Assembly (NCBI GenBank): GCA_951406725.2
Contig: OX597816.1
Location: forward strand, 44,082,001 to 44,146,000
From: Octopus vulgaris
Taxonomy: Eukaryota
Length of the DNA: 64,000 bases
Direction of reading: 5' to 3'
Positions within the stretch are counted from its first letter, which is position 1. Every line of letters begins with the position of its first letter. The position numbers and the translations under genes were made by a program. Shown here one piece after another: positions 1 to 64,000 of the stretch. Under the pieces are notes generated by a model that was given only the letters and a program-made list of their open reading frames with translations, was not told the origin of the DNA and did no database searches.

Positions 1-2164
1 TCAGAGGTCACCTTAAGGTAAATAATGCAGTATTCGTTCTTCAAAATATCCACGTAAAATTGGATACAAAGATTATATATTTAGCACTCTTTTTGTACTT
101 TCTATTTGTCTCTACTTTTCGCATAGCAGTATTTTCTGTTATATTTTTTAAATAATACTTTGACTTTGTTCAGGTTTATATATATTGTTAATATTATTGA
201 TGTTTAGTTAGATGCAAAAGTATGCTTTGCGGTTCCATTTCATCTTTGTTATGTTCCTACTCTAACATTATAGATGCTCGTATTCTTTTTATTTAGTGGC
301 CTTCTTCTAAAAGTAAAACTCCACAGGGACACTCTTATGCAGAAAGCTCTTTACTAGTTTCGAACAGCATTAATGCAGCGAATTATTTGGATCAGTGGCA
401 TGATTCAATTGCGTTGATCTATTGCCAATTTTTGTATTGAAGTCACAGGAGACATTGCCATCAATCAGGTAACAATTGTTAACAGATGTGATGGAGAGAA
501 GTGGTTATTTATATTGAATACTTCGGCCAGTATTTTGATTTTAGAAGACATTTCTTAGAAAAACAAGTATATCCCCTAATAGATGAGTGATGGGAATTCT
601 ACAGTGACAGATTATGGGTATTTTCAGTAAGTTATTTCATGAATTTTCCTTTGTTTTAATATTTTCGACATAAACCGTTTATGGGGGCAGCTGAGGTTAG
701 TTACAGTCAATGTTGGAACTACTATAGAACTGTATCTGCTACGCGATACAATATATGTCTTAGCTCGTCATCGACCATACGGTTAGATACAGACTCAAAG
801 TTAGGCCTTCTGCCTACATTAGAGTTACGCCTTCTTATATTATAATTCTTTATATTTATATCTCCTCTCTGCGTTATCAGCATAGATTCACAAGTAATTC
901 CAAGACTTTGCCTCAACTCTGATGTCAGTTATTCTTTTTATTACATTATGCCCATTACTTTTACCATTTATGAACATGCGTTGTTTGCTCAATGGTCTAA
1001 TGCATTCTTTCTCAACGTTGTACGTTAGATTCCTCTCTTATGAGGATCGGCTTACAGCAAGATGTAAATATATAATGTTTCTTGATTTGAAAAACAAATA
1101 ATCAACAGATTAAGCTTTGAGAAATAACAAATTAAAAGGAAACTGTATTTCGTTTCGATAGAACATAGCCCATTGGGGAAAAAAACTGTTTCGTCGTTAG
1201 CAATTTTTATGAAATGAAATTCAATTAAAATTCTATTTTTGTAGGTTTGCACAGTTGAAATTAACGACTGTTTGACCAGAGCAAAAATATTTAATTGCAC
1301 ACACATATATATATATATATATGTTCGCATACACTCACATACAAAGACACAAACAAACATATATTGTGAATCAAATAAAAGAAAATATCTTAATATAAAA
1401 ATTTAAAATATTTTGTATGCATGCAAATACCGTGCCTAATCAAATTTCCTTCCTTCAAATAGAAACCAATCTCAGGTGTATGTGGAAAGGAGACAAAAGC
1501 CTTCCGGTTCAGTAAAACACTTCTGTTTGAAATAGCAATAGCAAATATAGTTTGTGTGAGGTGTCGCATTATAATATCACAACCGCTAATGACAAAATTA
1601 ATTCTATGCAGAAAGTGGGTTATCTGTAACATAGGCATGGAAGAACTACTAATGGCTATGATCTATTTAAAGTATAATGTAAAATTTCTTGATACAATTT
1701 CAAATTGACAATCATTGTAATATGATATTTACTTGTGGTAGGACGGCTGCTGAAACAAGACGTTCAAGATGTTAATTTGAAAAATATAATTTTATTCAAG
1801 TGCATATATTATGTAACCAGATGAGGTTTTTTTCTGGACTGTAGGGTGCAATCAATTCCGTTATATCGTTCGCCATCCTCTAGAGAGAAGTGCAGATGTA
1901 AGCCGAAATGATCGTCGTGCCAAATAAAGCTTACACTACGCTCTGTCTTATCTATCAAATATTTAAAATATACTAAACGTGCACCGAGGAATTCCTTACG
2001 CAGATCCTACGAATAAAGTGCCGTACTGCTGGTAGCCGTATGCGGTAAATGTGCCAAGAGGTTTCACTCTCCGTGCTTTAGCTTCGTTACTATGGCAACA
2101 GTCCGGATGCCTATTGATTAGACCACGTCCAAATACGCCAGCTAAACTTGTTGTACTGTTTATT

Positions 2165-2461
2165 AGTCGTAAGACACCCACTGTTTTTTCCCTGTTTTTA
2201 CCATTATTGGTTTTTGTATTTTATATTTGTGTGGCATCGTCCGCTTTTCTGTCCCTGTTTCGTATACATTCGATCCTTCTTCCAAGAAATCTAATGCTCG
2301 TAGCTTAGTTTTTCCTTGGGGCTAGCCGGATCGGAGCGATCTCAAGATTAATCAGCCGAAATTGCTAGGATGATCCGGTTCTTGACTGAAGATTGAAGGC
2401 ATCCGTGTTTTTTGTATCGTCTTCTAAATGTTTTATGTTCTTGTCCCAGTTTGTATTTTTC

Positions 2462-2465
<4 letters not shown>
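2165..2465 (+). mobile_element. Non-coding (TA)n-anchored element (family P1) with structured hammerhead-like module
   Basis: Homologous to 56200-56536(-) and 21548-21690(-): CAGCCGAAATTGC...GACTGAAGATTGAAGGC. The 3' end abuts (TA)n at 2466-2508. Confidence 0.65.
2335..2400 (+). ncRNA. Candidate hammerhead with scrambled strand order
   Basis: AGCGAT-C-TCAAGA (2335-47), GAAA-TTGCT (2358-66), TCTTGA-CTGAAGA (2380-92). Pairings covary with the 56.3 kb copy. Confidence 0.45.
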
Positions 2466-2510
<45 letters not shown>

Positions 2511-2569
2511 GCTGAAACAATGCTATTTGCAAAAGATAATACAAGTCGATGGTTTGTACCTTTCTTAGT

Positions 2570-2609
2570 ATTATAATATTTCGAGATTAGGACACCTTCT
2601 ACAGGAAAT
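2570..2609 (-). ncRNA. Weak, decayed type I hammerhead-like motif
   Basis: Minus strand reads CTGTAGA-A-GGTGTCCTAATCTC-GAAA-TA-TT. Stems are poor; the sequence runs into (TA)n at 2508. Confidence 0.25.
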
Positions 2610-3079
2610 GTTCGGAGACGTGCTGTTGAAAGCTGACTACACTGTTCTGATAAAAGAACACACCATCGACTGCACTTGCCTTGTTTCTTATAACCTGCAT
2701 TATTTTGGCTTTATGAAAAAATTCAATAGCGTAATATATATCATACATTTCATGCAGACTATACTACTCTCTTTCTAATATCCTTCATTATAAATGAGCA
2801 ATGCAGGTATCACTTGCATAGTTTTGAGATTGCCTCCGATATCCGTCGCTCATGTCACTTCGTACTGTCGCAGTTAGAAATGCAACTATTTGCTTCCCAA
2901 ATACTTGAAAATGAGAGCAAAAAACCAGCCACAGACGCAAATTAACACGCAGGCGTGAATGATCTCATAAGCATGCACCATGCTTTTTATAATTACTTTA
3001 GATGGCCATACGATCACGATCACAGATAGCCATTTTCTCTCGAATGCCTTACCCTTTTCCAGCGAACGTCTAATATAGG

Positions 3080-3250
3080 GAGAGAAGAATATCAGTAGCA
3101 TTTAGCTATTACTCATTTTCAGCTGAGCTCACTGGAGCAACATGAAATGAAGCACCTTGCTGAAGGCTACAGTGCACCGAGCGAGCCGGAAACAGAGTTC
3201 TTGATGTAATGATTGTAAGATCAACAGGGTAACGTCTTGGCAATGAACAT
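3080..3250 (-). mobile_element. Degenerate tRNA-SINE (family C/E-like)
   Basis: ctcattttcagctgag..actggagcaacatgaaatgaag matches the reverse complement of the family C/E central domain. Confidence 0.55.
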
Positions 3251-3499
3251 TCACATTTAATAGAAATAAGACAGATCTATATTTAAGATTATTTTTAGTA
3301 GTTTAATAAAATGTTGTTGCAGTATAACAATATAAAATGACTAGTATAACAATTCTACAATTTCTGAAGGTCACCTATAAAAAAGGAAAAGAAAAAAAAA
3401 ACTTCGGCCGTCCTCATTCTGGAGTGATAAAAAGAATGCACGGGTTTGCCACAAGGTCTTACCAAATTAAAATATCTTCTGTGACAGTTTCGTTTATAT

Positions 3500-3970
3500 T
3501 AGAAGCTTACTACTCAAATACAAGGTTTCAGGTTCAGTCACACTCGTGGAACATTGGGCAAGTGTTTTCTAGTATGGCTCCTGGGCCGACCACAGCCTTG
3601 TGAATGGTACTGGTTGAGGGAAACTGAAAAAAGCTGATCGTGTGTATGTGTGTGCGTGTCTGTGTTTATGTGTGTGAGTGTGTGTCTATGTGTGTGTATG
3701 TGTGTGTGCGTACTTCTGTGCTTGAGTGTTGTGTATGTGTGTGCGCGTGTGTGCGTCCTTATGTTTGTGTTTGACTCCCACTACTGTTTGGCAACTGGTA
3801 TTGATGTGTTTATATCGCCATAATAGTGGTTCGGTAAAATAGCGATTGGCAGAGTAAGAACTAAATTTAAAAAGGTAAGTACTGAGGACGACTTGTTTCA
3901 TTAAACCCTTCAAGCTAAGGCCTCAGTATGGCCTTGATCCAATGACTAAAACAAACAAAAAAAGATGAAA
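3500..3970 (+). mobile_element. Degenerate tRNA-SINE family A
   Basis: ttgggcaagtgttttct...gggccgacc...gaaactgaaa, internal (TG)n, 3' aatgactaaaacaa. Confidence 0.8.
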
Positions 3971-4641
3971 GATTAGATGTCGTACAAAATCACAAGTAAC
4001 AACGATAAACAACAAACGTGAATTATTCTTATATATACTCTCCTTGCTGCAGGTTAATGAGTTAAATAGTAAATAATAGAGTCAAAGTTGAACGAAGAGT
4101 GTTAACATTGCACAAACATGGTATGAGCGTCTTTTGAAATTCTATTTTCTCAGCATCATCCTTTAGAATTTATCACATCATTAGGGAAAGAAGCAATTAT
4201 ATGCTCTGTTTGAACTAAAAGTGATTTATTACTATCTCATCTGCGAATCTTTCTCTTACTGACGAACATAACTAAATAGATGACATCCTGAGCAGATATT
4301 CATTTAAAACCCTTGAGAGTTTCGTCTCTTCGCCAGCTATGGCCAAAAATAGATCATATTCAGTACGACTAATTAATGAGCAACGTATGCTACGTCAGAA
4401 AATATAGAGAAATTCACTGTGTAAGGAAGAAAAGCAAAAAGTGAAATGGAAAATCTAAGAGTGAAAGAGCAAAACGAAGAGGGAACAAGAAAATAAACCA
4501 AGAGAGATATGAAATAGGCCAAATGACATGAATATAATTTTCTTGGATGAAGGTTCATTTTTAAATCCAACATGGATCGATATGTATAAACATGTATACA
4601 TATAAGGAATATATACTCTCATGTAAAAGTTTCATATATAT

Positions 4642-4681
<40 letters not shown>

Positions 4682-5055
4682 CAGACAGACATAAACACTA
4701 TTTGAAGACTATGGAAATGTTTACAAAATATTTCACTTAATTTTTTTCTCTAATTGAATTGTTTTTCTTATTTCACTCATAGTTAAAATGCCCAAAAGGC
4801 ACATACGTACATACATACATACATACATGCATACATACATACATACATGTGTATGTGCACACACACTGACCCACACACGCGCGCACAAACAAACAAACAG
4901 AACGCAGCTTGAATAACGGATAGAATCAACAAATTTTGAAAAGTTTGCAAGACGCAACGAAACTTTTAGAAAGAAGTAAACGAGTAGAAATTTTATCGGT
5001 GAGTGAGTTAAATTATAAGGCACTAAAAGGGAATGATACTCCCAAGACACATCAG

Positions 5056-5080
<25 letters not shown>

Positions 5081-5086
<6 letters not shown>

Positions 5087-5655
5087 TATTCTATAATTAT
5101 ATACATAATTATAACAAGGGGTCAGCTGTTTGCCTCGGCACGTACTGAATTAGAAAAAGACGCTAATGTATTTTCTACTACCATAAAATCTCCGAGAAAA
5201 TAACACACTTTTAACGTAGACAAAAGGAAAAAGATGAACTAACAAGGCCGTGGTTAATTATGAGTGCAGATTGATATCAGTCATACGATATCGCTCGATC
5301 GTATGCATATCTAAAAATACACGTAAATTTATCAAGAATAATACACTGAAGAGAACTGTAGGTAATTATGTTTTACTTTAATTTCGAAACGCGTCCGTAA
5401 TTAACTACGGCCTTGTTAATTCACCTTAATTCGTCTTTTGTTTTGCCTACATTAAAGGTGTGTTATTTTCTTGGACATTTTACGGTAGTAAAAAATACAT
5501 TAGCGTCTATTTCTAATTCAGTACGTGGTGAGGCAAATAGCTGACACCTTGTTATAATTATGTATATAATTATAGAATATTTTGCAAAATTTACCTAAAA
5601 GGTTTATATTTAGTACTAACTACTTGGTAAAATTATCATTGATTTTACCCTATAC
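5081..5655 (+). mobile_element. Penelope-like fold-back element with hammerhead, flanked by (TA)n on both sides
   Basis: Inverted arms 5081-5262 and 5396-5585, an unpaired tail of about 70 nt to 5655, and an HHR at 5342-5399. Confidence 0.8.
5342..5399 (+). ncRNA. Type I hammerhead ribozyme
   Basis: TAC-A-CTGAAGA(5346-52)-GAA..TTC-GAAA(5386-89)-CGCG-TC|C-GTA. Palindromic stem III ACGCGT; predicted cut after C5395. Confidence 0.75.
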
Positions 5656-5682
5656 TATATATATATATATATATATATATAT

Positions 5683-5870
5683 GAAGAAGTAGATCACCTG
5701 CGATCAAACTACAAAGAAAAGAATGTTCTCTAGAGAAAAATTCAACGGACACCAGAACAATATGCGGGCAAGACAGATGAAAATTATATAAAAAACAAGA
5801 ATTAATCGCAGACCTAGGTTTCGCCTATAAATGAAGCTCACCACAATATATTTAAACAATGCGGAAATGT
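5683..5870 (-). mobile_element. (TA)n-anchored element with decayed hammerhead (5807-5844)
   Basis: Minus strand GTGGTGA-GCTT-catttat-AGGC-GAAA-CCTAGG-TC. Stem III palindrome ACCTAGGT; two core substitutions. Confidence 0.55.
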
Positions 5871-5894
5871 TATTTATCAAAGTAAGTATCGTTA

Positions 5895-6540
5895 CAATCA
5901 ACACATGTTTGGCAACCAGTTAAATGCTTGGTTATTCTGATAACAAGAATCTGGAGTTCTGAAACTGATGAACTCTTTGAACGCACTTTCAGCGTTGGTT
6001 TGATTTTTGAACTCTTCTCGCAAGAAACCATAAAGGTTCATGAAAAATTGGTAGCTGGTTGTGTAATGGTCTGGGGGATACGCTGGGTAGGGAAGAACCT
6101 CGTGAACAAGTTCCTTCAACTTCCGGAGCGTCATTACTGAACCGTGTGGTCGAGCATTGTCATGAAGAATGGTTAGCCCTCTTCTGTTGACCAGTCTGGG
6201 ACGGAGGAGCAGCAGTATTTCCTTCATGTCGGTAATTTTATGGCAATATGTTTCTGTAGTAATGGTTTTTCCGGGTTTTACACAGTTATAGTGGATGAGA
6301 CCAGCAGTACACCTCCAAACAATCACCATAAATTTCTTTCTGAAGAGCTCGGATTTAGGCAAGGTTTCTGGTACTTCATTTGTGTAGAATGTCTTTTTTA
6401 TTATTATGCAGAATCCACTTTTCATCGCAAGTTACGACGAAGAAGCGACGAATAAATTTCATATATGTGCATTTTCTGATTTTCATTTGTCGAGAGTTTT
6501 TGATTTTCCAATCAAATGCAAATGGTAGCAGGTAGTTTTC
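5895..6540 (-). pseudogene. Decayed mariner (D,D34D-type) transposase
   Basis: ORF 5898-6425 has KKFMVIVW..GLIHY..KPGKTIT, LHDNARPH and PYPAYPPDH (a degenerate HPPYSPDLAP). Upstream HLHLIGKSK fragment. Confidence 0.9.
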
Positions 6541-6569
6541 TGGCTAGTATGTAATGTTAGTTATCAGCA

Positions 6570-6880
6570 TACACTACTTTTTAATCTGTAGCCAAGTATA
6601 ATTACTCACATCTGATTTTAAATAGAAATATCCAGTATTAAGGCTACTTGCTTCAAGAATATTAAAAATAAATGAAGTTATCAGCTTATGATATTTTTCA
6701 ATCCATATCCAAAAATAAATACTCACATCGGATTTAAATGTGAAATATCAAGTGTTAATAGGGTGAGTCGTCTCAAAAATATCGAAAATGTCTTGGAAGT
6801 TTATCAAGATATAATATTTTCTAATTCCTATCCAAGTAGAAATACTCACATCGGATTTAAATATGAAATATCGAGTTTAT
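6570..6880. repeat. Diverged tandem repeat of about 120 bp, about 2.5 units
   Basis: actcacatc(g)gatttaaa..gaaatatc recurs at 6604, 6721 and 6844. Confidence 0.8.
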
Positions 6881-7000
6881 CCTAGCTAATTTTATTACGT
6901 CCATTCCACGGACAGTTATTTGAATAATTCATGTCATATCCCTATCGTATGTCACGGGAATACTGAACTTTAGATTTTATAAAGTTTATCGTATAAATAT

Positions 7001-7381
7001 ATTTCTTTATTGCCCACAGGGCTAAACATGCAGAAGACAAACAAGGACAGACAAAGGGATTAAGTAGATTGCATCGACCCCAGTGTGTAACTGGTACTTA
7101 TTTAATCGACCCCGAAATGGATGAAAGGCAAAGTCAACCTCGGCGGACGAAATACCTATTTCTATACTACCCACAAGGAGCTAAACACAGAGGAGACAAA
7201 GACAAACAAACGGATTAAGTCGATTACATCGACCCCAGTGCGTAACTGTTACTTAATTTATCTACCCCAAAAGTATGAAAAGAAAAGTCGACCTCGGCGG
7301 AATTTGAACTTCGAACATAACTGCAGACGAAATACGGCGACGCATTTCGCCCGGCGTGCTAACGTTTCTGCCAGCTCGCCT
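7001..7381 (-). mobile_element. Two tandem SINE family B copies (7001-7147 partial, 7155-7381 full)
   Basis: Reverse complement of ggcgagctggcagaa..gtcgactttgcctttcatcctttcggggtcgat..gtaccag (Deu/Nin-like central domain). Confidence 0.9.
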
Positions 7382-8517
7382 CCTAATATATCGTATAAAT
7401 TGAAAGATATCCTACAGTATATATTGTCTAAAGGAACGAATGAATGAATGACTCATATCAATGTAATAAGAATTTTCACCGAGCGTGCGTTCGTATGAAG
7501 ATCTTTCGTTATTTAGAAACCTTGCTGTTTCTTTTTCGTCTGAAAACTACATATGTTGTATGTAACATCGCATTTTAAGTCTTTCATTTAATAATTCCAG
7601 AACCCCTTCGATGGTCCTGCTCTAAACAAATTTATGGTTTATAGTTACAGTTAGGGTTAGTATTTAGCAAGTATGGTGTTATTGTAAATATTTACCAAAT
7701 GTTTATCCAGTCAGATTATCTTTATCAGCAAGCAACTTTTGTGTGAAAGTGTTGGTGTGATTGCGCGCGCGACTGGACCGTACATAGAAATTTTGTTTAG
7801 AAAAGTACTTTTACATTCCTTGCAGTCAATTCATTAGGTTAATCCCAGCGTTTTTGGTAACAATATATTCTCTCTTTTAATTAAATATTAAAAAAGAGAG
7901 AAAAAAGGCCACCCTCTCTTTTGCAAGAGAAATTAATTTTGGTGGTAAAGACTAAACACCTTGTTTCATTATCACAATTAAAAGGCGTTTATCTTTACTT
8001 AAAAAAAAAAAAAAAGGAAGAGTTGAAGTCGTAGATGTATGACGGAGAATTATTCAATATCGTGTTCGCATCTATGAGAATCGTTTACCATTAAAGCGAA
8101 AAAAAAAAACCCCGACGTATACGACTATTATGTAAAACATATTTCTGTTTCTTTAGCTAAAATTATTACCTTAGTACACATATAACATCGAAATGTACAA
8201 CTTTATTCTTACGATGATAGTGTACTCATGTCACATAAATGTAAATTTAATTTATCTATTGAGTATTAATTCAAACGGCTGTAAGTGAAGGTGACCAATT
8301 TGCTGTTAATAATAAACAATTATTAAATCCATTCCTCTCTTGCCAGTATGAAAGCCAATCTAGCTATGCTGATTTTATTGTTCTTATTATATTTATCCCA
8401 TATTATATCGGTATAAACATGATGCAACCCCAAAATTTGACACACTAATCAGTATCGTTAGACGGTAGTCGACATAATCAATATAACCTTTATTTGCACA
8501 CCTCTAACGAATTTAAA

Positions 8518-8565
<48 letters not shown>

Positions 8566-8567
8566 AC

Positions 8568-8967
8568 AGGCTCAGGAGTGGCTGTGTGATAAGAAGCTTG
8601 CTAACATACCACATGGTTCCGAGTTCAGTCCCACTGCGTGGCACCTGGGCGTGCGTCTTCTACTATGACCTCGGGACTACCAAAGCCTTCTGAGTAGATT
8701 TGCTAGATGGAAACTGAAAGAAGCCCGTCTTATATATATGTGTGTGTATGTATGTATGTGTGTGCGTGTGTGCGTGTGTCCGTGTTTGCCCCACCTACAA
8801 TTGCTTGACAACCGATGCTTGTGTGTTTACGTCCCCGTAACGTTGCAGTTCGGCAAAAGACACTAGGCTTTCAAAGAATAGGTCCTGGGGTCGATTTGCC
8901 CGACTAAAGGCGGTGCTCCAGCAAGGCCGCAGTCAAATGACTGAAAAAACGTAAAAGCGTAAAAACG

Positions 8968-8968
<1 letters not shown>
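8568..8968 (+). mobile_element. tRNA-SINE family A, full length, between (TA)n tracts
   Basis: A-box-like TGGCTGTGTGAT, B-box-like GTTCAGTCCC, family body and tail. Confidence 0.92.
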
Positions 8969-9014
<46 letters not shown>

Positions 9015-9017
<3 letters not shown>

Positions 9018-9076
9018 TTTTATTCTTTTACTTGTTTCAGTCATTTGAGTGCGGCTATGCAGGAGCACCGCCTTAA
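9015..9076 (-). mobile_element. SINE family A 3' tail fragment
   Basis: ttttacttgtttcagtcatttga..gcaccgcctt, tail-to-tail with 8568-8968. Confidence 0.85.
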
Positions 9077-9099
9077 ACATATATATATATATGTATATC

Positions 9100-9315
9100 A
9101 TTTCTCCAAATCTCTTTACCACCTGTCTAGAAATGATCATGAAGACATCGATTGGACAGGTAGCGTGAAAATCAATGTCGAGCAACCATCACACTGATTT
9201 GCAGATGACATTGAACGCATCGCTGAAACCACAGACCAGCTGCAGATAATGCTGACATAGCTGAACACTCAGAGCTTTGCAGTAGGTCTTAAAATGAACC
9301 ACACGAAAACAGAAA
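9100..9315 (+). pseudogene. RTE-clade LINE reverse transcriptase fragment
   Basis: Manual translation with frameshifts and stops: ISPNLFTTCLE..KINVE..FADDI..LQIML*LN..VGLKMNHTKT. Confidence 0.85.
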
Positions 9316-9494
9316 ATATATTTCCCGCTACAAAAGCAATATAAGTTACGTTGCTGAGCGCAACGTGCAGGAGTAGTCTTATAAAATTAACTTTGATTTG
9401 ATATTTGCCATTCTGCACTCAAAAGCTACAAACAGTATTTACTTTTCAATTATTCGGTGACTTAAGTTCTAATGAAACTCCTTCTCGATACACT

Positions 9495-9710
9495 TAGCCG
9501 CATAAGACCGGTTTCCCGGTTTCTGCAATGTATATATTCCCCATTGGCCGGAACGCAGGTCTGTCGTAGTATTATTCGTTTTTGCTCCGTAAATGGAATG
9601 GATTAATATGAAATGAAGTTGGTTGCTCAAGAACACAACGCAATGGCCAATCTAAGAATCGAAATCACAATCTTACAATTATAAGTCCAGCTCCCTCACC
9701 AATAGAGATT
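9495..9710 (-). mobile_element. Degenerate SINE family C-like
   Basis: ccggtttcccggtttct...gctcaagaacacaacg...cacaatcttac. Confidence 0.7.
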
Positions 9711-10422
9711 CTCCACTTGAGTATCAATACAGTATTAGTAATATTCTAAAGTCTGTGAAATCGATGATCAGCACTAAGAGACGCATCACTCTTACAGAAG
9801 GTTAAAGTACAGTAAGGACTATCTTCTTTGCCTCATGTGTAGAATATATCGTTATTGTTACTGTGTCGTCCTCGATTTCTTCGGCATAGTGGCCATACTG
9901 AAAGACACAGTATGGATGACGCGGGTTGATTAGTTTTTTCAACTATCACCTGTGGAGTAAGATCCGCCTGGAGAGGAAATCCGTGTCTCAAGGTGTGTTT
10001 CGAAAAAGATGGACGCCTGTCGTAAGAATGATGCGAGAGGAAGGTCCCGAGCTGGTGTAGCCAGTGCGGAAGGAAAAAAAGGAAAAACGAGGAAAAAAAA
10101 CAACAAAAAGTGAAAACAACCGGCGGGTTGATTGGAACCCTAAAGCTAACAATCGATTTCATTATACTATATATCCATCTCGATTTTCTGATTTTTATAT
10201 AATTTTCTATTTTTCGCTTTTTAATTGTCGAATTTTTAGTCTCGATTTAGGTTGTCACAATCGTTATATGTTGTAGTGTCCATGTTCGTCCCCTTCTATG
10301 TACGTCTTCTATAGATAATAAAAGAAATTGTGTCGCCCTCAATCAGTTAAACGTATCAAACATACGATCAAAGATATCGAAGAGGCGACCAAAAGGTATT
10401 TTTTAATATAATGTAATCAGCA

Positions 10423-10640
10423 AGGTGTCGAGCTCGCAGAATCGTTAGCACGCCAGGAAAAATTCTGAGCAGTACTTCATCAATCATCATGTTCTGAGTT
10501 AAAATTCCGCTCAGGTCCACTTTGCATTTCATCCTTTCCGGGTAGATAAAATAAAGTACCGGTTTAACACTGGGGTCTACATAATCGAGTTACCCCTTAC
10601 TCCGAAATAATTGGCATTCAGTCAAAATCTGAAATCAGTA
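10423..10640 (+). mobile_element. SINE family B-related
   Basis: cgagctcgcagaatcgttagcacgcc..ctttgcatttcatccttt..cactggggtc. Confidence 0.85.
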
Positions 10641-11061
10641 TGGTGAAATTAACAATATATTACCCAAGAAGTCTGTCTTTTCACTGCAGTTTCTAGCAGA
10701 TTGTTCGATCACATTGTGGGTCTGTCATTTGCTTATCAGCAGAAAAGTTGATGCAATCCGTACATATAATATAGAATAATAGAGAAATATTTAAACACTC
10801 TTTAATAATTGTAAATTAATATATATTGACACGCATTCCTCAACAAGACTATACGAATGGTTTGAGACAGAATCGCACTTTCACTTTCAAATATCGACCT
10901 ATTGACCTGTGAAAAGGTAATTATTTGATTTAATGAAATTATGACGGCTTCACAGTATTAAATGCCAGGAGAAGCATATAGTCGTACGTACGTAGAGACG
11001 TATTTACGTACGCACGCACGTATGTACGCATGTATGCATATATGTGTGTATGTATATATGA

Positions 11062-11149
<88 letters not shown>

Positions 11150-11308
11150 ATACATACCAATTAATGATAATTAGCTTAGTAATAGAATGGAGGCGTCATA
11201 CAATGTTAATATGTTTACGAATTGAAAGATTAATGAATTACTATTTCCATATCCTATCTGATCTCCATTCTCTGTGAAATGCTAACATTTGCTCACCTCA
11301 CGAGCGCG

Positions 11309-11371
<63 letters not shown>

Positions 11372-11962
11372 GCACACAGGCATACGCAAGGAAACACATT
11401 TCCCGTTGATAAAGATATGACTTTACCCTTAAGCATGAAAATTCAATTTTCTCTTCAATTAATTCTAAATTTCTTAAAATTATCTCTCATTTTTTGTGAG
11501 ATTTCATGACTTGCTGCTAGGTCTTTGTTTTCTTTCTCACCGGTAAGCCCCATCATGTGGTCCGCTGACACTTTAATCTGTGTGTCATTTCTAACGGTAT
11601 AATGACCTCTAAACTTTAGAAATCTTTGAACTGATACTACATTCCGCGCTATTTATCTCTTGTTTAAAATCTCTCAGGAGCTGTTCTAATCTCAATACCC
11701 AGCTTCTCCTTCCCAGAACACCGACCCTATATAATTCCATTTGTTCCCACGGATTTACCGTATGTATTGACTTATAAGTTTAAAGAGAAGGACGGGTGGC
11801 ATCAATATCACTGTCTAGGCGAACCAACAAAAACCATTGATAAGGAAGGACACTCTTTCCATACCAACAAATAAAAAAAAACAAAAAAAACGAAACAATT
11901 AAAACATACTTGAATACATCATCATCTGCCTGAAATATTTCATTCCACGAATAATCCCACTT

Positions 11963-12210
11963 GTGGAGGCGCGTGGCTTAGTGGTTAGGGTATCAGAACC
12001 ATGATCGTAAGATTGCGGTTTTGATTCCTGGACCGGGCGACGAGTTGTGTTCTTGAGCAAAACACTTCATTTCACATTGCTCCAGTCCACTCAGCTGGTA
12101 CATATGAGTAACGCTGCGATGGACTGGCGTCCCGTCCAGCTGGGGAACACCTACGCCATAGAAACCGGGAAACCGGGCCCATGAGCCTGGCTAGGCTTTA
12201 AAAGGGCACA
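11963..12210 (+). mobile_element. tRNA-SINE family C, full length
   Basis: A box TGGCTTAGTGG, B-box-like GTTTTGATTCC, ttgtgttcttgagcaaaacac, gctgcgatggactggcgtcccgtccag (V-domain-like). Confidence 0.92.
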
Positions 12211-14211
12211 TATATTTTTTGTTTTTATAATCTCACTTGCGCTAGTTCCCCTTTGACTCTGTTTTATTCATACATCATTGTTAAAAGGGCTACTGTTTTG
12301 TCAGACAGTTTTGTGAAATTGGGGGTTACCATTGGTAAATCTTCAATTTAGTGCTCTGTCTCTGCTCATACCATCAAAGTATCTAAGTGATTTTCATCTT
12401 CCTATTGAGTGCGAAATTCTCCCAACTATATCATCTGATATGGCGCGGTATTTAGTACCTATGTTAAAGTCCAGCAAAGCCTACCATGTTTTAATGTTTG
12501 TTCTGTTCGGGTGTTCACTACATGATATTGTGAATTCTTACGAAAAGCCATATGTATATACTCTTATGGCAATCCTGAAACTCTACATTCTTTGCCAGGG
12601 TTTCGGTCCCATTCAGAAGAATGTCCGTTGCAAATAGTCTCATATGGAAGAATGCTCTCTATATATAGTTAAATGATTTCTGTTCGTCTCCTGACGAAAA
12701 CAAACCTAGTTCAATATGAAATATTTCACTGTCATATGTTTGAAGATTGTTACATGCTTGTTTCTTGTTCCTTGCGTGTCAGAAAGTCTTTTAGAATATT
12801 ATGAATTACGCTGGCCAACATTCTTCGTAATTAATTTGCTACTTCTAAAAAATATCCCACACTCATCAAAGCAGTCTTTAGAAGATTATGATGCCTTATT
12901 GACTACGTCTAATAACACCAAAGTATATCCGTAGCTGTCATCTTGACAGCTAACAAGGATTATCTTTTTCCCCCTGGAATAAAAATTAAGTTTTCTGAGA
13001 AATTAATTAAAACTTTTGGAAATAACATACCTTGTTTTTCAAGAAATGCTAATAATTTCTGTTAGTATTCCGATTCTTGTCCTTAAGACACAAATTACAA
13101 TTTATTAAGGATTTTTAGCACACGTTATTCAGAACATCACCACCTATATCAATTCTTTATATTAAGTTATTTCTCATATTCACTTATAATTATGCAGTCT
13201 ATAACAGCGAGAGTATTTTATAAATATATAGATATACAGTTCCATTATGGGTAGGTTCAACAAAAAAAGTAATCCACCCGGTGAGAGTTAAGTATCATTT
13301 TATATACACAGTATTTAAATAAGAGCTGCTAATAGTTTCATGCTGTGGAAACAATGATTTATATAACAATCCTCTAAGCTCATGTATGTGGTTAGTCCTA
13401 TTTGAAAACCTGGACGCTGACCTATGAGAATACACAAGAAATAAGCGTAGCTGATGCAAAATGTGGAACGAGAAGACAAAAGTTAAAGAGAAAAGGAAGA
13501 GAAATAAAATCGAAAGAAGCGTTTCCTTCGTCTGTCGAAATCATAGTATAGTGTAAAATAATCCGACAAGGAGGCGGCCAACGTCAGCAAGCTAATCAAT
13601 CTGGTCAGGGAATTGTTTTTCAGTTCGATATAAGAATTTGTCCAGGTGCTTGTATTTGTTAAAAACTTCGGACCTCGAATTAAAATGTGAGCTCGATTTA
13701 TTGGATCGAAAATCAATGAGCAATATTTCAGTTATGCATAGCTTGCATCAATTTAATTGATCTACACGTGGCGTTGATTTCTCTATTTCATAAATATGCC
13801 TGACAAAGTATCACCATAGCATGAAACTATTTGTAGCTCTTTTGCTTGTGTATTTAAATCAATATTTATATCCTACTAGATGGATTACTGCGGAGAAACG
13901 GCTAAGAAATTTGCCATGTTTATAATTATACCATGTTACATAGATACATACAACTTGTGTGGGGGGAGGGGGTGAAAAGGTTGAGTTTAATTTCATTCTT
14001 TATTTTGGAGGGTACCAAAGAGGCGATTTGTAACATAGATTAGTTATTATTCGTTGCTAGCTTACTGTCGTTAGATTTTTGCGAATATGAAATTATTACA
14101 TGAATATAGTATGGTATGAGAATTAATGGAAAGGTATCCCATAGAAACTCAACAGACTGTTAAAGATGGAGAAGAGAAGATGTTAAAATTTTCAAAAAGT
14201 ATTTTAATGCA

Positions 14212-14327
14212 TGCATACGATCGTTTCGAACAGCAATACTAACATGTAAATAATATACTAAAATAATTAGAAATTAATTAAATTAAATTTAATTAATTAA
14301 TTACTTATTACTGCTCTCCTCAGTGCA
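14212..14327 (-). ncRNA. Type I hammerhead ribozyme, intact core
   Basis: Minus strand TGCA-CTGAGGA-GAGCAGTAATA...TATTGCTGTTC-GAAA-CGATCG-TA|TGCA. Stem II is 11 bp; stem III palindrome ACGATCGT. Confidence 0.88.
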
Positions 14328-14932
14328 AAAAAGAATGCAGTAAAAAATTCTTCTTATTATTATTATTGTTACAGAAGACTTGATGGAGGAATTAGCAAAT
14401 AACCTATTCGGATATACATATTTTATCCTTATGAAAATATAAGTGAAAGAAAATATATATAGAAAAATTACCTGTATATAAAAATAAGTGGTTAAGTAAT
14501 ATGCACTCCAAATAAAGCATTTATCAAAGAAGTAAAATAGAGATGTCTAATGGGATACAATAGATATATTTAAATTAGGATATGACTTGACAGTTACAAG
14601 TAATATATAAGTAATATAAGGTATTAATACTTCCCGGTGTTCTATTTGGTCATATATTTTTTTTTTATTTGTTCATTTCTTTCTTCTTGGTATTCAAGTT
14701 CAACTTGTATAATATGTACTTTAAAATTTACGTTTCTCAACTATTCCAATTTTATTAATGTTTAAGGTTACTTGTCAACCTACCTGATATTTACTTACAT
14801 CTTGCAGCTGATATATGCTTACACATATAATTATAAAAATTATTAGTGCCCTACTCTTCTACAAAATGTATCATATCGTTTTATCATTTATCTTTTTGTG
14901 CCCTACATATAACTGATTTCATATTATCATTA

Positions 14933-14964
<32 letters not shown>

Positions 14965-14965
<1 letters not shown>

Positions 14966-16258
14966 TTTTTTTTCTTCTTTCAAATTTGCTTCCATTTCTT
15001 GCCGAGTGTCTTCCCGACTCCTAGGGCAAAGAAACTCATAGTATACATTGGTAGGCCATTAAACCAAACTCAATAGTTCGTTCATTTTTTTAATTTTTTT
15101 TAAAGTTAAATTAAAATACATGAGCAGCAATAGTTCTCACATCGACAATGCTCTTCTCAATACGTGTGATGTACCAGTTAAGACAATCTTTTGCATTTCT
15201 TGCAGGGATGGTAAGCCAGGGATCATTTTCATATAATTTTCGGTTCCCTTCTTGATCATTCCTAGTGCTCCTACGATCACTGGTATTGTAACCGCCTTGA
15301 GATGCCACATTTTCTCAATTTCAATGAGTAGGTCTTTATATTTTCTGAGCTTGTCAAACTCTTTCGCTGAGATATTATGACCACAGGGGGTGCTCATGTC
15401 GATCAATAAGCAAACTTTATTGTTTTGGTCTTTCACAACAATATCTGGTTTATTGGCCTTGATGGTTCGGTCTGTATGTACTGGAAAGTCCCACAGAATC
15501 GTTACATTTTCTCCTTCAGTTACAGCCTCAGGGTGGTGATTATACCACTTGTCAGCAGTTTTGATATTCTAATGCCGACTTATTAGCCAGTGTAGATATT
15601 GGCCAACTCTGTCATGTCTTAATTTATACTCCACTGGTGCTAAGACTTTACATCCAGAGATTAGGTGGTCCACTGTTTCAATCATGTCGTTGCAGAATCG
15701 GCATTTTGGGTCTGCTCCATTTTTCATCACATTGGCCTGGTAGTTCCGGGTTAATAGGCTTTGATCTTGAGCAGCCAGGATGAAACCTTCGCTCTCTGCT
15801 TTTAGCCCTGAGCTCCGTAGCCACTGATGGGTTTGCTTCTGGTCAACATCAGCTTGTTTGCTGCGGGCCACATATTTGCCATGCAGAGGTTTCTCCTCCC
15901 ACCTATCAGCCAATTGCTCGTGCGCTTTTTTCATTGCCATTATTTTCACCTTCTTTGCAACAATAGTTGCCGTACTTCCCTCGGGTTGTTCAGTTTGGGT
16001 ATCCTGCACGAGATCAATAGCAATTGCTTTCCTTTATGATAGAATGAAGCTTCTTTCGTCTCTCGTGATTTTCCACGAGCTTTAGCATCCTGTCATTCGT
16101 TATTTCGAGATATTTGGCAAGTCCAATTGTGGTTGTTTTGTAAGCTAGTTTAAATTGGATCAGGCCTCGACCTCCTTGGGCTCTGGGAAGGAAAAGGCGA
16201 TCTACGCCTGCCTTTGGGTGGTGCATCCTATTACAACTCAGCAGCTTGCGTATTTTCC
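14965..16258 (-). mobile_element. 5'-truncated R4/Dong-clade non-LTR retrotransposon (thumb, CCHC knuckle, restriction-like endonuclease, 3'UTR)
   Basis: HPKAGVDRLFLPRAQGGRGL; CRFC..ETVDHLISGC; RHDRVG; KPDIVV..LIDMS..K..KY. Broken by a frameshift and a stop; (TTA)n on both sides. Confidence 0.92.
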
Positions 16259-16272
16259 TATTATTATTATTA

Positions 16273-16338
<66 letters not shown>

Positions 16339-16339
<1 letters not shown>

Positions 16340-16600
16340 TTTTTTTTTTCTTCTTTCAAATTTGCTTCCATTTCTTGCCGAGTGTCTTCCCGACTCCTAG
16401 GGCAAAGAAACTCATAGTATACATTGGTAGGCCATTAAACCAAACTCAGTAGTTCATTATTTTAATTTTTTTTTAAAGTTAAATTAAAATACATGAGCAG
16501 CAACAGTTCTCACATTGACAATGCTCTTCTCAATACGTGTGATGTACCAGTTAAGACAATCTTTTGCACTTCTTGCAGGGATGGTAAGCCAGGGATCATT

Positions 16601-16605
<5 letters not shown>
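16339..16605 (-). mobile_element. Second, shorter 3' end of the same R4/Dong element
   Basis: Near-identical to 14965-15232; flanked by (TTA)n at 16259-16338 and 16604-16659. Confidence 0.92.
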
Positions 16606-16659
<54 letters not shown>

Positions 16660-16846
16660 CACTATTGCTGCTTAAATATATATTAACACTGATTGATATT
16701 TTATATTTTTACTTAAAAATTGCTTACACATATGCGTATGCCCAACATTCATGAATACACATATGCAGATGCATATTTATATATACATATATATGTATAT
16801 ATATATATGTTTATATATATATATATGTGAGTGTGTGCGTAAATTA

Positions 16847-16901
<55 letters not shown>

Positions 16902-18164
16902 GTATATATTATAGCTTATAATATCTTCTTTCATATTTGTGGATAATTGTAATTATAATTATACCTATAGTCGTTTTCTTGGGAGGTTTGTTTCTTTTTG
17001 TCCTTATCTTTACACTGTATAATTATTCTCATTATCTATGATCGTTGTTTTATCTGCCACATCTACCTCAAATAAAATAACTAAAATGTAGCTAGGATAT
17101 GTAATCTCATGTATACATTTCTCGTAGATATGTTCTCTGTAAATGCATCAGTATACAATATAAATATTTTTTATTCATAAGATTTTTTTATATATGAATT
17201 ATTTTCCTTGTTCTTAATATACTTATTTGAACACTTTACTCTATAAAATAAGAAAAAAACATTTTTTTTGTTACATTCACAATTCACTATTACCTTATAT
17301 CAGATAGACAATAATTATTTATATAATATTACTATAGACTTCCCATTTCTTTTCTGCCAAACTAGATTCTCAAATCTTATTCAATTTTTTTTTATTTATA
17401 CAAAAACATAGTCAGCCTACTAAATACCGATAATTATAACTTATTATAAAATACATTCTTACGACTTTGTCTCTGCTTTTATCTCCCCTTACATCTTCAT
17501 TATCATTTTCCTGGAACGGTTGTTTTAAAGACATTTTTAACCACTGCAATTCGGTAATATTAACAACAATACTTCAATTTTTATTTTTTATCTTAATATT
17601 TAATTCACACAAACGAAAATAAGATTTTACACTAAACGTTTTTCTTTTTTTCCATTATTTAGAGCCATTCTCTAATAAATTCCTTCTTTTCGTTCGCGTT
17701 TAAGCAACCTAATAAAAATTATCTTAACTAGTTATTATTTTTTTATTCTCGCACAAAAATTTCTTTTCTCTATAAATAACTTCTTTAAATATACACCGTA
17801 TCTTATATTACTTATATATTACTTATAACTGTCAAATCATATCCTAATTTAAATATAACTATCCTATCCCATTGGACATCTCTATCTTACTTCCTTGATA
17901 AATGCTTTATTTGGAGTCCATATTACTCAGCTACATATTTTTATATACAGGGAATGTTTCTATTACATCTTTCACATATATTTTCAAATAACCGTTAGCC
18001 GCATCAGATATAGTTTTTTCACAACTAGACTCAACATCATTTTTTTAGTATGCTCTTGGTCTTTCATAAGGTTAAAATATGTATATCCGGATATGTTATT
18101 TGCTATTTCCTCCATCAAGTATTCTGTAACAATAATAATAATAATTTTTTGATGCATTCTTTTT

Positions 18165-18270
18165 TGCAATGAGGAGAACAGTAATATGTAATTAATAAAT
18201 TTAATTAATTTCTAAATATTCCAGCATACTATTTACATGTTAATGTTGGTGTTCGAAACGATCGTATGCA
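18165..18270 (+). ncRNA. Type I hammerhead (C3 mutated to A)
   Basis: TGCA-ATGAGGA-GAACAGTAATA...TGTTGGTGTTC-GAAA-CGATCG-TA|TGCA; partner of 14212-14327. Confidence 0.8.
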
Positions 18271-18371
18271 TGTATTAAAATTCATTTCTTTAAATTTTAA
18301 CATCTTCTCTTCTCCATCTTCGTTGAATTTCTATGGAATAGGTTTCCAATAATTGTCATGCCATACCATAT

Positions 18372-18373
<2 letters not shown>

Positions 18374-18417
<44 letters not shown>

Positions 18418-18568
18418 GCATACATACATAGATGCATACATACATAGACAGATAGATGGATAGTTATATATACATACATATTTACATACATGCATGCATA
18501 CATACATACATACATACATACATACATACATACATACATACATACATGCATACATACATACATACATA
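18374..18568. repeat. Compound (TA)n/(TACA)n microsatellite
   Basis: Direct inspection. Confidence 0.95.
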
Positions 18569-18694
18569 AGTATAATGCATCTTGCCTTTTCAGCAAAGAA
18601 GGATTAGGATATGTACTCCATAATAAGCGCAAGAAGGGATGGAATGTTTTTAGGATCTCATATAAGACCACATTCAAAACTATCAATCTCTGTT

Positions 18695-18730
<36 letters not shown>

Positions 18731-19004
18731 TCTGCCCCCAATCTCTCTAACCACACACACTGAACAGTATTTATAAAAAGGTGGGTATGTTAAGCAACGT
18801 GGCCCTTGGTGTTCAAAATAGCATGATAGTTACGACTAGATGCCTTGTATCATATGTCTGCTCCTTCAGAAAAAGACATATGCTTACACTGCAACAAGCG
18901 GTTATTGTTTTATCTTTTCACGAAATACTAGTGACCCGCAAAACCAGTACATTTTTACTGTCCACTAGCTATCAAATGATGGGGTTGCCATACCTACAAT
19001 ACTA

Positions 19005-19187
19005 TACATACATACATGCATATGTACATATATGCATACATACATATATATACCTATACATACATACGTACATACATACATACATACATACATACATACA
19101 TACATACATACATACATACATACATACATACATACATAAATACATACATACATACATACATACATACATACATACATACATACATAC
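19005..19187. repeat. (TACA)n microsatellite
   Basis: Direct inspection. Confidence 0.95.
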
Positions 19188-20456
19188 GCTTAAACGCTGT
19201 TGTGTGCAATTGGTTGAAACATCGACCGATATTTCAAATAGTTCGATTCTCCGTACATATATATAATTGCTTTCTTATTTTTGATAAGTGACCAAAGGCG
19301 CTATCTTGACATCGATTGCTGTTCCATTTTTTGTCTGAAGTATTAACGCTGTTTACGGAAAGCGGTATATATGCAAGCTTGTAGTATGAAATCAAACAAT
19401 CAGTATACATTATAATCATGTTTGTAGTTGATAGACAATTCTAGTTATTTCATATAAATAGCTTCTTTAAGTATGAAGATTTTAACAAACCGTCCTCTGT
19501 CGTAACTTTGATAGCGACCATGATATCCTGGTTATTACATTTCTTGAGATGTTTCGTAGCATCGAGTGAATTCTCTGCATAAACCTTGTTTAATAAAGAT
19601 GTGCAGTTTGCAAATGACACTGTCAATGGTTAGATCTATGACATTCACTACTGAAATATCAGTGACAGTGCACACATTGTTATTGTATTGTTTTTGCGTC
19701 TTGGGTTTCCTTCACCTCGTTATTTACAAATTCTACTGGGTTTCTTCTACACTATAATTATATGTATATGTTCTTGTATATATACATGTAATCATGAGAG
19801 TTTGCTCGTGTGCATGCGTGTGCATGTCAAATGCATGCAGATATATAAGTATATCTGTAGGAATATGTGAGCATGAGTGCTTATGTACTAATCTGAATTG
19901 TATGCTACATATGAAGTACTTGGAACATGAATTAAATCTGATGTACAGTAAAACAGAATATGACGAATAGGAATATACATATACGCCATATATATACACA
20001 AACATACACCCGTCTACATATATATATATTACGCACGCACACACGAGCATCTATAAATATATGCACAGGCGCATACATATATGTGGATGTTTGTATCTGT
20101 GCGTGATGATCAAAATTCATAGTTTTGACGTAATTAACTATTTCTTTCCTTAAATCAACCAATAACCCATGAACTGACAATTAACATGTCAATCTATTGA
20201 AGTTCCAGGTAATTTCAATATCAAAGTAAAATGAATCGTTTATAGTGTTCATTCCAATATATTGTAGTTGCACTACACACATTTCACTACCACGACACAA
20301 ATAATCAATAAATTTTGGTATTTCGGAGATATGAACGTAGTTATGTGAACGCAGAATCTTTCATAAGACATCTACTAATTAATCCATGTAGCTACGTATT
20401 TAATTTATATCTAATTCCTTCAGTCTCTCTCTTTCTCTCCTTCTCACCCAATATGC

Positions 20457-20922
<466 letters not shown>

Positions 20923-20925
<3 letters not shown>

Positions 20926-21293
20926 CCAGTGGTTAGGGCAGCGGACTCACGGTCATAGGATCGCGGTTTCGATTCCCAGATCGGGCGTTGTGAGTGTTTA
21001 TTGAGCGAAAACACCTAAAAGCTCCACGAGGCTCCGGCAGGGGATGGTGGTGATCCCTGCTGTACTCTTTCACCACAACTTTCTCTCACTCTTACTTCCT
21101 GTTTCTGTTGTACCTGTATTTCAAGGGGCCGGCCTTGTCACTCTCTGTGTCACGCTGAATATCCCCGAGAATTACGTTAAGGGTGCACGTGTCTGTGGAG
21201 TACTCAGCCACTTACACGTTAATTTCACGAGCAGGCTGTTCCGTTGATTCCGATCAACCGGAACCCTCATCGTCGTAACCGACGGAGTGCTTC

Positions 21294-21294
<1 letters not shown>
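20923..21294 (+). mobile_element. tRNA-SINE family D (resembles octopus OR-type SINEs)
   Basis: GGCCCAGTGGTTAGGGCAGCGGACTC..GGTTTCGATTCCC head, gagcgaaaacacctaaaagctccacg body; inserted in (TA)n. Confidence 0.88.
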
Positions 21295-21344
<50 letters not shown>

Positions 21345-21368
21345 TGTATATACTCATATATTCATATA

Positions 21369-21406
<38 letters not shown>

Positions 21407-21434
21407 TATGCATTCACGTATATATATCATATAT

Positions 21435-21531
<97 letters not shown>

Positions 21532-21547
21532 TGCGTGTGTGTGTGTG

Positions 21548-21690
21548 TGCATAAAATACAAAATGGGACAAGAACGCAAAATATCCAGACAGACGATACA
21601 AGGAAAACAACGACGAATCATTCGGAGTTTCCTATCCTCAATCGAGTTCCAGATTACCTTTGCAATTTTGGCTGGTTATACTAAACATAC
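21548..21690 (-). mobile_element. 3' fragment of a family P1 subfamily
   Basis: Minus strand cagccaaaattgc..cgattgagga..ctccgaatg..gttcttgtccca, homologous to 2350-2465. Confidence 0.65.
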
Positions 21691-21695
21691 TTATT

Positions 21696-21730
<35 letters not shown>

Positions 21731-23255
21731 TTGCATAAATAAATATGCTAAAAATTACAAGCCGAATGTGGAAAATTGACAACAAATCTATTTGAATAGA
21801 AGAAAAATGTCATTTGGCTTGCTATTCAGTGTGAGATTAGAATGAAATAATAGTCTGAAATTACATGACGTGGTCATCAAAATATTTTACTGTGCGTATG
21901 AATACCATAATCTCTTCAATAATAACAATGTTAAAGTTAGATACATTTGCTTAATAAACTTGTATGTCAAATATCCAACCAGAACCAAATATTTACAAAC
22001 TTAACTGCCAGAATGCAACTCTATCAATACAGCATCTTGTCCACTGAACAGCATTGATTTATGGTTGATATTTGTTAAAAGAAACTTAGGCCAAATAATT
22101 TATATAGGAGTCCAACTTATACAATATCCTATATTCGAGGCGGTATGGTGTCATTTGAGGAAATAAGTAATGTGCGCGTGTGGCAAGACATCTGTAGAAT
22201 GTGAGCAAAACTAACTATATTGCTCTTGCAAAATTTAAACCTCAATCCGATACATCCACTAATTTCATCCTATGAAATTTAATGAAAGGGCTAACTCCAT
22301 ATTTATAATTTACTTCATTCAGAATAACTCAAATCACTTACGACCATATTGTAAAGTATCACAGGTACTATTACGCCATACAAAAATTAAATAATGCAGA
22401 CCATGCTAAGCTTGATTTAGACGAGGCACATTTCAAGGCTTCCGTTGGTTGAACACTAGGTCAACAAAATATTTCAGGGACAGACATAGTTAAAGTATCC
22501 GTCTGAAATATTTCAACTACGAAATCGTTCTACTTTCTCAATAATCCCCCTAAAATGGATCATTGGAAAATAAATACGAAGTACTTCTCTTCACAAGAAT
22601 ATGGTAAGTGATGAAATACAACAACTATCAAAAGACTAACTGTCCTTCAGTACAAGGCCATTGCATCATTCAAAACAATACATGCTGTTTCTATACAAGT
22701 GAGACGAAGTCTTACCACTTCTGCATAATCGCAGCATCATTCATTTACCACCAGCAGCCTGTCGTACCTTGCCTGTTTTTTTTCTTCTTTATATTCAGTT
22801 ACAAACTACTCTAAATTATCCAGATGAATAGAACTTGGCAAGGAAATCTCGTTAGTGGCTATGAAGAAACTAAGTATCGACTTAGTAATCTTATTTCACT
22901 TTGTATACATCCATTTTCAACGCTTGCAGTTTCACATGTGAACAATACAGGACAGTTTAAAGAGCCTTATAACAATAATAAATACATTACATAGGCCTTA
23001 TTGTAAAACCTTTTAAAAACAGATTCTGTCAACATACGTTTACGTTCGGATATAAAAAAAAATAGCACTATTCATATCTGAAACTCTAAGGACAGCAAAA
23101 TGAACAAATTTGAAGCTAAAAAAAAATGGAATTTGCTTAATAGCATGGTTTTATTGTTGAAATTCCTTGTCATATTCTTTAAATATCTCAAAACTATATT
23201 CCGATGTTTAGGCACTCACACACACATGCACACACGTATATAAATACACACACAA

Positions 23256-23286
<31 letters not shown>

Positions 23287-23911
23287 TAGACATATATATA
23301 TGTATATACCTTGCTACTGTCGTGAAAATATCGGTTTTCATGGATTTTCGTATTAACATCCAGCGATATACGTATATTAATTTCTCAACATAATGGAATT
23401 GCCATGCGCTGAGATATGGATGCATTTCAAAGAATATTCATTCAGATTTTCTGCAACATTAAAAGTATAGTAACAATAGTGTCTTTACTTGCCTTTCTGT
23501 GTTTTGCATCTGAAAATGGAGACATACGAAAATGGAGACATGATGATATCATGTGTTTTCCACGTTAAAAGATATTTTGGACGAAAGAATGTACGAGGGA
23601 TTTTCTAAAGTTGTTTAAGGAACCATTAATATCACTCATTACTAATTATATTTCAACTTGTTTACGAGTATTTTTTCTTGAATATTGTTACCCAGCCTCA
23701 TTTAAAAATAAATCTTTTAATGATATATAATATAAAACTCAATTACGATTGACAAAGTTTCCTCTTGTTTTACATGCAACAAACTCTATGTATGGTATAC
23801 TTTTTCTTCGTTCCCAAAAGATTACAACCAATCACTACTAGCTGCGCGCACGCACAGACACACATACACACACATTCCTGCGTTTATGTATGTATATATA
23901 TATATGTATTA

Positions 23912-24046
23912 TATATTATTAAAACCAACTGTATGAAGGGCATTTTGAGCACCGATGTATGACAACACCTGAGCGCTAGGTCGATTTCATAATGTTAATA
24001 TATGTATATGCAAATATATTTTTCTATACATATACATATATATGTA

Positions 24047-24096
<50 letters not shown>

Positions 24097-24504
24097 CCTA
24101 TCTATATATCTATCTATCTATACTCTTTTACTCTTTTACTTGTTTCAGTCATTTGACCGCGGCCATGCTGAAGCACCGCCTTTAGTCGAGCAACTCGACC
24201 CCGGGACTTATTCTTTTGTAAGCCCAGTACTTATACTATCGGTCTATTTTGCCGAACCGCTAAGTAACGGGGACATAAACACACCAGCATCGGTTGTCAA
24301 GCAATGCTAGGGGGACAAACACACACACACGCATACATATATATACATATATGCGACGGGCTTCTTTCAGTTTCCGTCTACAAAATCCACTCACAAAGCT
24401 TTGGTCGGCCCGAGGCTATAGTAGAAGACAGTTGCCCAAGGTGCCACGCTGTGGGACTGAACCCGAAACCATGTGGTTGGTAAGCAAGCTACTTACCACA
24501 CAGC

Positions 24505-24595
<91 letters not shown>

Positions 24596-24742
24596 TACAT
24601 ACATACATATATATGTATGTATGTGTATAGAAATATATATTTGCATATACATATATTAACATTATGAAATCGACCTAGCTCTCAGGTGATGTCATACATC
24701 GATGCTCAAAATGCCCTTCATACAGTTGGTTTTAATAATATA
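23912..24742. repeat. Near-perfect inverted repeat (arms about 210 bp) centred on a SINE
   Basis: 23912-24120 is the reverse complement of about 24533-24742, including (CTAT)n/(ATAG)n. Confidence 0.9.
24121..24508 (-). mobile_element. tRNA-SINE family A
   Basis: Full reverse-complement match to the family A body and tail. Confidence 0.93.
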
Positions 24743-25092
24743 AAAAGGGGTAAAGACCCCCTTCGGTCATGAGTGACCATGGGTTTGTTTGCACCTAGAG
24801 AGTTACCCTCTGAGGCACAAGTCTGGGCAAGGTTGTTTTTTTATGGAAGACCAGTAGTCGCCCATGCATACCGGCCTCCCCTCTCCACGCCACCAGTGTT
24901 ATCCAAGGGAAAGACAAAGGTCGATACAGCTTGGCACCTGCGACGTCGCAACTCATTTCTACAGCTGAGTGAACTGGAGCAACGTGAAATAAAGTGTCTT
25001 GCTCAAGAACACAACACGCAGCACGTTCCGGGATTCGAGCTCACAACCTCACGATCGTAAGCTCGACGCTCTAACCACTGAGCCATGCGCCT
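24743..25092 (-). mobile_element. tRNA-SINE family E
   Basis: Minus strand GGCGCATGGCTCAGTGGTTAGAGCG..GCTCGAATCCC, central domain shared with family C, distinct tail; matches 56672-57007. Confidence 0.9.
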
Positions 25093-25100
25093 TTAATAAT

Positions 25101-25136
<36 letters not shown>

Positions 25137-25176
25137 GAGTAAATATTGAAGTGAGTACTCGTAAAGATTATTATTA

Positions 25177-25251
<75 letters not shown>

Positions 25252-25584
25252 GCGGCAAGTCTAAATAACTGATAATAAGAACAATAATAACATTAGTGGC
25301 AGCAATTGAAATTAGCCTTAAGCAGCTCTACAACAAATTCATAATTATATCAGAGGTTACAGGGAGCACCTACTTGCTAGAAAGTGGAAATAAAATCCCT
25401 CAACTTAACTATTAACCTCACTGAAAATATTCAACGGACAAACAGAAATCGAGCAAACGAGCGGAATTTAACACTCTATCTCAGAAAAGGTGTAGAATGA
25501 GGTAACAGATATACTTGGATCATGATCTCGGCTCGTAATCCATTACGATTTGAATAGTCTCGCGCCAAATTAAAAACAATTGCA

Positions 25585-25707
<123 letters not shown>

Positions 25708-25715
25708 TATATATA

Positions 25716-26028
25716 TAACTTATAAATAAGGGCAAACGAAAAAATATCTAGTGCCAAATATGCCGAAAATTGGACATATTGTCCATTACCATATCATTTT
25801 TCACAATACGCATGCTACTCGAAAAAAAGCCGACAGAGTAGCGTGCGTATTGTGAAAAGTTATATGGTAATGGACAATATGTCAAATTTTCGGTATATTT
25901 GGCATTAGAAATTATTTCGTTTGCCCTTATTTATAAGTTATTAATAATTTTAACATTTAAAGGTATTTTTAATATGCTGGCCATTGATAAAACTTTTTTT
26001 TTTCTAAACAAATTTTATCCTACATTAA
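25716..26028 (+). mobile_element. Fold-back family P2 fragment between (TA)n tracts
   Basis: Inverted arms 25716-25820 and 25836-25940, plus an unpaired tail to 26028. Confidence 0.85.
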
Positions 26029-26044
26029 ATATATATATATACAT

Positions 26045-26290
26045 ATATATATAGAAAATAGTAAAGAGTGAAAAAACGACAGAAGGCTTAAATGTTAAAA
26101 AATATATATATTTGCGTCAATATGTCTGAAGAATATTAGAAAATTTTTTTTTTTATTTTCTAATATTCTTCAGACATATTGACGCAAATATATATATATA
26201 TATTTTAACATTTAAGCCTTCTGTCGTTTTTTCACTCTTTACTATTTTCTATATATTCACCCACGTGCTTTCACAAACCAACTTTCTTAT
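26045..26290 (+). mobile_element. Fold-back element: near-perfect 100 bp hairpin plus tail of about 35 nt, in (TA)n
   Basis: Arms 26045-26144 and 26155-26256 with a T-run loop. Confidence 0.85.
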
Positions 26291-26741
26291 ATATACATAC
26301 ATAGATATATATATATATATATATATATATACGGTGAGTAAATATTTAAGTGAGTACTCGTAAAGATGTTGTTATTGGTATTATTATTAGCAGCAAATCT
26401 AAATAATTGATAACAACCTCAATAATAACATCAGTGGGAGCAAGCGATATTAGAATTTAACAGCTATACAATAAATTATATTAGAATACCCTTCGTGTTT
26501 CCAGAATTTGAAATCACGATGCAGGTATATCTGTAAATCATTTTACAGCTTTTTAGCTGTTAAATTCTGCTCGTTTGCCCGATTCTTGTTGGTCCATTGC
26601 ATATTTTCAGTGATTGGTTGTTAAGTTGGGGAACTTTACTTTCACTTTCTTACAAGCTGGAGCTTTGCGTACCCTCTAATATACTTATGAATTTGTGTGT
26701 ATATGCGTGCGTGCGTGTGCGTGTGTGTGTATACGTGTGTG

Positions 26742-26772
<31 letters not shown>

Positions 26773-26920
26773 ACATACATATATCACTACATACATACAT
26801 ACATAATAAATACACACACACACACATACATAAGTTTACTATTCATAACATCGTATGCTAAAATAGATGTACAGAAGCGATTTCAGAAAATAACATATGC
26901 ACATATTACTAATATATTCA

Positions 26921-27260
26921 CGTGGCATCTTGGGCAAGTGTCTTCTGCTATAGCCTCGGGCCGACCAATGCCTTGTGAGTGGATTTGGTAGACGGAAACT
27001 GAAAGAAGCCTGTCGTATATATGTATATATATATGTATGTGTGTATGTTTGTGTGTCTGTGTTTGTTCCCCTAGCATTGCTTGACAACTGATGCTGGTGT
27101 GTTTACGTCCCCGTCACTTAGCGGTTCGGCAAAAAGTGACCGATAGAATAAGCACTGGGCTTACAAAAAGAATAAGTCCGGGGTCGAGTTGCTCGACTAA
27201 AGGCGGTGCTCCAGCATGGCCGCAGTCAAATGACTGAAACAATTAAAAGAGTAAAGAGTA
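26921..27260 (+). mobile_element. SINE family A, 5'-truncated
   Basis: Family body and tail. Confidence 0.92.
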
Positions 27261-27403
27261 TATAACGTGGTGTAGTTTATAATCTCAAGTACCAGCCTAT
27301 TCATCGTAGCGAGCTAAAATTTGTATGGGCATTTACTAATGCTTCATTATTTGATGGGGAAAAAAATCAAGAAATATTTTTGCATTTTAATCGAAACTTA
27401 CCA

Positions 27404-27618
27404 CGAGAGGTTACTGAAGAGTTCCTGGCTTTAAAGGTATCGCGAAAGGCTTGTTTGGAGACTCAACCGTTCAAGTTCTTTTAAGGGCTTGGAAAAACTG
27501 AAGGACTGCTGCAATAAGTGTGTGAATGTGAGAGGGTAAAGTGATGAAGAAAAGCATTATTAACAGATTCTCGAGGGTTTTCTTTTGCACAAAGCCAGGA
27601 ACGTTTCAGGACCCCTCG
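27404..27618 (+). mobile_element. Mariner-derived MITE
   Basis: TIRs CGAGAGGTTACTGAAGAGTTCCTGGCTTT and AAAGCCAGGAACGTTTCAGGACCCCTCG followed by TA. Internal GLEKLKDCCNKCVNVRG resembles a mariner transposase C-terminus. Confidence 0.85.
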
Positions 27619-27809
27619 TATGTAAATATGAAAACTAGGATACTGGTCTAAATCTTTCCTCCAGCATGACTATAACTCTATCCTAGTCTTTCACGTTGTG
27701 TGCAATACGTCATAAATGTTTCGGATGGCGATACTAATAAAGGCAAACAAACATAATAGTCTATCGATTGTCTGAAACAACTAAAATTTTGAAATCGTAA
27801 GAGAAATAT

Positions 27810-28012
27810 TACTCTTTTACTCTTTTACTTGTTTCAGTCATTTGGATTTGGCCATGCTGGAGCACCGCCCTTAGTCGAGCAAATTGACCACAGCACTTAT
27901 TCTTTGTAAGTCTAGTACTTATTCTATCGGTCTCTTATGCCGAACCAGCGTCGGTTGTCAAGCGATGTTGGGGGGGACAATCACAGGCACACAATCATAC
28001 GCACACACACAC

Positions 28013-28047
<35 letters not shown>

Positions 28048-28197
28048 ACGGGCTTCGTTTAGTTTCCGTCTACCAAATCCGCTCACAAGTCTTTGGTCGG
28101 CCCGAGACAATAGTAGAAGACACTTGCCCAAGGTGCCACGCAGTGGGACTGAACCCGAAATCATGTGGTTGGTAAGCAAGCTACTTAACACACAGCC
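27810..28197 (-). mobile_element. SINE family A
   Basis: Reverse-complement family match with an internal deletion. Confidence 0.92.
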
Positions 28198-29664
28198 TAT
28201 GAATATTGTTGAACATTAGCACATCATACCGTACTAATTGATTAGGAAGCTCGTGAAAAGCTCACCTTATCACCGTTTTGTCACACTGTTGTGTTACGCT
28301 GTTTTGTGACTGTTTTGTTGCGTCGTTTTGTCACTGCTTTGTTACACAGTTTTGCTAATTGATTGCTCCATTCTTTCAGATGTGTAGAATACACGAGGAA
28401 GCCTAAAAAACTGTACATAACTTGCACTATTATACTTGTTAAATTGCTGATGCTTGTTCATAAAATTGAATGATGACCGTATTTTAGGGATCGTTCAATC
28501 ACTCTACACTCTAATCCATGTGTACTACATTTCCTTTTAATGAGATAAGTAAATATTTGTTGGGGAAGAGCATATATACCACAGCACACTGTATGCGTAT
28601 TTTCTCACATTTACTGCAAACATTGAGTGTTGTGTTTCCTCCATAGCTTCCAAACAGAGACCGTCAAATTAAGCAACGGAGAGAGATGAAATTTCTCTTT
28701 GATTGGTTGCTCTCGATCTGCTTGAAAGTGGTATTCAGCTGGTGCTTAAATGGTTTATATTCTTCTAATCCAAAACTCACACACATACACATAAACAAAC
28801 ACACACACTCTCGCACCCACGTACACACACATATATATTTACATATTGGTAGCATAAATATCTATTTATCTTACTGTCGGTTAATTTGGTGGCATTTATG
28901 GATCACTATATATCAATGATATTCAATTTGCATAAATTCTACTACTTACTCCACGTTATTTAAACATCGTAATAGCGAAGCAAAACAGTTACGAACAATT
29001 TAAACCACAGACACACACACACGCAAACACTCATATATGTGTGTGTGTGTGTAAGTATATACCTACAGACATACGAATATATATGTGTATATATATATAT
29101 ATAAACACACAAATAGTATTCATATAAGCGTGTGTATATATATATGTATATGTGTGTGCAAATATGTATGTGTGTAAAGTGTGTGTATGCAGATTCTAAA
29201 ATGCATTATATCATTAGAGAGTAAAATGACATGAAATAATAACAAAATAAAAACGGATGAACTGGTAAATATAATATCACGAATCAAAATATTGAATTTG
29301 GCGAACACGGAAATGCATATTCTAAATATGTGGTACACTAAAGGCCCTCCAGCTAAACATGCCACATGCGGTAAACGTTTTAATCAAGAACTATCATCCT
29401 GCTGTAATTGAATAAAGGAAATGTATTTAAATGTCTACATTTGTAAAGATTTCAGATCTTTTGTTATATTGTTGAGTTCATTAGATTACTTAAGAAAAGA
29501 TAATCCTCTGTAATACACATGTTACTATATAAAGATACAATTGTTATGCACAACGATCGATAATTCCCCAATTAACTTTGAGATTGTCAATGTCGTAGTT
29601 ATTCTTCTTTCATATACATATATATGTATATGTGTGTATACCCATTTATACATATGTTTATATA

Positions 29665-29760
<96 letters not shown>

Positions 29761-29930
29761 TACATAGATTCATACATGCATACATACATACATATCTATA
29801 TCTACAGAGGTGATATTTATCCCGACTTAAACGTGGATATTATGTCAGAAGAAAGTATCTGCGTCAGATATGAGAGGAACTCACATACTGGCTGTTGGTG
29901 CTAGCAGGGATATAAATCACCGCCACTTAC

Positions 29931-29992
29931 AGCGCGGAGACCACTAGTTCAGATGATTTCGCCCCTCTTTGGTCTTGTCAATGTTGGGCGCT
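29931..29992 (-). ncRNA. Decayed type I hammerhead-like motif
   Basis: Minus strand AGCGC-ccaaca-TTGACAA-GACC-aaagag-GGGC-GAAA-TCA..TGG-TC|tcc-GCGCT. The core differs from CTGACGA by two transitions. Confidence 0.5.
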
Positions 29993-30714
29993 CACTAGCT
30001 AGAGATATATATTTCAACAAGTTCACTTGCTAATTACGACACCTGTTCGTAATTGATCTGTTACTGGCCCTATTTATTACAGAAACAGCTTCCCGCTAAA
30101 GCGTATAATTTCTTTGTTTACAAGTATATTGATGCTATCAACCCAACCATTATTTGTATTTTTATTGCATCTTTTTTTTGTTCATAGAGCAAATATAGAC
30201 AACTTTAATTATATTTCTTCTAAATAATGTCAATATCTCCCTTTTGTGTTGGACAGACATTTTGCTATGGAAATCGTTTCAATAGAGAGTATCCTCCTCA
30301 TCTGCAATGTGTTCGCAATCATATCATTAGGCTACGGATTATGACACCAGACAGTAAGACGCAAATGTTTCCACCTCTTAGGCATCATTAGCCATGGATA
30401 TCAAATGGTGGGTCATAACCCTCAAAGAATACTTATTCATATATATATATATAAACAGCGACTCGTAGTTTTGATGGTTTTTATTAAAAGAAACACCCGT
30501 TCATTGAGTGTTATAAATGACATATCTATAGCTGCTAAAATATTACAATGCAGAAACCCATCTATTCTCTGCACCAATATTGAGCTTTCGTACATCATTG
30601 AGAAGAATCGTTTCCTCACGTCCAAGTGTATACGAAACGCATTTATATATGATTGTAAAACCCATTTCCTTCTATGCTGCTCTACAACTTAATCTCCCTC
30701 TCTCTCTTTGTTTG

Positions 30715-30745
<31 letters not shown>

Positions 30746-30883
30746 AGCTAACTATACACATACGTACGTAATAAATATATAAGACAGACGTACATGAATA
30801 TAGGTAGTACAATTTTAGTGTTTCTTAGTAAGATATTTATCAATGCAAAACACCAAACAACTAGCTGATACTATGATTAAATA

Positions 30884-31213
30884 TTCTTTTACTCTTTTAC
30901 ACGTTTCAGTCATTTGACTAGGCCATGCTGGAACACCACCTTTTGTCGAAGAAATCGACCCTAGGACTTATTATTTGTAAGCCTATTACTTATTCCATCA
31001 GTCTCTTTTGCCGAATCACTAAGTTTTGGAGACATCAGCACACCAACATCGGTTGTGAAGCGATGATGTGGTGAAAAACACAGACACAAACACACACACT
31101 TAATTATATATACACACACACACGACAGGTTTCTTACAGGGTCTGTCTAAAAAATCCAATCACAAGGCTTTGGTCTGCCGGAGGCCATAATAGGAGAGAC
31201 TTACCCAAGGTGC
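30884..31213 (-). mobile_element. SINE family A, diverged
   Basis: Reverse-complement match to tail and body. Confidence 0.88.
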
Positions 31214-32007
31214 AACTCCTTTACTCCTGTTGTGTCCAATTTAATTGCAGTATCCCATGTTTCTATTTCTTTATATAGTTTTTCGTTACGTCCGTTATGT
31301 CCGTTATATAATAAAATGTATTTTCTTTCCCAGGGTGAGGGTGGTGGGATTTGGAGCTCCTGTGTGCTTATGCTTGTCTTTATATCAGGCGGGACATGGA
31401 GAGGACTGGTGTCTGTAGGGAGCGGTTGGCGTCGAGTGGATGTGGGTGGGGCGAGTGGCAAGGTATGAAATCCCTTGCCAGACTGGTTTCAATGCCTTAT
31501 CTATTTGTACCGTCGACATATTCTTAATTTTTCTGACTGCTATTGAATACGTTCTATAAATTACCGTTCTTCCTGCTACTTCCTTCGAAACGTCTTTTGG
31601 AGGAACACCTTCACTTCGTTTCCCTCCCTTTCAAGCATTCCTTTAAACTTGTTTACATCCTCCAACCATATGTCTTCGTATTTTTCTTCTTTCTTTTTCG
31701 ATTATCGTCGTACATATCAGTGTAAATTAAAGGGACATATTTTTAATGCTTTGATGTACAGCTGCAACTCACTTTTTAGACAATTCCTGTTGAATAGTTT
31801 CTATAGACCGGTCTTTAATAGGGATACTTTTATTCATTCGCCTTAGAAGAATTTTGATATCTTATTTTATGTTTAAAGGAGTCGTGTATGAGGAGTAATT
31901 AATGTTACAAACATTTGTTCTTCGTATTAGAAGTCACATAATACTGTATCTTGGCATTTTTATTTTTGAACGCACTAAATGTTAAATCATTATCACAGTA
32001 ATAAATT

Positions 32008-32147
32008 CAGTTCAAATTCAGGCAACATCGACTTTGCCTTTCATCCTTTTGGGGTCGATAAAAAAATACCAGTTAAACACTGGGGTCGATGCAACTGACT
32101 AGCCCCCTCCCCCGAAATTACTGGCCTTGTGCCAAAATTCGAATACC
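32008..32147 (+). mobile_element. SINE family B-related, partial
   Basis: gactttgcctttcatccttttggggtcgataa..accagttaaacactggggtcgat. Confidence 0.85.
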
Positions 32148-34710
32148 ATCATTATACTCATGGATTACCTTGTCGAAAAGTTCCTTGAAATTTCAGATTT
32201 TTCAGATCCTTCTATAACATTCAAGCGAACTAAATTAAGTAGGGTTACATCCACATGTAGAACCATCTTTGCACACCCCTCCAATCGGTGAAGCAAAATA
32301 GATCCGATAATATTTGAAGCAGAAATCATTTCAGCTAAACCGAACCAAGCCGCAAAACGTAAACTCTTCTTTGTTATAGGGAAATGCAGGTTTAAGCAAT
32401 GTTCGTTCAACCACACATCATCTCTCGAACACAAAGAGAACAAGAGTTCCTCAGCATCATGGAGTTATATGTAGGTTTCAAAATTGGAAAATTATGGCTT
32501 TGAAATGAAGTAGAACTTATTTCTAACATAATATTACTAACATATCGTGATTTAAATGCTTCTTGTAGAAGGTTCAGCGTTCATATAGTAACCCCCGATA
32601 GTTTTCCAATGAAATTTGCTCTTGTGACTTTTTATTCCCAAGAACGGAGTCTTCGAAACAATCCGCAAACATTTCCAACCGAGATAAAAATTCTCCAATA
32701 CAAAACACAAATAAAGAAAATTAAAACGAAAGCAAACAAACAAACAAAAAAAAGCCCGGAAGAGTGAATTTTGAAGGAGGAGGACAATATTCATAATTTT
32801 TCATATTGTTTTTTAAATTGAAAGCATTTTCTTTTCCAATTTATGAATAATTAAAGTCATTTTCCAAGTTAGAACTAATTAATAAATTTAACTACTACTA
32901 TTATAATAAAAATAAAATATTTAAGAAACAATGAAAGAAACGAATGTGTTCTCTGGATTAATTCATGATTTCTCTGTAATTTCTCTTTATTTCCGACTGT
33001 CTTTTTTTCTGCAGAAAAAAAATGAATAAGAATACACCAATTACTTCTGTGAACAGTTAACAACAGATTTATTTCGTGTGCAAAACAACATTTCTATTTT
33101 ACATGAGGGCTGTTCAACGGGAAATATCTGGGTTTCATAATTGCACTGCAATTATTCACTGTCATATTCTGTACATAAAAACTATCCTCTGACCTCTCTC
33201 TCCCTTTCTCTCTCTTTTCCACTCTTTCTCTTCCCCTCTCTTTGTCTGTCTTACTTTTTCCTTGCTAATTCAACTATTTCTATCACTACATCTCTTCTTT
33301 CACTCCTTTATTCATGGCCCCTTATATTTAAATACAATATTTTTTTATAAAATCAGGGCATGGGATGAAAGTATAAAACGTACTGTAGAATCAACGTTTT
33401 GGTATTTGTTGCAGAATAAAGGTATTTTCCACTCTTTATGTTTTGGGTTCAAATCTTGCCAAGATAAACTTTAGCTTTTATCTTTTCTAGCTCCATTGTC
33501 TGAAAACAACTGGTTTGTGCTTTAATTAATTGCAATTATTTAATGCACAAAATAAAATCGTGAGCTGGTAGAAACTTAAGAGTTGTAAAAAAATTATCTT
33601 CCATATTTGTTACTGCTTTTCACATTGTGAGTACAAATTCCGACCTGGTCAACTTATCTTTATACCTTTTTAGGATCAAGAAAATATAATATCTATCAAG
33701 ATTTGAAGTTAATGGTATGGACTTACATACTTCCCACAAATTTACTGGTCTGTTACCTAACATAAAAAACTATTTAATAAAGAAAATAATTTTAACGATT
33801 CTGCCACCTCACCGCCCTTATTCTATGTAAAATATTGTCTCTCGGTGTTTTTTCGATACTAGTAGAGCTTTTTAAATAGACATCATTTCATATTGATATG
33901 CTCAAATGTATGTGTGAGATACTGGAAGAATATATAATTTTGTATCTCTTTTAATATGTGAAAGTGTGTACTTAATATTTGGAGATACTACTTTTAAATG
34001 AAAAATTTTAATAATGTATGGACATTTCAGACAGCTCTTGTAATATTCATAGTCTCTCTCGAAAACTATTTTCTAATGTGTCGGAACAGCATACCTTGAA
34101 GTGTTTTCAGAAAAAGAAACCTCTTACAATATCGAGCAAGCTGAAATAATATCTTGTGAGAAGTTTTACATTAACATTCTCCAAGACGTTGTGGTGCTTC
34201 TTTGATATTATTTTCTATGCCTGTTTACAATCTATTATCCAGGATATTTGGCATAAACACCAGGATAGCACGAAGGAACACGTACTATATGAAGCAGTCA
34301 AGAAGGAAGAATTGTACGACAAGGGTTTAACTCGACGGTATTCTACAAAATCTTGATACTCGTTTAAAATACTGAACATTATTCCTTGGCTGTACGGATC
34401 CGTTACAGTGAGTACTATCAGTTCCACCTACAACTGCAGTCGAAAGTCTCAGTCGAGGAATTTTTCAGACAACCTTTTTCTTTCCAGTGATTTTAGACAA
34501 ACGCTGACCCTTATTGCAAAGATCACACCTGCCGAAGAGCAAGATTAGAAAAGAAAAAGAAGAAAAACGTCATTTTTACTGTAACTCGTAAGTTGCACTT
34601 AATAGAGGTGTCTTAGCAGCTTAGTTTATTCTAGTTTTGCTTCAGTTACATCTAAGGATCAGTTATTAGTTGACTCTGCAAGGCAGAATGTCAAAATGGA
34701 AAAAAGTACT

Positions 34711-34874
34711 AGTGGCTGTGTGGTAAGTAGCTTGCTTAAGAACAACATGGTTCCGGGTTCAGTTCCACAGCGTGGCACCATGGGCAAGTGTCTTCTACTA
34801 TAGCCTCGGGCCGACCAAAGCTTTGTCAGTGGATTTGGTAGACGGAAACTGAAAAGAAGCCCATCGTATATATT

Positions 34875-34927
<53 letters not shown>

Positions 34928-35131
34928 CTCCTGTGTTTGTCCCCCCAACATCGCTTGACAACCGATGCTTGTGTGTTTACGTCCCCGTAGCTTAGCGGTT
35001 CGGCAAAAAGAGACCGATAGAATGAGTAGAAGGCTTACAAAGAATAAGACCTGGGGTCGATTTGCTCGATTAAAAGGTGGTGCTCCAGCAGAACCGCAGT
35101 CAAATGACTGAAACAAGTAAAAGAGTAAAAG
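34711..35131 (+). mobile_element. SINE family A, full length
   Basis: Head, body, internal (TG)n and aagtaaaaga tail. Confidence 0.93.
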
Positions 35132-35249
35132 ATATACATCTAGAAAATTGCAAATGAAAGTTTGACCTCGCTTCTTACAACATTATAGGGACCATGGGTG
35201 ATTTTTCTAAACATGCCAGACTATTTTCAAAAAAATGATATTCTGAAGG

Positions 35250-35710
35250 GTGTTTGATACCGCCATTACTCAACAAGTATCGATCCATATCAGATGGTAC
35301 AAGTTAGTTCGCACTGCAGTTGTCATTAAAGAGGCTGGCACCTATATAACAGAGATCCTCAACTCTTTTAATCTTCACAATCTGCAACTGAAAATGGGAC
35401 CATTCAACATGTTGCCATGGAATTTGCATGCACCTAAGGTCTTTACAGGTCTTTAAGAACTGTTGTGCCCCAAGTAGTCGATGCCACATTTATGGCCGGA
35501 GGCTTAGAAGAATAGATGATTTTATTTCTCCATATCATATCAGATACGCTACACTTTCTATCAGATATGTTGTTTCAATTCAACTGCATTGCTTTTCAGT
35601 ATTTATTTTTATGATCACGAACAAAGCTTAGGGGCAGTCACTTAGCTGCTGAATTTTAAATAAGTGCATGTGCCCTTATGTTCAGTTCAATATTCAATGG
35701 TCTAACCAGT
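35250..35710 (+). pseudogene. Helitron RepHel (PIF1-like helicase) remnant
   Basis: Manual translation YITEILNSFN..HNLQLKMGPFNMLPWNLHAPK..VVDAT..SDMLFQF..MITNKA*GQSL parallels the family motifs YPTEFLNSL..PHxLxLKVG.PIMLLRNL..AMTINKAQGQSL. Confidence 0.8.
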
Positions 35711-35889
35711 TCTCCTGGTCTATGTAGTTTACAATAACATGAATGATCTTGTAAGTACAAAAAAAAAACCTTCTCGCAACTTAGATATAAGTGTAAATTT
35801 AATTTTATGCATATCTGAAAATTATATATATATATATAAATATAATCAATGGGTGGTATTATTACTAGTATGTATGTTTCTGTCCGGCA

Positions 35890-36092
35890 TTCACCATAAT
35901 AGATCGCTAGCCACTACACATTCTTTATTTTCTCTCCTTGGTTATTTCTGTGTCACTTTCTGGTGGAAGAGCGTTGGCTCGAAACATTAAAGTCTTTTTC
36001 TCTTCCAGAGCGTTATACTAATACAACTGTTTATTGTCTACACCAACTGTCTTAGTCTTCTGTCTTTTGGGGTTTTTTTTGTGAATTCTCCC
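35890..36092 (+). mobile_element. (TA)n-anchored element family P3 with decayed minimal hammerhead (35956-35992)
   Basis: CTTT-CTGGTGGA-A-GAGC-gttg-GCTC-GAAA-CA-TT|AAAG; homologous to 42800-42990(-). Confidence 0.7.
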
Positions 36093-36120
36093 TATATATA
36101 TAGGGAGAATTTTCACAAAA

Positions 36121-36310
36121 GGATAGCATTTTTTCCGATTGCCGGATAACTGAAGAGATGGCGGTGTGGATTTCCACCCCGACATCTGAAACTCGGAGTT
36201 TTATCATGGCTACCGAATAAGTGTCATATATTACATTTACATATAAATTTCTCTGTTTACTTAATATCGAGGTATCTTTCATTCTTATGTTGTCTTACCA
36301 TTTCTATCAA
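36121..36310 (+). mobile_element. (TA)n-anchored hammerhead element family P4
   Basis: Tail homologous to 40255-40336; ends in (TA)n. Confidence 0.75.
36141..36210 (+). ncRNA. Type I hammerhead ribozyme, near-intact
   Basis: GCCG-GATAA-CTGAAGA(36150-56)-GATG.CGG.GTGGA/TCCAC.CCG.CATC-T-GAAA(36188-91)-CTCGGAG-TT|TTATC-a-TGGC. Confidence 0.85.
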
Positions 36311-36337
36311 TATATATATACATACATACATACATAC

Positions 36338-36404
<67 letters not shown>

Positions 36405-36740
36405 TATATATATATATGTATATATGTATGTATGTATGTATGTATTTATCTATGTATAGTAAAAATGGCTTTTAGATGGAAACTTTTACATGCTCCTCAC
36501 TTTTTAAACCTTATATCTATGATGTATTATTGTAAATATAATTATCAGTAAACTATTTTCGTTTTCATTAGCGAAATTACGAAAATATTTTGTGGCCATT
36601 TTGGATAAAATTTGTTTTATTTCTCTCTCCTCCACGTTCACGTGAATTAAATTTTTTAAATTATCAGTATTGGTAGGGAGTACATCAGCAACAAGAAAAG
36701 CTAGAAAATCTAAAGCAATAAGGAATCATGGAGTCTAGCT

Positions 36741-37154
36741 GGATCGGGCGACGAGTTGTGTTCTTGAGCAAAACACTTCACTTCACGTTGCTCCAGTCCA
36801 CAAAGCTGGCAAAAATGAGTAACGCTTGGCGTCCTCTCCAGCTGGGGAACACGTATGCCATTGAAACCACCGGGAAACTGAGCCCATTAGCCTAGCTAGA
36901 CTTTAAACCGGTGCATGACTTAGTAGTTAGGGAGTCAGCACAATGATCGTAAGACTGTGGTTTCGATTCCTGGACCGGGCGACGAGTTGTGTTCTTGAGC
37001 AAAACACTCTATTTCACGTTGCTCCAGTCCATTCAGCTGGCAAAAATGAGTAACGCTGCGATGGACTTGCGTCCCGTTCAGCTGGGGAACACATACGCCA
37101 ATGAAACCGGGAAGCCGGGCCCATGAGCCTGGCTAGGCTTAATAAAGGGCGCAT
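36741..37154 (+). mobile_element. Two tandem SINE family C copies
   Basis: 36741-36915 (5'-truncated) is directly followed by 36909-37154. Confidence 0.9.
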
Positions 37155-37760
37155 TCATTTTTTTATTTTATTTAATATATCACTCTCTTTTGCCGAGACT
37201 TTACGGAGACGTAAACAAACCGACACCAAATTTAACTGAGTGGAACTGAGCCGAAGACCACATGGTAGGGATGCAAGATTCTTAACAAAATACCAATTGT
37301 TAACAACAAAAACGCACAGAGCGATTGAACCTGGGTTCACCTGAGCTCAAATACCAACGGCAACAATATTAAAAACGTGAGTTGAGTTTTGACAACTGGT
37401 CATAGAACTGGATCTAACATTGGGTCTATGCTTGATAAAATATATTATCTACATCTGTACGAAAATAAATCCGCGCCCTCACAGTCGATTATTTATGATG
37501 ATTCATACTACTATGTTTATGTGCGATACAAGATTAATATTCGTTTCTGAAAGATTTCAATCCTTTAAAACCTATAGTTACTTAAATACCATCTTATGGA
37601 ACAATTTCTGCGAGGATGCAAAATTGAAATATTGAGAAGTAGGAAAGAAATTTCAGATGCATTGATATGGGTTTGGAAATTATGTTTCTTTATACCTCTT
37701 CACACAACGCTTCAAATATTTACCAAAACAATATTTGCTTGCACAGCCCCCTCCACACAT

Positions 37761-37811
<51 letters not shown>

Positions 37812-38320
37812 TGCACACATACATATATGCATATACACGTATATAAAAATTATATATATATATAACACACATATATATATATATGTGTGTGTGTGTGTAT
37901 TTATATGCATATATATATACATATTACATATTTTATATATACATATATATATATATATATATTACACACGTATATATCACACAAATACGTGGATGCCCAC
38001 ATGAACAATATAAATAGCAAATATATATATATATATATATGTTTAAGTGTGAGAGAGTGAATGAAGGCGTGTGTATATATGTAAGTGTATGCACATGTGC
38101 ATAACGTGTCTAAATTTGTTTGTTCTGTAACTGAAACTTATACTTCAGATTTACTAATGAAATATTTGGGCAAAATTTTATGCTGCTGTTTAGAATATTC
38201 CGTCATATTTTTTAACAAGTTTATAGTAACATTATGTATTCTATATATAAAAACGCAAAGGAATATAACAATCTTTGTCTACATACCTGTCTTTCTACCA
38301 ATTCTCTCTCTATCTATCTG

Positions 38321-38435
<115 letters not shown>

Positions 38436-38519
38436 CAGCACGTACACTGTAATCTCACACACAGACATGTACATAGATTGTATGCATGTATATATATGTG
38501 TGTGTGTGTGTATGTATGC

Positions 38520-38591
<72 letters not shown>

Positions 38592-38660
38592 GTATAAATA
38601 TATATATGTATGTATATATATGGGTATATATGTGTATGTATATGTGTGTGTGTGTATATC

Positions 38661-38699
<39 letters not shown>

Positions 38700-38700
38700 A

Positions 38701-38911
38701 TATGTTTGTGTCTGTGTTTGTCCCACCCAACATTGCTTGACAACCGATGGTGGTGTGTTTACGACCCCGTAACTTAGCGGTTCGGCAAAAGTGACCGATA
38801 GAAGAAGCACTAGGCTTCCAAAGTATTAGTCCTGGGGTCGATTTGCTCGACTAAAGGCGGTGCTCCAGCATGGCCGCAGTCAAATAACTGAAACAAGTAA
38901 AAGAGTAAATA

Positions 38912-38913
<2 letters not shown>
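38701..38913 (+). mobile_element. SINE family A, 3' half
   Basis: Family match starting at the internal microsatellite. Confidence 0.9.
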
Positions 38914-38969
<56 letters not shown>

Positions 38970-39589
38970 AAGAGAGAGTGCGATATTTGTATGTAAACAG
39001 ATTTGTATGTGTTGGATATGGAGTATTTTAACTGGAATGTAAATCTAACCTTGATTACCAAGATACAAATACGTTTGGCAATTCTATCAAGGCTACGGCA
39101 AATTCAGTGTGCAAAATGCGTTTTGGCTATGGAATAAGCTAAGCATTTAACGAAAAACTAAGAAGGGATATAGCTTGTCGCAGCTAACTACATTCGGTTG
39201 CTATGAAACAGAAAGATTCTGTAATTACACAATCTCTGAGAAGAGTGAAAAGTTATGATGGAGCAAGAAAACCACGAAGGAGGGACAGAGAAATGATGAG
39301 ATAATGTTAAGATGCATAGTGAAATTTTCATTGTTATTGCATTTTGATGTGAGTATGAACGAGGATTTCCCTGCACTTAAAAAATGCATACATCTCATTA
39401 TTGAAACACTTTCGCGTAAGAATGGTAAAGAAATGATACTACAATAGTGTGGTGAATGTGCAGCTACGTGATGTATATGCATTTAAAGGAAAGTGTACCA
39501 GTAAATATACATATTTGCATATATATTTTTATGCAAAGACACACATACATATACGTATATATATATTTCGACGGTATATATACGTATAT

Positions 39590-39823
39590 AGGTGGCGAGC
39601 TGGTAGAAACGTTAGCACACCGGGTGAAATGCTCAGCGGTATTTCGTCTGCGGTTACGTTCTGAGTTCAAATTCCACCAAGGTCGACTTTGCCTTTCATC
39701 CTTTCGGGGTCGATAAATTAAGTACTAGTTACGCACTGGGGTCGATATAATTGACTTAATCCATTTGTCTGTCCTTGTTCGTCCCCTCTGTGTTTAGCTC
39801 CTTGTGGGTAGTAAAGAAATAGG
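39590..39823 (+). mobile_element. SINE family B, full length
   Basis: aggtggcgagctggtagaaacgttagc...gtagtaaagaaatagg. Confidence 0.92.
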
Positions 39824-39858
39824 TATATATACGCATATATATGTATATATATATATAT

Positions 39859-39953
39859 AAACGACAGACTATGCTGATGATCTTGCAGATGTTCGCGTAT
39901 ACATATACGTGAATATTAACAAATGAAACTGATTAGTACATAGGTAATCGTTT
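39859..39953 (+). ncRNA. Extended type I hammerhead ribozyme
   Basis: AAACGA-caga-CTATG-CTGATGA(39874-80)-long stem II (GATGTTCGCGTAT/ATACGTGAATATT)-GAAA(39925-28)-CTGATTAG-TA|CATAG-gtaa-TCGTTT. Confidence 0.85.
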
Positions 39954-40199
39954 TTTATTTCGTATATTTTCATTTGTCTTGCTTATCTTTTACACTTTGG
40001 TTTTTGCTGAGTTTTTTCTTGAGAACACATTCTTCGTGGTAAATAGCGATTTTGACGTCTATATCTAGCATATTGACTGTCTACTTTTAGTGGTCTGTCC
40101 TTTAAATTTTGTATGTAAAAAATATTTTAATCTTCGTATTTTCTAATATGCTAGGCCACTGGTTTTAATTTATTAATATCAATTTCTACATTCATTCAT

Positions 40200-40203
<4 letters not shown>
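39859..40203 (+). mobile_element. (TA)n-flanked hammerhead element family P5
   Basis: Starts at the ribozyme and ends at (TA)n at 40204. Confidence 0.7.
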
Positions 40204-40240
<37 letters not shown>

Positions 40241-40246
<6 letters not shown>

Positions 40247-40333
40247 AATATGTTACATTATTGTATAGATAAATTTCCTCTATTTACATAACATTGAGGT
40301 CTCTTTCTTTCTTTTGTTATCTTACCGTTTTAT

Positions 40334-40336
<3 letters not shown>
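40241..40336 (+). mobile_element. Family P4 tail with a short inverted 5' stub, in (TA)n
   Basis: TACAATAAT..ATTATTGTA stub; remainder matches 36240-36310. Confidence 0.7.
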
Positions 40337-40406
<70 letters not shown>

Positions 40407-40483
40407 AACAAATCCATATATATATGTTTATATATAGGCATATATGTATATATGTATATACATGTATGTGTGTGTGTGTCAAG

Positions 40484-40670
40484 ACACATAGCCCAGTCGT
40501 TAGAATATCGGGTCACATTGATAACGTGGTGAATTTGATACCTGGACCGGGCTGTGTTATGTGTTCTTGAGCAAGACACTTTATTTTCCGTTGCTCCAAT
40601 TCACTTAGCTGTAGAAATAAGTTGCGACGTCACTAGTGCCAAGCTGTATCAGCCTCCCTTGGATAACATC
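40484..40670 (+). mobile_element. SINE family E, partial
   Basis: tgtgttcttgagcaagacactttatttt..gctgtagaaat..gcgacgtcac..gccaagctgtatc. Confidence 0.85.
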
Positions 40671-41631
40671 ATTCCCTGGAGATGGTGAGTCTGCTATACA
40701 GTTACTGAAATCGCATTGTTTCTGTATAAAATGATGGCCGCTGCAGTAGATTCATCCACGTGTCTCAAACGTTCACTCGGTCCGCGTTGTCGGCCCTATT
40801 TTTAACTATATGTGTCTCCCTTCATCTTGTAGTTTCTCTTTCACTTTCTGTATTTTTCCAACCAAAGATAAACGAACGTAATGATTAATAACATTTAGTT
40901 CATTTTCCATACATTTCAGTTAGTTTAATTATTCCAAATTTTTATACAATTCTTAAGAATTGAGCATACTTATGCGAAGGAGTGTTTATACTCTCATTTG
41001 TAACATTAGCCCATCATTTGTTTTGCAGGTGGAAGAAATATATCCGAACAAATATAATTTGAAATGGTACTTCACGAAATGGAAATACTTTTCTGTAGTT
41101 CTACAAAATAAAACGAATAATGGATCCATAATTCAAAAACTAATGAGAAATTATGTTTATTGATCACGTGACTGATTTAAAGAATACTGCGGGTTTTTTT
41201 AATTTTGTTTTGTGCGTTTTTTATTCTGAGGTGGACGAATTAAATTGGTGATGTAAACAAAAAGGTGTGAATTCGGGCGACGAAGAACCACATCAGACAA
41301 GACATCCAGCTGTGTATAACTACTTTTTCTCTGGGCAGGTTGACTTGCTGTCTTGGATTGCGGTTTCCCAGCTGCTGGGTTTGCAGAGTCGCGCTAGTAT
41401 CACGAGGCCGCCTTTTGCAACAATACCTATCTACAGACACTTCTAATCATCTATCCATCTATCTACCCATCCATACATACAGAAACGCACACAAATATAA
41501 TAAACATATATGTAAATATACATGCATATATAATATACACATACATATGTTTAGTAAATATGTATGTTTACACACACACACATACACACATACATATATA
41601 ATTCGATAAAGTATTATTACACTTATTAAAG

Positions 41632-41797
41632 AAGTGGCCAGCAAGTTTACCGTATATAGGTTAAATCTAATATACAAATAAATAGTGTGTGTCTTAATAA
41701 TACAATGTTAACACCTATCACAAGCAAATGGTATTCCGGCAGCCTACTTTATTTATTTGTATATTTTATCTATATAGTTTAAAATTGCTGGCCACTT
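41632..41797. repeat. Imperfect inverted repeat (arms about 50 bp) abutting (TTA)n
   Basis: aagtggccagcaa..atatacaaataaata (41632-84) versus tatttatttgtatat..ttgctggccactt (41750-97). Confidence 0.8.
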
Positions 41798-41839
41798 TAT
41801 TATTATTATTATGTTTATTATTATTATTATTACTATTAC

Positions 41840-41894
<55 letters not shown>

Positions 41895-41931
41895 TCAATA
41901 ATGGTAATAGTACTCTATTCAATTTTATGTT

Positions 41932-41986
41932 GTACTGAACGCGGAACCACGCAGTTGGGAATCAAGCATCTTACCACGCAGCCAAT

Positions 41987-41988
<2 letters not shown>
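41932..41988 (-). mobile_element. SINE family A head fragment
   Basis: actgaacgcggaaccacgcagttggg..cttaccacgcagcca. Confidence 0.7.
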
Positions 41989-42049
<61 letters not shown>

Positions 42050-42051
<2 letters not shown>

Positions 42052-42564
42052 GAGCAAAACGCCCCCAATGGACGGTGCTGAGTTGTCAAACATTTAAACC
42101 AAATGTTCTCAAAACAACTTGTCCGACCATTCCCATAGGCCTCCCCTTTGAGAAACACTGATTTAACCTAAATTTGAGATACCGGCAAAAGAAGAAATAA
42201 AGATAGACTTTTTCTATTCCAAAGAAAAACGGTTTTATTCACACAAATATGCAACCGAAGAGTTTAAAGTACCAGTAATGATAAGGCTGTTGACTGGAAG
42301 AACACAAACATGGTTTAAATAGTAATCTCGGCAGGAAAGAAACATACCCTTAAGCAGTACAAAAACAAAAAATGGAAGTTGACGGAAGGAAAGCAAGACA
42401 AAAACGGCTTTATCGATCGCATTCTCACTTGGAATCGATTTTTGTAATTTTTTAAAGACTTATACACGCCTTGATACCGTCGGTATCTGCATATCAAATT
42501 TGCGCGCAATCGGATGGAGGATGCCCGAGATCATGGAAGACACACACACAGACAGACAGAACGG

Positions 42565-42575
<11 letters not shown>
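42050..42575 (-). mobile_element. Non-autonomous Helitron-like element in (TA)n
   Basis: Minus-strand 5' tatataaaaatccgttctgtctgtctgtgtg..ccgattgcgcgcaaatttg; 3' hairpin CGTCC/GGGCG then TTTTG-CTCG-T (CTAG-like end). Confidence 0.6.
42100..42160. mobile_element. 61 bp hAT-like mini-MITE nested in the Helitron-like element
   Basis: TIRs CAAATGTTCTCAAA and TTTGAGAAACACTG; 8 bp flanks ATTTAAAC and ATTTAACC. Confidence 0.65.
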
Positions 42576-42628
<53 letters not shown>

Positions 42629-42799
42629 TGTATGTATGTATGTAAAAATATGTGCATGAAACTTTGCAGGAATATCAATACATATCCACTTGGACACTTA
42701 CCCCACCGCCCGGGGCTAGTAGAATAATTATAAATGGATAACCGGAGGTCCATAATACACATGTATATATGTATGTATGTATATATATATATATATATA

Positions 42800-42990
42800 A
42801 AGGGAGAGTTTACGAAAATAAACAAAAGACGAAGGCAGGTGGTGTACAAACAAACAGATGTATTAATATAGCGCTCAAGAATAGAAAAAGTCTTTTACGT
42901 TTCGAGCCTACGCTCTTCTACAGAAAGGGTCACAGAAAAAGCAAGGGGAAACAAGGAGAGAAAAAAATGTGTCTAGTAGCTATCGATGAC
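42800..42990 (-). mobile_element. Family P3 element with minimal hammerhead (42892-42927)
   Basis: Minus strand CTTT-CTGTAGA-A-GAGC-gtag-GCTC-GAAA-CG-TA|AAAG; 3' end abuts (TA)n. Confidence 0.78.
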
Positions 42991-43021
42991 ATATACAAAT
43001 ATGTGTGTGTGTTTATGTTTA

Positions 43022-43255
43022 TTATTTCTTTATTACCTACAAGCGGCTAAACATAGAGGGGACAAAGAACGACAGACAAACGGTTTAAGTCGATTACATC
43101 GACCGCAGTGCGTAACTGGTACTTAATTTTTCGACCCCGAAAGAATGAAAAGTAAAGTCGACCTCGGCGAAATTTGAACTCAGAACGCAGCGGCGGACGA
43201 AATGCCACAAAGCATTTCGCCCGGCGTGCTAACGTTTCTGCCAGCTCGCCGCCTT
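43022..43255 (-). mobile_element. SINE family B
   Basis: Reverse-complement family match. Confidence 0.92.
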
Positions 43256-43992
43256 ATGTGTGTGTTTATGTTTGTGTGCGTGTATTTATATCTATGTGCA
43301 TATGCACGCGCGTTAGTGTGCGTGTGTGTGTGTGTGTATTTGTGTGTGTGTGTGCGTGCATGTGTGTATATGCAATGATATTTTCACTCCTGTTTCTCAT
43401 GTTCCTGAATATTAGAAAGTCAATAGAATTCGTTGCGTGTAATTTTACTCGCAGAAAAAAATTATCCCTCCAAATGCTATAGACAGAAAGTTTTAAACAT
43501 AAATACAGATATTATCATTTAAATATTCCTCACTTCATGAGCCCATATAGAACATATGTTTGCGTATGTGCGTGTACATGTATGTATGTGTGTGTGTCTG
43601 CGCGCGCCCGAACGGTTGGGTGTGTGCCTGAAGCTATATGACAATAAAATAATCCCTTTGGAATAATATTAAAAGATTTTTCGCTGAGTAAATGTGGATG
43701 ATAAGAGATTACCTTACTTATCGTATCAAATTATTTTCTAACACGGAAATATATTAAAAATAATCATATTAGACAACTATTAAACAGAAAACAGTGCTGC
43801 AGAAATATATATATGTGTGTGTGTGTGTGTGTATGTGTGTGTGTGAGTGTGTGTGTATCGACGTGTGTGTGTGTGTATGTGTGTGTGTGTATGTGTGTGT
43901 GTGAGAGTGTGTGTATGCATGTATGTTTGTTTGCATATCTATATATCTATTCAAATCTCTATCTATCTATCCATCTATCAATTTATCTATCT

Positions 43993-44057
<65 letters not shown>

Positions 44058-44347
44058 TGCTTACATCTATGTATGTAGCATCCAATTTATATTTATGTGC
44101 GTATGTTCTTACAAACATATGCATCCATATATGTCTGTGTGTGTGAGTGAGTGTATGGCTGTTTGTGTGTTTGTGTGTGTATGTACATGTATGTATTTAA
44201 GTGTATATGTATATATTAGATGCATTGTAAACAAAATGGATAATCTATCTAGGCATATTTATTTTTAAAATACTTAGGCATGTGGTGTGTGTATTCGCAC
44301 TGTGTGTGTGTGTGTGTGTGTGTGTGCCTGTGTGTCTGTGTGTCTGT

Positions 44348-44386
<39 letters not shown>

Positions 44387-44646
44387 AGGGAGTTTATATA
44401 TATATTATTTAAACAGCTGATCAGATAATCAATCTGAATACCTATTTTGTAAAAACATATATTTATTTTTTTACCTCAGGCAGAATACAATTTCGATGAG
44501 ATAAACTTATGTGAATATATATTCTCAAGTGTTTTTGACGTGGATGTATGCGTATATATATATATATATATGTGTTAACATATGTAAAACAATGTACATT
44601 ACTGAAAGAAAGAAGAATGCCTAGTGTTAAGAAAAAATCAGTTTTG

Positions 44647-44690
<44 letters not shown>

Positions 44691-45020
44691 CACACACATA
44701 TATTCGTGCTCCATGTATAATCAGTCTATTAGCCTCATACGTAAATTCGAATTCAATCATTTTCAAAAAAACAACGATAGGAATCTCTCAAGTGTGAGAT
44801 TCTGTATAAAGAAAAAAAGGCTCAGTTTATTATTTTTTCCATGAATAGATATACGTAGATTCCATACGCAGATTTCATAGTTATTAAATGCAAGGTTTCT
44901 TCATACACGCAGTAGAAGGTATAGAATGCCGGCACCTGCATATACATATCACTTACCTTATGCATGATATATTATGCATATAGATATACAGTGATGTGCA
45001 TTTGTATTTATGTATGAATG

Positions 45021-45113
<93 letters not shown>

Positions 45114-45382
45114 ATATGTATGTATCTATGTATGTGTATATGTGTAAATATACATATATTTGTGTAAGTGTATACCCTTTTCCTTCTGCAGACCATTATA
45201 TACACACAAACACACACACACACACGCACACACACACACCGACACACATACACACACATATACACATGCACATGCATCTTTGCAGCAATGTCGATTCATA
45301 CATATTGTCACGCATGTACAGTCTCTGTTTATATAATTATTAAGTCTCACAGGTGGTCTTCCCGGGCTTTATTGGAATAAAT

Positions 45383-45734
45383 AAGGGCCTCTCAACAATG
45401 TTTTTTGTTTTAATCTATGCATCCCTTTGGTTTTTTATTTTCTCCAGGTGGATACCTATACCCATTGAATGTTTAAAATTAGTTTTATAGACACCTTTCA
45501 AATTCCTTACTTTGTTTTAACACATTACCTTTTGTATGTTGAACTATGAAAAATATAAGAGGAAAACAAACGAGCAATTTCTTGCAATATATACCAATAC
45601 ATACATCTAACATGTTTTCGGGGGCCCTTAAAATCCTGTTGTTGATCCTCAATTTACTATTTTATCATGTGGATCTCCAAAAATCTTATATGGACCCACA
45701 GGTGTCATGTATAAACGCCAGTTGAGAAACACTG
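45383..45734. mobile_element. Possible decayed hAT-like MITE
   Basis: Right end GTTGAGAAACACTG, left end AAGGGCCTCTCAAC; flanks are only 5/8 identical. Confidence 0.4.
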
Positions 45735-47069
45735 GAACAACGGTTGGCTTCTAAATGGTGAGAATTGTTATTATTATAGATGTTGGATGATGCTCGTTCC
45801 TCTAGTGTAGGTCTAGTTTTGTTTTAGCGTCGATTATTCGGCAACTACTAACTTTTGGAAGTCTTAGGCGGCTTCTTGTACAATGCAGTGTCCATTCATA
45901 GCAGAAATTATTTTCGAGACTACGATTTTGTTTCAGTGATGATAACAGATTGAAATTACTTATCTGAAAGTTTCGCTGATGTTAGCAGTATGAAAGTAGA
46001 CATATTTTGAAAGAATACTCTGTGTAGCAGTTCCTATAAGCGCATACACGGTAGTTCGGTAGTTACGTTCTCCGTAGGAGCAAGGAGTGTTTTGCTTTTT
46101 TTTTTTTATCGCAGAACGTTTTTGAATATAGTAGGCATGTCATTATCCAGCATCAAAATCTTTAAATTATTGCAAGAAAATAAGGTAGTGCTTCATTTTC
46201 TTTGTACCTGAAAGTGTTTATACGTTTAGTGAATATCCCTTTGCGGTTATTGGTTATGATTAAGGTGTAGCTCCTCAGAAAACCATTTACATTTAAATGG
46301 AAGATTATCTTCATTGAACAGGTGTATAGATTTTAGCATATACAGGTAGTTGCCTGTATGAAGGTGAAGTAGGTGTATAATTTTTCTGTCTTCAGTAGCG
46401 AGCGGTATTTGAATCGATGTTGTCTATACAAGACTAGATAACCTTAATCGTCTGCGCATTAAAATCTTGTAATATGTATGCGCTAGGCTTGTGAAAATAA
46501 TAAGGAAAGAAAACTTAAACAGAATTACCGTAAATTTAACTAAGAATTTTCATTTCAATGGAATTTTTAACGGAGGGATTCGCTAGTCCAAGTCTTACTC
46601 CAGATTCGTCTTCTTTCCTTTACATATCCAGTAGTCGTTGGATAATGAAGTAGCGTCGAATTCCAGAATATATTCTAAGACCCTCAACTGGTTAAAAGAA
46701 CGTATCCGACCAACGCTAATACATTTCTTTACATGTAGCGTCCCAAACACCCGAAAAGGCCTACCTTTTGCATTTGAGAAACATAACAGACATCAAACAT
46801 TTGGTAGAAATTTTTGATCAAATGCTAAGCGATTTCCGTCTCTGTTTATCTATCTATCTGACGGTCTGTCTGTCTATCTATCTATCTAGCTAGCTAGCTA
46901 GCTAACTAACTAACTAACTAACTATATATCTATCTATCTTTCTCTCAGTCTTGTTATCTTTCTCACTTTTCCTCTCTTTCACTCTCTTTCTCTCTCTTTT
47001 TCATATGTATATATATATATATATATTGATATTTATGCGTGCATACATACACACACTCATACGCATATG

Positions 47070-47449
47070 CTCTTTTATTCTTTTATTTGTTTTAGTTATT
47101 TGACACCGGCTATACTGGAGTACCGCCTTAAAGGGTTTTAGCAGAAGAAATGGACCCCATGAATTCTTCTCTGTAAGCGTAGAACTTATTCTACCTGTCA
47201 CTTTTGCTGCTAAGTTAAGGGGATGTAAACATACCAGCATCGGTTGTCAAGTGATGGTAGGGGCACAACACAGACACACATACATATACACATATATGAC
47301 AGGCTTCTTTCTATCTACCAAATCCACACACAAGGCTTTAGTCGGCCCGAGGCCATAGTAGAAGACACCCAAGTTGCAACGTGGTGGGACTGAATCCGGA
47401 ACCATGTGGTTGGAAAGCAGGCTTCTTACCACACAGCCACTCTGCGCCT
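47070..47449 (-). mobile_element. SINE family A, diverged
   Basis: Reverse-complement family match. Confidence 0.9.
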
Positions 47450-47450
47450 C

Positions 47451-47481
<31 letters not shown>

Positions 47482-47558
47482 CTTGTATATATATATAAAT
47501 ACATACATATTTATACATATATATGTATGTATGTATGTATATATATATGTATATATGC

Positions 47559-47607
<49 letters not shown>

Positions 47608-47653
47608 TTTATATATGTATATATATGTATATATATATATACATATATATATA

Positions 47654-47696
<43 letters not shown>

Positions 47697-47922
47697 AAAT
47701 ATATACATGCATGCATGTTTGTTTGTGTATGTACGTATGCATAAATATCAATATATATGCACATACATATATGCATATATATATATATAGGGAGAACGTG
47801 TGAGAAAGAGAGGATAAGGGCGAAAGACATCGAAACATACACACGTACTTTTATATATATATATATGTGTGTATATATATATATATATATAAATATATGC
47901 ATGTGTGTGTGTATACACACAC

Positions 47923-47968
<46 letters not shown>

Positions 47969-49036
47969 ATGCATATGTATATGCATATACATATATATGT
48001 CTGTATATATGTATCTTCATCTATGCACACATAGACATACAGACATAAAAACATATATTAATATACATAGAGGCATCCGTGCCCACACATCATGTTAGTG
48101 CTTTAAAGAAATTGTCTCCTGTGTTAGACTCTGTGTGTTTATGACTGTGTGTGTATATGTGTGTCTGCAGTAATTTAATCCTGTTCTATTATTCTGTCGA
48201 GTCTTCAGAGGATTATTCTATTTCCATGACTACATCTAAAACTTAATATTGATTTTGTTTTCAAGGTTTCTACTTTTCCACAGGATGGGGCATTTTTTAT
48301 CTTTCCGAAGGTGCGGAATTTGCGCAGAGTTTCTGTTGTTGGATGTAGTATTAGCATAAATGATAATTAACCTCCTAGATCTACTATGATCGTTCAAACC
48401 CCATATATGGTTTGAGTGTGCTGTATCTTTCTATTGTTTTACATGCTTAAATAATCGTTCTTGAAATAGTCCTTATACTCCAAGATTAAATATTGAAAGA
48501 GTTTTTATCGTGTTCACTTAGATAGTAGCTTGGTTGATCAGTAACTTAGCTCTGCGTAATTTGTCCAAAAAATATGGTTCCTTATGTCATATACAGCCAA
48601 ATCCTTTCTTCTTATATTAAGCGGTGTATTTTGATAACCGTCCACGGAAATGTTTTAGGGACTTGGGGCTTTCTACGGGGCTTACAATATCTATATTACT
48701 GAGACATTCGTATTTGTTGTCTGGAAATATTTACCTGTAGACATAATTATCCCAAAGTAATTATTCGGCAAAATCACAACACAGCTACAGTTGTTTCATT
48801 AAGAGAAGAAGTACCCTTACTGGCAATAGGTCTCCTTTGTTATCTGAGAGTCATCCACATGCATTTAATGGACCATTTGATGAAACTAAGAAGACATAAA
48901 ACTATTTTCAAACAAATTTTTCGAAATAATCTGCAATTCTAGGATAACAGATATAATGAACACAATTCCTTATAAATAAGATAAACCCAATGACATTGTT
49001 TGTGCGTCTCTATTTGTAATTGTGTACGTAAGTATA

Positions 49037-49245
49037 TAAAGTTAATTCAAACATGAAAACACAAAGAGAAAACACAACGACGCGAGGACGTGGAACAAAT
49101 ATAGTATTATTGGACGCTCAGGAAGGAAGGGAAGAAGGAGGGTTTAACGTCTCGAGCGGAGCTCTTCGTCAGAAACATAGGAAAAGGAAAAATCCAGAAA
49201 ATGGAAGACGGAGGAAAAAATCGCCAACGGTACACACGCGGTCAC
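49037..49245 (-). mobile_element. P3-related element with minimal hammerhead (49142-49176)
   Basis: Minus strand GTTT-CTGACGA-A-GAGC-tcc-GCTC-GAGA-CG-TT|AAAC, with one substitution in GAAA. Confidence 0.75.
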
Positions 49246-49255
49246 ACACACTCAC

Positions 49256-49315
<60 letters not shown>

Positions 49316-50005
49316 GTGTATGTATGTATGTATGTATGTGTGTGTGTATTGATAGGTAGATAGATAGATAGATATATAGATTGATATTCATACATTCATA
49401 TATTCATTTATTCAAACCGGTCAATGCGATTATATTTTCGTTTCCAGCAATGTGAGAGAGAAATACGGAATACAACAAAGTGATAAACATATCAAAATAT
49501 CATAACTCAGAATATATATATTTATGTATTTAGATATGTGTGTGTTTATGTGCGAATGCACGCGACGTGTGGGAGAGTGAGATAAAGACAGAGAAAAAGA
49601 AAAAGAGAGAAAGAGAAAGAGAGAGAAGAGGACATGGAAGTGGGAGAGAACAGACAACCTAACATTGAGACAGATACATGGACAGACGAAGACAAAGGCT
49701 AAAGACAAAGAGTACAGAATTGTATAAATTATGAAAAAAAAAGCCAATAAAATGAAGTCCGCATTCCTGTCTGTGTGTCTACTTAAAATTTGCAGCCATG
49801 TTCAATTTTATTAAATTAATATGAACACTTAATGGTAAAATAGATTCTAATTTACCTATTAAAGCTTCTACCAAGAACTGAATTATCGTATTTACCCTGG
49901 AGAAAGAGAAAGAGAGAGAAAGAGAGAGTCCTTATATCTCCTGTGACGTTCGATTATGTCCTTATATTGTTTCAATGCTTACATATACAAATGTTATAAT
50001 CTAAT

Positions 50006-50209
50006 AAGGCGGCGAGCTGGCAGAATCGTTAGCACGCCGGACGAAATGGTTAGCGGTATTTCGTCTGCCGTTACGTTCTGAGTTCAAATTCCGCTGAGGT
50101 CGACTTTGCCTTTCATCCTTTCGGGGCCGATTAAATAAGTACAAGTTACGCACTGGTGTCGTTGTAATCGACTTAATCCGTTTGTTTGTCCTCTTTGTGT
50201 TTAGCCCCC
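50006..50209 (+). mobile_element. SINE family B
   Basis: aggcggcgagctggcagaatcgttagcacgccgg. Confidence 0.92.
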
Positions 50210-51296
50210 TGAGAAAAAAGGTAGATTGAACCACTTCTGTCACTGCCTACCATATCCAGACCTCTCAATGCTGTTGTTGAGATCCATATCAGTCCTTCTT
50301 CGACGGACTTATGATTAAAAGGACTCCAGCTTTGACCATCCTGCTGCTTCGTAAATCAGGAGCCACCGCATGTAATGCGACCCTTTTTTAACGACAGTTA
50401 AGTGTGAGTGATTTAAAAACAGTCTGGTTTTAACAGCCAATCATGTAATTAGATGAAATATCTAATTCTGCATTTCTTTACCCGAAGGAAATTTTCCATT
50501 TGGTGTAAATTTCATGATTCCAGCGGGAAAAGAGGGACACTCCAGCTGGTAAATTGTTGAAAAATTGAGAAATATTTTATCGTTATTCACACTGTTTCTG
50601 CTAGATTCCTTTTTTATTTTATGATAGTTTCAATGTTGTTATTGTTGAATGAACATTTTATTGTTTTTGTTAAGAATGCTTGGTGACTGATAAATTCAAA
50701 TGAATTTCTTTGATGTCATTGATTATGCTTTCTGAACGTGACCGTTGTTGTTTATGGTCATACGTGGAGGGTAATCGGAATGGGGAGCTCATATAAGGGA
50801 TAAGGGAATACAGAAAAACTATTAGGGAACGCAAATCTAATTAATACTTAATTAAAGTTAAAGAATTACACAGATAAATGCCTCAATCTCTGACACCAGA
50901 CGCCAAGAAGATGACTTTTCGTATCAATTCCACACGCACAACATTGACTGAATTGATCGAAGTTCCAATGTGTCTCTATAGAAATGAACGAAAGGAAATA
51001 AGGGTAAGATAATAGGGTCACTTATGGAAAGTATAAAGCAACAGACAGGGAAGTCTTTAAGGGGTAGCTGTGTGAGTCACGCTACTGATATCCCACACTG
51101 CCCATACTCAAGCCAATTAGTTCTCAAATGGATAAGTCAACCTTTTAAAAATGTATAACTCGGTCGGTCCCTTGATGATTCGAAACCAACTTGTCTAGGA
51201 TTCTAGGTACACTGCAGAAATGGACCTACACGCACATCACAACACCCACATATCACAACGCTCATACACATAGTAAAATATACAGAGACAGACAGG

Positions 51297-51358
<62 letters not shown>

Positions 51359-51380
51359 CATATATATATTTATACATATA

Positions 51381-51534
51381 TACGACGGGCTTCTTTCAGT
51401 TTCCGTAAACCAAATCCACTCACAAGGTCGGCCCGAGGCTATAGTAGAAGGCACTTGCCCAAGGTTTCACGCAGTGGGACTGAACCCGGAACCATATGGT
51501 TGCGAAGCAAGCTACTTACTACACAGCCACTCCT
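51381..51534 (-). mobile_element. SINE family A, 5' half
   Basis: Reverse-complement head and body up to the internal microsatellite. Confidence 0.9.
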
Positions 51535-52261
51535 ACGATTGTGAATTCCCATTACCAATTTCTTTCAAAAACCGATTTATGTGTGCCAAGCTTCTTAATT
51601 GACAATCAGATAGCTAAACCTCAGAAGCATTCGTCAGAGTGAACGTGAATTTCACTTTGAATGTCGTCATGGTTTCAAGTTTAAACTATAAAATACATTT
51701 CCTCTTTAGACAGTCAAGGCGCGTGGACGTTTGGATTTTCATCATGAATTTGTCACTTGAATTCCTGGACAGAGCAGAGCATAATGTTCTTGAGCATGGC
51801 ATTTCATTTGATGCGGCTCCCATTTAAGTTTCCTCAAAATGAATACTAGCAGGGTGCCGTTGGAGCTTTCTTACCCCCCAGCTATCAAAACCTTGATATG
51901 CTGCTAGATCGAGAGCGTGACTTCGTCTATACGCTACCGTAAAAAGCCACTAAAATAATGAGCATAAACGTGTTTCACGTTGCCAGGTCATAATCGGGTA
52001 CAGGTGACGAGTGACTGTACTACACTTCAAAATAAGTCGACTGTTATATATGTTGCATGTTGATATATTTGGTTTGTGTTTTTTTAAAAAATAAAGCAAC
52101 AATCAGTAAAACAAAATACATTTGTTTCGTCCAGAGACATGTCAGGTAGTAATAAAGAATAGCCTTATTATGTAGAGATACATAGAGAGAAATATATAGA
52201 AATATATATAAGGGTTGAGAGATAACCCGACCGATACAAGCTTTTCTTTATCGTGGATGAG

Positions 52262-52627
52262 ACGATAATGAAGCAGGGTTAGTAGTAATGGTCATAAGGG
52301 GGAGGAGGAGGAGGAGGAGAGGGACGAGGAAGGTGAAGAAGATGATAATGATGATGACTGTGGTCGTGATAAATCATGTGACAGTGAAATGAAAAAAATT
52401 AATATGGAGATTATTATGAGGATGGCAATGACTATGATGATGATGATTATGATGATAATGCTGTGGAGAATCAACATGGTAATGATGGTACATAAGGCAT
52501 AGATGGCGATGTTAGATGGTGAAGGTGGAGAGAAGCTTGCGTGGTTGCGATGGTGATGAATATGCCGAAGTTGGCGTAGATAATGATGATGAATGACGAT
52601 AGCGATGATGACAAAGACGATGACGAC

Positions 52628-52658
<31 letters not shown>

Positions 52659-52800
52659 CCACTGATAATAGTAATGGCTTTGGTGGCGGTGTTTCGACTG
52701 ATTGTAGTAATGGGGAGGTCTTCGCCGTGGTCGTCATCGTATTATAGTTGGCTTTGATGTGTAGATGTATTGGTGATGGTTTTAATGTTTTGATGGCACC
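52262..52800. repeat. Decayed (GAT)n/(GGT)n/(GAG)n low-complexity tract
   Basis: Direct inspection; a similar tract lies at about 57360-57560. Confidence 0.85.
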
Positions 52801-52960
52801 AAGTTGATAGTGGGTGATAGGAGCAATAAAATGGCCGTTTATCTTTAAAGCATCTCAGTACATACACACACACACACGTATATATATATGTGTATAAATG
52901 AATACATATGTGTATGTATGTCTATGTATTATATGTATTATATATTTCGTAAACCTTCTG

Positions 52961-52995
<35 letters not shown>

Positions 52996-53684
52996 AATAT
53001 ATGTGTGTATTATGTATTGTACGTATATATATATTTATATATGCATCTAGGTATGCATGTGTGTATGTATATATGAAATGTAGGTATGTGTCAGCGTAGA
53101 TGTGTATGAAAACAATGTCACACATACAAATAAACATTTTATATGAAATATATATGCATACACAGAGATGAGCTCAAACATCCATATATACATTCCATTA
53201 TATTTATGCACTGATAGAAGCAAACAATACATACATACATGCGTACATATAAGCATATATATATATAAACATAGATACGTGCGTATTGATACAAATGCAC
53301 ATGAAAATATACTTTCAAAGAAACACACGAATCGTAAGTACATACACCTTGTACATTCACAAAAAGTATTCTTGAATACATAGAGACAAGCCCTTTCATA
53401 CCTGAATACATGCGTTACATTTATACGTTCATAGACACCTATATGCATTAGTATATAGGTAGGCAACGCTCCCACGCATTAAATATTTATAGATGTATAC
53501 ATAAAGAAATACATATTCGTACAGCTATGACGCTAAAACTCTCACTGACGTTCACAAGGACAATTCCATGCACACATAATCGTGTATACATTTGAGCGTA
53601 TACATACATACATACAGCAGAGGCGAGGTGTACATGCACACATGCATGTATTAAGATATAATTTCATAAAGTAAATTAATATAT

Positions 53685-53897
53685 GTGGAGGTACGTGGCT
53701 TAATGGTTAGGGTGTTAGCATCATGATCGTAAGATTGTCATTTCGATTCCTGGACCGAGCAACGCGTTGTATTCTTGAGCAAAACGCTTCATTTCCCGTT
53801 GCTCCAGTTCACTCAGCTGGCACAAATGAGTAACGCTGCGACGCCATAGATACCGGGAAACCGGGCCCGTGAGCCTGGCTAGGCTTTAAAAAGTGCA
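53685..53897 (+). mobile_element. SINE family C with internal deletion
   Basis: Matches 11963-12210 but lacks the gatggactggcgtcccgtccag segment. Confidence 0.9.
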
Positions 53898-54420
53898 GAA
53901 AGAAAATTAATATATACAAACATACATAAACCTATAAACACATAAATTTATACATAAAGGACTTCCAAAAAAAATGTATATACATACGCATGCATGCATG
54001 CAAGAATACAAAGATATAAGTAAAAATGCAAACTACATATGCTCAGAAATCCATTAACACATGCACACCTATATGTACAACTACCTACCTACGTATATAT
54101 ATATGCGTTGACATTAATAACATTTTGTAAATTAATATAAATTAATATAATGTACGCTTGACTCTGTATATTTGCATTTGGGTATTAATATGTGTATATT
54201 TTCTACATTGTAATATCATAATATTAAGTTGAAAAACTGTAACATTGAATATGGAACATATGTATGTTTATTGATTTATATTATTTATATTATTATGAAT
54301 ATGTATATGTATATGTTTGGGAGTATGGGTATATGCACTCATATGTATATGTATATGATTTATTATGGGTATGTACCCTCACTTATATGAGTGTATATGT
54401 AATTTGGTTTGTATTTCATA

Positions 54421-54533
54421 ATCTCCGAAGAGGCCTTAGGATATTTTTGTAAATGTCTCATTTATAACTACATATTGACCTACCATACATAGCTAATATA
54501 AGTAAAATGAGACATACGTAACAGCTGTAAGAT
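54421..54533 (+). ncRNA. Decayed type I hammerhead with long stem II
   Basis: ATCT-CCGAAGA-...ATGTCTCATTT/AAATGAGACAT..-GTAA-CAGCTG-TA|AGAT. Stem III palindrome ACAGCTGT; two core substitutions. Confidence 0.6.
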
Positions 54534-54959
54534 GTAGTTTATATTTATATTTATATTTATTTATATTTATATTCTCTTATACATATTGTAGTTATTGTAT
54601 CATATTACTCCTTTATGTACACTCCTTTATGTACACTGTTTTGTTCTATATTATTATGTTTGACCTTAAAGTTTCTTAAGTAGTGGTTTAATAAAGTATG
54701 TGATTGGGTAATATCTGGTAGTTGATATTTGATGTGGATGTATTTCTCCATTTTCTTATTTTGTATTATGAATTTGTGGTAAAACATTTTACCTTTGCCC
54801 ATATAATTCAGTAAATGAATTAATTGCATCGCAATTCTTAACATTTATGTATTAACTTTGTTGGGTACTTCACTAGCAGTATATTGGATATATGTTATCC
54901 CATGGAGGGTTGCATTTACAACCCCTATCTCAATTTGTACATATATATATATATATGTT

Positions 54960-55262
54960 TGTTTGTTTGTTCCTTCTCGAGCTCTGCCTGGCTCATAAGG
55001 GCCGGTTTCCTGGTTTCTTGGCGTATAGGTTTCCCACCTGGACGGGACGCCGGTCCGTCGCAGGTGAGCTGCAAGATGCAGGAGGAAATAGTGAGAGTAA
55101 GTTGTGGCGAAAGAGGCAGCAGAAGTTCGCCATTACCTTCTGCCGGAGCCGCGTGGAGCTTAGGTGTTTTCGCTCATAAACACACACATCGCCCGGTCTG
55201 AGATTCAAACCCGCGATTCCTCGACCGCGAGTCCGCTGCTCTAACCACTAGGCCATGTGCCT

Positions 55263-55265
<3 letters not shown>
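54960..55265 (-). mobile_element. Chimeric tRNA-SINE (family D head and body, family C-like tail)
   Basis: Minus strand gagcgaaaacacctaagctccacgcggctccggcag (D), then gcgacggaccggcgtcccgtccag..gaaaccaggaaaccggccc..atgagcc (C-like). Confidence 0.85.
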
Positions 55266-55345
<80 letters not shown>

Positions 55346-55383
55346 TATATATATATATTGATATATGCATATATATATACAGG

Positions 55384-55491
<108 letters not shown>

Positions 55492-55886
55492 TATATGCAT
55501 ACATACAGGCATCAATTTCCTACGTATAAATAAAAAAAACAAAAACCCACATGTGCTTATATGCATGAAAGCATCCGCCAGGTATAAGCAAACGATCTCT
55601 CCATCGATCTATTACATCATCGTTATTTATCTATCGATCAACAAAGGTATTCATCTGTCTAACTGCATATCTATTTCTAAATCTATCTACAAGGCTATCA
55701 ATATGCCTATCAATCAATTCAGCTGGCTTGCTATAATTCAAAGCATTTCTTCCTCTCTGTCGATCTGTCTGTGTTTCTTTCTATCTATTTATATGTATAT
55801 GTGTGTGTGCGTCTGTGTGTCTGTGTATATGTGTATACTTAAATATAAATATATGTATGTACGTAGGTATGGATAGATAGATAAAC

Positions 55887-56008
<122 letters not shown>

Positions 56009-56017
56009 TCACACACA

Positions 56018-56160
56018 AGGAAATAGTGAGAGAATTCTGTGGCGAAAGAGTCAGCAGGAGTTCCCCATTGTCTTCTGCAGCCGCCGCGTGGAGCTTAGGT
56101 ATTTCGCTGATAAACACCTACATCACTCTGTAAGAGATTCGAACTCGCCGCAATCCTTCG
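56018..56160 (-). mobile_element. Partial copy of the 54960-55265 SINE type
   Basis: ggaaatagtgagag..tgtggcgaaagag..ccgcgtggagcttaggt. Confidence 0.8.
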
Positions 56161-56199
<39 letters not shown>

Positions 56200-56531
56200 A
56201 GAATGAATGTTTTTATATATAATGAACGTGAAATACAGGAAGGGACGAACACGGAACACAGACAAATCATTCGAAGCCTTCAATCTTCAGTCAGACACCG
56301 AGTCATCATAGCAAATTTCGGCTGTTCAATTCTGATATTTGCTCCAACTCGGCCAGCCCCAAGAAAAAAACTAAGCTGTAAGCATTAGATTTCTTGGTAG
56401 AAGACAGGAATGTGAACGCACAAGACGGATGTGAATACAAGAGACGAAAACGAAATTGAAAACAGTAATGAATAAACAAAATATATAGAACGGTGGTTGT
56501 CATACGACTTTAGACCAAATGAGACAAAAAC

Positions 56532-56536
<5 letters not shown>
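56200..56536 (-). mobile_element. Family P1 element between (TA)n tracts, structured module at 56270-56390
   Basis: Minus strand AGCAAAT-A-TCAGA..CAGCC-GAAA-TTTGCT..TCTGA-CTGAAGA. Confidence 0.7.
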
Positions 56537-56563
<27 letters not shown>

Positions 56564-56671
56564 CATGTGGAGGCACATGACCTAGTTAGAGCGGTGGATT
56601 CACAAAATGTACATTCACAAAAAGTATTCTTGAATACATAGAGGCATATGTATATATATATATTTATATTG

Positions 56672-57007
56672 AGACCCCCTTCGGTCATGACTGACCATGG
56701 GCACTAGAAAGTTGCCCTCCGAGGCACAAGTCCGGGCAATGTTTTTTTTTTATGGAAGGCCAGCAGTCTCCCATGCATACCGGCCTCCTCTCTCCACGCC
56801 ACCAGTGTTTTCCAAGGGAAGGCAAAGGCCGATACAGCGTGGCACCCGTGACGTCGCAACTCATTTCTACATCTACAGCTGTGTGAACTGGAGCAACGTG
56901 AAATAAAGTGTCTTGCTCAAGAACACAACACGCAGCCGGGTCCGGGATTCGAACTCACAACCTCACGATCATAAGCTCGACGCTTTAACCACTGAGCCAT
57001 GCACCTT
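56672..57007 (-). mobile_element. SINE family E
   Basis: Matches 24743-25092. Confidence 0.9.
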
Positions 57008-57067
57008 CACACACACACACACACATGTATATACAGACACACATATATACGTGTGTGTGCGTGTGTG

Positions 57068-57140
<73 letters not shown>

Positions 57141-57752
57141 ATATGTATGTAAGTGTGTAAATATATATTTACCTAAAACTTTAAAGCAGAATCTCTTTAA
57201 CGAAATATCAATAAATAAATAAATACATTAACAAATAAAAACATCAGTCAGTCATTCTGACTAAATTTCTGTGGTGCTATATATATATGGCCAACAGTAG
57301 CAGTGAGTGATTCACGTGATCTTCTGTGCTACTGTCTGGGTAGCTGGGACATGACGTTAGAGGTGTTAGTGGGGTGGGTGTTGATAGCGTTGAGGTTATG
57401 AACGATGACGTAAGATCATATAAGAACAGAGAGAAAAGTGGTGATGGTCATTATGATGATGATGGAATTAACAGTGCTGGTCATTTATTGCAGGTGGTGA
57501 TTGTGGTGATGGTGGTGGAAGAACTGTTGGAGATTGTGGTGGAGGCAGTTTGGACATGTATGGTACGCATGCGTTCTTATGAGGGACGTAAATGCGACGA
57601 AACATATGTAAACAAACGCATGCGTGTACACACACACACACACTGTGTGACACAGTAATGCATGTATAAACAGAAATATTTGTGTGTGTAATAAAAAATA
57701 CATTAGACACACACATACGCACAAATACATACATGTATATAAATATATATAC

Positions 57753-57808
<56 letters not shown>

Positions 57809-57810
<2 letters not shown>

Positions 57811-57985
57811 GAGAAAAAAAACACGTTTTATCAATTCAAAATGAACAATTAAATTACACCATCTAGAAAATTACAAATTGATAAAAGGTGTTTTTTTCTA
57901 ATTTTTATATATATATTATATTTTGTGAAATTTGATTTGATATTTCTAAATTGAACTTTTCCCTGTAAGTTAGGAATAATATTCC

Positions 57986-57989
<4 letters not shown>
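57809..57989 (+). mobile_element. (TA)n-flanked fragment with inverted 5' stub
   Basis: agaaaaaaaacacgttttatcaatt (57812-36) versus aattgataaaaggtgtttttttct (57876-99), followed by an unpaired tail. Confidence 0.6.
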
Positions 57990-58026
<37 letters not shown>

Positions 58027-58241
58027 CTAGTAGTTGATAATTCGAATGGTATACACTTGGTTGTTTGCCGGTAAAGCACGTTACTGGCTGAGTGTTTGAT
58101 GGGTATGTAATTGATTAGAGAGACGGAAGAAGGAGTGTTGTTGCTGTGTCTCCTGTGCCGATTTCAAAGAGTATCTTGATAAAATATACTCTTGAAAAGA
58201 TACATCTATACCGAGGGATACGACTAAGCCAGTGCAATATC

Positions 58242-58288
58242 CCACCCGTGAAGGATCGATGCTAGATGGGTCGAAACAACTGTAGTGG
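58242..58288 (+). ncRNA. Decayed type I hammerhead in a (TA)n-flanked element (58026-58322)
   Basis: CCAC-ccgtgaag-GATCGAT-gctag-ATGGGTC-GAAA-CAACTG-TA|GTGG, followed by AATAAA. The 5' core is damaged. Confidence 0.6.
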
Positions 58289-58946
58289 TCAATAAAGATT
58301 CTTGTGTATTCCTTATATCTGCATATATATTTATATATGTACGTGTGTGTATATGTGTGTGTGCATGCATATGCATCTGTGTGTGCATGTGTGTGTGTGT
58401 GTATGTATGTAGGTGGATAGGTAGTTGTGCATAATACATGTGCGTATCTATAAATGTACTTGTGTGCCCGTGTAACGTGCCTATTTGGGGATCAATTTGG
58501 ATTATTGCCACATTAATTTCGAGGCCTACGTATTTGGTGACCTAATTAGGAGACCTAAATTTAAACAAAAAAATGTAAATTTTTTGTTCTAAAATCTTTC
58601 GTTGTTTTGTGGTTTACAATTGGCGAGCGTAAGATAACAGTCATCTTCACATAGGCCTCCTAGGTCCCTTGTTATAGAGAGGACGGCAACTTGTGAGATC
58701 ACGAATTTCAGCCGAGCTGCTAACGCCCATTCTAACATCATAATGAATACTAGCCTGCTTCTTAATCTATTTTGAATTGTTTTGCTTCATGAAAGTTTAG
58801 CAAGGAAGTGGGAGGATTTGAATTTATTGAGTTGAGGTTCAGTGTTTCTGCAAAATCTAATGCGCTGTGGGGCCAAGTTTGGTAATGGAAGTGTAATTGC
58901 TATTGATATCCAACTGGAAAAACACTAAACTCTCGTTATATGCCAT

Positions 58947-59738
58947 GTAATTAACTGTAATTCTTATACACTCAAATGTATTGCTCGCGTACAAACAGTG
59001 TGCTTTAATATAATGTTTATCGTGGTTTTGGACTTTGACTGTCATTGTTAGCATGTAAGAAATCCACACGCTGGTTTTCTCTCCGTGTATGTTTCATACA
59101 CTATTATATTTTAAAATATTCATGTTTTCTGACCTTTATTACGCATGCTAACCACCGGTATGAATTATTTCATAATCTTTACCTTTGTATTTATAATGAT
59201 AAATATTTAAATTCTTAGACCGTGTAGTATATGATTGAATTTATTCACTGCTATAATACTCTGGTTTTGCACGTTGGTTTGAGGGCATTCGATTTGAATT
59301 CTTGATGTATAGAGATGGAACTGAATGCACATGTCTTTACTTTGTATTTTCGGTACACATTGTAGTCTCATATTTATACATTTTACAGCGACCTTACTGA
59401 CGAGCTACGGATGACTAATTGATCAATTAATTAAATTATTGCTTGATTTATTTGGTCATTAATCGTGAAAATCTTGAGTATAAGGTTAACTGAATTTTTT
59501 ATTCACTCAAATGTCTTGCTCGCGTACAAACAGCCTGCTTTAATATAAGAACGTCTTTTTCATGGTTTTGAGCTTTGACTGCCACTTTTAACATGTAAGA
59601 AATCCACATGGTGGTTTTCTCTCTATGTATATTTCATACACTATTATATTTTAAAATATTATCTCTTCTGACTTTTATTACACATGATAATTACCAGCAT
59701 AAATTATTTCATAATTATTACTCTTGTATTTATAGAGT
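58947..59738 (+). mobile_element. Partial-tandem (about 1.5 units) hammerhead element, retrozyme/pLTR-like
   Basis: Direct repeats 58951-59195 and 59486-59734 (period about 535 bp); HHR at the unit junction; ends in (TA)n. Confidence 0.78.
59391..59486 (+). ncRNA. Type I hammerhead
   Basis: ACCTTA-CTGACGA(59397-403)-gctACG.ATGACTAA...TTGGTCAT..CGT-GAAA(59467-70)-ATCTTGAG-TA|TAAGGT. Confidence 0.75.
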
Positions 59739-60579
59739 TATATATATATATATATATATGTGTGGGGCGTATGTCTGTTTGCTTGTGTATGCATGAGAGT
59801 AATTGTGTGCACATATGTATGCTACATGCAAGTGTAAGCATTCCAAGTCACGGATATTTATAATTCTATTATCAAAAATAACAATATCCAACACTGAAAA
59901 TAGACTGGCTATGAACGAAATCTATATAATTCATTAGGCACAAAAGTAGAATTATGGTGACAAAGAAATTATGACGGTAACAGCACGCCATATTGTCTAA
60001 ATATAACGATGTAATTGTATTTCAGTAATATACAGCTGATTTAAGTCAATTTGGTTTTTATTGCTAGTATGAAATCAAATGTTGTTCGTGAACGAGGCAT
60101 TATAATTGTTTTATTTATTTTTTTTTTTTTTCATGAAATGTTCTCAGTTAAAGAAAAATCTGATTTCTCCTGAAATACTTTTCGTTTGGGACTTGCGATA
60201 TAATTTCTGAATTATTTTCTAAAACACGTAAGCTTTTGAACACACATAAACACAGGTGAGGAACATTGTAAAGTTTATCTCTGGAGTGTTAAGATGATAT
60301 TCTCTGCCTATACTCTTTGTAAAACATAGTTTTGAACTATATATTTTCCGTTCGTTATTATACGTCTTTTACAATTACATGTAAACCAATGGTAACTGAA
60401 TTCATTGTTGAACACAAATTTCTATCATTCAAAGCATAACAATCTATCTGAGAAATTTCGGTAAATATATCTAAAATTACGATTTGGTTTCTAATTTACA
60501 TCGATGTTCGAAATCTGGGTGATGTGTATTTTCGATCAACTCAGCGTATACATATTTTAACGTACTCAGTATAATTAAA

Positions 60580-61220
60580 ATTATGTTATGATAAATAGCA
60601 ATGCACAGAATGGTCGACTGCAGGGAACAAGTAATCATTTACATAAGACTAGAAATTTTGAGTGGGAGAGCGAATCGCAAAGCATTTTGACCGACTCGTT
60701 AAAGATTCGTACAGCTTGCCACCTTACAATAAAGAATAATATTAACACTATAAATAAAAAAAAATACAACAGTATTTTGAATATTTCTATCTGCATAAGA
60801 CACAGGTGCCCTCCCAACACAGATGCAGAGAAAAATACAGGCGCATGCAAAGAGATGCTAGAGCAAAATTTTACGTATCACTATGTTGTGCCGCATTAAA
60901 AACGAACTGGAACATAAAACCGCGAAGGATCAGCGTGATTCTTAAGTCTTCCCCATAACAACGACAAAAAGAGAACTTAGATGGCATGGCCACATGAGAA
61001 GACCAAAGGGTCTTACAATAACTATTCTACAAGGAATTGTGGATTAGTAAAAACGGGGCGATAGATAGAGTGAATAATGTTCTGAAAACATGACGAAATT
61101 GAAATGCAGAACAATAACTGAGATTGGAACTCTGGTAGACAGCTGAAATTTGGAGAAGTTTGTTGTACTGAGTATCACGACAATACCCCCACGTCACCAC
61201 CAAGATTTAAGTGAAATGAA
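60580..61220 (+). pseudogene. RTE-clade LINE 3' ORF remnant
   Basis: Manual translation IFLSA*DTGALPTQMQRKIQAHAKRC*SKILRI..RIKNE..KRELRWHGHMRRPKGLTITILQGIV matches RTE/BovB C-terminal motifs. Confidence 0.75.
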
Positions 61221-62119
61221 TACTGATACATAATATGTGTTGTTAGCAAGTGCAATCCTTTAGCAGTTCTGCTAAGAAATATGTAATTTTGTCACAAAGT
61301 GAAAGCATTTGATGGACAAGTATATTGGCGAAATAGAACAAAGTATTCCAGCATAATGTTTTTAATTGATCTTGGAATAATGAAAGACAAAATCAACCGG
61401 AAGAACGCTTAAGATCAGAAAGTAAAGGAATATTAGTAAATGTCGCAAGATATTTTCAATATTGTACTTTACCAACTCACTAACGTCTATAATTATTTTC
61501 AATTCTACAGACACTCCAGATGAGTAGAATATATTTAGTGAACCACTTGGTCTCTCAGCCTTCTAAGAAGAGCATCGAAATATTCCTCTAAGCATACTTG
61601 TCCGCTTTTAAAAAATGACGCGTTTGTTAATGAAGTCCTCAGAACACTATATTTGAAGATAGCAAGAGATGGTCATGGCTGAAACGCTTCTAATTAAACG
61701 ACTATTCGGTCAAAAAATATCTATTTTTTAATTATTCCATCTTTATACTAGTGAATAACTCACGAATTCTAAGCTATTGATTGTTGAATATTTAATTATT
61801 GATTACTTTTGAATCTTAAAATACTTCATCAAACATTCTAATTAGGATATAATTAACATGAAACCGCTGGTGGTAAGTTGTTCTTTTTTTTTTAGTTTAG
61901 TCAAAATTAATTGAATAATTTTGATACAATGTGTGTTCACAAATAATTATAAAATCTGTGAAATTTAACTTAGTTGCCATGATCACAATTGTATGTGTTT
62001 GTAGCATGATTTTGACGAAACATCAATAGGAATTATTTTGACCCTCATCAGCTCTAATCGAGCAGACACATGATCAAATTCGTTCCTGTTGTGATAATTT
62101 CGTATTTTTTATAGTCGGC

Positions 62120-62762
62120 GATAGCATTGACTGAGGAGACGCAGTTCTATCGAAACGCTGGTTATATTAACTCCTCATATTCCAACGAATCGAGTGCTAT
62201 GAACATAAATTTGTCTGGAACGAGAAGTTGTTCTATATTGACGAAACATAACACAAAAAAGATTTACATATTCATGTTCAAATCTGCTGGATTGTATTAG
62301 GTATGAATACATAAGCCATCATTTTAATGATCGTCGATCATTGCACATATGAAAATTCATTTTCGATCGAAAGAAATCGGCATGCATCATTAAGTAATTC
62401 CATTTCTGAAGTTAGATTCATTACCTTATGCAGCTTCGACTGAGGGGAAACAACGATATTGAAACACCGGGGCTCATGAAGAATGAACATTTAAGTCAAC
62501 ATCGTTAGATATAATGCTGCATACTGAATATTTAAAATAAATTATGTTTTTTGTTTAGAAATTTCTGTCGGCTTAGTTCGAGACGCGTGTTCATAGTGAT
62601 AAATTAGATGGTTATTGACAATTTGTCTATTTTCGGCATATTTGGCATTAGAATATTTTTCTTTTGCCCTCGTTTATAAGTTGTTTATAAATTTAACCTT
62701 TAAAGGTATTTTTTAATATACTGGTCATTGATAAATTTTTTTTCGAAAACTTTTGTCCTATA
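62120..62762 (+). mobile_element. Family P2 element with two decayed tandem hammerhead-like motifs
   Basis: CTGAGGA-GA..TC-GAAA-CGCTGG-TT (62131-63) and CTTCG-A-CTGAGGG..GAAA-CACCGGGGC-TC-A-TGAAG (62434-81); P2 tail at 62565-62762. Confidence 0.55.
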
Positions 62763-62773
62763 TTATATATATA

Positions 62774-64000
62774 CAGTTGCGGCCAAAATGTTCAGAACGA
62801 AATTGTTTTCGTCAGAAAAGTAAGTATAAGTTTTTACCAAAGTAGTTTTATATTCTAGACATACAATATTAATTGTTATTGTCTGAGATTTTGGTGTAAT
62901 TTGAGAGGATACTACAAAAGTTATGGATGATTTAGTGATTTACTGCAAAACCCATGGCGGCCAAAATGATCAGAACGGTTGAAAATATAAAAAAGATAAT
63001 CAAAAATTACAGAGAATACTGGAATTATTTAATATTTAGTGTGAAGCCCTTTAGCTTCAATCACACTCTGACATCTTCGACTGCATGAGGAAATTAAATT
63101 TTCAATTTCTTGCTGGGTTATCTTATTCCATTCTTCCTGAAGGGCTTTCCATAATTGCTCAGTTGTTGTAGGATTTCTGGCTTTCAAACGTTCTCCTAGA
63201 ATATTCCATACATTTTCAATAGGATTGAGATCTGGGCTTTGAGCAGGCCAATCCATAACAATAACCTTTTCAGCCTTGAGGAAGTTCATGACCACCTTAG
63301 CCTTGTGACATGGGGCATTGTCTTGCATGAATATGGGTGAATTTCTCAGCACAGGCAAGACATGATCTTTTACAAGTTGTTTATAAACTCCTGCATTTAC
63401 CTTTCCATGTAATCGCACCAAAGGGCCCACACCATCTCCAGATATCATCCCCCAAATCATGACACTTCCTCCACCGAATTTAACACTAGTCATAAGGCAT
63501 TTAGGTGACAATTTTTCACCTACTTTTCTACGAACGTACCTTTTCCCATCTGAGCCAAATAACATGAACTTAGATTCATCACTGAAATGCACCGTTTGCC
63601 ATTTTTCTTGAGACCACTACACATGTTTGGTTGCAAAGGTAAGACGACACTTTTTATTCTTGGAGCTGATCAGTGGCTTCACTGCAGGTACTCTTGCTTG
63701 TAGGTCATGTTCAACTAAACGACGAGACACAGGTTTTCGAGATAAATTTTTCTTCAATACAGTGCTCTTTTTCCGAGAAACAGCAGCAGCAGTTTTAAAT
63801 CTGTCCTTTTTAACCAACTTTACCATAGCACGATCTTCTCTCTTGGTCGTTTTTTCTTGGCCTACCTGTAAACTTTCTTGCTTCACACGAACCACAATCA
63901 TCGTAGACCTTAAGAATACCGTGTACAACACTTTTTGACTTGTTAACAATCTTTGCAATAGATCCAATACTTAAATTATCCTTCCTTCGAAGCTTAATAA
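62774..64000 (-). mobile_element. Tc1-family DNA transposon, IR-DR type, continuing past the window end
   Basis: TA then CAGTTGCGGCCAAAATGTTCAGAACG terminus; inner repeat GCGGCCAAAATGATCAGAACG at 62957-62977. Confidence 0.92.
63029..63967 (-). pseudogene. Tc1 DD34E transposase, frameshifted
   Basis: HFSDESKF, FMQDNAPCH, SPDLNPIENVW with 34 residues between D and E. The N-terminal part lies in the separate ORF 63617-63967. Confidence 0.93.

Follow-up and report, generated by a model that had tools for sequence, protein, structure and literature searches.

A rearranged hammerhead core, open between A9 and G10.1 and likely self-cleaving, in the 3' part of probable non-autonomous Penelope-like elements of Octopus vulgaris

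The window, a 64,000-nt stretch of the Octopus vulgaris genome (genome size 2.8 Gb), carries copies of three short repeat families, here designated A, B and C (Table 1). The family A copy contains a motif that an earlier note had described at 2291..2400 as a candidate hammerhead ribozyme whose strands are not in a circularly permuted order. The strands quoted there are present on the plus strand between 2336 and 2392, and those quoted for a second copy at 56.3 kb lie on the minus strand at 56342-56284, within the family B copy. They form three blocks, S (III'-UH-I), G (II'-GAAA-III) and C (I'-CUGANGA), in the order S-G-C, which bears out the claim of a hammerhead core in a non-circular strand order. 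A filter for stem I, stem III and the core in this order finds exactly two sites in the window. The family B copy passes the full filter, with predicted cleavage after A56336. A focused Rfam scan of the motif returned three matches at E<=10, all chance snoRNA similarities, and no hammerhead model. The Rfam scan of the whole window was swamped by (TA)n, which accounts for 150 of 222 among the matches listed.

The window copy of family A is not a perfect representative. A private G>A at 2324 introduces one mismatch into stem II; among 26 distinct matches, an A at this position is seen only in the window copy (L001) and in L008. In addition, ~13 nt after 2400 are missing, and the 3' partner of the strands at 2267..2279 is partly deleted. 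Because of the stem II mismatch and the ~13-nt loss, this copy may be impaired. The covariation previously read from UAGC/GCUA against CAGC/GCUG rests on the same private substitution and is not retained.

Table 1. Features of the window that belong to the motif and its host repeats
Feature	Position	Strand	Remark
Family A repeat copy, 5'-truncated (unit positions 482-832 of the 832-nt non-coding unit), with (TA)n end	2128..2469	+	
5' strands of an outer helix and of helix IV, predicted partners of the strand after A9	2267..2279	+	
Predicted hairpin V, ending immediately 5' of G10.1	2282..2319	+	minimum free-energy (MFE) fold of the intact copy L005
Stem II 5' strand; G10.1 = 2320	2320..2325	+	cross-family pairing
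Helix P0 5' strand and kink-turn GA	2326..2335	+	P0 is the counterpart of the stem I-II interaction helix
Block S: III' 2336-2340 (U16.1 = 2340), C17 2341, stem I 2342-2347	2336..2347	+	predicted cut 3' of 2341
Block G: II', G12-A15.1, stem III	2352..2365	+	GAAA at 2358-2361
Kink-turn 3-nt bulge, GA, P0 3' strand	2366..2378	+	standard kink-turn consensus
I' 2380-2385 and core CUGAAGA 2386-2392	2380..2392	+	no stem II strand next
Helix IV 3' strand, predicted	2395..2399	+	folding and permutation
Family C copy, truncated, core-mutated and decayed	21551..21682	-	
Family B copy, unit ~710 nt	56195..56537	-	intact motif 56358-56284

Eight repeat families were compared through their majority sequences, with 7 to 62 distinct copies per family. 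Six are homologous (A, B, C, D, E and G) and two (F and N) are unrelated. Positions C3-A9 (N7 apart), G12-A15.1, U16.1 and G10.1-C11.1 are invariant in all eight majorities, each of which has the A15.1-U16.1 and G10.1-C11.1 pairs of a hammerhead core. Position 7 varies between A, G and U, and H17 is C or A and never G; variability at position 7 and a C or A at H17 are also typical of hammerheads. Stems I and III differ between the families and remain paired. Stem I has 40/40 Watson-Crick pairs, a result matched by only 6 of 40,320 family permutations, and stem III has 39/40, matched by only 2 of 40,320, so the covariation claimed for these two stems is upheld. Stem III as originally drawn is indeed a covarying helix, except that its outermost A-U pair is better read as part of the kink-turn described below. 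In an alignment of 11 real copies, from which families D and N were left out (MAFFT placed them out of register), 91% of cells are paired and 14/25 pairs show two-sided changes, far above slid controls. Judged on sequence, the motif is real and conserved, and hammerhead-like by every test. Family F (L246-L270) is a second, unrelated octopus repeat family with 3,279 candidates and the same wiring.

Stem II is completed in an unusual way. The strand directly after A9 forms 7/30 Watson-Crick pairs with II' over six stem II types, and strands 1 and 5 nt later form 10/30 and 15/30. A strand lying immediately upstream of the outer helix (here termed P0) forms 28/30. Its first pair is G10.1-C11.1 throughout, and it ranks first among 720 permutations, a rank favoured by the choice of the upstream strand, which was picked by best pairing within a window. 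Its offset from U16.1 is 19-21 nt in seven families; in family F it was re-picked by hand at 25. The two strands change together between families and read GGCUG/CAGCC (A-C), GGCCG/CGGCC (E, intact copies), GGGCA/UGCCC (G), GAAGG/CCUUC (F) and GACAC/GUGUC (N); the family D majority has one A-G mismatch. In the real copies 92.6% of cells are paired and 3/6 pairs show two-sided changes (9/11 copies cover the helix). Single-family shuffle tests of stem II are weak (p 0.002-0.45). Further stem II variants were set aside, being mostly single mutated or truncated copies. With the upstream strand, all three core helices show covariation. Neither of the partners first proposed for II' (a strand after a 5-nt insert 3' of the core, or a small hairpin followed by GAAU) holds across families, and the place of both is taken by the strand at 2320-2325. 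Because stem II is completed from upstream, the backbone of the motif is, on this pairing, open between A9 and G10.1.

At the periphery of the core, helix P0 connects stems I and II at their distal ends, a role played by the interaction helix in SGC and CSG hammerheads; 81.5% of its cells are paired and 4/8 pairs show two-sided changes. In 7/8 families a bulge of 3 nt, with a GA on each strand, separates stem III from P0, the exception being family F, which has a non-standard bend. This joint fits the consensus of a standard kink-turn, in which a 3-nt bulge is followed by tandem G-A/A-G pairs, flanked by one canonical and one non-canonical stem. At the sequence level a standard kink-turn is predicted in 7/8 families, with near-constant arm lengths. 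The motif alone folds no better than shuffled sequences (z 0.5 to -0.9; pseudoknots were not scored). An intact 148-nt copy (L005) folds with z -2.3, leaving strands I and II' in a terminal loop. In this fold the strand after A9 pairs with the far 5' flank, forming helix IV and an outer helix, and hairpin V is placed just before G10.1. Constrained folds recover hairpin V only partly; helix IV is found in those of families A, B, D, E and G, and in C and F it is missing from the MFE structure. Helix IV ranks 828 of 40,320 in the permutation test, and support for it in the octopus genome is moderate. Two extra helices, IV and V, probably flank the gap between A9 and G10.1.

The motif lies within a 5'-truncated, high-copy, (TA)n-inserted non-coding retroelement. 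A first look at the genome gave 1,944 candidates for family A, 1,814 for B and 2,733 for C, and a pattern of the G and C blocks has 6,793 matches genome-wide, against 2 for the reversed control. The units of A and B are alignable only over the ~150-nt motif, at 82% identity. In the units of A, B and F the longest stop-free stretch is at most 154 aa, with no open reading frame for GIY-YIG plus reverse transcriptase. The elements of families A-G are short and lack coding capacity, and part of them are young, with copies up to 98-99% identical. At 29 of 30 family A loci, which were analysed, and at 30 family B loci, a common 3' end is found in 24/29 and 23/30, and TA at the 3' end in 25/29 and 23/30. 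The 5' starts vary among copies, indicating variable 5' truncation. Tandem copies occur at 12/29 A loci (8 of these from one array) and 11/30 B loci, and there is one case of an inverted piece among the loci of both families. This anatomy matches that described for Penelope-like elements (PLEs) in the part of PMC8557442 consulted. Assembled contigs from four presumed-RNA sequencing runs span the motif and show no position where transcripts pile up with a common start or stop, a result that carries no information on cleavage. One array (G000:C6:85539800-85545574) contains eight head-to-tail family A copies, mostly ~830 nt apart.

The order S,G,C is not among the circularly permuted orders of hammerhead types I, II and III. 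The suggestion that it is new stands only in so far as it is not a circular permutation of these types, since the same order was named type-SGC (HRIMA-1) in 2023, from metatranscriptomes only (Eckert et al. 2023, PMC10085705). In vitro cleavage of both SGC and CSG relatives is shown in that source, whose six-block scheme assumes a gap of at most 1-2 nt between CUGANGA and the stem II strand. Type-SGC and the octopus motif have in common the block order, a short linker between stem I and II', a full core, and a helix linking stems I and II at their distal ends. Unlike type-SGC, the motif has a split block C, in which the strand for stem II lies upstream of block S and pairing at offsets 0 and 1 is as low as given above; both strands of its interaction helix join stem III through the kink-turn; it has the predicted helices IV and V; and it resides in an animal genome. 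Type-CSG, represented in PMC10085705 by two metagenomic sequences, shares the cyclic order C-S-G, and the motif is related to it by circular permutation. The two differ in where the chain is open, which is between A9 and G10.1 in the motif and between stem III and I' in CSG. The hammerheads described for non-LTR retrozymes and minimal PLE hammerheads (PMC4209133; bioRxiv 10.64898/2026.07.22.740005, as far as consulted) are type I forms whose stem III is short and palindromic, whereas the motif has a non-circular order, a stable stem III, and the rest of the RNA in the 9/10.1 gap. On these comparisons of sequence the motif is neither type I-III nor strictly type-SGC. Searches of open-access literature found no split-core hammerhead interrupted between A9 and G10.1, although the supplementary alignments of PMC10085705 could hold similar cases, and no description of a permuted hammerhead in Naiad elements. 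The consulted parts of PMC13725137, PMC11300833 and PMC10162972 do not describe this wiring.

Based on these observations, it seems likely (probability about 0.7) that the motif is the 3' part of a non-autonomous PLE with a complete, rearranged hammerhead core, and that intact copies self-cleave 3' of C2341, as an active split-core ribozyme. The predicted strand order is IV, hairpin V, stem II 5' strand, P0, III'-UH, I, linker, II'-GAAA-III, kink-turn, P0', I'-CUGANGA and IV'. The nested part would be one long hairpin (P0, kink-turn and stem III) with the predicted cleavage site in its terminal loop. This loop would dock, through the pseudoknot helices I and II, on the internal loop formed by the stem II strand and I'-CUGANGA, which would produce a normal hammerhead core. 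A9 and G10.1 would not be covalently adjacent, and helices IV and V would likely hold both together. As is established for hammerheads generally, G12 and G8 would catalyse cleavage after H17. Cutting of tandem transcripts would give unit-length RNAs, possibly circularised; the ends of a released unit would be kept paired by II, III, P0 and IV, which would favour circularisation. A PLE reverse transcriptase would then copy unit RNAs into (TA)n sites, including more-than-unit inserts by a route such as that proposed in PMC4209133.

How the loop reaches its partner is a closer question. The earlier note had suggested a pseudoknotted or dimeric fold, which is judged right, and had worried that the outer helix is sterically incompatible with a monomer; the conserved kink-turn answers this worry, while the reach of a monomer is still borderline by a crude estimate. 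Fold-back within one molecule through the kink-turn is favoured by a narrow margin. The same helices might instead be active only in trans or in tandem, with the terminal loop docking on the internal loop of the next unit; this variant shares the probability of the main reading and, taken by itself, is a tentative one. It is a close rival because the estimate, from assumed A-form values, makes monomer reach borderline for octopus and cnidarian cases and impossible for the crustacean EuTe if P0 stays paired. The frequent tandem copies at A and B loci point the same way, as does the joint between stem III and P0, which by eye varies across phyla (kink-turn, long bulges or a 1-nt bulge); metazoan PLE hammerheads are moreover described as acting as dimers (PMC4209133). 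The near-constant kink-turn arms in 7/8 families would be needless for free docking, however, and stem III is stable and not palindromic.

Other readings dispense with the split core or with cleavage. A hammerhead-derived structure that no longer cleaves, retained as a signal for binding or priming and used by reverse transcriptase or a kink-turn protein, would fit the genomic 3' ends, which lie ~140 nt beyond the predicted cut, and the gap in the core might inactivate it; this is unlikely, as every catalytic letter is fixed while the stems turn over, H17 is never G, and by eye the same combination extends across several phyla. Less probable still is a plain type-SGC ribozyme whose stem II strand follows a 5-nt insert 3' of CUGANGA, or a switch between this strand and the upstream one. 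The downstream strand (GGCU) does pair with II' in A, B and E, with 74.5% of cells paired, two-sided changes at 2/5 pairs and a permutation rank of 16 of 720, and because of this a switch in these three families may occur. This pairing does not hold in families C, D, G, F and N or, by eye, in coral, jellyfish and hydrozoan Naiads. In 7/8 families the upstream duplex is the stronger one (F having been scored with a mis-picked strand), and the downstream strand has a partner of its own in helix IV. The genome does contain many minimal type I PLE hammerheads, which would suit the ideas that the resemblance is due to chance or that an ordinary type I hammerhead cuts at the downstream GUC, the latter raised in the earlier note. 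This GUC has neither a stem I nor a stem III partner and is not conserved, being GAU or GAC in families B-G. The filter for both stems and the core finds no site in 30 shuffled windows, and the stem filter passes 0/105 pattern matches on viral contigs; chance is refuted by the covariation of family majorities and real copies, and the two ideas together deserve very little credence.

The motif is likely the ribozyme reported missing from Naiads. According to Craig et al. 2021 (PMC8557442), canonical hammerheads are absent from Naiads. The consulted parts of that source flag nine as 'HHR_core' and eight as 'HHR_half_core', the latter including Naiad_Ovul, and call cephalopod Naiads long inactive. 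For 53 Naiad consensus sequences from its supplement, the ~400 nt at the 3' end were read by eye. The rewired motif, with an upstream stem II that is complete or nearly so, is recognised in 9/53 (Obim, Ovul, Amil, Aacu, Anas, Movir-2, Chem-3, Plae and EuTe), whose hosts are octopus, corals, box jellyfish, a hydrozoan, an acanthocephalan and a crustacean, and probably in two more (Bfor and Esco). By the same reading, helix IV (5-8 bp) starts within 0-2 nt of A9, and hairpin V ends within 0-2 nt of G10.1, in the ends that include the flank (Amil, Anas, Movir-2, Chem-3 and Bfor). Six nematode Naiads (Nbra-1, -2 and -3, Hcon, Hpol and Asuum) instead show a type-CSG arrangement with block C intact, and these candidates also have a I-II helix by eye. 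In the other 36 ends, including 9 of the 17 flagged, neither form was recognised by eye.

Within the octopus genome, the Naiad motif (family N) has 236 matches against 0 for the control, and it matches the published Naiad_Ovul/Obim 3' end (PMC8557442). A remnant of a reverse transcriptase YxDD region lies upstream of the motif in L465, and another occurs in L455, there without a motif match; for the motif of this remnant nothing was found in the part of the PMC8557442 supplement consulted. Among 40 family N copies taken with ~4.5 kb upstream there is one reverse transcriptase open reading frame, from an unrelated neighbouring PLE, and no reverse transcriptase-coding element with a family A end was found. 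The link between families A-G and Naiads rests on wiring and anatomy, not on sequence. Like families A-G, Naiads are described in PMC8557442 with (TA)n targets, 5' truncation, partial tandems and an inverted copy; the same traits also occur in other PLE clades. Held a little less firmly than self-cleavage, yet still probable as a whole, is the joint reading that this is a seventh natural hammerhead wiring, its chain open inside the core and a two-helix side arm spanning the gap, that it serves many Naiads from ctenophores and cnidarians to octopus, that nematode Naiads carry the CSG permutation, and that such forms interconvert.

If the main reading is true, the CUGANGA-stem II block can be interrupted, against the published assumption, and non-circular permutations of an RNA reside in animal chromosomes in thousands of copies, beyond metatranscriptome contigs. 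The stated puzzle of Naiads without the hammerhead of other PLEs would also become testable. Under the joint Naiad reading, animal genomes would commonly contain non-circularly permuted ribozymes, and Naiads would preserve a record of how hammerhead permutations interconvert. Because standard descriptors and Rfam miss the rewired form, counts of invertebrate ribozymes may be too low.

Several minor observations concern other elements. A young, intact PLE (L291:1745-4087, L292, L293 and L303; copies ~99% identical) has a 781-aa open reading frame for reverse transcriptase with a C-terminal GIY-YIG domain, preceded by a second long open reading frame. At the DNA level its own ends are not similar to unit A or unit B, and it was rejected as their autonomous partner; it is a candidate trans-mobiliser. 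The 3' ends of oyster, hemichordate and two Clytia Naiads (PMC8557442 supplement) share, by eye, a GC-rich motif just after the stop codon, which has no hammerhead core and is possibly another structured RNA. Ordinary minimal type I PLE hammerhead-like motifs are present on the minus strand of the window near 49172 and in L342 near 4000, and canonical and rewired hammerhead forms appear to coexist in this genome.

Follow-up and report, generated by a model that had tools for sequence, protein, structure and literature searches.

The 64,000-nucleotide stretch of Octopus vulgaris contig OX597816.1 that we analysed (the window) contains the gene-less rear half of a Hydra-type Penelope-like element (PLE) together with an upside-down copy of its own end. 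At the left is a one-sided tail of ~130 nt (13972..14099, minus strand), which corresponds to the 5′ leader between the pseudo-LTR (pLTR) and the ORF, is present on the inverted copy only and adjoins a decayed (TG)/(CA)-like stretch at its outer end. The tail leads into an inverted, 5′-truncated copy of the element's 3′ end, a pLTR (14097..14623, minus strand), with a predicted type I hammerhead (14205..14345, minus strand) recognised by core pattern and pair counts, and a private deletion of ~71 nt at 14432-14436; the deleted stretch is present in other copies. At 14621..14630 this left arm meets the main body head to head, two truncated 5′ ends abutting without host DNA in between. The main body then runs on the plus strand through the proximal 3′ non-coding region (14625..14925), an (ATT)n tract that is part of the element's own 3′ region (14922..14964, split by inserts and resuming at 16259-16338 and 16604-16659) and the remaining 3′ non-coding region (16660..17798), which has a pyrimidine-rich sense strand, holds an AT/GT microsatellite (16773-16913) and is without an ORF. 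The right arm (17799..18373, plus strand) is the 3′ end of this body: it carries a second predicted hammerhead (18145..18280, plus strand) in the sense of the lost ORF, stops at a short terminus with the tail absent, and is followed by a (TA)20 tract (18374..18414), the likely target.

The arms align over 14097-14436 against 18378-18062 (82.4%) and over 14432-14623 against 17986-17799 (88.5%), which bears out the inverted arms of an earlier note on this DNA, as well as the ~70 nt that it found missing on the left. Its bounds of 14100..18375 with arms of ~550 bp need correcting in two respects: family sequence reaches 13972 on the left, and the arms have no fixed length, given that the inner end of the inverted arm varies between copies. 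Contigs of three public DNA runs (X2, X4 and X7) span the left junction with 0-2 differences, and thus an assembly artefact is ruled out. No target-site duplication is readable at the locus. The Dong-type and microsatellite inserts that the note had listed are present. The longer of the two former, a 5′-truncated Dong/R4-type non-LTR retrotransposon in (TAA)n (14966..16256, minus strand), is 96% identical in DNA to a copy whose 1235-aa ORF encodes RT, CCHC and REL-type domains; the second, shorter 3′ piece of the same family (16340..16605, minus strand) is 95% identical to the first. This family is young, with 150 of 150 scored matches at 97-100%; its name was assigned from target and domain layout.

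Both hammerhead motifs face outward, as had been noted. The left one, on the minus strand (C3 at 14323, predicted cut after 14216), has an intact CUGAGGA...GAAA core with 89 nt between the boxes, an 11-bp stem II with an AU-rich insert and a palindromic CGAUCG stem III. The right one, on the plus strand (predicted cut after 18266), has A at position 3 (18169), the C3A change already seen in the earlier reading. Rfam at gathering thresholds returned 0 matches and the minimum-energy fold of the left motif is a non-hammerhead fold; the motifs were confirmed via core pattern and pair counts across 50 copies, with a fully intact core in 18 of the 50 rows and 87.5% of cells paired. Position 3 is C in 40 of these rows and A in 3: the C3A of the right arm is decay of the window copy, and a family trait is excluded. 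Covariation is weak, with two-sided changes at 7 pairs versus 4.7 in shuffles (76 of 500 equally high), and the sole clear A-U to G-C change (15 rows) most likely reflects a single inherited subfamily event. The predicted hammerhead would have processed the element RNA, probably as a dimer or with the assistance of a protein.

The interior, a cargo that the earlier note could not name, belongs to a decayed repeat family and forms its non-coding 3′ region of ~2 kb; the family is of the Hydra clade by the sequence features described below. Each part is repetitive, with 54 matches for the arm, 27 for the left interior and 55 for the right interior, and the parts are collinear in other copies; the interior is therefore shared, and is not the unique flanking DNA that the note had set as its refuting test. 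In 18 of the 20 fuller loci the first match of the proximal 3′ region lies 306-844 nt past the endonuclease match, and the (ATT)n tract comes after the proximal 3′ segment in other copies too.

Copies elsewhere in the family give the order as a pLTR with hammerhead, a ~200-nt leader, RT, an Asn-rich linker, endonuclease, the ~2-kb 3′ region and a pLTR, with an ORF region of 2.68 kb and a 3′ region of 1.7-2.0 kb; we found no intact ORF of the family. Of 36 ten-kb loci, 20 carry a broken endonuclease gene that precedes the interior on its own strand and none has it on the other strand, and the interior lies downstream in 8 of 16 loci picked through a protein match alone: the family ORF has the same sense as the right ribozyme. 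The pLTR that precedes the ORF is direct in L087, L138 and L139 and inverted in L090 and in the window; L090 has the same layout as the window, with part of the ORF retained inside. The window copy itself retains no RT or endonuclease remnant, which is why the earlier reader saw no RT or GIY-YIG motifs, and the whole ORF is missing because of 5′ truncation. A Neptune-type GIY-YIG ORF beside one arm (L006/L036) was rejected as the family gene: it lies past a microsatellite there, and is nested within the interior in L053/L150.

RT motifs can be read in family copies. Pfam is blank for the family endonuclease, for the ORFs of a sister family and for 41 aligned homologues (save three unrelated single-member matches), and PDB sequence and profile searches gave nothing significant; both domains were identified only through structure prediction. 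The RT fold was examined in an intact sister protein (L134) that is 39-64% identical to the family fragments; its predicted structure most resembles telomerase RT, with telomerase RTs filling the first six Foldseek rows (E 1.7e-9). The model of the family's own endonuclease domain (L074, pLDDT 87.8) is predicted to fold like GIY-YIG enzymes, with the best agreement for I-TevI (Z 9.3, rmsd 2.3, 89 aligned), followed by T4 EndoII (Z 7.0) and UvrC (Z 6.0); its Foldseek E-values are weak (0.26-0.93).

Judged by sequence features, the family belongs to the Hydra clade of PLEs with a C-terminal endonuclease (EN+). It has a putatively telomerase-like RT in a single ORF, a C-terminal domain of predicted GIY-YIG fold, pLTRs, 5′ truncation, a one-sided tail and a sense hammerhead, in keeping with the earlier identification of a Penelope-like element with inverted pseudo-LTRs and hammerheads. 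RMRWK is found in L087 and L138, and DKT, replacing DKG, in L087, L135 and L138; the linker reads CxCX5C, CxxC/CxH surrounds E and N, and CCHH is absent. C6, C8, C14, C105, C108, E111, N124 and C133 are invariant over 53 rows, and no invariant cysteine lies between the tyrosine boxes Y26 and Y41. RWK, DKT, both cysteine signatures and the lack of CCHH are held in common with the Hydra clade of Craig et al. 2021 (PMC8557442; e.g. Hydra-1_Obim and Penelope-13_HM), as are a sense hammerhead near the 3′ end and (TA)n targets: most of 67 family ends adjoin (TA)n, (CA)n or (TACA)n. On visual comparison, Hydra-1_Obim has the family motifs in the same order in its N-terminal part. The family does not share the short size of Hydra elements (<3 kb), which is a general trait of the clade and not a diagnostic one (PMC8557442). 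Naiad/Chlamys are ruled out as they have an N-terminal endonuclease, whereas here RT precedes the endonuclease; Neptune/Nematis are ruled out since the CX2-5CxxC linker and the CCHH within the endonuclease are both missing; and non-LTR retrozymes, which are head-to-tail tandem units each with a hammerhead, are ruled out by the opposite orientation of the two motifs.

The 27 listed Hydra-clade families span 1.1-3.0 kb, with a stem II of 3-7 bp and a loop 2 of 3-10 nt (PMC8557442). In contrast, the octopus family is ~5 kb long, with an Asn-rich linker and a 1.7-2.0-kb 3′ region that holds microsatellites, its stem II has 12 bp with a ~65-nt insert, and it uses many (CA)n targets besides (TA)n. 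Its hammerhead sequence is unlike that of Hydra-1_Obim, and it is therefore a separate family. The motif agrees with the PLE hammerheads of Cervera and De la Pena 2014 (PMC4209133) in being type I with a short helix I, an enlarged helix II and a palindromic helix III suited to dimers, and decayed solo motifs and opposite-strand pairs are many in that set, as in ours. Unlike in that set, helix II is longer than the 7-8 bp of Schistosoma and carries a long AU-rich insert, and helix I runs on past a U-rich bulge of ~8 nt.

The family has two sharp termini ~130 nt apart: 32 of the 67 distinct ends fall at 13960-13995 (the tail) and 25 at the equivalent of the short terminus. We consider it very probable that the locus is a dead 5′-truncated Hydra-clade PLE in which the last ~2 kb of the 3′ region stand head to head with a shorter inverted copy, likely through one insertion. 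By analogy with what is reported for other PLEs, the GIY-YIG enzyme would cut both strands of a TA/CA microsatellite, and each cut end would prime reverse transcription at an internal start on the element RNA, one giving the short terminus and the other the tail terminus. Both cDNAs would end prematurely, one at 14625 and the other at the position equivalent to 17799, and then be joined, an arrangement that would leave both ribozymes facing outward and a tail at one end only. Two Dong-type insertions into (ATT)n, the 71-nt deletion and point decay of 7-8% per arm, including C3A, would have come later.

The inverted pLTR layout is already published for PLEs (PMC8557442, PMC3846280), Penelope-13_HM is listed with a 5′-truncated inverted copy at its 5′ end (PMC8557442), and both-strand cutting and two internal start sites have been reported (PMC11167929). 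Adineta vaga Penelope (PMC3846280) and Anolis Poseidon (PMC11167929) share with the octopus family the head-to-head inverted truncated copy and a tail at a single end, which consists of the stretch next to the pLTR on its ORF side; A. vaga is also reported to have Asn-rich insertions separating RT from endonuclease. The family tail, however, is ~130 nt against 30-40 nt in A. vaga and Anolis, three to four times the usual length, and it stops ~70 nt ahead of the ATG (as read in L087), whereas the tails in those two end inside the ORF. A literature search on twin priming in tailed Penelope pLTR elements gave no match. Furthermore, the family is without the consistent junction palindromes of published inverted-pLTR PLEs: the 10-bp palindrome at the window's junction is matched by 10.5% of background windows, and 3 of 14 junctions, with ranges picked by eye, fall under a background fraction of 0.05. 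The window's palindrome does not exceed background, and the idea that such palindromes signal self-priming is not supported.

It is improbable that the family inserted here twice, first as a copy that was truncated and later as another that landed in inverted orientation precisely on the 5′ edge of the first. Two such insertions would fit arms that differ by 11% and form no supported clade, as well as the lack of a visible target-site duplication. Nor are the two arms clearly nearest relatives of one another: the left arm is the best match of the right arm by a small margin (88.9% vs 88.5%), but at least six other copies are closer to the left arm than the right arm is, and arms are reciprocal best matches in only 3 of 7 other pairs. 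The difference between the arms is, however, explained by decay of 7-8% in each, and neither host nor microsatellite DNA separates them at the junction. The arms point outward in all 12 of the other two-armed loci; a tail end is paired with a short end in 9 of them, and two tails occur in none. Two subfamilies are distinguished, and in each of the 8 pairs scored, one from the window and 7 from other loci, both arms come from the same subfamily.

Still less likely is an origin of the interior from a second gene, now decayed, that was retained in the family or acquired early and ran antisense to the right ribozyme; the earlier note had proposed such an antisense ORF from strand skew and long stop-poor stretches. 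The skew is real (purine 0.36-0.40 on the plus strand of the interior), the minus strand, at ~0.60, resembles the coding strands of these elements (0.55), and the 23 minus-strand stops in the majority sequence are near the 5th percentile of shuffles (22). The stop-poor stretches, though, are within what composition gives: the longest minus-strand frame of 16915-17800 is 53 aa, and that of the majority sequence of 30 copies 58 aa against a shuffle 95th percentile of 64. The same majority sequence has no period-3 signal (p 0.32), and 56 of 300 interior indels are multiples of three, a weak test given the decayed copies. The interior has no match to the family ORF, whose sense is opposite to that proposed, and the young, intact sister family shows this skew over its own 3′ non-coding region, where no antisense frame exceeds 90 codons stop to stop. 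A gene intact while the family was active is largely refuted; these tests do not reach a far older, erased one.

Finally, a non-autonomous foldback or retrozyme-like element, mobile as a unit with fixed terminal inverted repeats of ~550 bp, would account for the long inverted arms and the lack of an ORF in the window copy, but is the least probable reading of all, as the inner end of the inverted arm changes from locus to locus, no second copy of the junction was found among the loci examined, copies that bear an ORF have a 3′ region collinear with the interior, and retrozymes are head-to-tail tandem units.

Returning to a single insertion of a PLE, we tentatively suggest that both termini may be set by annealing, the nicked (TA)n/(CA)n target pairing with internal TA/CA runs (CATATAC at the short end, CACATATATAT at the tail end) to start reverse transcription, and that the long stem II might serve as a lineage-specific protein-binding or regulatory arm, although we regard this combination as rather doubtful. 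Both family termini lie at target-like TA/CA runs, whereas the start sites in Anolis are reported to be non-homologous to the cut DNA (PMC11167929). The young sister family speaks against annealing as a general rule: TA is all that its main terminus has in common with the target, and its single possible tail measures 48 nt. Were annealing to hold, the distance between target-like runs would determine how long the tail is, in contrast to Anolis Poseidon, where the start is reported to be independent of homology.

The locus itself is ordinary transposon debris. The family is of modest value for PLE biology, widening the size range of the Hydra clade with its ~5-kb length, ~130-nt tail and long-armed hammerhead. 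Its sharp termini at internal target-like runs open the origin of tails and inverted ends in microsatellite-targeting PLEs to testing, for which the same genome offers a young sister family whose ORFs are intact.

Comparison of the window with itself yielded two inverted matches, 14097–14436 against 18378–18062 (82.4% identity) and 14432–14623 against 17986–17799 (88.5%), bearing out the inverted arms described in the earlier note; approximately 71 nt of the right arm (17799–18373, plus strand) are missing from the left (14097–14623, minus strand), in line with the gap of some 70 nt that it reported. Each arm carries one type I hammerhead pattern, and the two read outward in opposite directions, as claimed: the left has an intact core (C3 at 14323, 89 nt between boxes, cut predicted after 14216), and the right, likewise as read before, has A at position 3 (18169). 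An Rfam search at gathering thresholds reported no match. The host is probably an octopod, to judge by an Argonauta protein match. Since the left junction is crossed by contigs of three public DNA runs with three organism labels (X2, X4 and X7, differing by 0, 1 and 2 letters), the inverted structure is real. The left flank itself (13780–13959) is a high-copy repeat, judging by contig depth, and 12001–12218 is a further short dispersed repeat common to several fetched loci.

The interior is family sequence rather than unique flanking DNA caught between two insertions, since both of its parts are repeated: we found at least 55 genome matches to 16915–17800 (40 of 65 scored) and at least 27 to 14620–14925 (25 of 25 scored), as well as at least 54 to the right arm, for which 40 of 661 candidates were scored, with arm and interior matches being 64–89% identical. 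Of 40 longer loci retrieved, four (L131–L134) belong to a sister family and the other 36 were tallied for gene order; 20 of these had been picked from interior or arm matches, some after ORF pieces had already been noticed alongside, and 16 from protein matches. In 20 of the 36, the interior is preceded on its own strand by an endonuclease-like frame (306–844 nt away in 18 of the 20), and in none does such a frame occupy the opposite strand; nine have the interior without such a frame (at ≥50% identity, within 2.5 kb), and seven have no interior match. Among the protein-picked loci, the interior lies downstream in 8 of 16. L049, L050 (and L056) are near-identical family copies located 20–40 kb apart on one contig, probably through segmental duplication.

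Strand skew had suggested a decayed ORF antisense to the right-arm ribozyme, and here the coding tests are negative. For the right interior, the longest stop-free frame in a majority sequence built from 30 copies does not exceed 58 aa, whichever strand is read (95th percentiles of shuffles, 103 and 64), period-3 signal is absent (p 0.32), and the fewest minus-strand stops, 23, are near, not below, the shuffle 5th percentile (22); of 300 indels, 56 have a length divisible by three, although the test has little power in copies so decayed. The left interior (302 nt), translated in the window copy only, has no frame above 45 aa. The sense-strand purine fraction is 0.54–0.55 in family ORF DNA versus 0.36–0.42 in the 3′ region, and the young sister family, with its intact ORFs, makes the same switch (0.55 to 0.39–0.41), with no antisense frame above 90 codons found in its 3′ region. 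We therefore reject the antisense gene, the ORF lying upstream on the same strand; such skew is characteristic of the 3′ regions of these elements.

In L087, L138 and L139, arm, tail and ORF start follow one another in sense, with an ATG ~70 nt beyond the tail end in L087, while L090 has the layout of the window copy and still retains part of the ORF inside. Together with the tally, this gene order gives the unit: a hammerhead-bearing pseudo-LTR (pLTR), a ~200-nt leader, a ~2.7-kb ORF with an Asn-rich linker, and a 1.7–2.0-kb 3′ region ending in a pLTR. The window copy starts within the 3′ region, and no ORF remnant of the family was found within it. A 127-nt stretch of this region, 14705–14831, is duplicated with copies 80 nt apart in L081, L084, L090, L096 and L098, and the window copy begins directly after the first repeat.

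Judged by its motifs, the element's predicted gene carries Hydra-clade diagnostics: family copies hold RMRWK, DKT, LYRDD, CNCRx4C, CxxC and CxH, and, when the family endonuclease is aligned with 52 relatives, the invariant positions are the CxCX5C cysteines, two tyrosines, R, H, CxxC, E, N and the last cysteine, motifs given as diagnostic in section 11 of PMC8557442. The predicted endonuclease structure (pLDDT 87.8) resembles I-TevI (Z 9.3), T4 EndoII (Z 7.0) and UvrC (Z 6.0), which likewise ranked top in Foldseek with weak E-values. A model of L134, an intact protein of the sister family, was built with 40 homologues, and its six highest Foldseek rows are all telomerase RTs. Pfam missed both the RT and endonuclease domains. 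By eye, from supplement text of PMC8557442, the N-terminal part of Hydra-1_Obim shows the family's motifs in the same order. The window copy retains no trace of RT or endonuclease, which accounts for the earlier failure to find RT or GIY-YIG motifs. The sister Hydra-type family (L132–L134, L155–L184) is young, its copies being 93–100% identical across pLTR–leader, with an ORF of ~934 aa, a ~2.7-kb pyrimidine-rich 3′ region and a hammerhead with a long stem II, unrelated in sequence to that of the window. A PLE endonuclease of another kind, the Neptune type, lies beside one arm (L006:553–1338, minus strand) and, in a further copy, is nested within the 3′ region (L053:1897–2355, plus strand; also L150:4080–5151); that of L036 is recognised by Pfam as GIY-YIG (E 8.7e-7).

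The Dong-type inserts of the earlier note proved to be two 3′ fragments from a single young non-LTR family (14966–16256 and 16340–16605), with all 150 scored matches 97–100% identical. In a full copy, the ORF runs to 1235 aa and holds motifs that we take to be RT, zinc-knuckle and restriction-like. Both pieces lie within an (ATT)n tract belonging to the element, and PMC7998251 names this sequence as the Dong target. RTE-like non-LTR pieces also occur in or adjoining the family's microsatellite zone (L081:4270–4886; L082:5995–7299).

Of 67 distinct outer ends among the loci, 32 fall at the equivalent of 13960–13995, 25 at 14090–14125 and 10 elsewhere, and most adjoin (TA)n, (CA)n or (TACA)n. 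Full-length copies have both termini at short alternating runs within the element itself; the sister family's main terminus has only TA in common with the target. Arms are present on both strands in 12 other loci, outward-facing in all 12: nine combine a tail at one end with a short end at the other, in one both ends are short, two involve other ends, and none is two-tailed. Because inner ends differ between copies, the arms are truncated copies, not fixed terminal repeats. A tree of 53 arms gave two subfamilies (support 97/97, the bootstrap not fully settled), with both arms in the same subfamily in 8 of 8 pairs scored (the window and seven others); among the seven other pairs, only 3 consist of arms that match each other best in both directions. 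The window's two arms differ from the majority by 8.2% and 6.9%, against a median of 10.8%, and do not group as a clade.

While this anatomy is observed, the insertion steps are inferred from PMC11167929, in which a PLE protein both cleaves and extends the two strands of its target, starting at a pair of internal RNA sites that bound the tail (here 13972–14099). At a cut microsatellite, opposite strands would prime two cDNAs, one per start site; both would stop early and then be joined head to head. PMC8557442 explains the tail otherwise, by endonuclease resolution of an intermediate, and our data do not tell these accounts apart.

The hammerhead alignment comprises 50 rows from 56 matches, six cut inside the motif being left out. 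Every core base is kept in 18 rows, and position 3 is C in 40 rows against A in 3, which marks the right-arm C3A as decay. The named hammerhead structure is paired in 87.5% of cells and stem II (12 pairs) in 91.4%; support from covariation is slight and comes down to little more than a single A-U to G-C change, carried by 15 rows. Neither window motif has a hammerhead as its lowest-energy fold; constraining it to the hammerhead costs a further 7 kcal/mol on the left and 5 kcal/mol on the right. Helix III has the palindromic sequence CGAUCG, and by PMC4209133 this points to low, dimer-dependent activity. In the left motif (14205–14345, minus strand), an alternative hairpin can form in which the U-rich bulge of stem I is paired with the CUGAGGA core, possibly as an off state.

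An inverted truncated copy with a one-sided tail, like the window copy, is described in PMC8557442 and PMC3846280, where the tail is 30–40 nt. Supplementary file S1 of PMC8557442 has 27 Hydra families of 1.1–3.0 kb, one from Octopus bimaculoides, and its file S2 gives a stem II of 3–7 bp; the window family departs from what is described there in its size, its stem II and the length of its tail. Our literature searches returned no description of these traits, and a term search in the main text of the octopus repeat annotation PMC13282606 gave neither 'Hydra' nor 'hammerhead'; the repeat library of that annotation, or Repbase, may hold the family. The structure is a real feature and its family a further member of a known PLE type, with the sister family being a good candidate for bench work.

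Follow-up and report, generated by a model that had tools for sequence, protein, structure and literature searches.

A 1.5-unit hammerhead repeat, very probably of non-autonomous Penelope-like type, in the Octopus vulgaris genome

Positions 58951–59759 of the analysed window, a stretch of 64,000 nucleotides of Octopus vulgaris DNA, hold a feature of about 790 nt in which 1.5 copies of a 535–540-nt unit are joined at a hammerhead motif; the sequence is non-coding. The unit belongs to a dispersed, replicating family with many copies. With high confidence we assign the element to the non-autonomous Penelope-like (PLE) type. In the broad sense it is a member of the animal non-LTR retrozyme class, and it is not an autonomous PLE. 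For its origin we lean towards an old copy of a PLE-mobilised hammerhead family, the 5′ end of which would stem from a cut linear template, with no circle needed. The feature is composed as follows:

58951–59195, + strand: segment A, upstream partial copy (pseudo-LTR equivalent), by blastn and alignment
59196–59389, + strand: segment B, non-coding unit body, multicopy, spaced alike in X1 record 2 and X5 records 25–27
59390–59487, + strand: type I hammerhead motif, probably decayed, by descriptor search, folding and shuffles
59486–59738, + strand: segment A′, downstream copy that extends to the family's long 3′ end, 258 nt past the cut, by alignment
59739–59759, no strand: (TA)n run of the 3′ junction, into which the element was likely inserted, by sequence

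By blastn, 58951–59212 matches 59486–59751 with 82.4% identity over 267 columns (E 6e-73). Without the (TA)n, 58951–59195 and 59486–59734 are identical in 209 of 244 columns (86%), with 23 transitions and 12 transversions (K2P 0.16), and the alignment score of 295 compares with a shuffle maximum of 31 (n=300). The offset from A to A′ is 535 at the 5′ end and 539–540 beyond, so that the array comprises about 1.47 units. The 1.5-mer repeat that a first-pass annotation had read from the letters is thus real, and its unit length of about 535 nt is borne out. The GC content of the unit is 0.31. Its longest stop-free frame has 65 codons, and a Pfam search of 58420–62000 in six frames, read through stops, gave a best E of 0.077 and neither a reverse transcriptase (RT) nor a GIY-YIG domain. 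The unit was therefore rightly called non-coding, and an ORF remnant inside B, found neither in the frame nor in the Pfam searches, is ruled out. A tRNA-derived SINE head can be dismissed as well, as ARAGORN finds no tRNA in the window.

The array also ends in (TA)n as annotated: a TA run of 21 nt (59739–59759) directly follows A′. There are 63 TA runs in the window, and the chance of one starting within 10 nt of the end of A′ is about 1%. Where animal non-LTR retrozymes have a target-site duplication, it is longer than 4 bp; a 7-nt match at 58935 and 59737 is not convincing as one, lying 9 nt off the 5′ end and overlapping the TA run. Beyond A and A′, no further copies of A or B occur within the 64-kb window, the sequence of which is AT-rich and dense in microsatellites.

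At the other end, 10-nt blocks upstream of 58951, compared in register, match in only 0–4 of 10 positions, so no ribozyme 5′ half stands ahead of A. The best alignment of A and A′ begins five nucleotides past the cut (58951 = 59486), and, judging from the letters, a 2-nt gap would bring the start of A right onto the cut (58948 = 59481). Homology thus begins 0–5 nt past the predicted cut position and does not reach upstream of it; in both respects, as in the missing 5′ half, the observation agrees with the first-pass annotation, which had named upstream homology as the evidence that would speak against it.

The hammerhead motif consists of a 7-bp stem I (59390–59396 / 59481–59487), CUGACGA (59397–59403), a long, AU-rich stem II of 63 nt (59404–59466), GAAA (59467–59470), a short near-palindromic stem III (59470–59479) and GUA; cleavage is predicted to follow A59480. 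The folding z of the region is −3.9 with none of 200 shuffles equally stable, and a descriptor that requires 7 bp or more in stem I finds this site alone in the window and nothing in 100 shuffles; a chance motif is thereby ruled out. Rfam gave no match at gathering score over the window, and at E up to 10 five weak, unrelated matches and no hammerhead in 58700–60000. The core contains a G.U pair at 10.1–11.1 and an A.G mismatch at 15.2–16.2. Relative to the MFE, the active-like fold costs 10.7 kcal/mol more; at two further hammerhead-like sites in the window this difference is 1.2 and 3.8. By these folding predictions, the ribozyme of this copy is probably damaged or disabled. Two contigs of sequencing run X11 carry C at 15.2 together with a palindromic stem III, and one contig has C at 11.1, which makes the weak pairs probably private damage of this locus; these letters come from two copies only, none of the 40 sites listed out of 442 in the site table lying inside the ribozyme. 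With a single hammerhead at the locus, excision of a monomer is not possible. The lone ribozyme, the weak pairs 10.1–11.1 and 15.2–16.2 and the 14% difference between A and A′ are points absent from the first-pass annotation.

Just 5′ of helix I, a pyrimidine-rich stretch (59353–59388) ends in ACAG. Its terminal TTTTACAG at 59381–59388 makes the end of B a possible 3′ splice site by analogy with Penelope of D. virilis, for which an intron end is likewise described just before helix I (PMC4209133). The family majority letters at 59357–59358 would form a donor-like motif merely 36 nt upstream of this acceptor candidate.

Other copies of the unit were sought by aligning contigs to 58430–60300 at 80% likeness in 4 of 24 sequencing runs: three DNA runs with different organism labels (X1, X5 and X11, the last being organism D) and one presumed RNA run (X17). 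The DNA runs yielded 302, 287 and 378 aligned contigs, respectively, and over 58997–59689 their summed contig depth was 11–77 times that of the single-copy flanks (X1: 668–3577 vs. 55–61; X5: 102–501 vs. 6.4–7.6; X11: 713–3464 vs. 52). Summed depth is not a copy number; distinct contigs, numbering up to 32–42 per site, set a floor of some tens of copies. Other copies, too, contain junctions from A to B and from B to A with unchanged spacing (X1 record 2, 59075–59532; X5 records 25–27), so the ORF-less unit itself was replicated. Joints that go back about 506–536 had looked like candidates for longer arrays and were rejected because the contigs switch there between A and A′. The presumed RNA run gave nine short partial contigs, six of them less than 90% alike, and none of the eight listed crosses the cut; they are counted neither for nor against expression. 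A pattern scan of metagenomes with the conserved start of A returned no match.

The present copy is old, differing by about 8% from the family majority. Twelve listed pieces from X1 and X11 differ from this locus by 12–17%, compared with 14% between A and A′. At 10 of 12 top-ranked sites that could be mapped, one copy of A departs while the other holds the family majority letter, and at the remaining two A and A′ have a non-majority letter in common; two additional top-ranked sites lay outside the A/A′ alignment. This pattern fits one old burst followed by a decay of about 8% per copy, A and A′ decaying independently. On the O. vulgaris clock, in which distances of 0.065 and 0.09 are given as 18 and 25 million years (PMC13282606), such a decay would correspond to an age of roughly 20 million years.

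Two 3′ ends about 89 nt apart, both entering (TA)n, may point to the PLE type (24 of 495 loose-end rows were listed). At the short one, loose contig ends enter (TA)n at about 59649, 169 nt past the cut, in seven X1 contigs, and nine X11 contigs have loose ends that enter it after 59631; the agreement is about 0.7 for X1 and X11. The long end is seen in five X5 contigs with loose ends into (TA)n after 59169, equivalent to about 59729, and the present copy extends to 59738. Opposite-strand joints at 59029/59279, 59122/59496 and 59277/59313 are common to X1 and X5 among the 15 of 54 joints listed, and several listed family pieces lose their match inside B at 59235–59248, in keeping with a 5′ truncation that varies between copies. 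PLEs are described as forming partial tandems and inverted copies, with a tail that may or may not be present and a bias towards microsatellites (PMC8557442, PMC3846280). The tail, given as 30–40 nt, corresponds in an Anolis PLE to two internal points at which reverse transcription begins (PMC11167929). Of the two origins that the first-pass annotation had offered, a PLE partial tandem lacking an ORF is thus well supported by the TA-run 3′ ends, the inverted joints, the multicopy family and the missing reading frame.

Compared with the EN+ PLE pseudo-LTR tandems described by Craig et al. 2021 (PMC8557442), Arkhipova et al. 2013 (PMC3846280) and in PMC11167929, the element shares the 5′-truncated copy before a full unit, the hammerhead that lies within the repeat, truncated copies in inverted orientation, AT-rich or microsatellite targets and perhaps the pair of 3′ ends. 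It differs in the lack of an RT/GIY-YIG ORF, in the extension of about 89 instead of 30–40 nt and in 3′ ends that lie 169 and 258 nt past the cut. The ribozyme resembles the PLE hammerhead variants of Cervera and de la Pena 2014 (PMC4209133) in its type I fold, the enlarged helix II, the short palindromic helix III suited to dimer cleavage and the possible intron end 5′ of helix I, whereas the helix II of 63 nt, the G.U at 10.1–11.1 and the A.G at 15.2–16.2 set it apart.

Animal non-LTR retrozymes are interpreted in a 2026 preprint as non-autonomous PLE derivatives with units of 51–972 bp and many dispersed monomers (bioRxiv 10.64898/2026.07.22.740005). As described there by Li, Clavereau and Pollet and by Cervera and de la Pena 2020 (PMC7229834), they share with our element the non-coding, low-GC unit arranged head to tail, its type I hammerhead, dispersed copies of near-monomer size, a proposed PLE mobilisation and a conserved unit length, that of the present unit lying in the range of 51–972 bp. 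Unlike them, the locus contains 1.47 units with one probably decayed ribozyme, and having one hammerhead only, it falls outside what the preprint calls an 'active' retrozyme, namely two consecutive complete hammerheads. Circles of invertebrate retrozymes are described with 170–400 nt, the unit found here being longer with 535–540 nt. The retrozyme monomer is also described as highly self-paired, which the predicted circle of this unit is not, and stem II is here very long and AU-rich.

In the mechanism we favour, reverse transcriptase and GIY-YIG nuclease of a PLE, acting in trans, would copy the element into (TA)n microsatellites. By analogy with Frangieh et al. 2024 (PMC11167929), the PLE protein may nick AT-rich DNA. 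Reverse transcription would then start inside the RNA, 258 nt past the hammerhead in the present case and 169 nt past it in other copies, and run back via the uncut hammerhead and B into the next unit. Here copying would have stopped at the 5′ end of the RNA. Presumably this end arose when a linear transcript of several units was cut at its upstream hammerhead, or it belonged to a cut monomer onto which the copying enzyme had jumped. A linear cut template yields a 1.5-mer that begins at the cut without any circle. Afterwards both copies of A would have decayed independently by about 8% each, and the ribozyme was likely disabled.

A cut-defined 5′ end is likely for this copy, as a minority outcome in the family. 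The depth across the cut exhibits no step in the DNA runs (X1 2090 to 2161; X5 312 to 310; X11 2306 to 1930), so most family copies run through the cut site and a fixed unit from cut to cut, as annotated, is not the rule. The counter-evidence that the annotation had named, other copies lacking a fixed unit, is thus present in part: for the 5′ ends, and not for the unit length, the spacing being kept. Together with the pieces that stop at 59235–59248, inside B, this limits 5′ ends at the cut to at most a minority. Three X11 contigs hint at further 5′ ends at the cut: the last 15 letters of their loose ends agree with the 15 nt that follow it, and the letters before these are unlike the ribozyme. 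Their agreement of 0.78 compares with 0.77–0.79 expected if the upstream half is unrelated; the support amounts to these three contigs, read from the consensus string.

The missing step and the 5′ ends inside B would equally suit a reading in which the same PLE-mobilised family is at work and the 5′ end at the cut is coincidental: the copy would be 5′-truncated in the ordinary way, made from a read-through transcript that stayed uncut, and the hammerhead would have had no share in it. The best alignment beginning at cut+5, in AT-rich sequence, agrees with it, as do four truncated pieces of a sister family (see below) that begin 14–48 nt past their cuts. In the Anolis PLE, hammerhead cleavage was dispensable for insertion in vitro, the main template was uncut RNA, and no RNA reads are reported to end at the cut (PMC11167929). 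These Anolis data, the tail of about 89 vs. 30–40 nt, the sister 5′ ends and the motif going unscored by Rfam count against the mechanism we favour. On the other side, a 5′ end at the cut has a chance of about 1% under uniform truncation (6/535, calculated post hoc), and the three X11 contigs appear to begin at the cut too. On balance we consider plain truncation unlikely, while taking it seriously.

A smaller weight is given to the classical retrozyme cycle, in which a 535–540-nt monomer would be excised from a tandem transcript, circularised and reverse-transcribed for 1.5 rounds by a PLE enzyme. That circularised cut PLE RNA could be the source of inserts of more than one unit was proposed in 2014 (PMC4209133), so the circle mechanism of the first-pass annotation is already a published hypothesis; circles were also demonstrated for retrozymes of coral, mussel and axolotl (PMC7229834). 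Both junction types exist, as circular permutation requires, but a linear multimer yields identical junctions. The two of 12 mapped sites at which A and A′ share a non-majority letter are expected of one template. A circle does not explain why the junction was passed once and then became the stopping point. The predicted circular fold (58946–59480; −105 kcal/mol, 57% paired) is unremarkably paired with z −1.3 in 60 shuffles, a test weakened by the decay of about 8%. No clean 535-nt multimer occurs among the 32 of 1079 pieces listed. As this copy moreover carries a single weak ribozyme, an RNA circle is not supported for this element, and we judge the cycle improbable. Least probable of all is an assembly in two steps, by a second family insertion beside or into the first or by a local DNA duplication of A. 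It would agree with the difference between A and A′, which equals that to other copies, and with the tendency of PLEs to insert beside earlier copies (PMC6765202). Equal distances are, however, predicted by a star-like old burst anyway, and the spacing of A and B is the same in unrelated copies (X1 record 2; X5 records 25–27), so that A–B is native sequence and no junction.

Four hammerhead-like sites, all on the + strand, were found in the 64-kb window vs. 0.06 expected, which suggests that elements of this sort, so far unannotated, make up a sizeable share of the genome. Besides the site at the joint, the following were recorded together with their copies:

20651–20893, + strand: hammerhead-bearing copy of the sister family between two TA runs; the motif, at 20695, is a well-formed type I with its cut after 20743
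25717–25835, − strand: post-cut copy of the sister family, inverted and truncated, 82–87% likeness
25841–26035, + strand: post-cut copy of the sister family, direct, 82–87% likeness
62551–62773, + strand: post-cut copy of the sister family, 82–87% likeness
36143–36310, + strand: hammerhead-like site 36150, the downstream part of which recurs at 40248–40335 (+) with 80%, between two TA runs
39867–39945, + strand: hammerhead-like site 39874, its stem II long and its stem III palindromic, no second copy in the window

In the sister family, the inverted truncated copy abuts the direct one at 25835/25841. Its 3′ ends are also of two kinds, short ones at TA runs (20893, 25717) and long ones about 90 nt further (26035, 62773). 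The short stretch right after its cut resembles that of the family studied here.

Elements of this kind are already known from many animals, and the present family is an additional case. In the literature listings that we searched, no work on retrozymes of cephalopods came up. In the main text of the 2026 repeat annotation of O. vulgaris (PMC13282606), the words ribozyme, hammerhead and retrozyme do not occur, though its supplements may list such motifs. The copy itself is a fossil and unlikely to be of consequence to the host. The role of the hammerhead in PLEs is stated to be unclear (PMC8557442), and the many dispersed copies allow 5′ junctions at the cut to be counted, a cheap test of this role. 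Tentatively, and with more doubt than for the single copy, it may be proposed that hammerhead cleavage sets the template's 5′ end for an entire group of short PLE parasites that target microsatellites in this genome. If so, a measurable share of insertions should have its 5′ end exactly at the cut and its other end at either of two start sites separated by 89 nt. This would provide genomic evidence that PLE hammerheads cut in vivo within the mobility cycle, unlike the one biochemical study, and would make the family the first from a cephalopod available for circle tests.

Several further observations were made in the contigs and in the window. X1 record 6, a contig of 722 nt, contains two pieces bearing the cut site 381 nt apart in an odd alignment, possibly a tandem of this family with a shorter unit or an assembly chimera. 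The X11 cover of the upstream flank (58871–58950) seems to end near 58949. In the same run, the depth at the 3′ end of A′ is that of a single copy (47.6), and none of the 15 joints listed spans the whole element; the stop near 58949 seems to be either an empty site or a contig break. Directly behind the sister-family copy, a near-perfect palindrome of 210 nt (26047–26256) with arms 98–100% complementary is either a foldback element or an assembly artefact. Other mobile elements lie on the − strand: a broken non-LTR retrotransposon end interrupted by (ATT)n (15137–16355), with a weak zf-RVT match below the curated cut-off, a mariner transposase piece (5898–6431, Transposase_1) and a Tc1-type transposase split by a stop (63029–63970, Pfam DDE_3 and HTH_Tnp_Tc3_2).
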